The notes under the pieces were generated by a model. The model was given only the letters and a program-made list of their open reading frames with translations. It searched no databases and was not told the origin of the DNA. DNA of 32,000 bases from Nanobdellota archaeon (GTDB lineage: Archaea; Nanobdellota; Nanobdellia; Nanobdellales; Nanobdellaceae). Numbering within the stretch: the stretch's first letter is position 1; each line of letters starts with the position of its first letter. The position numbers and the translations under genes were made by a program. Below are positions 1-32,000 of the stretch, one piece after another. The DNA lies in the NCBI GenBank assembly GCA_042850255.1, contig AP031373.1:720001-752000 (forward strand). The letters are read 5' to 3'.

Positions 1-1
1 A

Positions 2-538
2 GATATATTTATTAAGAATTTTGTTAAATCTATAATATTTAATACAGATACTGGAAGAAAATTATTTTTCGATTTAATCAAAGATCTGGAAAAAATAAAC
101 TTAGCAACAATTAGTACTTTATATGATAGTAGATTAGATCATGCGGGCTTATTATATTCTACACATATACTGGTTATAAAACAAATATTAGAACTACTAA
201 ATGTAGAAAATAAAACAGAAGATATTGTAGATGAAATATTAGAAAAATTCGATAAGGATATTAAAATGATGTATGTATTAGCAATTTTAGGTAAAATAGA
301 GATAGAATCAAGAAAAGGTTCATTAAATAGAAATGAATTATTAAGATATCTAGATAATTATGGAGTTCCAGAAGGAATGTTTGCAGAAGTAATAGATAAT
401 TTATTATATCCATTAGGTATAACTTCTAAATATAATTATGAAAATTCTATACCATTTGTTATGACAAATCCTGAAAAATTAAAAGAACCCATAAATAAAT
501 ATTGTGAAGAATTGGCTAAGAGAGTATTATATAGTTAG
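2..538 (+). CDS. hypothetical protein, 5' end outside the window
   Basis: Frame 2 is open from the window edge to the stop at 536-538. The tracked ORF 266-538 is only its last internal Met. The upstream translation reads DIFIKNFVKSIIFNTDTGRKLFFDLIKDLEKINLATISTLYDSRLDHAGLLY.... The ISTLY motif is reminiscent of the helical family at 7.1-11.9 kb. No function can be assigned. Confidence 0.5.
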   Translation, partial: DIFIKNFVKSIIFNTDTGRKLFFDLIKDLEKINLATISTLYDSRLDHAGLLYSTHILVIKQILELLNVENKTEDIVDEILEKFDKDIKMMYVLAILGKIEIESRKGSLNRNELLRYLDNYGVPEGMFAEVIDNLLYPLGITSKYNYENSIPFVMTNPEKLKEPINKYCEELAKRVLYS

Positions 539-734
539 TTTTTTATAAAAGTATATTAATATTGAATTTTTATAAGAAGGATATATAAAAAGTATCTACA
601 CAATTTTTACTATATTTATATGTTCTCTAATTAAATAACTTAATAAGATATAAACACTGAAATTTTTTAGTGTTCTTATTATAATATATTATAAAAATAT
701 ATTTGCCTTGAGACTACAGGAATAATAATATAAT

Positions 735-998
735 ATGGAAGGAAAAATATATCCACAACCTACTGTAAATATCCGAAGGAAGAAAATTATAGAAAAGTTA
801 GAAAATTTAAGGTAAAAGTTAGAATTGGAGAAAAAGGTAGGTACTGTTGCATACCTATTGGATTTCTATGGAAAGCATAGTCAAATTCAAAGCATTGAAA
901 ATCAAAATGTACCTAATGATATAAATAAATTAAAGGAAGAATTAGATAAAGTAAATCAGAGAATATATAATATAGAACAAAAATTGAATAAAATTTAA
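735..998 (+). pseudogene. small coiled-coil ORF (about 87 codons) interrupted by an in-frame TAA
   Basis: The ATG at 735 gives MEGKIYPQPTVNIRRKKIIEKLENLR, then TAA at 813-815. The same frame continues KLELEKKVGTVAYLLDFYGKHSQIQSIENQNVPNDINKLKEELDKVNQRIYNIEQKLNKI to the stop at 996-998. It lies in an otherwise non-coding 750 bp gap. Function unknown. Confidence 0.3.
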
Positions 999-1286
999 CA
1001 ACAATGGAAATTAAATGATAACAATTGTAATAAAATATTAAGAACTAAATTATTTGAATTTTATAATAATATTATGAATACATCAAGAAAAATAATGTAA
1101 ATCCTAAAATATTGGAAAAATAGTGGCAATATATAAGAAATATATAAACTCTAATAATCTTTTTTAAATTTTTTAATAATTCTATAAAAATCTTAATGTT
1201 TAAAATTTTAAAGATATTTTATTAAAATAACTACAAATTTATAATAAAAATTATCTTAATAAAGTTTAGAATATATTTCAGAATGT

Positions 1287-1775
1287 ATGATAGATGATGA
1301 TCATGATTTCATAAAAGAATTTGAAGACTATTGGATGTCTTTAATAAAGAAAGTTACTAAAAATTATGTAATAATTGAAGATGAGACCCAAAATGTAAGA
1401 ACAAAAATAAAAGTAAATGGTAAAGCAGATTTATTTATGTTATTTTGGAGATCTTTTATAGATGGTTTCTCTAGAAATAATTTAGATATTATAACAGAAT
1501 TTGCTGCACCTTATCTAATAAAAGTATTAGGTATGAAAAGAGAATGGAAATTTAAAGTAGGTATAGGATTTGGAGATTTATTTTTAATAGATTCAGATTT
1601 ATTCTTTTATTTAATAATAATAGGAGAAAATCTATATAACTCTGGATATTTTGATTATAGAAAATTAAAAGAAATAAAAGATAAATTATCTGAAGATCCT
1701 AAAAAAGATTTTTATTGTTGTGGCATGATAGATAAAGTAAGAAAAAATAATTTAATGACATTTATTTTATATTGA
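1287..1775 (+). CDS. hypothetical protein
   Basis: 162-aa ORF with an ATG start and no recognisable motif. It converges on and overlaps the 3' end of the 1767-2522 gene by 9 nt. Confidence 0.5.
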   Translation: MIDDDHDFIKEFEDYWMSLIKKVTKNYVIIEDETQNVRTKIKVNGKADLFMLFWRSFIDGFSRNNLDIITEFAAPYLIKVLGMKREWKFKVGIGFGDLFLIDSDLFFYLIIIGENLYNSGYFDYRKLKEIKDKLSEDPKKDFYCCGMIDKVRKNNLMTFILY

Positions 1776-2522
1776 ATTTATATAATTAAGGACCTCTTTA
1801 TATAAACTTTTTATATATTCATTTTCAGGTAAATAATCTGTTAGTTCATAAATTATATATTTTATATTATCTAAACTATTAGCCTTTATTAATTTATGTA
1901 CTATTTCCCTTTGTTTTTCTTTATCAATATTTAATAATATATTGCCTAAAAGACTACCAATAAAATATTCTTTACTTCCATAACTAATTATATCATTCAT
2001 TTTTTCGATTTCTTCTTTTTTAAATACTTTAGATAAAAATATAATTGTTAAAGCTTCTGTAGTAAATTCTTCTAATTTTTTATATTTATTTACTTTATCA
2101 AAAACCTTCTTGTATATTGGAATATATGGAATTATCCATAATAATAAATAATAATTATAGAAAAGAGGAAGATAAAAAACAGGAATTATTGAGGAAATAG
2201 TTAATGTATTAATAATAAAAGATTTTAATCTATAATCTTTATTATTTTCGAATCTTGTATAATGAGTTAATTCATGAAATAAAACATGATATAATTTATA
2301 TTTATCCTCAAATTCATTATAATTTTTTAACAAAGATTTGTCTATTTCTATAATATTAAATCCGAAAAAATATCTATAAGAACCATAAGTATTTTCTTTA
2401 TTAAGTATATCTGTTACTATTATAGTAGGTTTTCTTAATTTTTTATCCAACCCAAATGATCGAATAGAATTATAAAAATCATTTACTATATTATCCAATA
2501 TTTCTTTATAATACTCTTTCAT
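1767..2522 (-). CDS. HExxH zincin-like protein with hydrophobic insert (M-family copy 1, intact)
   Basis: HELTH is encoded at 2262-2276 on the minus strand. A downstream EEFTTEALTIIFL block could supply a third-ligand Glu. The hydrophobic stretch FIINTLTISSIIPVFYLPLFYNYYLLLWIIPYIPIY lies between the two motifs. The N-terminal SFGLDKKLRKPTIIV is colinear with SLGLDKKLKGYSPIFII of the 5626-6362 locus. Confidence 0.6.
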   Translation of the reverse strand: MKEYYKEILDNIVNDFYNSIRSFGLDKKLRKPTIIVTDILNKENTYGSYRYFFGFNIIEIDKSLLKNYNEFEDKYKLYHVLFHELTHYTRFENNKDYRLKSFIINTLTISSIIPVFYLPLFYNYYLLLWIIPYIPIYKKVFDKVNKYKKLEEFTTEALTIIFLSKVFKKEEIEKMNDIISYGSKEYFIGSLLGNILLNIDKEKQREIVHKLIKANSLDNIKYIIYELTDYLPENEYIKSLYKEVLNYINSI

Positions 2523-2744
2523 AGTAGTAATATATGATTAGTCTTTAAATAAATTTATTAAAAATTTTGGTATATCTTCTTTATCTAATATTATTACATC
2601 TTTTGGATAATTTCTATGAGGTTTTCCTGTTTTTACTTCAATTTTTAAATTATTAGAAATACAATCTATTTCATAAGAATTTTTATAATAATATATCTAC
2701 TTAAATTTTCTATTGAGGTATCTTAGCAATAGTTCTATATATCT

Positions 2745-2799
2745 ATGAGAACCCATAGTTCTCATGATTTATAAATATATGAGAACTTTGAGTTCTCAC
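2745..2799. promoter_or_regulatory. two tandem palindromes ATGAGAAC-N5-GTTCTCAT flanking a TATA-like tttataaata
   Basis: 2745-2765 is ATGAGAAC ccata GTTCTCAT, a perfect 8-bp inverted repeat. 2779-2799 is ATGAGAAC tttga GTTCTCAc (7 of 8). The centres are 34 bp apart, with tttataaata at 2768-2777 between them. The pair lies between the 3' end of 2863-3825 and the 5' side of 1767-2522, both on the minus strand. Confidence 0.5.
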
Positions 2800-2862
2800 A
2801 TTTTTTATATTTTTAACAATTAATTTGATAAAAAAGATATTATTAATTAAATAATCAAAAAA

Positions 2863-3825
2863 TTATTTTTTATAATATTTTTCAAAAAAAGATAAGGCAT
2901 TATCAGATATACGATCTTCTGTTATTATTCTTTCTAATGAAAGAGGATAATAGCTAGGAGATATTACCTTTACTTCTATATTTCCATTTGATTCATTTAT
3001 TTCTTTTACTGTAACTGGTAAATATGTATAATCCTCATTCCCTCCTATAAGTATGTTAACAAATAATACATTATCATGATCTGCAGAAGGTCTATAGAAT
3101 AAATCTTCTCTTAAATCTTTAGATTTATACCCTTTATATTTTCTTAAACCATTTCTAGATAAAGAATATGCTTTCTCAGATTGTTCTATCTGTCCATTTA
3201 TATAATTTTCTTGTATATTTTCAAGTTTCTTATCTATATTATTTAATTCTGTAAATTTGCCATCTTGAGAAAATGATGTAGAAATTCTAACATAGATATT
3301 ATTAAATAATTCTATATTACTTACATCCTCTACATCATTGGATTTTTTTCTTATTTTTGGGGATGGATATAATTTGTCTTCTAAGAAAGATATAAAATCT
3401 GCAGGAGAATAAAAAATTTTACACTCATGAAAATTACATGCATAAGTATAAGGAACATATATAATAGCTCTTTCACGACCTTCATCTTTTATTAATTTAA
3501 GATGGACATAACCTTTAGCTAATAATTCAATAAATTCTTCATCTTTTATAATACCTTTTAATTTCTCTAAATAACTATGAACTTTAATACCATAATCTTC
3601 TAATGGTACTTCACATTTACTATCATCTACTGCTATTTGAAGTACAGATGTTTTATCATCTCTATATTCAGATAACATTATCTCTCTTCCAATATTATCC
3701 CTTCCAATTATTTCGTATCTCATACCACCTTTTCCAATTTTTTCATCTATCCTTTTCATTTTTGAAAATGGATTATCGAAATAATCTGTTATTTCTTCTT
3801 CTATTATCTCTTTTGCATCGTCCAT
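2863..3825 (-). CDS. hypothetical protein
   Basis: 320-aa ORF with normal, non-shadow amino-acid composition and no motif I can recognise. Confidence 0.6.
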   Translation of the reverse strand: MDDAKEIIEEEITDYFDNPFSKMKRIDEKIGKGGMRYEIIGRDNIGREIMLSEYRDDKTSVLQIAVDDSKCEVPLEDYGIKVHSYLEKLKGIIKDEEFIELLAKGYVHLKLIKDEGRERAIIYVPYTYACNFHECKIFYSPADFISFLEDKLYPSPKIRKKSNDVEDVSNIELFNNIYVRISTSFSQDGKFTELNNIDKKLENIQENYINGQIEQSEKAYSLSRNGLRKYKGYKSKDLREDLFYRPSADHDNVLFVNILIGGNEDYTYLPVTVKEINESNGNIEVKVISPSYYPLSLERIITEDRISDNALSFFEKYYKK

Positions 3826-3928
3826 GAGATATTATTTGAGAGTTATATTTATATGATTTTTTATACTTCCGACTATTATACAGTAATCACATATTTTCTT
3901 TAAGATAATTTTAAGTTAATATTAAATA

Positions 3929-4453
3929 ATGAAAATATATACAATTGGTCATTCTAATAGATCTTTAGAAGAATTTATACAAATATTACAAAATTATGAT
4001 ATAGAAATTTTAATTGATATAAGGAGATTTCCTAAAAGTAGAAAATATACTTATTTTAATATTGAAGATTTATCATCTATTTTACCAAAATACAATATAA
4101 AATATATTTGGGAAGAAAAATTAGGAGGATTTAGAAAATTTGGAAAAGATGTAAAAGATATTGGAATTGGAAAATGTTTTAAAAGTGAATCATTTAGAGC
4201 ATATGCTACATATATTTTAACAAATGATGAAGTAAAAGAAATATTAAAAAATATAGAAAATATGGCAAAAGATAAAAATATTGTATTAATGTGCTCTGAA
4301 AGATTTCCATGGAATTGTCATAGAAAAATTGTTTCAGATTGGTTTTTATACAAAGGATTTAAAGTAATACATATAATTGATTTAAATAAAACAATAGAAC
4401 ATAAATTTACCCAATGTGCAGAAATAGAAAATGGAGAATTAAAATATATATAA
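3929..4453 (+). CDS. DUF488-family protein
   Basis: The N-terminal MKIYTIGHSNRSLEEF...DIRRFP and the C-terminal LMCSERFPWNCHRKIV match the conserved layout of DUF488 proteins (TIGHS, DVR, CxE...CHR). Confidence 0.7.
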   Translation: MKIYTIGHSNRSLEEFIQILQNYDIEILIDIRRFPKSRKYTYFNIEDLSSILPKYNIKYIWEEKLGGFRKFGKDVKDIGIGKCFKSESFRAYATYILTNDEVKEILKNIENMAKDKNIVLMCSERFPWNCHRKIVSDWFLYKGFKVIHIIDLNKTIEHKFTQCAEIENGELKYI

Positions 4454-4455
4454 AA

Positions 4456-4974
4456 TTAGTATTTGTAATCCTTTAATCTTTGCTTAGGATGATCTGATAT
4501 TCTTCCTAATGTATGATAATCTAGAATTCTTTCTCCTTCTCCATCAACAAATAATTTATAAATTCCATTTTCCTCTATTATTTTACCTAATCTATATTCC
4601 TTAAGCTTTTCACTATAAAATAAAACATATGCTTCTCCTCCAGATATTAAAGATTTTATGTATTGAGACTTATCACTATTTGGAGCATATAACATAGATT
4701 CTATATCTTTTCTCTTAAGTAAATAACCAGATTTTAATTTTCCTGTATTTCTATCAGCAAATCCTATCTTAAGCGCTGCTCTTCTTCCCATAAAAATTTT
4801 TCCAGCTTTTGTTATATATTCAAATTGATAAGTATTTGGCATATATGGAATTTCTTCAATTTTTACACTTGGATTTGTTATATCTGTTCCCCATAAATAT
4901 TGTTCTATTTCTTTAATAGCTTGATCTATGGATTTATATCCGCTAGTTTTATAGTCTTCTCCGAGCCTTTTCAA
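4456..4974 (-). CDS. hypothetical protein; possible 5' extension to about 5059 through a frameshift
   Basis: 172-aa ORF starting at TTG. Immediately upstream in another frame (5059 down to about 4950) is MLFMMSYTLDTILVGRVISGGIDRQQTTVEKA. This comparatively GC-rich stretch meets the ORF at the T4/A4 run 4970-4973. Confidence 0.5.
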   Translation of the reverse strand: MKRLGEDYKTSGYKSIDQAIKEIEQYLWGTDITNPSVKIEEIPYMPNTYQFEYITKAGKIFMGRRAALKIGFADRNTGKLKSGYLLKRKDIESMLYAPNSDKSQYIKSLISGGEAYVLFYSEKLKEYRLGKIIEENGIYKLFVDGEGERILDYHTLGRISDHPKQRLKDYKY

Positions 4975-5173
4975 CTGTAGTTTGTTGTCTATCTATACCT
5001 CCAGATATAACTCTTCCAACCAAGATGGTGTCTAGGGTATAACTCATCATGAATAACATATTTCTAGAAAAGATTTATAAAATTTAATATTATTATCACC
5101 ACTAATTTTTACTAAATTAAATACTTATAATAACTATTTATTACTTTAAATTTATTATAAATTATAAAATTCT

Positions 5174-5581
5174 ATGGACATAAATATAGTAAAAGAAAAA
5201 ATAAATAAAATATATGAATACATTCCATTATTAAAAGTAATAGGATTAGAAATAAATATTGAAGAATTAAAAGAAGATGAAATAATAGTATCTTTTAGTA
5301 GCAAAGAACATTTTTATAGAAAGGAAGGATTCTTATTTGGAGGATTTATAGAATTGGTATTTGATGCTATTTTAGGATTATTAGTAAGAATTGTAAATGA
5401 TAAAAATAATCAGGTAACTGTAAATTTAAATATTGATTTTATTTCTGAAGCTAAAAGTGATAAATTTTATGTAAAAGGTAAAATTATAAGAAAAGGAAGT
5501 TCAATAGTATTTGTAGAAGGTTATTTATATAATAATGAAAAAATATTTGCAAAAGCTAATGGAATATGGAAAATATTTTAA
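5174..5581 (+). CDS. PaaI/hotdog-fold thioesterase-like protein
   Basis: 135 aa. The FLFGGFIELVFDAILG core and the length fit the 4HBT/PaaI hotdog thioesterase pattern (hGG...l.D...g). Confidence 0.65.
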   Translation: MDINIVKEKINKIYEYIPLLKVIGLEINIEELKEDEIIVSFSSKEHFYRKEGFLFGGFIELVFDAILGLLVRIVNDKNNQVTVNLNIDFISEAKSDKFYVKGKIIRKGSSIVFVEGYLYNNEKIFAKANGIWKIF

Positions 5582-5625
5582 TTTGTTGTGTAAAAATTTA
5601 ACAATTTTTCTATAAATTACTACTT

Positions 5626-6362
5626 GTGGATGATAATCTCACTATTATACAAGAAATTCTTAATAAATATGATGACGCTAGAAAATCTTTAGGATTAGAT
5701 AAGAAACTAAAAGGATATAGTCCTATATTTATTATAAATGAAAATACAAAATATGCACATATGATCCTAAAAATAATATTATATTTGTAAATAAGGATAT
5801 ATTAAATGAAGAAAATAAGACAATTTCTTATTATTCAATTATTCACGAATTAATCCATCTAGAAAGAAAATTAAATAGAGATTGCGTAGAAGTAGATATT
5901 CAATGTGAAGATATAGATATTGAACAATGTGAAAATATAAAATATATAATAAAAAATACTGTTTATTCTTCTAACCCATTTAATAATATAACAGAAGAAA
6001 TTTCAACAACTGCAGCATCAATTATTTTCTTGTATAAAATATTTAGAAATTCTATAGACAATATTATAAAAGAATGGAATAAAGTAAATAGTATAAATGA
6101 GTTAAATAAATATGAAAATGATAAAGATTATGCACCATACTGGGCAGGTATTATAATTGGTTATTTAATTATTAAATCTGTAAAAGAAGATAAATTGGGA
6201 AAATTTGCATATAATTTAATAAAAGCTTGCGATATAAGAGACTTAGAAAATATTACATTGGATCTAGCGACAATATTTCCAGGTAAATATACAGATCTAT
6301 ACAACAAAGTAGTAGGATACCTTACTTCATTAGAGGAATCTCAAAAAGCATATAATAAGTAA
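5626..6362 (+). pseudogene. HExxH zincin-like protein, frameshifted (M-family copy 2)
   Basis: The GTG at 5626 in frame 1 gives (M)DDNLTIIQEILNKYDDARKSLGLDKKLKGYSPIFIINENTKYAH and stops at 5794-5796. Frame 3 continues from about 5757 with DPKNNIIFVNKDILNEENKTISYYSIIHELIHLERK (HELIH at 5844-5858) and runs into the tracked ORF ending at 6362. Both halves are colinear with 1767-2522. The EEFTTEA block reads EEISTTAA here, so the putative ligand Glu is replaced. Confidence 0.6.
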
Positions 6363-6579
6363 AAATATAAAAATTTAAATTTTTATAATAACTTTTTATG
6401 AATATCAAGAATGGCGTTAAAAATTTATTATTTAAATTTTTATCTCTTTTTATATCTTTTTTATTTTCTTTAACTAGAATTCCAAAATTTATATTTAGTA
6501 GAAATTTTTTAATTATATTAGTTATATACTCTTTATTTTTTATCATATCACAAAATTCTTTACAATACTTTTTATCCAA
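6322..6579 (-). CDS. possible small hypothetical protein
   Basis: 85-aa K/N-rich ORF with composition like genuine genes of this genome. Its mirror ORF 6398-6655 (+) is F/L/I-rich, as antisense shadows are. Neither ORF has a recognisable motif. Confidence 0.25.
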   Translation of the reverse strand: MDKKYCKEFCDMIKNKEYITNIIKKFLLNINFGILVKENKKDIKRDKNLNNKFLTPFLIFIKSYYKNLNFYIFTYYMLFEIPLMK

Positions 6580-6761
6580 TATGTTAAATATTCAGATTTC
6601 TTATATATTTATCTTATTTCTAATTATAACACTAGGAGCTATTAGAATGGTATGATCTTATATTTTTCGAGACGATTGGCATAAAGAACTATTATAAATA
6701 ATATATATCTACTTTAGAGTGTATACTGAATTTTATATAAAAACACGCAGATATTAAAATT

Positions 6762-7046
6762 ATGGATAAAGAACCTTTCTACTTTAAATCATTTGATAAA
6801 ATTGTAGGAGTTGCAAAAGATGTAGAAGAATTAAAAAAAGAAATTGCCAGGTTATTATATATTGATCCGAAGGTAGTAGAATATCATTTAAAAGAAGGGC
6901 ATATAGTAAAATGGTTAGAATATATAGGAGAAAATGAATTAGCAAAAAAATTAAGAAAAGTTACAGATCCTATTAAAGCATATGAAGTAATAGAAAATTA
7001 TCTAAAAAGTAAAGAAGAAAAAATGGATATAAAAGCTAAGTATTAG
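6762..7046 (+). CDS. small conserved-looking hypothetical protein
   Basis: 94 aa. The pattern is FYF...VGVAKDVEELKKEI...VEYHLKEGHIVKWLEYIGENELAKKL. It resembles a small archaeal domain-of-unknown-function family, but I cannot name the family with confidence. It sits between M-family copy 2 and helical-family copy 1. Confidence 0.5.
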   Translation: MDKEPFYFKSFDKIVGVAKDVEELKKEIARLLYIDPKVVEYHLKEGHIVKWLEYIGENELAKKLRKVTDPIKAYEVIENYLKSKEEKMDIKAKY

Positions 7047-7110
7047 ATTTTTTATAAATATTTATCTTTTTATGTAATATTTCTAAATCTTTTGCATATA
7101 TTTTATATTA

Positions 7111-7962
7111 ATGAATAATAATACATATTCAGATATTATAAAATATAATTTATTAGAAAATTTAAAAAAATATTTAATATTAAATAAGAAAGATTTATCT
7201 ATAGTAGAAAAAACACTCAATAATTATTTTCCATATGAAGAAATAGAGTATAATTTAAATCCTTATAATCAAGATAAAATAATAAAAGTAATTGCTGCTA
7301 TTAATACTAGTATTGTACCATATATATCTACGTTAAAAATCTTTAAAATAGAAATTGATAATAAATTAAAAGAAAGATATAATTATTTAAATTTAGAAGA
7401 TTTATTACAAATATATAGAAGTGCTTTAATAGGAAATATATCACTATTATCTGCAATGAAAGCTTTAATTAACTATTTTGATAATGAAGAAAAGAATATA
7501 GTTGCAGCTAGTGGATTAAATTTTATTATTTATAAAGAAAGATCATTTTTTAAATATTCTAAGTACTTGATATCGCAAATATTCCAAGATAACAAAATAA
7601 AAGTAGATTATCAAAATTTAGATAGATTATTAATAGGTTTAGTTTACGGTCTTTTAGTAAGTAGCATTCTTGATAAATTATTAAAAGATCCTAATTTAGA
7701 TAAATATTTAGAAAAATTATCTAAAATTCATAAAAAAATTGGAAAAATAACCAATAATGAAAAAGCGATTAAGAAAATAATAAAAATTATTTATAAAGAT
7801 CTAACAATATATTTAGATAAAGAAGAAAATAGGGAGTTTCTTAATAGTTTAATAAATTTAAAAAATATTATTAAAGATCTAAAAATAAGTTTTGATAATT
7901 ATCCAAATGTTATAGTTTATATAAATTTGATAGAAAATTTAGAATATAAATTAAAAAAGTAA
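7111..7962 (+). CDS. helical-family protein (P-family copy 1)
   Basis: 283 aa. It carries the N-terminal NLLENLKK motif and the central block NLEDLLQIYRSALIGNISLLSAMKALINYFDNEE, shared with 9922-10794, 10986-11930, 15932-16984 and the disrupted 8891-9879. Confidence 0.65.
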   Translation: MNNNTYSDIIKYNLLENLKKYLILNKKDLSIVEKTLNNYFPYEEIEYNLNPYNQDKIIKVIAAINTSIVPYISTLKIFKIEIDNKLKERYNYLNLEDLLQIYRSALIGNISLLSAMKALINYFDNEEKNIVAASGLNFIIYKERSFFKYSKYLISQIFQDNKIKVDYQNLDRLLIGLVYGLLVSSILDKLLKDPNLDKYLEKLSKIHKKIGKITNNEKAIKKIIKIIYKDLTIYLDKEENREFLNSLINLKNIIKDLKISFDNYPNVIVYINLIENLEYKLKK

Positions 7963-7964
7963 TT

Positions 7965-8831
7965 TTATATTTTTAACGCATTTTTTATTACATTCGGTAT
8001 CTCTTCAATTAAATCTGTAGGTAACACCCCTTCTAAATATTTTTTACTAGCAAGTTCTCCAGCTTTTCCATTTATATATCCAGCAGCACATGATGCAATA
8101 AAAGGATCTTTTGTTCTAATTAATGTAGAAATTAATATTCCAGCTAATGTATTTCCAAATCCTTCTTTTGTCATATATCTAGAATAATATCCTTTTTTAA
8201 TAATTCCAACCCTTTCTCCATCAGATACAACATCTATAGGACCTTTTAATATTATTGTAGTATCATATTCTTTCGCATATTTTTTTACTTTTTCTATTCT
8301 TTCATTTAAATCATAAGAAACTTTTTCTCCGAATAATATATAAAATTCATAAGATTGAGGAGTTAATATAAAATTCTTATTTAATAATTCTTTTTTCTTA
8401 GCAATTGCATATAGTGCATCATCATCAATTATAACAAAATTCTTTATTTTTTCTAGATATTCTGTTACAGTATTTAATACATCTTCATTTCTAGTCAATC
8501 CCCCTCCGATTTCTATTACATCTCTTTTTTCAGATAATTTAATTAGATCTTCAATATTTTCTTTATTTAAATATTCCCCTTTTAATGGATAAACCATTAA
8601 ATTTGGATTATATGATGATATTATCATTGAAGAATATTCTGGAGAAGCAATTGTAACCCAATCTATTCCAGATCTGTATGAAGATAAAGCAACTAAGATT
8701 GGAGTTGTAGGATATAATTTACTACCACCAATTATTAATGCGTTTCCAAAATTCTTTTTTCTTACATATTTTTCCCTTTTCTTATAAACCTGAGAAATTA
8801 TATTTTTATCTACTTCAAATATTTCCATCAC
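7965..8831 (-). CDS. nnrD: ADP-dependent NAD(P)H-hydrate dehydratase (YjeF C-terminal, carbohydrate-kinase fold)
   Basis: NFGNALIIGGSKLYPTTPILVALSSYRSGIDWVTIA matches the GGS..Y.GAP signature. The C-terminal GFGNTLAGILIS matches the G.GD.LAG signature. The length is about 288 aa. Confidence 0.8.
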   Translation of the reverse strand: MMEIFEVDKNIISQVYKKREKYVRKKNFGNALIIGGSKLYPTTPILVALSSYRSGIDWVTIASPEYSSMIISSYNPNLMVYPLKGEYLNKENIEDLIKLSEKRDVIEIGGGLTRNEDVLNTVTEYLEKIKNFVIIDDDALYAIAKKKELLNKNFILTPQSYEFYILFGEKVSYDLNERIEKVKKYAKEYDTTIILKGPIDVVSDGERVGIIKKGYYSRYMTKEGFGNTLAGILISTLIRTKDPFIASCAAGYINGKAGELASKKYLEGVLPTDLIEEIPNVIKNALKI

Positions 8832-8890
8832 TATATTTTAAATTTTTCGTTTAAATACTTATCTTTAAATATAACTCTTATTCAATAAAT

Positions 8891-9879
8891 ATAGATAATT
8901 ATATACCAATTGAAAGATTTAAGAAATACCTAAGTAAAAATCTAAAGAAAAATCTACCAATAAAAGATATAGATGACATTTATTTATCATTAGACTACAA
9001 TAAAATAGTAGAATATTTAAAAAAATCAGACATAGAAAAGTTGTTTGAATATGTAGAACATAAAATAAATATAGAACTTGTTAAAAAAGATAAATATGAA
9101 AAATCTAATGTAGATATAATAGGAAAATATATAGAAGTTGTTTATTCTATACTATATCTAATATATCAACTTTAGAAACAATTTTAGAATTTTATAATGA
9201 AAACTATAAAGAGGAATATTATAAAGTTTTAATAGAAAGTCTTAAAATACTGGAGAATAATCTAGAAAATAATATAGAATCTATAAAATATGGATATCAA
9301 GAGATAACAAATATAAAGATAGAATATTCAAATATTTTAGAATATTTAGATAATTTTTCTAAATTAATATTTAGAATTATTATTGCATTAATAAATACTG
9401 GCACACTTTATGGTATATTAAAGATATTTGAAAAAGAAGATCAAAATATAGAAGGTATATCAAATTCTATAAAAGAGAAATATAAAAAAATATATACTAT
9501 AAAAGAAGAAATAAATAAAAATATAGTAGAATTTTTTGATAATAAGGATAAAAAAATAAGAAAAATCTATATAAATATACTAGAAGAAATTGAAGGAAAA
9601 TCAAAAGATAATTTAAAATATATAAATCAATATATAAGAGATATAATAGAAGATTTATTAAATGAGCATTTTAAAACTAATAAATTTCATTATTTTAAAT
9701 TTAAAGAATATTCGAATAATAAAATAAGCGAATTATATAATGAATTATTGGATATCTTAGAAAAAGATTTGGATAATGATAATAGTCAAAAGTTATTAGA
9801 ATTATTATTATATAAGGAAATACATGAATCTTATATAAACCTAATAGATTATATTAAAAGTAATGTAAAAACCAGATAG
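8891..9879 (+). pseudogene. helical-family protein, disrupted (P-family copy 2)
   Basis: ATA GAT AAT at 8891 aligns with the ATG GAC AAT start of copy 3, and there is no canonical start between the upstream stop at 8852-8854 and 8891. Frame 2 reads IDNYIPIERFKKYLSKNLKKNL...NVDIIGKYIEVVYSILYLIYQL and stops at 9173-9175. Frame 1 resumes at about 9163 with ISTLETILEFYNENYKEEYY...TLYGILK... and runs to TAG at 9877-9879. The shift lies in the atatat tract 9161-9166. Confidence 0.6.
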
Positions 9880-9892
9880 TTTTTATTACTAT

Positions 9893-9901
9893 TTTTTAAA
9901 T
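9893..9901 (+). promoter_or_regulatory. TATA-like box tttttaaat, 20 nt before the ATG at 9922
   Basis: The same 9-mer occurs at the same 20-nt distance before the 15932 ATG. The 29 nt preceding the two ATGs match at 22 positions, including a shared TTACCA. The AT-rich background makes single TATA calls weak. Confidence 0.35.
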
Positions 9902-9921
9902 ATTATATATAATTACCATCC

Positions 9922-10794
9922 ATGGACAATAAAGACGAATATGATACTATAGAGGATTTTAAACTTTATCTGAAGGATAATCTATTAAAGCTTTTTCGAG
10001 AAAATGAAGAGATAGTACTAAAATCTATCAATTCAGTAGATAACAATTTGTTAATTAAATATATATCTGGTAAAAAATTACTAAATATAATGCAGAATAT
10101 TGTAATTAATAACTTATATCCATATTTTTTAGAAAATCTTAACTTAAATATATCTTATAACAATAAAAATTTAGAAGAAATATTAAGCTATTATAAAAAA
10201 GGTATAATATTATCAGCTCTATTAATTTCTACATTAGATGCTACTTTTAGATATTATAACAAAAAAATATCAGAAAAAGAATATTATTCAAAAATAATGT
10301 TCGGACTAGATTATATAAAATCTTTATGTATAACTATGGGAAATATATTAATAGAAAATTACATGAAATTTAAAAGATATCTACTAGAAAATTATATATC
10401 GTCTAATAATATTAGATATGATGTAATAGAATATAGCACACTTTTATACGAAATATCAAAGCATACTATAGAGTATCTGATAGTTTACAGTACGGTATAT
10501 AATATGATTATAAAAGATAGTAAAGAAGATGTTGATGAATTCTTAAATAATATAACAGAAAAATATAACATATCACCAGAAAATGCTATAAAAGAAATAT
10601 ATAACAATATAATAGGATACTTAAATTCAGAAATATACAATATAAATGGTTTTGATAATAAAAATATATTTATTAAGTTTTTAAACCATATTAAAAGAGA
10701 TATTAAAGATATATATAGTGAATTATCAGATAATGAGATTGATCTAAAAGAAAAATTATTATTTTACTATAACTTTATTAGCGATATATTATAA
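9922..10794 (+). CDS. helical-family protein (P-family copy 3)
   Basis: 290 aa. The central block is NLEEILSYYKKGIILSALLISTLDATFRYYNKKISEKEYY. The N-terminal IVLKSINSVDNNLL matches IVSSINTSELENIL of 15932-16984. Confidence 0.65.
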   Translation: MDNKDEYDTIEDFKLYLKDNLLKLFRENEEIVLKSINSVDNNLLIKYISGKKLLNIMQNIVINNLYPYFLENLNLNISYNNKNLEEILSYYKKGIILSALLISTLDATFRYYNKKISEKEYYSKIMFGLDYIKSLCITMGNILIENYMKFKRYLLENYISSNNIRYDVIEYSTLLYEISKHTIEYLIVYSTVYNMIIKDSKEDVDEFLNNITEKYNISPENAIKEIYNNIIGYLNSEIYNINGFDNKNIFIKFLNHIKRDIKDIYSELSDNEIDLKEKLLFYYNFISDIL

Positions 10795-10893
10795 TTTTTA
10801 ATTCTATTTATCTAGATAATTCTGAAATTCATTTCTACTATAATACTATCTATCTTAATATATTTTTAAATATATATTTATATATTACTATTT

Positions 10894-10989
10894 ATGAATA
10901 GCGATCATAAACTATTTTGTCTGGAAAATATAAAAAAAGATAAATTGAAATATGCTAAGATATTTAACCAAACTATTGATTTATTATGA
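10894..10989 (+). CDS. 31-codon ORF, probably the detached N-terminus of P-family copy 4
   Basis: MNSDHKLFCLENIKKDKLKYAKIFNQTIDLL carries the family N-terminal LEN[LI]KK motif. Its TGA (10987-10989) overlaps the ATG (10986-10988) of the next ORF. The TATA-like tttttaaat at 10863-10871 precedes this ATG rather than the one at 10986. Confidence 0.4.
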   Translation: MNSDHKLFCLENIKKDKLKYAKIFNQTIDLL

Positions 10990-11930
10990 ATATTAAAGAG
11001 ATAGGTTATAAATATTTATCAATATTCAAAAAAATAATAAACTATAAATATGAAAAGGAAGGTAAAGAATTTATTAACAATTATATTACAAAAATAATTA
11101 ACAAATTTATAATAATAGAGAGATATGAACTAGAAGAAGCTATAAAAAGAATAAATACCAACTATTTAAAATTAGGAGAAATTCTTCTCAATTACAAAGA
11201 TCTTTTAGATGAGAATTATCAATTCCATATATCTGATATAAATAATTTTGTTAGAGATATAGCTTTTAGTATAGCTGGATATTTATCTAACAAAATAGAA
11301 AATAAAGGCACATATATCAATAGAAGAGATTATAATCATTTAGACTATATAATTTCATCTTATAAGAAAAGTTTAATAGAATCATTGACTCTTATATCTA
11401 CAATATCTGCATTTTATTCTTATTATAATGAAAAAATTGAGGATAGAAATATAAAGAAAGAAATATTTGAATTACTATCTATATCATTTTCTATATTATC
11501 ATACAATCTGACTATGAAAGATATTGTTAGTAATATTTATTCTCATTTAAATAAAATATCTTTAGACGATGAAAATGATCTAATTATAACGTCAGAATCT
11601 TTTATAAAAGATTTAATTTTTATATCTACACTATATGGTACATTAAAAAATAGATATCAAATATTAAAAATATACGACACAATAAACGAAAATAAAATAG
11701 AAGAAATGTTAGAAACAATACATAAAAATTTAGGAGAATATTTTAATGAAAATAAACACTTATTATTAACAATCGAAATGGTTAAAGAAAAATGTTTTAA
11801 ATATAATAAACCAATAATTAGAGATTTTATTAATTTAATAACAAGATCAGAAAAATATATAAATGAAAATACATTAAAATATATAAGAAGTCTATTAGAT
11901 AAAAATATAAATCGATATAATATTAATTAA
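10986..11930 (+). CDS. helical-family protein (P-family copy 4)
   Basis: 314 aa. The central block is HLDYIISSYKKSLIESLTLISTISAFYSYYNEKIEDRNI. The distal ISTLYGTLKN matches NTGTLYGILK of copy 2. Confidence 0.65.
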   Translation: MNIKEIGYKYLSIFKKIINYKYEKEGKEFINNYITKIINKFIIIERYELEEAIKRINTNYLKLGEILLNYKDLLDENYQFHISDINNFVRDIAFSIAGYLSNKIENKGTYINRRDYNHLDYIISSYKKSLIESLTLISTISAFYSYYNEKIEDRNIKKEIFELLSISFSILSYNLTMKDIVSNIYSHLNKISLDDENDLIITSESFIKDLIFISTLYGTLKNRYQILKIYDTINENKIEEMLETIHKNLGEYFNENKHLLLTIEMVKEKCFKYNKPIIRDFINLITRSEKYINENTLKYIRSLLDKNINRYNIN

Positions 11931-12036
11931 TTTTATAGAAGTACTAAAATACGAATTTGATTAATCTTATTATGAAGACTAAATATAAAAACATCTAAAT
12001 GCTTAAAGATTTTACAGTATATAATAGATATATCTA

Positions 12037-12134
12037 CCGGGCGTAGCTCAGCCTTGGTAGAGCGGCCGGCTGTAGTGGATAAAATCCTGGCCGCAGAGAC
12101 CGGCAGGTCGTGGGTTCAAATCCCACCGCCCGGA
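12037..12134 (+). tRNA. tRNA-Tyr(GUA): tRNA-Tyr (anticodon GUA) with a 23-nt intron at 12076-12098
   Basis: - Acceptor stem: CCGGGCG (12037-12043) pairs with CGCCCGG (12127-12133), with discriminator A at 12134.
- D arm: GCTC/GAGC.
- Anticodon stem and loop: GCCGG (12065-12069) pairs with CCGGC (12100-12104), and the loop reads CT-GTA-G.
- T arm: GTGGG-TTCAAAT-CCCAC, preceded by a 5-nt variable loop.
- Identity and 3' end: the C1:G72 pair is the archaeal/eukaryal tRNA-Tyr identity pair, and no CCA is encoded.
- Intron: it sits at the canonical 37/38 position. The bulge-helix-bulge consists of the 4-bp helix CUGU (12070-12073)/GCAG (12093-12096) flanked by the 3-nt bulges AGU (12074-12076) and AGA (12097-12099). 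Confidence 0.85.
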
Positions 12135-12135
12135 C

Positions 12136-12148
12136 TTTTTATTTTTTT
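12136..12148 (+). terminator. oligo-T tract (T5 A T7) directly after the tRNA
   Basis: tttttattttttt begins 2 nt after the discriminator base. Archaeal RNA polymerase terminates at oligo-T runs. Confidence 0.45.
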
Positions 12149-12164
12149 AAATTATCATATATTT

Positions 12165-12707
12165 ATGGAACTTATTATTCTAGAGATCGAAGATATACAT
12201 AATAGAGAATTATTTGATTTTTGGAAAGAGTTCTTTAAAGGGCAAATTTAACAAACTTCAATGTTTTAGTTATATTATTTGGAATAGAAGATAAAAATGA
12301 AATAGAAAGATATAAAGAACTAATAAAAAATTATTTTAAAGATTTAGGTGCAAGCAATATAGAATTTTTAGATGATAAATATTATATAACAGAAGAAAAA
12401 TTTAAAGAATCAGATGTAGTTTATTTAGCCAATGGAGATACAAAAATACTATTAGAGAAATTATATAATAATCAGAAAACTCTGGAAGAATTAAAAAATT
12501 TGATGGAATTTTAATTGGAAATGGTGATGGAGCAATAGTATTATCAAAAAAGAGTACGAACATAAAGAAAAAATTATTAAATACAAAGGATTGGGAATTG
12601 TTAATACAAAAGTATTGATTTATGTTAAACCAGAAAGTATAGAGAAAGTTAATGATAATGATATAATATTATTTGTTATTGGAGATTATGTAGTAATAAA
12701 GAAATAA
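12165..12707 (+). pseudogene. multiply frameshifted gene remnant, possibly a peptidase S51 / class-I glutamine amidotransferase-like fold
   Basis: Four successive frames give protein-like sequence:
- MELIILEIEDIHNRELFDFWKEFFKGQI
- NFNVLVILFGIEDKNEIERYKELIKNYFKDLGASNIEFLDD...SDVVYLANGDTKILLEKL
- FDGILIGNGDGAIVLSK
- YKGLGIVNTKVLIYVKPE...
The layout is reminiscent of PepE-like proteins, but the expected nucleophile Ser context is not conserved. The functional call is weak. Confidence 0.3.
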
Positions 12708-12738
12708 TTTTTATAACATAATATTAGATTAGAATTTA

Positions 12739-13338
12739 TTATTTTGGTAATCCTTTTTCCATATAATTTTTAATTTTATCTTTTAATCCTTCTAAAATTA
12801 TTATTCCATATTCTTCTTTTAATAATTTTTTATTAGCAATAATTTCGGAATCGGTAGTTAGAAAATAATCAATATCAAAATATGATGCAATTGTTAAATG
12901 TATAGCATCTTCCATATGTATACCATAATACGGAAATGAAAGAAATATATTTTCTATCATTTCTTTCCATTCTTCTTTTTCAAAATCTGCAAGTAAATAT
13001 AAATTTAATTCTCTAAAAATATTATCAATTTTATAAGTAATTTCTTCACTAATTTTCATAATAATATCTTCTTTTATATCCTTATAAAAGGCATGAGGAT
13101 ATCTCCATTTATGTATAATTTTCTCTATTGAATATCCTTTTTCTTTTATTAAACATTCAGCTATCCTATTTTTAAGTAATACGAAAATTATTTCATAAAT
13201 AACAAAATATGAAATTATATAAGAAATGTTATATTTAGACTTCAAACTTTTTAATAATTCTAAATAATCTTTATCCAAATAACAATCGACTAAAATATTA
13301 GAATCTAAGTAGATATATTTTTCTTTACTCTCATTCAC
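12739..13338 (-). CDS. PIN-domain protein (VapC-like putative toxin) with an internal insertion
   Basis: GTG start. IYLDSNILVD supplies the N-terminal acidic residue, EDAIHLTIASYF the third acidic motif and FLTTDSEI the C-terminal T.D motif. At 199 aa it is longer than minimal PIN domains. Confidence 0.7.
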   Translation of the reverse strand: MNESKEKYIYLDSNILVDCYLDKDYLELLKSLKSKYNISYIISYFVIYEIIFVLLKNRIAECLIKEKGYSIEKIIHKWRYPHAFYKDIKEDIIMKISEEITYKIDNIFRELNLYLLADFEKEEWKEMIENIFLSFPYYGIHMEDAIHLTIASYFDIDYFLTTDSEIIANKKLLKEEYGIIILEGLKDKIKNYMEKGLPK

Positions 13339-13463
13339 TTTCTTTTCCTATTTTTTAATTCTTTAGCACTTATATAGTTACCAGTTTCTTTTATATACTC
13401 TTCAATAGCTTTATCTACGATCTTTTTTATTTTCCTTAATAAATTATTTCTATTTTTTTTCAT
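13335..13463 (-). CDS. 42-aa ORF translationally coupled to the PIN gene (putative antitoxin)
   Basis: The ATG at 13463-13461 gives MKKNRNNLLRKIKKIVDKAIEEYIKETGNYISAKELKNRKRK. Its TGA (13337-13335) overlaps the GTG start (13338-13336) of the PIN ORF in a GTGA 4-nt overlap. This ORF is absent from the supplied track because it is short. Confidence 0.45.
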   Translation of the reverse strand: MKKNRNNLLRKIKKIVDKAIEEYIKETGNYISAKELKNRKRK

Positions 13464-13574
13464 ATAATTATTTATTATCTTATTAATTTATTAATTTGAT
13501 ACACTTTTGATCAAAGTTATATAACAAAATGATATAGTCTTAATCTTTAATCTATAGGAATATGTCTTATGCTA

Positions 13575-13664
13575 TTAACCAATAAGGATGAAAGTATTAC
13601 ATATTGTTAACAATATTAACCATATTCAACATATTTTATTATTTTGGTTATCAATATTAACCAA
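13575..13664. promoter_or_regulatory. TTAACCA repeat cluster in the divergent intergenic region between the two toxin-antitoxin-type operons
   Basis: TTAACCA occurs at 13575-13581, 13616-13622 and 13657-13663. The 12-mer CAATATTAACCA is repeated exactly at 13611-13622 and 13652-13663. The inverted repeat TTGGTTA-N7-TAACCAA lies at 13644-13664, and the palindrome TTGTTAACAA at 13604-13613. Confidence 0.4.
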
Positions 13665-13705
13665 CCTTTATTAACTTTATTAAATATTTATATAATTATG
13701 ATACC

Positions 13706-14035
13706 TTGGAAAGATTTTTTGAATCTGCAGAAGATAATTTTAAAAACAAAAGATATACTGCAGCAGGGGAAGACTATGCAAAACCTATTTTTCTAATGAT
13801 CGACGAATATTTAAATAATAAATATAATATTACTGTTAAAGATCATTCGGAAAGAAGATTATTTTTATTATCAAAACAAAAAGAAGACAAAATTTGTGAA
13901 GAATTATTAAATATCTATATTTCTGTTTATAATTTATATAGAGAAACTTATACTAGATCTTTATCATATGAAGAAGCAAATATATTAAGAGAATCTGCTT
14001 TAAAAGTAAAAGATATAATAGAAAATGCTAGATGA
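13706..14035 (+). CDS. HEPN-like domain protein
   Basis: 109 aa with a TTG start. The helical pattern is AEDNFKNKRYTAAGEDYAKPIFLMIDEYL...KDHSERRLFLL...YRETYTRS. It resembles archaeal HEPN domains that pair with minimal nucleotidyltransferases. It overlaps the downstream NTase ORF by 11 nt. I do not see a clean Rx4-6H motif. Confidence 0.55.
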   Translation: MERFFESAEDNFKNKRYTAAGEDYAKPIFLMIDEYLNNKYNITVKDHSERRLFLLSKQKEDKICEELLNIYISVYNLYRETYTRSLSYEEANILRESALKVKDIIENAR

Positions 14036-14612
14036 AATAATAGAAGATCTATCTAAATATTTAAATGAAAAAATTGAAGATATTATAATATTTGGATCTG
14101 TAATGAGAGGAAAAGAAAATCCAAATGATATAGATATAATAATTATATTCAAAGAATTCAATGATAAATTATATTTAGAATTAGGAAAAAATTATCATAT
14201 TATCCCACTTACCATAGATAGCTTATATAATATAAATACTATTTTAATTGAAGCTTTGGCAGAAGGATTTTCAGTAAAATATAGTAAACCTTTAAGAGAA
14301 ATTTTAGGTTTTAGGTCCTATAAAGAATTTGTTTTTAAAGAGATGAAATTTAAAGAAAAAAGTAAAAAAATATTATTTTATTATTTTTTAAATGGTAGAA
14401 AAGATAGAAACAAAAAAGGGATAATAGAAGAATTAAATGCTAAAATTATAAATAAAAATCCTTATATAATTAGAGTTCCCATAGATAAGTCGGAAATATT
14501 TAAGAAAAAAATAGAGATATTTTCTAAGTTAAATAATATAGAATTTGAAATTGAAGAAAGAACTATTATTATAGGAAGAGTAAATATAAACTTCTATAAA
14601 AATAATACTTAA
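14025..14612 (+). CDS. minimal nucleotidyltransferase (MNT) domain protein
   Basis: IIIFGSVMRGKENPNDIDIIIIF contains the G-S ... D-x-D signature of polymerase-beta-type minimal nucleotidyltransferases. A C-terminal extension of about 100 aa has unknown function. Confidence 0.8.
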   Translation: MLDEIIEDLSKYLNEKIEDIIIFGSVMRGKENPNDIDIIIIFKEFNDKLYLELGKNYHIIPLTIDSLYNINTILIEALAEGFSVKYSKPLREILGFRSYKEFVFKEMKFKEKSKKILFYYFLNGRKDRNKKGIIEELNAKIINKNPYIIRVPIDKSEIFKKKIEIFSKLNNIEFEIEERTIIIGRVNINFYKNNT

Positions 14613-14637
14613 AAAATACAAATTATTTAATTTATTT

Positions 14638-15834
14638 ATGATTACTCCGATTCAATATATTTATCCATTCTTAGAAATTTCTATATTAATAATTCTTGCA
14701 AAAATAATTAAAATACAATTAAATAAAATTAAAATTCCTGGAGTAGTTGGAGAAATAATAATAGGAATGATTATTAGTCCATTTTTATTAGGAGGAATTA
14801 TAGATAATATATTAAAAATAAATTTATTTTCTTTAAATAATTATTTAGTTTTCCTAGCTCAACTTTCAGTTATATTAATAGTCTTTTCAACTACATTAAA
14901 ATTTAGTGTTTCTTCATTAAAAAATGCAGGTATTTATGGATTCTTAGCAGCATTATTTGGTACTTTACTTTCATTTACTGCTACATTTTTAATTTTTTAT
15001 AAGTCATTAGGACTTGCAGAAGATTTAATTATAAGTACTTCGGTAGGTATAACAGGTTTACCAGCAGTATCAAGTATATTAAGCGAAGAATATTTTAATA
15101 AAAGTAAAGAAATAGATTTTTTATTAAACACTGCAGCAATAGATGATATAATAGATTTAGTTTTACTTTCTATAGCAATAGGAATTTCCTTATCTATTAT
15201 AAATTCTGTATATCAAATTGCTAAAATAGTTATTTTCTATTCTATATTATTTATAGTATTTACAATAATTATTATCACTATTGTACCAAGAATTATTAAT
15301 AAAGTTAAAGATAATTTTATTGAAGAATTCACGTTTTTACTACTATTTATTATTATAGCCTCCATGGTAGTTTTAGGATTTTCTTCAGTTATTGCAGCAT
15401 TTTTGGTAGGAATTGCAATTGCGGATAGTATTAAGAAAGAAAAAGTAATAAATTTTATTGAAAAATTATTACCAATATTTGGACCTATATTTTTTATAAC
15501 TGTAGGAATGCAAGCAAATTTAACAAAATTAAGTTTAGATATATTATTCTTTTCATTACAATTAACAGGAATTGCTTTATTATTTAAATTTTTAGGAACA
15601 TTTCCGTTTGCTTTTGCAAAACTAAAGGATATTAAGAAAAGTATGTTAGTAAGTATTGGTATGTTACCTAGAGGAGGTATGGGAGTTCTAGTTGCATCAA
15701 TCGGATTTTCATTAGGATTATTGGATAATTATGGATTTATAAGTGCAATATTCATGTCTATATTTACAACAATAATTGGAGCAATTTTATTCAATAAAGT
15801 TTGGAATAATTTAAAATTGGAAAAAACAAACTGA
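14638..15834 (+). CDS. monovalent cation:proton antiporter (CPA2 / Na+/H+ exchanger family)
   Basis: 398 aa with about 11-12 hydrophobic segments. The N-terminal KIPGVVGEIIIGMIISPFLLG and the later AAFLVGIAIAD are typical of Kef/NapA-type exchangers. Confidence 0.8.
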   Translation: MITPIQYIYPFLEISILIILAKIIKIQLNKIKIPGVVGEIIIGMIISPFLLGGIIDNILKINLFSLNNYLVFLAQLSVILIVFSTTLKFSVSSLKNAGIYGFLAALFGTLLSFTATFLIFYKSLGLAEDLIISTSVGITGLPAVSSILSEEYFNKSKEIDFLLNTAAIDDIIDLVLLSIAIGISLSIINSVYQIAKIVIFYSILFIVFTIIIITIVPRIINKVKDNFIEEFTFLLLFIIIASMVVLGFSSVIAAFLVGIAIADSIKKEKVINFIEKLLPIFGPIFFITVGMQANLTKLSLDILFFSLQLTGIALLFKFLGTFPFAFAKLKDIKKSMLVSIGMLPRGGMGVLVASIGFSLGLLDNYGFISAIFMSIFTTIIGAILFNKVWNNLKLEKTN

Positions 15835-15902
15835 ATAATATATTAAAATTAATAAATATTACTTCTAAGATCTAGTCTAAAACTATATTGACTCATACAA
15901 AA

Positions 15903-15911
15903 TTTTTAAAT
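15903..15911 (+). promoter_or_regulatory. TATA-like box tttttaaat, 20 nt before the ATG at 15932
   Basis: It has the same sequence and spacing as the box upstream of 9922, and TTACCA lies at the same offset. See feature 9893-9901. Confidence 0.35.
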
Positions 15912-15931
15912 CTATTATATATTTACCACTT

Positions 15932-16984
15932 ATGGGTAATCCATATTTGGTAGATGAATATATAAACAACTTAGAAAATAATTTAAGAAAAATTATATAT
16001 GAAGGTAGTATAAATAAAATAGTATCATCGATAAATACTTCAGAATTAGAAAATATATTAGATACTAAAGATATAGATATAAAGGATATCGTAGCATATG
16101 TTTCTACTATCTTAATAAGTTCTTATGCTGAAAAAAATGGAAATAGGATAAATTTAGATAATAATATAACAAAAAGAATTTTAAATTATTATGAAAAAAA
16201 TTTAATTATATGCGGAATAGAATCTGCTGTAACAGAAACCACAATAAACTTTTTTAAAAATAAAAATAGATTAAAATATTCTGAAGAACCAAGATATATT
16301 CAAGAAATTAAGACCTTTCTTTTAGAATATTTACCTATAGATATGCAAAATACTTTTGGAGATATTAAAAAAATCATAAATAATATTAACAATAGCAATA
16401 ACAAAAGAAAATTAAGGTTTTATTATAAAAAACTAAATGAATTGGTTGATAATCTTTCTAAAAATTTAATATATTTGGGTATAATGGAAAGTTTATTTGG
16501 AGATGTAGACAAAATTAAGGACGAGTATAATAAAGTTAAAGAAGGATTGGAATCTATATTAGAACATTCTTACAAAGGAATAGCAAATTTTTTATCTTAT
16601 ACAATTTATGAATTTCCAACTGAACCATTACAAGTATTTTATTTTACAGAACCTGAAAAATTAAACAAATTAACTAGAGCGCTATATACAACCCTTAAAA
16701 ATAAGTATATAGTAGAAATGTCAAAAAACGAATTAGATAATAATAACATAATGAGAAGTTTTAAGATTTATTTAATAAAAAAGGCTATTAAATATTTAGT
16801 AGGAGAAGAACCAAAATATTTAAGAATTGAAAATAGAAGAGAAGTATATTCTCAATTTTACAATTTATTGATAGATACTAGAAATAATATATATGAATTA
16901 ATAGAAAATGACAAAATTAATCCAGAATATAGAACTACATTTGAAACTTTCATAGAAATAGTTAATAATGTGGAAAATATATGA
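15932..16984 (+). CDS. helical-family protein (P-family copy 5, dispersed)
   Basis: 350 aa. YINNLENNLRK, IVSSINTSELENIL and ITKRILNYYEKNLIICGIESAVTETTINFFKNKNRLKY are colinear with the motifs of the 7.1-11.9 kb array. Confidence 0.55.
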   Translation: MGNPYLVDEYINNLENNLRKIIYEGSINKIVSSINTSELENILDTKDIDIKDIVAYVSTILISSYAEKNGNRINLDNNITKRILNYYEKNLIICGIESAVTETTINFFKNKNRLKYSEEPRYIQEIKTFLLEYLPIDMQNTFGDIKKIINNINNSNNKRKLRFYYKKLNELVDNLSKNLIYLGIMESLFGDVDKIKDEYNKVKEGLESILEHSYKGIANFLSYTIYEFPTEPLQVFYFTEPEKLNKLTRALYTTLKNKYIVEMSKNELDNNNIMRSFKIYLIKKAIKYLVGEEPKYLRIENRREVYSQFYNLLIDTRNNIYELIENDKINPEYRTTFETFIEIVNNVENI

Positions 16985-17097
16985 ATAATAATCATTTATA
17001 ATTAACCTAGAAATTTGTTTAATTCAAACTTCAGAGATGTTTTTATTTTATTTTCAATATAGTAAGATTTATAAACTTTTAAATTTATTACTAATTA

Positions 17098-17871
17098 ATG
17101 GTAATAAGGGTACGCATAGATGGTATAGGACTATTTAATGGAAAAATTGGAGGTATTTATAAAACTATAGATAATAGAATAATTTCTTATAATTATAATA
17201 CTACTCTTGAAGAATTGATTGATAAAAGTGTAAGAGAAAGAAGAGAAATTTCATTTACAACTTATTGTTCAGACCAAAATTGTGATTTTTTAGATGAAAA
17301 TCAAAGAACAGAAAATGGAATATCAATTCAAGGTACTTATGTTACACCTAAAGAACCATATACAATCATCACGAAAGGAGAATCTACACAGGACATAATT
17401 GATGTATCTGAACCTCCAAGAGGTACAATAGTTGAAATATTAGCGCATACACATCCATTAAGAAGAGGTCCGGAAACTTATCATTCGGATCCTGACAAAG
17501 ATGTCCATACAATGTATTTCCTAAGAGATATAACAAAAGGTACGTTAACCTTATCATTTGTATTAGGAAGAGATGAAGGAAAAGCTATGTTACCTGTTGT
17601 AGAAATGGATGGCTATAGGTATTACATAGATAATAAAGTTCCTAGTATAAGAAGTTTCCAATTAGCTTTAATATATAACTGTATTCAAAAATTTTATGGA
17701 ACTAATTATAGAATAGGTTATATGGGATTCTATTCTCAAACATATGTTCCAGAACCTATCAATTGTAGACAAATATACTTTGAAGAAGTTCCTATATTTT
17801 ATATGTTTAGAGAACCATATGAAACTATAATAAAGAGAGATAAAAAATTACCACCAATAAAAAGGTTATAA
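17098..17871 (+). CDS. JAB/MPN-like (JAMM motif variant) protein
   Basis: IVEILAHTHPLRRGPETYHSDPD is encoded at about 17437-17496. It fits H-x-H-P ... S-x-x-D of JAMM metalloenzymes, but with 10 residues instead of the usual 7 between H-x-H and Ser. I cannot place the upstream catalytic Glu with confidence. By eye the ORF is more G+C-rich and less K/N/I-biased than its neighbours. Confidence 0.45.
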   Translation: MVIRVRIDGIGLFNGKIGGIYKTIDNRIISYNYNTTLEELIDKSVRERREISFTTYCSDQNCDFLDENQRTENGISIQGTYVTPKEPYTIITKGESTQDIIDVSEPPRGTIVEILAHTHPLRRGPETYHSDPDKDVHTMYFLRDITKGTLTLSFVLGRDEGKAMLPVVEMDGYRYYIDNKVPSIRSFQLALIYNCIQKFYGTNYRIGYMGFYSQTYVPEPINCRQIYFEEVPIFYMFREPYETIIKRDKKLPPIKRL

Positions 17872-18007
17872 AAAGATGAATTAATAGTATTAACATTAGA
17901 TAATCTTATTTAATAAATTTGAGAATAGTAAAAAATCGTAATATATTACTAATTAATTTTATTTATAAATATTAAATTTATAAGATGTTACTACTATATA
18001 GTAATAT

Positions 18008-19293
18008 ATGTATGATGATAAAGCAAAGGAAGTATTATTATCACTGGAAGAAATAGAAATATTAAATAGACTAGTAAATAAAATTAAAGATGATTTAGAA
18101 AGTAAAGGTTATAGAGATGATCAATATATTAAAGAACTTTTAGATATCACAAAAATGATAAATAAATCAGAAATAATTGAAGAATCTGGTATTAAAAAAG
18201 TAAGACTTTCGGTAGGAGAAATATACAAATTTTATAAATCTGCAAATAATCTTATAAGAAATTTAAAAAATGAGAAATATAAAAGTATAGATCAATTGTA
18301 TATTAATGGACTTGGAGCCAGAACTCAAATGATCTTCAAAATTATTTACAGATTTTTAGCTGAAGAAATAGCAAAACCTATTATTGATGATATAAATAAA
18401 AAATTTGGAATTTCTTATAATATAGAAATATTATTAGGAAAAAATGAAATAGAGAGAGAATTTGAAGAAGTTCCAGATATTTATAGTGATGAAGCTGCTA
18501 CGATATACAAACATAAAGGAAAATTATATATATTATTAGGAGAAACTTATAATCTGTTGTCTTCTTATACCTATACCAAAAAAAATGAAAAAATTAATTC
18601 AGAGGATTTAAGTGATTATCAACACAAAGAAGTCCCTTTACCATATACTCTTGTACATGAATATCTACATGAAATACTACAAGAAAAATTGCCAAAACTC
18701 ATAGTATATCTATAGGATTAGAAAAATTATTAGATGAAAATATAGATAATTTAGAATTTCCATATTGGGAAACATGGACTGAAGCATTTACTTATCTATC
18801 TTGGAGAAAAAAGTATGGTACAGATATACCAAAAAGTAAAATAGATCTTCTTAAAATACCAAATCTTTACTTATTGGATATAAAAGAAGTTAGTAATGAA
18901 ATTAAAGGTTATATGAAAGAAATAAAAAGAGAAGAAGATTTAAAGAAAAAAATTGAGGAAATAAAAGGAAAATTAGAAAGAGGAGAATCATATGATTTTG
19001 AAAAATATGGAGTAATAATTGAAAATGTAAAAGAAGCAGAACAAATTATAGAGAATATAGAAAAAGCAAAAGAAGAATACGAAGACAAAATAAGAGATTT
19101 AAGAATGTGGATATCATATGATAAAGCATATTTATTAGGATATATAATTGGAGAAGAATTATGGAACAAATATGGAGATAAATCAATCGATATATTAATA
19201 GAAAGAATAAGTAAATATAATGATATTGAAAATATATTGGATAAAGATGTGATAGAAAAGGTTAAAAATAAATTTAATAGTTATTTTTCATAA
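18008..19293 (+). pseudogene. HExxH zincin-like protein, frameshifted (M-family copy 3)
   Basis: Frame 2 reads ...PLPYTLVHEYLHEILQEKLPKLIVYL and stops at 18713-18715, with HEYLH at 18656-18670. Frame 1 is open from 18673 and reads ...THSISIGLEKLLDENIDNLEFPYWETWTEAFTYLSWRKKYG.... It runs into the tracked ORF 18874-19293. WTEAFTYLS aligns with TTEALTIIFLS of copy 1. The shift must lie between 18673 and 18713, which contains the A-runs 18684-18688 and 18693-18696. Confidence 0.55.
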
Positions 19294-19357
19294 GAAGCTT
19301 AATTAAAAAGTTAAAATAATAGACAAATTTTAATAAAATTAAAGATACATACATATA

Positions 19358-19830
19358 ATGAAAATTCTTGTTATTCGTCATATTTCCTGGGATAAGAAGA
19401 ATGATGAAATAACAGAAGATGGAAAAAAACAAATTAAAGAAATTATTGAAAAAATAAGAAAAATAAATATAAATTTTAGAATAATCTATTCTTCTCCTTT
19501 AAAGAGAACATTATATACTGCAGAAAAAATTTCAGAAGAATTCTCTATACCAATAATATTAGAAAATTTATTGTCTCAAAGAAAAGAAAAAGAAGGAGAA
19601 TCATTTAAGAATGTTTATAACAGAACTAAAGAATTTTTAAAAAAATAAAAAAATAACTCTTTGATTACTAATGTTATTGTAGTAACTCATTATACAAATA
19701 TTGTTTGTTTTTATAGCATAATAAATAATAAAGATTTTAAAGAACTTTGGAAAAAGATATAGTTGACCCAAATACTGGTGATATTTTCTTATTTGATTTT
19801 ATAACTTCAAAAGATCAGTTTCATTATTGA
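19358..19830 (+). pseudogene. histidine phosphatase (phosphoglycerate mutase-like) family gene with an in-frame stop and a frameshift
   Basis: ILVIRHISW carries the RH motif, and SSPLKRTLYTAE matches the S.P..RA.QTA-like block. After TAA at 19646-19648 the same frame continues NNSLITNVIVVTHYTNIV, which contains the second catalytic His motif. A further shift near the A-run at about 19753 leads to DIVDPNTGDIFLFDF... and a stop at 19828-19830. Confidence 0.6.
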
Positions 19831-19852
19831 AACTTTCTAATAATAAATATTT

Positions 19853-20635
19853 ATGAGAAAATTATTGTTAATACCTTCAACATTTACTGGAGAAAAAAGA
19901 GATAAAAAAATCAGGATAGTTTTATTATCACAATTAGCAAGATCTATTGTAAATTTTGGAATAAATGAGATTGGTATATATTATGATAATGATCCAAAAT
20001 TTGATTCTCATGGATTAGGAAGATTTATTGTAAAAGTATTAAAATATTTGAATACTCCTCCATATATAAGAAAAATTGCATTTCCAATTGAAAAAGAATT
20101 AGAATATATTGGTACAGCATTTCCAATAAATTCTTATTATCATAAGGATAGATCTAGATATGAATATGTTTATATTAAAAGAAGAGAAGATAATAAATTT
20201 TTAGTAACAAATGGAGAGAAAGAATTTTATGTAAATATTAAAAGAAAATATAGGAATACAAATATTTTAATATATGATAAAATAAAAAATGAATTATTAT
20301 ATCCTTATGAAACAGAATATTATTTTGGATATGAAGTATTTTATTATAATAAACCATTAGAAAATTTAATAAAAAAATTAAAAAAAGAAGGGTTTTACTT
20401 AATTGCAACATCAAGATATGGAGAAGATATTGGAAAAATAAAAATAGTAAAAAAAGATAAAATTGCAATTGCATTTGGTTCTTTTGCTAGAGGAATTGAA
20501 GATATGATAAAAGATTGGAAAAACAAATTTGATATTAATATAAATATTTGTCCTGATCAAAAATTAGAAACAATAAGAACTGAAGAAGCGATATATTACA
20601 CTCTATCAATTCTCCATTATATTAAAATTCTGTAA
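19853..20635 (+). CDS. putative SPOUT-class RNA methyltransferase (DUF171/COG2106-like)
   Basis: The N-terminal LLLIPSTFTGEKRDKKIRIVLLSQLARSIVNFGINEIGIYYD matches the pattern (iPsS...l..kt...g.iaRa..iF.v.eI.vY.d). The length is 260 aa. Confidence 0.6.
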   Translation: MRKLLLIPSTFTGEKRDKKIRIVLLSQLARSIVNFGINEIGIYYDNDPKFDSHGLGRFIVKVLKYLNTPPYIRKIAFPIEKELEYIGTAFPINSYYHKDRSRYEYVYIKRREDNKFLVTNGEKEFYVNIKRKYRNTNILIYDKIKNELLYPYETEYYFGYEVFYYNKPLENLIKKLKKEGFYLIATSRYGEDIGKIKIVKKDKIAIAFGSFARGIEDMIKDWKNKFDININICPDQKLETIRTEEAIYYTLSILHYIKIL

Positions 20636-21622
20636 ATTTTTTACATAATCCCAGAATTCTGATCTTAAATTATTTAATTTTTCTATAGTTATTTTGCTAG
20701 TTAAATAAAATGAATCTAAATCGTTTTTTCTTCTTCTTAATATTTCTGTATGTAAAGATAAATATGTAAATATCATTGGTAAATTTGAATAACTTCTTCT
20801 AGCAGATTCTAATATATTAAAGTATATAGTTAATAATTTCTTATCTGGAACTATTATATAAAATGAGTTTCCATAACGAATATTTTCTAATAAATTTAGA
20901 TAATATAATAATAATAGTTCTCTTCTTTGTATTTCTCTTGGATAATAACGCTCTCTATTATAATATACTTTTCTTAATTTTAAATATTTAGAACTTGGAC
21001 TTGAAGATTCAACTTCAAAATCTCCTTGATTATTTAATCCCATTATGAAAATATTATCTTCATCTCCCTTAGGATGTATATTTAAATTCATAGAAAATTC
21101 ATTAATAAATTTTCCTTTTCTCATTGGAGGAATTCTGGTATTATATAAACTATATATACCATTTATTATAAATGTTGCATAAGCTTCTACTATTTTAATT
21201 AAAGGAATTTCATATGCCTTATCTCTTAATATTATAACAATAGAATATGGATATTTTTTTAGATTTTCAGGATTATTTATATATTTTAATATATTTTTCA
21301 TAGCATTTAATAGATTATTTTTATTTGGCTCTTCATCCTTATAATAAATAGACCTTTTAACTCTAGTTAAGAATATTAAAGAATTTTTTATATATTTTCT
21401 ATTGTCCTTTTTCCCTCCACATATTTTTTCGTAATAATCATTCGGAATTTCTCTAAATACTTCATTTTTAAATCTTTCTTGTATATTTTTTATTTTTTCC
21501 ATATCAGGAATATAATTAATTTTTTCTAAATTTGGAAAAAATGTTTTATCTATATATTCTATATAACTATCTATTAAATTATCTAACCTGTCTTGTATTT
21601 CCCAAAATATACTTTTACTCAT
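20606..21622 (-). CDS. hypothetical protein
   Basis: 338-aa ORF with ordinary composition and no recognisable motif. Its 3' end overlaps the convergent 19853-20635 gene by 30 nt. Confidence 0.55.
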   Translation of the reverse strand: MSKSIFWEIQDRLDNLIDSYIEYIDKTFFPNLEKINYIPDMEKIKNIQERFKNEVFREIPNDYYEKICGGKKDNRKYIKNSLIFLTRVKRSIYYKDEEPNKNNLLNAMKNILKYINNPENLKKYPYSIVIILRDKAYEIPLIKIVEAYATFIINGIYSLYNTRIPPMRKGKFINEFSMNLNIHPKGDEDNIFIMGLNNQGDFEVESSSPSSKYLKLRKVYYNRERYYPREIQRRELLLLYYLNLLENIRYGNSFYIIVPDKKLLTIYFNILESARRSYSNLPMIFTYLSLHTEILRRRKNDLDSFYLTSKITIEKLNNLRSEFWDYVKNLQNFNIMEN

Positions 21623-21645
21623 AATAATAAAAATAACTAAAAAAT

Positions 21646-22460
21646 TTATATATAATGATTATTTATTTTATCCCAATCTTCTTTATCTAATCTCCACCCC
21701 ATAGCACCAGAATTTTCTTCAACATGCTTTATATTTCCAGCCTTTGGTATTGGTATTACATTATCTATACAAATATACCAATTTAATGCAACCTGTATTG
21801 GAGTTTTGTTATATTTTTTACCTATTTCTTCCAAAAATTTATCATTTGCGAATTTTCCATGCTCTAGAGGAGTATAAGGTAAAAATAACATTCCTTCTCT
21901 TTTTGCATATTCTAATACATCTTGATTTTTTCTATCTATTAAACTATATTTATTTTCAACTGCTACAATATCATATTTACTTAAATAATTTCTAGCTTCT
22001 TCTATACTATTTACATCAAAATTACTTAATCCAAAATATCCTATTACTCCATCATCTACTAATTTTTCAAAAGCTTTCATTGTTTCTGATAAAGGATAAT
22101 TAGAAGGCCAATGCAATAAATATAAATCAATATATGTTCCTAATCTTTTCATACTATTTTTTGCAGATTTTATTACATCTTCGTATTTTGCATGTTCTGG
22201 TAAAACTTTTGTTATAATAAATAAATCTTCTCTATTAAAATCTTTTATTGCTTCTCCAACTAATTCTTCAGTGTGTCCATTACCATAAGCTTCTGCAGTA
22301 TCTATAACTGTCATACCTAATTCGATTCCTCTTCTTATTGCTTCTATTCCTTCTTTATCTTTACTATAATCTGATGTTAACATCCCCCACCTATTCCGTA
22401 AGTCCCAATACCTAAAACTGATAATTCCCCTATTAATTTTATTTTTTTCTTATCTTTCAT
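21646..22460 (-). pseudogene. aldo/keto reductase, N-terminus detached by a frameshift in a C5/G5 run
   Basis: The tracked ORF 21646-22383 reads ...GIELGMTVIDTAEAYGNGHTEELVGEAI...LYLLHWP..., the AKR signature, but it lacks the first beta-strand. The missing part, MKDKKKIKLIGELSVLGIGTYGIGGG, is encoded from the ATG at 22460-22458 in another frame. That frame stops at 22379-22377. The two frames meet at the ccccc run 22384-22388. This may be a sequencing artefact. Confidence 0.75.
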
Positions 22461-22513
22461 ATTTATTATTTGATAAAATATACTTATAAGAAATAAAATT
22501 TTCTTTAATTATT

Positions 22514-22951
22514 ATGGATGCAACAGGTATTTTGGATTTAAGAAAAAGTATATTAATTTATATTATTGCATTGATATTTATATTTTTAGATTTTTTATTA
22601 TTATTTGGATTAGGAAAATATTTGCCAATATTAGCAATTATAGGAATTTTTTCTATACCAATATATTTAATACTCTCTTTATTATCTATAATTTTTATAG
22701 TAAATGGATTTAATAAAATAGGAGATAGATTTGATAAAGCAAGATTAGGAAAAATAGGATCGTATTTAGCTCCAATTTTAGTAGGTTATATATTTCTAGG
22801 TCTATCGTTTTTATCTTTAGGAAATGCAATAAAAAATTATAAAGTAAAAATTGGAGGTATAATATTTATATTTCCACCCATTGGATTTATAGGAGCTATA
22901 TTAATATATTTAGGATTAACTGAAGTTGCGAGACAAATAAAATTAATATAA
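22514..22951 (+). CDS. small multi-pass membrane protein (tandem paralog A; DUF996-like by appearance)
   Basis: 145 aa with about 4 hydrophobic segments. NGFNKIGDRFDKARLGKIGSYLAPILVGYIFLG...KIGGIIFIFPPIGF is colinear with the next ORF. Confidence 0.65.
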   Translation: MDATGILDLRKSILIYIIALIFIFLDFLLLFGLGKYLPILAIIGIFSIPIYLILSLLSIIFIVNGFNKIGDRFDKARLGKIGSYLAPILVGYIFLGLSFLSLGNAIKNYKVKIGGIIFIFPPIGFIGAILIYLGLTEVARQIKLI

Positions 22952-22973
22952 ATCTTTTATATATCTAGTTTGT

Positions 22974-23369
22974 ATGAATAAAGAAGGATTATTAGAATTA
23001 AGAATAGGATCTCTTATTTATACTTTTGGAACAATATTTATATATTTAGGAATCTTCTTTGGAATATTTAAAGGATTATTAATAATAATAGGAACATTAA
23101 TAAATATATTTGGAACAATTCATACTTGGAACGGATTTGATAAGATAATGAATGAATTTAAAGATTATGATATAGGAAAAATAGGATCTGTTTTAACATT
23201 AATTTTAGTAGGTTTTATAATATTGGGAATTGTTTATTATAGTTTAGGAAAAAAATTAAATAATGATAATATAAAAATTGGAGGTATTCTAACTATATTT
23301 TTCCCATTTATAGGACAATTAATCATACATTTAGAACTAAATAGTATTCTAAATAAATTAATAAATTAA
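22974..23369 (+). CDS. small multi-pass membrane protein (tandem paralog B)
   Basis: 131 aa. NGFDKIMNEFKDYDIGKIGSVLTLILVGFIILG...KIGGILTIFFPFIG aligns with paralog A. Confidence 0.65.
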   Translation: MNKEGLLELRIGSLIYTFGTIFIYLGIFFGIFKGLLIIIGTLINIFGTIHTWNGFDKIMNEFKDYDIGKIGSVLTLILVGFIILGIVYYSLGKKLNNDNIKIGGILTIFFPFIGQLIIHLELNSILNKLIN

Positions 23370-23387
23370 AAAAATTATATTAATAAA

Positions 23388-23969
23388 ATGTTAGTTGAAG
23401 GATTTGAATTATTAGATAAATACGGTATAAAGGTTCCAGAATATTGGATAAATGAAATACCAATACATGCAAAATTTCCATTAGTTATAAAAGCTGATTT
23501 AAATCATAAAACAGATGCAGGAGCAATAAAGTTAAATATAACGAACTATTCAGAATTAAAGTATTACTTTAACTTGTTTAAAGAAAAATTTAAAACAAAT
23601 GTAATAATACAGGAACAAATAGTTGGAGATTTTACAGAGATTATTGTAGGAATAAAAAATGATATAACATTTGGAGATATATGTTTGGTGGGAATTGGAG
23701 GTATCTATACAGAATTATTAAAAGATTTCATTATATTAGCATTACCATTTGATTTAGATATATTAGAAAAAAGGATTAAAGAATTAAGGTTATATAAAAT
23801 ATTGGAAGGCTATAGAAATAAACCAAAGGTAGATATAGGATTAATATATGAAAATATATTAAAATTATATGAATTATATAAAAAAGAAAATCTTAAAGAA
23901 ATAGAGATAAATCCTTTATTAGTGAATGATAAAGAGGCCTTTGCTATAGATGTTAGATTTTTAAGATAA
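23388..23969 (+). CDS. ATP-grasp domain protein resembling the beta subunit of ADP-forming acetyl-CoA synthetase
   Basis: LLDKYGIKVPEY, PLVIKADLNHKTDAGAIKLNI, VIIQEQI and the C-terminal EIEINPLLV...AIDVRF follow the ATP-grasp/ACD-beta pattern. At 193 aa it is somewhat short. Confidence 0.6.
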   Translation: MLVEGFELLDKYGIKVPEYWINEIPIHAKFPLVIKADLNHKTDAGAIKLNITNYSELKYYFNLFKEKFKTNVIIQEQIVGDFTEIIVGIKNDITFGDICLVGIGGIYTELLKDFIILALPFDLDILEKRIKELRLYKILEGYRNKPKVDIGLIYENILKLYELYKKENLKEIEINPLLVNDKEAFAIDVRFLR

Positions 23970-24851
23970 GTTTATTTTATCCTTATTTTCCAATACTTGA
24001 ATAAAATTTTCCTCAAATTTAATTAAATTATCTATAATATTATATATTTTATTATACATCTTTACAATTCCTAAATCTTTTGTATAATTACTTGGGGAGA
24101 AATCCAAATTATTATCATATTCCTTTGAAGATCTTTCGTGCAACATCAATATACCAGATAATATAAATACGTTACCAAAAACATTTAAATTATCTTTATT
24201 TTTTTCTATTTCTCTTTTTACTAATGATTTAAACATTCCAGTATTTATCATACTTTTGTACTGTCCTCCTAATTTACTAAATAAATTCATAGCCAAATTA
24301 ATATAACTTTCTAAAACTTCATCAGATAATTGATATTGATTTATCTTTTCATTTATTTCAAATAGTTTATTTAAATCTTCTTCACTATATCTTACTATAT
24401 TTTTTCTCTCATTTTTATCCTTTATCTTATCTAAAAACTTCTTTAACTCCTCTTTATAATTATCCCAATCTTCTTTAAATTTTTTCTTATTTTCATCATT
24501 TAATAACAATTCATAAAATTTTGCATTTTGCTCTATTAATTTTTTCATTTTATCAAACATCTTATTTTTATTTAAAAATTCTTCAAAAGAATTATAATTT
24601 TTATCTTTTACATCTTTTAACTTTAATAAAGAAAATAGTATAGATAAAGATTTTATTGATGAATATAAGGATTGTTCTAAAAAATATATTGCTACATTAT
24701 AATTACCTTTATTATAAGAATCTTTTGAATTATCCAAATTCTTCTTAGATTCTTCTATTAAATTTTTTGAATACTCTATATTCTCCTTTGGTATATCCTT
24801 AAACTGAGATAGACCAGTTAAGGATTTTGCAAGATCAAATATTCCAACCAT
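23961..24851 (-). CDS. hypothetical helical/coiled-coil protein
   Basis: 296 aa. The N-terminal YNKGNYNVAIYFLEQSLYSSIKSL resembles the first helix of HEPN-like domains, but no catalytic motif is evident. Confidence 0.5.
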   Translation of the reverse strand: MVGIFDLAKSLTGLSQFKDIPKENIEYSKNLIEESKKNLDNSKDSYNKGNYNVAIYFLEQSLYSSIKSLSILFSLLKLKDVKDKNYNSFEEFLNKNKMFDKMKKLIEQNAKFYELLLNDENKKKFKEDWDNYKEELKKFLDKIKDKNERKNIVRYSEEDLNKLFEINEKINQYQLSDEVLESYINLAMNLFSKLGGQYKSMINTGMFKSLVKREIEKNKDNLNVFGNVFILSGILMLHERSSKEYDNNLDFSPSNYTKDLGIVKMYNKIYNIIDNLIKFEENFIQVLENKDKINLS

Positions 24852-24866
24852 TATTTTATATATAAA

Positions 24867-26066
24867 TTAACCTTTAAGAATATCAACCAATATATTCAGA
24901 TCACTTATTAAATCATTCAAATTAATATACTCATTTGGCATGTGAGCACTATCATTATATGTACTCCAAACTATTGCATTAAGGTTTTTTTCTCTTAAAT
25001 ATTTTGCATAAGTTCCACCACCAATACCAACTATTTTTGGTTCTTTTCCCTTATATTTTTTGATTAATTCTTTCAGTTTTTCTAAAAATTCATTATTTTC
25101 AATATTCAAATATGAGGGATAATCTTTCATTACTATATCAACTTCTACTTTACAATTATAATTTCTTTCAAATTCTTTACAAATATATAATATAGTTTCA
25201 TATACTTCATCTAAATTATAATCTGGTAATATTCTACAATCATAATAAAATACAAACTCCCCAGGAATTGTGTTTACATTATCTATATTCTTTTCTACCT
25301 TAGTTGGTTCAAAAGTTGATTTATTTGGATTAAATAAATTATTTTCTTTATTATATTTTTCATGTAATGCATCATATAATTGTAGTATTAATAAAGATCC
25401 TAACTTTGTTGCATTTAATCCCAAATCTGGAGTACTTGCATGAGCTTGTTTTCCTATAACTTTAAATTTTAACCATAGTATACCTTTTTCTGCTATTTCA
25501 ATTTCATTACCTTCAGAATTTCCAGCATCAGGTACTAATATCCAATCTTCCTTTTTAAATAAATCAGGATATTTTTCTATAATATATTTTATTCCATAAT
25601 TACTCCCAGTTTCTTCATCTGCTGCTAATATTAATCCATAATTATATTCTGGAATAATATTATTATCCTTAAAATATTTAGCTAAGGTTATTCCCAATAC
25701 TATTGCATTTCCATTATCTTGAACCCCTCTTCCATATAAGATATCACCTTCAACTGTTAAATTAAATGGATCATATTTCCAAAGATCAATATTACCTTCG
25801 GGTACAGTATCTATATGCGCAATTATCCAAAATGTTTTATTTTTGTTTTTTCCATATTTTAAACAAATTATATTTGGTCTAGAACCCACTCTATTATCGG
25901 GAACTTCTATAAATTTTACTTCATCAAACAAATCTTTAACAATATTATATAAAACTTTTGCTCTTTCATATTCACCTTTTCCACCAGAATCTGGAGATAT
26001 AGATTTTATCGGAATAAAACTCTTATATAAATCTATTATATACTTTTTATATTCTTCTAAATTCAT
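24867..26066 (-). CDS. M20-family metallopeptidase (ArgE/DapE/CPG2-like)
   Basis: WIIAHIDTVPEG, GRGVQDNGNAIV, AADEETGS and the C-terminal SAHMPNEYI match the zinc-ligand and catalytic blocks of peptidase family M20. Confidence 0.8.
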   Translation of the reverse strand: MNLEEYKKYIIDLYKSFIPIKSISPDSGGKGEYERAKVLYNIVKDLFDEVKFIEVPDNRVGSRPNIICLKYGKNKNKTFWIIAHIDTVPEGNIDLWKYDPFNLTVEGDILYGRGVQDNGNAIVLGITLAKYFKDNNIIPEYNYGLILAADEETGSNYGIKYIIEKYPDLFKKEDWILVPDAGNSEGNEIEIAEKGILWLKFKVIGKQAHASTPDLGLNATKLGSLLILQLYDALHEKYNKENNLFNPNKSTFEPTKVEKNIDNVNTIPGEFVFYYDCRILPDYNLDEVYETILYICKEFERNYNCKVEVDIVMKDYPSYLNIENNEFLEKLKELIKKYKGKEPKIVGIGGGTYAKYLREKNLNAIVWSTYNDSAHMPNEYINLNDLISDLNILVDILKG

Positions 26067-26090
26067 AAATGATTAGTATAAATAAAATTT

Positions 26091-26669
26091 ATGAGCGTTT
26101 TGGTTGGAGATGATGCAAAAAATTTTGTTGAGGAATATGTAAAAATAAATCCAGCAGGAATAGATATAAAACCTAAGAAAATATATAAAATACCAATAAA
26201 GAAAATAAAATATATATTAATAGATGGAAATAAAAGAGGATATTTTTTTAATTTAGATATAGAAAATTATGATGAATTATTAGAAATAACTATTGATGAA
26301 AACAAAAGGAAAAAATTATTAGAAGATTCATTTAAAAGTATACCAGAAGCTTTTATTGAAATAAAACCAAAGAATAATTATTGGATATTAGATAAAGGTT
26401 TATATTATGTAGTATTTCCAAAAGTAAAAATACCAAAAGATTGTATTGCAGTATCATTTCCAAGAAGTACTTTTAATAGATTGGGAATATTAAAATTCGA
26501 ATCTGCATTATTTGATCCTGGATATGAGGGAGAATTTACACAAACATATTATTTCCCAATAAAAGCAAAAATAAATATAAATGAAGCTTGGATACAATTA
26601 GTATTCTTTAGATTAGAAAAAGAAGCAAAAGAAGAATATAAAGGATTTTGGAATAAAGAAAAATATTAA
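26091..26669 (+). CDS. dCTP deaminase/dUTPase-superfamily protein
   Basis: FPRSTFNRLGIL and ALFDPGYEGEFT match the (R)SS..R.G and DPG[FY].G motifs of the trimeric dUTPase/dCTP deaminase fold. Confidence 0.65.
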   Translation: MSVLVGDDAKNFVEEYVKINPAGIDIKPKKIYKIPIKKIKYILIDGNKRGYFFNLDIENYDELLEITIDENKRKKLLEDSFKSIPEAFIEIKPKNNYWILDKGLYYVVFPKVKIPKDCIAVSFPRSTFNRLGILKFESALFDPGYEGEFTQTYYFPIKAKININEAWIQLVFFRLEKEAKEEYKGFWNKEKY

Positions 26670-27508
26670 TCTTTTTTCTTAAATAAATTAAATATTTCTG
26701 GTGGTACTACTACTATTTTTTCATTTTGAGTATTTCTCAATATATCTAAGAATCTTAATGTAATACCATATTTAGCTTCCTCCAATATTTCTGCAGCTTT
26801 CTTAAAGTTCTCTGCAGCTTGTAATTCTCCTTGAGATTCAATTACTTTTGCTTGTGCATATCCCTGAGCTCTCAATATTTCTGCATCCCTTTGTCTTTCA
26901 GCAATTGCTCTTTGTGTTAATGCAGATAAAATTTCTTGAGGTATTATTATATCCTGTATTTTTATAGCTTCAACAATTATTCCCCATTCTTTAGTTTCTT
27001 CCTGAATTATATTTTTTAATTCATCGCTTAGTTCTTCTCTCTTCTGTAATATATCATTTAAATTATATTTTCCGAATATATCTCTTAAATTAGTTTGAGC
27101 ATAATTTAATATCATTCTAGGCAAATCTTTTACATTCATTACTACCTTTCCAGGATCTGAAACTCTATAAAATACTGTACTTTTTACTGTAACATTAACA
27201 TTATCTGCAGTTAATAATACTTGTTCTGGCAAATCAAAATTTATTAATCTCATATCTATCTTTATCATCTTTTGAAAACCTGGAACTATATATATTAAAC
27301 CACCAGATAATACTCCCGAATAATATCCTAAAGTAAATATTACTGCTTTTTCATAATTATATATTATTCTTATTCCTAATAGTGCATATATTAATAATAA
27401 AATACCAAAAATTATTCCAATTATTTTTCCAAATACCATCAATAGTATTGATATCAATAATAGTATAAAAAATATAGACCATTGTCTCATATTACTATAT
27501 TCAGCCAT
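26666..27508 (-). CDS. SPFH/band-7 (stomatin-prohibitin-like) membrane protein
   Basis: N-terminal hydrophobic helices are followed by YEKAVIFTLGYYSG..., LLTADNVNVTV, FYRVSDP and a C-terminal A/E/Q-rich coiled coil (AIAERQRDAEILRAQGYAQAKV). Confidence 0.85.
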   Translation of the reverse strand: MAEYSNMRQWSIFFILLLISILLMVFGKIIGIIFGILLLIYALLGIRIIYNYEKAVIFTLGYYSGVLSGGLIYIVPGFQKMIKIDMRLINFDLPEQVLLTADNVNVTVKSTVFYRVSDPGKVVMNVKDLPRMILNYAQTNLRDIFGKYNLNDILQKREELSDELKNIIQEETKEWGIIVEAIKIQDIIIPQEILSALTQRAIAERQRDAEILRAQGYAQAKVIESQGELQAAENFKKAAEILEEAKYGITLRFLDILRNTQNEKIVVVPPEIFNLFKKKD

Positions 27509-27564
27509 AAAGATATATTAAACGAATATTTTTTATTTATAAGAAAATACTGTATAAATATTTA

Positions 27565-27822
27565 ATGGAAAAGAAAGGTAAAGTAGAAGAAAAAATAAAT
27601 GAAATATATGAATTAATAAAACCATATTTAACTAGAGAAGCTTTAGATAGATTAACAAATATAAAAATAGTATATCCAGATAAATTTGTACAAGCAGTAT
27701 TAATAATATATCAAAATATACAAACTGGAAGAATTAAAAAAGTAGATGAAGAAATATTAAAAACAATATTAGAAAGAATAAGTGAAAAAAGAGAAACCAA
27801 AATAAAATTTATACATAGATAA
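27565..27822 (+). CDS. PDCD5/TFAR19-like dsDNA-binding protein
   Basis: LTREALDRLTNIKIVYPDKFVQAVLIIYQNIQTGRIKKVDEEILKTILERI follows the archaeal PDCD5-homolog pattern. The protein is 85 aa. Confidence 0.7.
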   Translation: MEKKGKVEEKINEIYELIKPYLTREALDRLTNIKIVYPDKFVQAVLIIYQNIQTGRIKKVDEEILKTILERISEKRETKIKFIHR

Positions 27823-27823
27823 A

Positions 27824-28942
27824 TTAACTTAACATTCTTTCTGGATGTGATATTTTTTCTGGTAAATATTTATCAGATACAAATTCTAAAGACCATGCTG
27901 CTAAAGCATCTTGTTCCACTTTTATTTTTAAATCTATCATCTTTTTAAATTGTCTTTGCCAATCCCTAGATTTCTTAAACCATGGATAATTCATTAATTC
28001 CCTTAATCTTTTTAGATCTATTTCTTTTAATTTCATTACAGCACCTTTTTTCAATAATCCATAATCTTCTACATCATCCATTGTCATACCAATATACCTA
28101 GCATCAGGAGTTGCCAATAGTTCAGAAAATTGGGATAATTTCATAGATCCTCTCTTAATTACTGAATAAATATAATATCCCCATGGATCCCCATCTGTAA
28201 ATACATAAACAGGTAAATTTTTTTCATACCTTAACCTATGTATTAATCTTCTAACCCCTCTTGGTGGTTGACCTTTTCCAGTTATTAATATTGCCTTATT
28301 TTTTTCAGGAAATCTTTCTTCAATTAACCTATCAAACATTGCTTCCTTTTCTACTACTAAAACATAATCAGCATTAACTTCATATATATCTATATCTTCT
28401 ATAGTAGACGGAACACTCCATCCTCCTCTACCAAGTTTAGAACAATTCCATTCATCTCCTCTTTTTTTATCCCTTAAAGTTATATCTCCATATATTGCCC
28501 CTCTACCTTCTGCTTTAATATGGAACTGTTCCCTTATTGCTTTTAAAGCTCTTTCTAAATCTTCTATTACAGCATCAGATTCTTCCTGTTCTTCAAATGT
28601 ATTTACTTCTATTATTGGTACTGTATGCTTTAACTGATAAAATACTTCTCTTAAACTTGCAGTTTTATCATTTTCTACCAATCTTTTTGCTAAACCTGCA
28701 ACTAATATTGTTTGAGCAAATTTTCTTACATGACCTAAATTAAAGAATTCTCTTCTACCAATTTTCTCTTTTAACATTATTATATCCCTTTTTTCGTCAT
28801 ATTCTATATTTTTTATATTACCCCTAACAGCAAATTCTATAGTCGGATTCCCATTTTCAAATTCTTTAATAATTTTATCAGCAAGATCTTTTATTCTTCT
28901 TAGAATTTCTTCTTTAGACATTTTTTCTACATATTGAGCCAT
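27824..28942 (-). CDS. top6A: DNA topoisomerase VI subunit A (Spo11 homolog)
   Basis: 372 aa. It has the Toprim block VYVFTDGDPWGYYIYSV, a winged-helix 5Y-CAP region (REVFYQLKH) and the operon position immediately downstream of subunit B. Confidence 0.9.
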   Translation of the reverse strand: MAQYVEKMSKEEILRRIKDLADKIIKEFENGNPTIEFAVRGNIKNIEYDEKRDIIMLKEKIGRREFFNLGHVRKFAQTILVAGLAKRLVENDKTASLREVFYQLKHTVPIIEVNTFEEQEESDAVIEDLERALKAIREQFHIKAEGRGAIYGDITLRDKKRGDEWNCSKLGRGGWSVPSTIEDIDIYEVNADYVLVVEKEAMFDRLIEERFPEKNKAILITGKGQPPRGVRRLIHRLRYEKNLPVYVFTDGDPWGYYIYSVIKRGSMKLSQFSELLATPDARYIGMTMDDVEDYGLLKKGAVMKLKEIDLKRLRELMNYPWFKKSRDWQRQFKKMIDLKIKVEQDALAAWSLEFVSDKYLPEKISHPERMLS

Positions 28943-28964
28943 CTTTATTATATATTATTTAATT

Positions 28965-30707
28965 TTATATATTTTCTAAGTGCAATTTCTTTTCCTTTAC
29001 CTCTTTTATTACATTATTTATCATATCTAACAATTCTTTTTCAGATAATAGATTTATTTTAACAGCATCTTGTAACATATTTTTTACTAAATTAGCAGCT
29101 TGATTATCTTTTCCTTCTCTTAATAATACTTTAATTTCTCTTACAGATCTTAAAATCTCATATATATCATTTATCAATTCTTTTTTTATTCTTTCCTTTA
29201 TTCTTTCTCTTATTTCATCTTCTTTTATGTTAGTTATTTCATATAAACTATTTACTATTTCTAATCCGTATCCATATAAGTTTTTATATTTTTCTCCAAT
29301 AGTTTCCAATGCTTTTTTCTTCTTAATATATATTGATAATTCCCTTAAAGCATTTTTTATTCCTAATTCTACTTCTTTTATTATTTCATCATAAGGTGCT
29401 ATTGCTTCTTTAGATTCTGAAGTAAATGGTAACCATACAGAAGCTACATGAACTAATATTGCCATAGGATCCTTTGGAAATTCTCCCTCTACATTAAATC
29501 CATAATGTCTCCAGTTTATATTTTTTATAGCATGCGTTATCGCATCTTCCCCTGCTTTATATAATAATGGTACTCTATTTGCAAATCTATAATATTCAAA
29601 TTCTTGTATATTTCCACCATAAGCAATACCAACTTCTACTATAAATGGTATTCCTCTATATAATGCAGGTCTTCTAGTAATAGCAGACATATATTCAGGT
29701 TTAAATATATTTTCTATACTTTTTAATATTAATTCTCTTCCAAGAGTAGTAATATATTTAGAAGGCATAGCTCTTAACTTTGTTTCCTGTAATATCTTGT
29801 ATATGTTCTCCATTTCTTCATCAGTTAATTTTTTTGGATCCTTTTCAGGATCTACCTTAGCTTTTTTCAATACTTTTAAAGCAGTTTCTCTACTTATAGA
29901 AGAAAATGTTTTAACCAAAAAATCTAAGACAGTTTTTTTATTAGTTTCTCTACATAATCTTTCAAAATATCCTATCTCTATCCCATGTGGGTGTGGTCTG
30001 GCTTCTTTTAATTCTGGTAATTGATCTGTTATTCTTTTATAAACAAATTTTTCTCCTTCAGGATTCTTATATGTTATATTAGCATGAGGATTTATTAAAG
30101 CAGTTAATTTTATATATTCATCTACAGATTGTTTACCTTTTATATATTGTCCTATTATTCTAGCTTTAACAATAGTTCCACTTTCTTTTTTACTTTCTAT
30201 TTCCTTTTTTTCTACTATTATTGGACTGTTATTTTTTATATCTATCTTTATTTTATATTTTATTGCATAATCTTTACTTTTTAATTTTGTAATAACCTCT
30301 ACAGGTTCTCTAGTAGTTAATTGGGCATATAATGTTACAGCAGAGGCTCCTATACCTTGTTTACCTCTAGTTGATACAAATCTATGAAATTTAGATCCAA
30401 ATAAAAAACTTCCATATATTTCTGGTACTTTATCATATGGTATTCCAGGACCATTATCTTCAACAGATACCTCATAAATATCTTCCTCCTTTTCTTCAAT
30501 ATTTACCTTAATATCAGGTAATATTTTATATTCTTCACAAGCATCTAGAGCATTATCAACATATTCTTTTATGGATATAAGTAAAGCTTTCCTAGGACTA
30601 TCAAAACCCAAGAGATGTCTATTTCTTTCAAAGAATTCTGCTATAGAAACTCTTTTAAAATTTTTATACAATTGTAATTCTTCTTCAATATTTTCTTTCT
30701 CCTTCAT
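28965..30707 (-). CDS. top6B: DNA topoisomerase VI subunit B (GHKL ATPase)
   Basis: The Bergerat-fold motifs are EYVDNALDA, EDNGPGIP and GKQGIGAS. It is 580 aa and lies 22 nt upstream of top6A on the same strand. Confidence 0.9.
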   Translation of the reverse strand: MKEKENIEEELQLYKNFKRVSIAEFFERNRHLLGFDSPRKALLISIKEYVDNALDACEEYKILPDIKVNIEEKEEDIYEVSVEDNGPGIPYDKVPEIYGSFLFGSKFHRFVSTRGKQGIGASAVTLYAQLTTREPVEVITKLKSKDYAIKYKIKIDIKNNSPIIVEKKEIESKKESGTIVKARIIGQYIKGKQSVDEYIKLTALINPHANITYKNPEGEKFVYKRITDQLPELKEARPHPHGIEIGYFERLCRETNKKTVLDFLVKTFSSISRETALKVLKKAKVDPEKDPKKLTDEEMENIYKILQETKLRAMPSKYITTLGRELILKSIENIFKPEYMSAITRRPALYRGIPFIVEVGIAYGGNIQEFEYYRFANRVPLLYKAGEDAITHAIKNINWRHYGFNVEGEFPKDPMAILVHVASVWLPFTSESKEAIAPYDEIIKEVELGIKNALRELSIYIKKKKALETIGEKYKNLYGYGLEIVNSLYEITNIKEDEIRERIKERIKKELINDIYEILRSVREIKVLLREGKDNQAANLVKNMLQDAVKINLLSEKELLDMINNVIKEVKEKKLHLENI

Positions 30708-30736
30708 CTATATTTATTATACTTTATATTTTTAAA

Positions 30737-31258
30737 TTATTTAGTATATTTATTTATTTCTTTTTCTTTATTTTTCAAATTTTCTTTATATCTATCTAAA
30801 AACTCATATACATGTTCGTGTTTTTCTCCATTAATCAATCTCCTTATTCCTTCATATGCTGCTCTAATGGATATATCGTCTCCCAATAAATATATATACC
30901 TATCTTTTATTATTATATTTGAATTCGTTCTATCAGATAATTCTTTTAATGCTTTTCCTTTTTCTCCTATAATTCTTCCTTTAATCCTAATTACATGATT
31001 AATTTTCTTTTCAAATATTTGTTTTAAATCTATTTCTAATAGATCCCAATCGCTATACAATATATTTTTAGATAAATCTATATCAAATCCTACCTTTAAA
31101 CATTTTATAAATTTATCAAATTTATATAAGAAATAATAATCATCTGAATATATTGTTATTTTATTTTCCTTTTTATTATATTTTATTCCTTTTTCTTCCA
31201 AGAAATTTTTTAACTTATTATAATCTATTCCTTCCAGATCTGTTTCATAACTATACAT
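30737..31258 (-). CDS. KH-domain RNA-binding protein (Dim2/Pno1-like)
   Basis: IKGRIIGEKGKALKELSDRTNSNIII contains the KH GxxG loop. It is 173 aa and lies upstream of the Topo VI operon on the same strand. Confidence 0.6.
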   Translation of the reverse strand: MYSYETDLEGIDYNKLKNFLEEKGIKYNKKENKITIYSDDYYFLYKFDKFIKCLKVGFDIDLSKNILYSDWDLLEIDLKQIFEKKINHVIRIKGRIIGEKGKALKELSDRTNSNIIIKDRYIYLLGDDISIRAAYEGIRRLINGEKHEHVYEFLDRYKENLKNKEKEINKYTK

Positions 31259-31287
31259 AAAAAATATTGTAATAAAAAAATTTTTAA

Positions 31288-32000
31288 TTATACAGTTATT
31301 TCCTTTAATACCTCTATATTTAATTTTTTATCTACCTTATAAAAAGGTCTTGCATTTAAACCTTCTTGTAAAGTTATCCTTTGTGTTTTATAAAATATTC
31401 CTACAGGAATTTTTACATCTTCCCTTAATGTATAATCATATTCAAATGCTCTATTTAATGCTTCATTAAAATTATTATAATCATGTCCTACATCCTCTAA
31501 TTTATACATATGAGATTCGTAATACTTTCTAGTATCATGTTGTGCAATACAAGGTTGTATTATATCTACAAATGCAAATCCTTTATGCAATATTGCTTCT
31601 TTCATTATATATTTTAAATGATCTAACCATAATGCGTATCCTCTTGCAACAAATGTAGCACCAGAGATTAATGCTAAAGCAATAGGATTTAATGGTTTCT
31701 CAAATACTTTTAATCCCAATGATTTAGAATAATAACCAGGTTCTGTAGTAAATGTATGTTGAGCAGTTGTTAATGCAAATACTTGATTATTATGTACAAA
31801 TAATTTCACATCTGGATTTTCCTTACATGCAGATACTAAATGCTCTACTCCTTCATTATATGTATCTCCATCTCCTTGAAAAGTTACTACAGTTAATTCT
31901 GGATTTGCTAATTTTATTCCAACTGCAACTGCCAATGCTCTCCCATGTAATGTACTAAATGAACTTAGGTTTATATAATTATGCATTTTTCCTGCACATC
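31288..32000 (-). CDS. 2-oxoacid:ferredoxin oxidoreductase beta subunit (TPP-binding), 5' end outside the window
   Basis: LHGRALAVAVG, FQGDGDTYNEG and NNQVFALTTAQ match the TPP-binding beta subunit. The frame stays open upstream of the tracked Met (..CAGK-MHNY) to the window edge. Confidence 0.8.
   Translation of the reverse strand, partial: CAGKMHNYINLSSFSTLHGRALAVAVGIKLANPELTVVTFQGDGDTYNEGVEHLVSACKENPDVKLFVHNNQVFALTTAQHTFTTEPGYYSKSLGLKVFEKPLNPIALALISGATFVARGYALWLDHLKYIMKEAILHKGFAFVDIIQPCIAQHDTRKYYESHMYKLEDVGHDYNNFNEALNRAFEYDYTLREDVKIPVGIFYKTQRITLQEGLNARPFYKVDKKLNIEVLKEITV

Follow-up and report, generated by a model that had tools for sequence, protein, structure and literature searches.

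Three consecutive orphan genes in a pseudogene-rich stretch of the Nanobdellota archaeon YN1 genome and their comparison with described metalloprotease systems

JAMM/MPN+ proteins, such as AfJAMM (AF2198; PDB 1OI0 and 1R5X; PF01398 and PF14464), combine an upstream Glu with H-x-H-P and S-x-x-D motifs, the canonical spacing between H-x-H and Ser being 7 residues. Proteins of the JAB type also take part in conflict systems (CBASS Cap2/Cap3, the ubiquitin-like Bil systems and RadC/ArdC, a cargo of mobile elements), and these are the closest described settings for a putative JAB-type protein that lies beside a putative metalloprotease. The minimal zincins (SprT-like PF10263, MPTase-PolyVal PF18818, Tox-MPTase3 PF15639, DUF6782 and Peptidase_M78) carry HExxH on a helix, which is preceded by a short strand region. 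A further point of comparison is provided by the homopolymer-indel pseudogenes of AT-rich reduced symbionts, most of the well-known cases being insect endosymbiotic bacteria.

The window analysed here, the whole stretch of 32,000 nucleotides from positions 720,001 to 752,000 of contig AP031373.1, belongs to Nanobdellota archaeon YN1 ("Ca. Nanofervidus parviconus"), an ectosymbiotic archaeon whose host is Sulfurisphaera. Its reduced genome of 773 kb (23% GC) encodes 889 CDSs, and as the 16S identity to the nearest cultured relative is only 86.5%, orphan genes are to be expected. According to the paper on YN1 (PMC11420986), the parts that make up its attachment organelle are still to be identified. 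The original prediction for this window was a conflict or regulatory module that pairs a helical protein family (P) with an HExxH family (M) three times and, at the best locus, places a JAMM-motif protein between them. The analysis documents two paralogue families of very divergent sequence, a single orphan under constraint that carries a metal-site motif, and a stretch of a cultured DPANN genome unusually rich in pseudogenes. We lean towards reading the region between 5.6 and 19.7 kb as one in which lineage-restricted genes arise and decay, and not as a demonstrated multi-gene system. The very divergent P family was amplified locally here, and the three genes would be neighbours through local duplication and decay and not because they share a function.

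The JAMM-motif orphan

The middle gene of the locus, YN1_8450 (17098-17871, + strand), is an ORF of 257 amino acids with E50, H117-T-H119-P and, nine residues further on, S130-D-P-D133; both the ORF and its JAMM-like string HTHPLRRGPETYHSDPD are present as first described. The only homologue, P0002, was found by a word-index search on a 1007-bp metagenome contig (L003, from ERZ1669403) and is 72% identical. An exhaustive HMMER search of 1.84 billion representative proteins returned no credible relative, and no homologues were detected in GTDB representative genomes, JGI metagenomes or IMG/VR. Comparison with P0002 gives a dN/dS of 0.43 over 257 codons; judged by this ratio, YN1_8450 is therefore a real gene under constraint.

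It is more difficult to propose a fold for this protein, which would be a metal-dependent hydrolase with JAMM as one possible fold. The order E50...H117xH119...S130xxD133 and the beta-turn-beta arrangement match AfJAMM element by element, the H-x-H-P closing a hydrophobic strand and the residues following one another as in JAMM. All five motif residues are kept in P0002, which at 72% identity is weak evidence. On the other hand, the spacing between H-x-H and Ser is 10 residues instead of the canonical 7, and the protein is twice as large as AfJAMM, with extra N- and C-terminal regions. Alignment by hhalign with the verified AfJAMM sequence does pair the motif with H67, H69, S77 and D80, but with P=0.08. 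No JAB-clan match was obtained in Pfam or NCBIfam, even with the isolated core at E<=10, and phmmer against the PDB gave nothing relevant. The AF2 model has a pLDDT of 31.3; in its low-confidence secondary structure, residues 112-175 are all beta, with no helix after H-x-H, and Foldseek of the model against the PDB gave no match at E<1. The relaxed motif is expected by chance only 0.018 times in the ORF set of the window, whereas extrapolation from 4e-4 per protein gives about 0.3 chance occurrences in a proteome of 889 proteins. A JAB/MPN fold, read from the motif, is thus not supported by the profile, profile-profile or structure comparisons. We give even weight to the possibility that YN1_8450 lies outside the JAMM/MPN proteins altogether and that H-x-H...S-x-x-D forms a different metal site or has no catalytic meaning. 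The alternative site could be of the cupin type, with HTHP...E in a beta-barrel as in the germin motif, but cupin families gave no match in the Pfam and NCBIfam profile searches either. In genomes of 21% GC, calls made from motifs have to be backed by genome-wide evidence and by experiment before a system is read from them.

The P and M families

The P family has five copies within 10 kb, four intact and one frameshifted, and three of them stand in tandem. P15932 (YN1_8440; 15932-16984, + strand), the first gene of the locus, is the ORF originally described; it encodes 350 amino acids, is all-alpha, and is identical to the annotated hypothetical protein. The remaining copies are also on the + strand: P7111 (YN1_8320; 7111-7962), P9922 (YN1_8360; 9922-10794), P10986 (YN1_8370; 10986-11930), which is in tandem with P9922, and the disrupted P9109 (8890-9876). 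Membership is based on a shuffle test, in which all ten pairs among the five copies (for P9109, its ORF) beat locally shuffled controls with z of 2.3-6.9, the values for P15932 against the other copies being 2.7-5.8; pairs of a P protein and a control protein mostly do not exceed the shuffled controls. The tandem neighbours P10986 and P9922 match each other with E=3e-5, and the AF2 model of P9922 consists of 10 helices at low confidence. These comparisons indicate that the P family is a genuine but very divergent paralogue family. P15932 has no family match above threshold in Pfam, NCBIfam, PADLOC or PHROGs.

HExxH is found exactly three times in the ORFs of the window, each time in an M gene, against 0.116 expected (P=2.4e-4). 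M1 (YN1_8230; 1767-2522, - strand), the only intact copy, has HELTH at residues 83-87; M2 (5626-6362, + strand), a frameshifted paralogue of M1 whose C-terminal part is annotated as YN1_8290, has HELIH; and M3 (18008-19293, + strand) is a pseudogene with HEYLH at residues 218-222. The motif is thus kept across the copies, as predicted, but the three-copy family holds only in part. M1 and reconstructed M2 are clear homologues (shuffle z=17.6, 30% identity), whereas M3 is weakly tied to them (hhalign P=0.14; shuffle z=2.2 and 0.9) and shares with them only HExxH and two weak collinear blocks. M3 consists of the ORFs 18008-18715 and 18874-19293, two frames of one HExxH gene, which are annotated as the hypothetical proteins YN1_8460 and YN1_8470.

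The assignment of the M genes to the zincins is a putative one, which combines the motif with sub-threshold matches. M1 approaches Tox-MPTase3 (E=0.005), MPTase-PolyVal (0.009) and SprT-like (0.03), and M2 approaches DUF6782 (0.034), M78 (0.14) and M91 (0.16). The two genes therefore lean towards six different Pfam families with E of 0.005-0.16, all aligned on HExxH, and all of these scores are below the curated cut-offs. A match of M1 to phrog_9897 (E=1.6e-5), a family of no known function, goes with this leaning. M3 gave no zincin family match in the Pfam and NCBIfam profile searches. The position of HExxH on a helix after a short strand region corresponds to minimal zincins, and a weak DUF2268 match of the C-terminal part of M2 suggests a possible gluzincin resemblance. 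The third metal ligand is not confidently placed: EEFTTEA in M1, EEISTTA in M2 and WTEAF or KEAEQ in M3 are candidates, and their pairing varies by alignment. M1 further differs from minimal zincins by a hydrophobic stretch at about residues 100-137 (Kyte-Doolittle 19-residue maximum 1.72), which is absent from M2 and M3, and M3 differs by an N-terminal region longer by about 150 residues and by a coiled-coil insert; moreover, M2 and M3 are both pseudogenes. M1 would be a zinc metallopeptidase of the minimal zincin kind, tethered to the membrane. The only match of a PDB profile search with M, ESA1, was judged spurious. Searches of Pfam, NCBIfam, PHROGs, PADLOC and PDB sequences placed nothing above threshold, in agreement with the view that P and M are lineage-specific families that cannot be assigned.

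Gene arrangement and transcription signals

The claim that P and M are co-located three times did not hold. Only two M genes lie two genes from a P gene (hypergeometric p=0.16), and none in the window is directly beside one. The third pairing relied on the partial ORF 2-538 as a P-like gene, and because its shuffle z against P is only -0.8 to 1.9, M1 has no P neighbour. The two remaining arrangements run in opposite order, M2 - 94-aa ORF - P7111 and P15932 - YN1_8450 - M3, and their middle genes, a SSO10704-like ORF and YN1_8450, are unrelated (z=-1.2). Within the window, a specific M-P pairing is not supported: it does not exceed what chance would produce where P genes are so dense. The clustering itself would still be non-random, and could reflect shared function, if all P and M copies of the 773-kb genome sit in these 19 kb.

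The gaps between P15932, YN1_8450 and M3 are 113 and 136 bp, whereas tight same-strand neighbours in the window are separated by -11 to +29 bp. Each of the three genes is preceded at -21 to -32 by a TATA-like box on the + strand, read from the sequence as a predicted promoter: tttttaaat at 15903-15911 (about 21-29 nt upstream of the P15932 ATG), atttataaac at 17067-17076 (about 22-31 nt upstream of the YN1_8450 ATG) and tttataa at 17977-17983 (about 25-31 nt upstream of the M3 ATG). The YN1_8450 box is kept in contig L003, while the rest of the spacer diverges. Also kept in L003 is an oligo-T tract (tgtttttattttattttc; 17038-17055, + strand) between P15932 and YN1_8450, which is a candidate archaeal terminator. 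Each gene would be read from its own TATA box into a leaderless mRNA, and P15932 transcripts would stop at the oligo-T tract upstream of the YN1_8450 promoter. TATA-like strings are common in 21%-GC DNA, and because about half of the genes in the window have one, the promoter assignment is weak.

Gene decay and the alternative explanations

At least five genes between 5.6 and 19.7 kb are disrupted, in line with the rapid turnover originally suggested, and the disrupted copies named then, two of the three M genes and one P gene, proved to be so. M2, M3 and P9109 carry one 1-nt deletion each. In M3 the frame breaks at an A5 run, caagaaaaattgcc, at approximately 18683-18687 (+ strand), where one A is missing (frame -1); the product would be at most truncated and inactive, ending 13 residues past HExxH. 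This frameshift is not an assembly artefact, since the 235-aa truncated ORF recurs in contig L002 of the Logan assembly of run DRR287338, which is independent, and the published genome is a hybrid Illumina and Nanopore assembly made with Unicycler. The two frames of P9109, neither part of which has an ATG, meet at an A4 run at about 9118-9122, the N-terminal part being in the other frame, upstream of 9109. The lesion of M2 (about 5745-5752) is outside a homopolymer. In addition, a multiply broken pseudogene of an S51 peptidase occupies 12.2-12.7 kb, and an in-frame TAA in an A-rich tract interrupts a histidine-phosphatase gene. Single-base deletions, with two of the three frameshifts in A-runs, together with this nonsense mutation and this peptidase pseudogene, all within 14 kb, resemble the decay of AT-rich symbionts, although YN1 is an archaeal ectosymbiont.

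In Saccharolobus solfataricus, fucA1 is a known case of programmed -1 frameshifting, at A-AAA-AAT, and AT-rich endosymbionts have genes that are rescued by poly(A) slippage. Could the frameshifted copies then still be expressed, with ribosomal or transcriptional slippage restoring full-length M3 and P9109? In either gene the reading frame would have to slip by -1 at A_AAA, and both breaks fall in A-runs that let tRNA-Lys pair perfectly again after such a slip. We nevertheless regard such rescue as highly improbable, considering that the runs are only 4-5 A, too short for the slippage described in insect endosymbionts, that their phasing differs from that of a canonical X_XXY_YYZ heptamer, that the M2 break is outside a homopolymer and that P9109 also has no ATG; the nonsense-interrupted and multiply broken genes nearby fit plain decay. 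The abundance of orphans and pseudogenes would also fit a remnant of an integrated virus or plasmid with P, YN1_8450 and M as its cargo, and M1 does match the viral protein family phrog_9897, the function of which is not known (E=1.6e-5); a tRNA gene is present at 12037-12134, and a PIN gene and a HEPN-like/nucleotidyltransferase pair are nearby. This origin is very unlikely: hallmarks of integration, capsid or replication (such as an integrase) are absent from the window, neither a repeat of the tRNA end nor att-like repeats were found, base composition is uniform, housekeeping genes are interspersed, and neither tblastn nor pattern searches gave a match in phage records or IMG/VR contigs.

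The three genes could instead form a lineage-specific functional unit for conflict, regulation or host manipulation, made up of a helical adaptor or immunity-like P protein, a JAMM-type isopeptidase and a zincin protease, with M3 lost only recently in this strain. They are consecutive on the same strand, the JAMM-like motif is improbable by chance in the window, HExxH is clearly non-random, YN1_8450 is under constraint, and a short sequence upstream of P0002 in L003 resembles the 3' end of P15932. We still consider the unit unlikely, as the spacing is not operon-like and a TATA-like box precedes every one of the genes, M3 is broken in both assemblies, M and P genes are not significantly close and differ in their order, and the JAB fold finds no backing in profiles, hhalign or AF2. 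The recurring conflict or regulatory module is not supported, in view of the spacing, the order and the chance level of the pairing, the unrelated middle genes and the loss of two of the three M copies. Nor does comparison with known systems support it: no P, YN1_8450 or M protein matches a PADLOC-DB family at E<=1, the window has no ubiquitin-like, E1 or E2 gene, and unlike CBASS, Bil or RadC/ArdC cargo the locus lacks cyclase and effector, an operon layout and any mobile-element context found. Were the module real, a new protease-based system would have come from this archaeal ectosymbiont, whose proteins for interaction with the host remain to be found. A broader version, to which we attach very little probability, takes P, YN1_8450 and M as a Nanobdellales-specific host-interaction or conflict toolkit, with an arms race and not neutral decay behind duplication and pseudogenisation; for example, proteases could pass through the attachment organelle, which bridges YN1 and the Sulfurisphaera cytoplasm, and act on ubiquitin-like (Urm1/SAMP-type) conjugates of the host, with P as partners or immunity proteins. 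Birth and decay of lineage-restricted genes thus stays our preferred reading of the region. As an observation in its own right, three orphan genes following one another on the same strand, two of them with metal-site motifs, are still suggestive.

Organization of the proposed module

The original prediction described a helical gene of the P family (15932-16984, YN1_8440), a gene for a JAB-like protein (17098-17871, plus strand, YN1_8450) and an HExxH gene (M3, 18008-19293, plus strand) as the best locus of a recurring conflict or regulatory module. All of its ORFs are present at their coordinates, and the evidence on the three-gene module points against it. None of the three HExxH genes (M1, 1767-2522, minus strand; M2, 5626-6362, plus strand; and M3) is adjacent to a P gene and two of the three lie two genes away from one; given the positions of the five P genes, proximity of at least this degree has a chance probability of 0.16. 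The gene orders are opposite: M2 is followed by a 94-aa ORF and the P gene at 7111-7962, whereas the P gene at 15932 is followed by the JAB-like gene and M3, and the two middle genes are unrelated (z=-1.2). The gaps in the latter locus (113 and 136 bp) are wide compared with those between tight same-strand neighbours in the window, which range from -11 to +29 bp. Each of the three genes has its own TATA-like box 21-32 nt upstream of the ATG, a type of element that is common in AT-rich DNA, and the positions would fit leaderless archaeal mRNAs. Upstream of the JAB-like gene, the succession of an oligo-T tract and a TATA-like box is conserved in the contig that carries its sole homologue (L003), with the remaining spacer diverged. 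Furthermore, the zincin-like gene of the supposed best locus, M3, is inactive, as is one of the other two, and the module receives no comparative backing.

It is very unlikely, in our estimation, that the locus belongs to a lineage-specific toolkit for host interaction or conflict. The P, JAB-like and M proteins do not match components of known defence systems in PADLOC. Signs of a mobile element are likewise missing from the window: there is no integrase, the 3' end of the tRNA gene is unrepeated, there are no viral matches and the composition is uniform. We rate the locus as ordinary, a set of orphan genes of the sort carried by a deeply divergent DPANN genome. The original observation is largely correct, and the P and M families are real; they are confined to the lineage and are turning over.

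Relatedness and integrity of the P and M genes

As the original prediction stated, these families cannot be assigned by name: none of the P, JAB-like and M proteins matches a curated family above threshold in Pfam, NCBIfam, PADLOC, PDB sequences or PHROGs, with phrog_9897 as the sole exception. Among the P genes, BLASTP gives a single significant link, between 9922-10794 and 10986-11930 (E=3e-5), and an HMM built from these two did not recover the remaining copies from the ORFs of the window. Relatedness was then tested by PRSS-style local shuffling, with P-versus-control pairs included. All ten pairs among the genes at 15932, 7111, 9922 and 10986 and the ORF 9109-9876 score above chance (z from 2.3 to 6.9), and the controls mostly do not. 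The partial ORF 2-538, which had been considered P-like, drops out of the family in the same test (z from -0.8 to 1.9). Two helical motifs, 'Y+K.LI....LIST...A...YYN.K' and 'STLYG.L', are common to the aligned P proteins. One copy, at ~8.9-9.9 kb (8890-9876), is a pseudogene: its N-terminal third is out of frame with the remainder, the two frames join in an A4 run (~9118-9122), and both parts lack an ATG. AlphaFold2 modelling of the protein encoded at 9922 together with four paralogues (five sequences) produced an all-alpha model of 10 helices that is unusable (pLDDT 46), and Foldseek found no match to it in the PDB with E<1.

The HExxH motif occurs exactly three times in the ORFs of the window, once in each M gene, where 0.116 occurrences are expected (P=2.4e-4). 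The claim of a single three-copy family holds for M1 and M2, which, judged from sequence, are clearly homologous: M1 and the reconstructed M2 are 30% identical over their full length, with z=17.6 against locally shuffled sequences. M3 is more weakly backed. The M1+M2 profile matches it with P=0.14 in an alignment confined to 37 residues ending in HExxH, and shuffle tests give z=2.2 and 0.9. Two weak collinear blocks are shared, one at the HExxH core and one, C-terminal, that reads 'ISY..Y.(I/L)G', and because of these blocks and the HExxH count far above expectation we place M3 in the family as a probable remote member that has a long extra N-terminal part and a coiled-coil insert.

The three M genes are in different states of preservation. 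The reading frame of M1 is intact, and its product has a hydrophobic stretch at residues ~100-137 (Kyte-Doolittle 19-residue maximum 1.72) that is absent from M2 and M3. M2 has a 1-nt deletion at ~5745-5752, which is not within a homopolymer. M3 is a single gene in two frames, annotated in GenBank as two hypothetical proteins (YN1_8460 and YN1_8470), with the junction at the run caagaaaaattgcc at ~18683-18687; one extra A restores the frame and yields …HEYLHEILQEK-IAKTHSISIGLEK…. An independent assembly of run DRR287338, from Logan, contains the same truncated 235-aa M3 ORF, and therefore the lesion is located in the DNA. A sequencing error is ruled out by this assembly and by the hybrid nature of the YN1 assembly, for which Unicycler combined Illumina with Nanopore reads.

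A zincin-like fold is likely in M1 and M2 because their sub-threshold Pfam matches, all aligned on HExxH, span six different minimal zincin families, and because M1 has a match (E=1.6e-5) to phrog_9897, a viral family without known function. The Pfam families are Tox-MPTase3 (E=0.005), MPTase-PolyVal (E=0.009) and SprT-like (E=0.03) for M1, and DUF6782 (E=0.034), Peptidase_M78 (E=0.14) and Peptidase_M91 (E=0.16) for M2. M3 gave no zincin-family match in the same profile searches, and the M1+M2 alignment had no match in IMG/VR or the JGI metagenomes. The only PDB profile match of M1+M2, the MYST acetyltransferase ESA1 of yeast (1mj9_A, residues 208-263, E ~0.01), is probably spurious; the matching part is N-terminal (residues 20-75).

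The JAB-like protein

A word-index search with YN1_8450 (257 aa) returned one homologue, 72% identical in pairwise comparison and encoded on the 1007-bp ENA contig L003. When the YN1_8450 profile was run exhaustively with HMMER against 1.84 billion representative proteins, there were only two borderline matches, both to giant repeat adhesins, which were rejected as spurious, their scores being sums over 6 and 25 repeats. The alignment had no match in GTDB genomes, JGI metagenomes, IMG/VR or phage records, and YN1_8450 is essentially an orphan. Its dN/dS of 0.43 over 257 codons means that it is a real gene under constraint.

The motif of the protein reads H117-T-H119-P-x9-S130-D-P-D133, with E50 upstream, and a JAMM-like motif is expected by chance 0.018 times per window and ~0.3 times per whole proteome. 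With the reference JAMM metalloprotease AfJAMM (sequence checked against PDB 1OI0/1R5X), hhalign places this motif on the metal-site residues with a 3-residue gap and P=0.08. The AlphaFold2 model, built from two sequences, has a pLDDT of 31, and Foldseek found no PDB match to it with E<1. Because of these three results, a JAB fold may be proposed for YN1_8450 at the level of the motif only. The metal site may also be of another kind, for instance a cupin-like one with the HTHP...E pattern of the germin motif.

A short local similarity between YN1_8450 and the reconstructed M3 (z=3.4 relative to shuffled sequences, p=0.007; 37% over 40 aa in BLAST, E=0.8) is probably compositional. Bases 1-60 of L003 (ENA ERZ1669403) resemble the 3' end of the P gene at 15932 (window 16940-16990, …GTTAATAAT.TG…), which hints that a P-like gene may precede the JAB-like gene in that organism too, although the contig is short.

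Gene decay and the genomic setting

The rapid turnover that had been suggested for this region is borne out: the interval from 5.6 to 19.7 kb contains at least five genes that are disrupted. In addition to M2, M3 and the P copy at ~9 kb, these are a plus-strand pseudogene of a peptidase S51 (dipeptidase E-like) at ~12240-12705, which is spread over three reading frames and whose merged fragments match PF03575 with E=3.6e-5, and a plus-strand histidine-phosphatase gene (19358-19770) with an in-frame TAA at 19646-19648 within an A-rich tract (aaaaaaataaaaaaataac). With this codon read through, the Pfam score is 64.5 bits instead of 46, and a second Pfam-matching stretch is regained. TAA, TGA and TAG all terminate well-supported genes, and therefore an alternative genetic code is ruled out as the explanation. 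No disruption was found in the ORFs at 19.8-32 kb. Local duplication and single-base deletions are what a small, AT-rich genome of a symbiont would produce under relaxed selection.

The window (YN1_8230 to YN1_8500) has a G+C content of 17-29% per kilobase, and its housekeeping genes include archaeal topoisomerase VI subunits. Identical protein sequences assign it to the 773,326-bp genome of the Nanobdellota (Nanoarchaeota) archaeon YN1, "Ca. Nanofervidus parviconus", a cultured ectosymbiont of Sulfurisphaera ohwakuensis with 889 CDSs and 23.4% GC, whose nearest cultured relative, Nanobdella aerobiophila, has a 16S identity of only 86.5% (PMC11420986). The text of the supplements to that paper does not mention the locus tags of the window. 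The Na+/H+ exchanger of the window had no match among the GTDB representative genomes, a set without YN1 itself.

The 94-aa ORF between M2 and the P gene at 7111 (6762-7046, plus strand) is named 'uncharacterized protein SSO10704' in GenBank; this name suggests a relative in Sulfolobales, to which the host of YN1 belongs, and a host-derived origin is possible. In PADLOC, YN1_8240 (2863-3825, minus strand) weakly matches WH_III-A, a winged-helix model (E=1.1e-4), and its above-chance similarity to YN1_8260 (4456-4974, minus strand; z=3.6-3.7) suggests a further small orphan family. A 98-nt tRNA gene with an intron (12037-12134, plus strand; Rfam 57.4 bits), missed by ARAGORN, sits between the tandem P genes and a PIN-domain gene (12739-13338, minus strand). 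A small HEPN-like ORF (13706-14035, plus strand), so called by eye and without a Pfam match, overlaps a Pol-beta/MNT nucleotidyltransferase gene (14025-14612, plus strand), and together they resemble a toxin-antitoxin module. Finally, the plus-strand tandem paralogues 22514-22951 and 22974-23369 encode small membrane proteins that are 40% identical (E=2e-22), the first of which matches DUF973.
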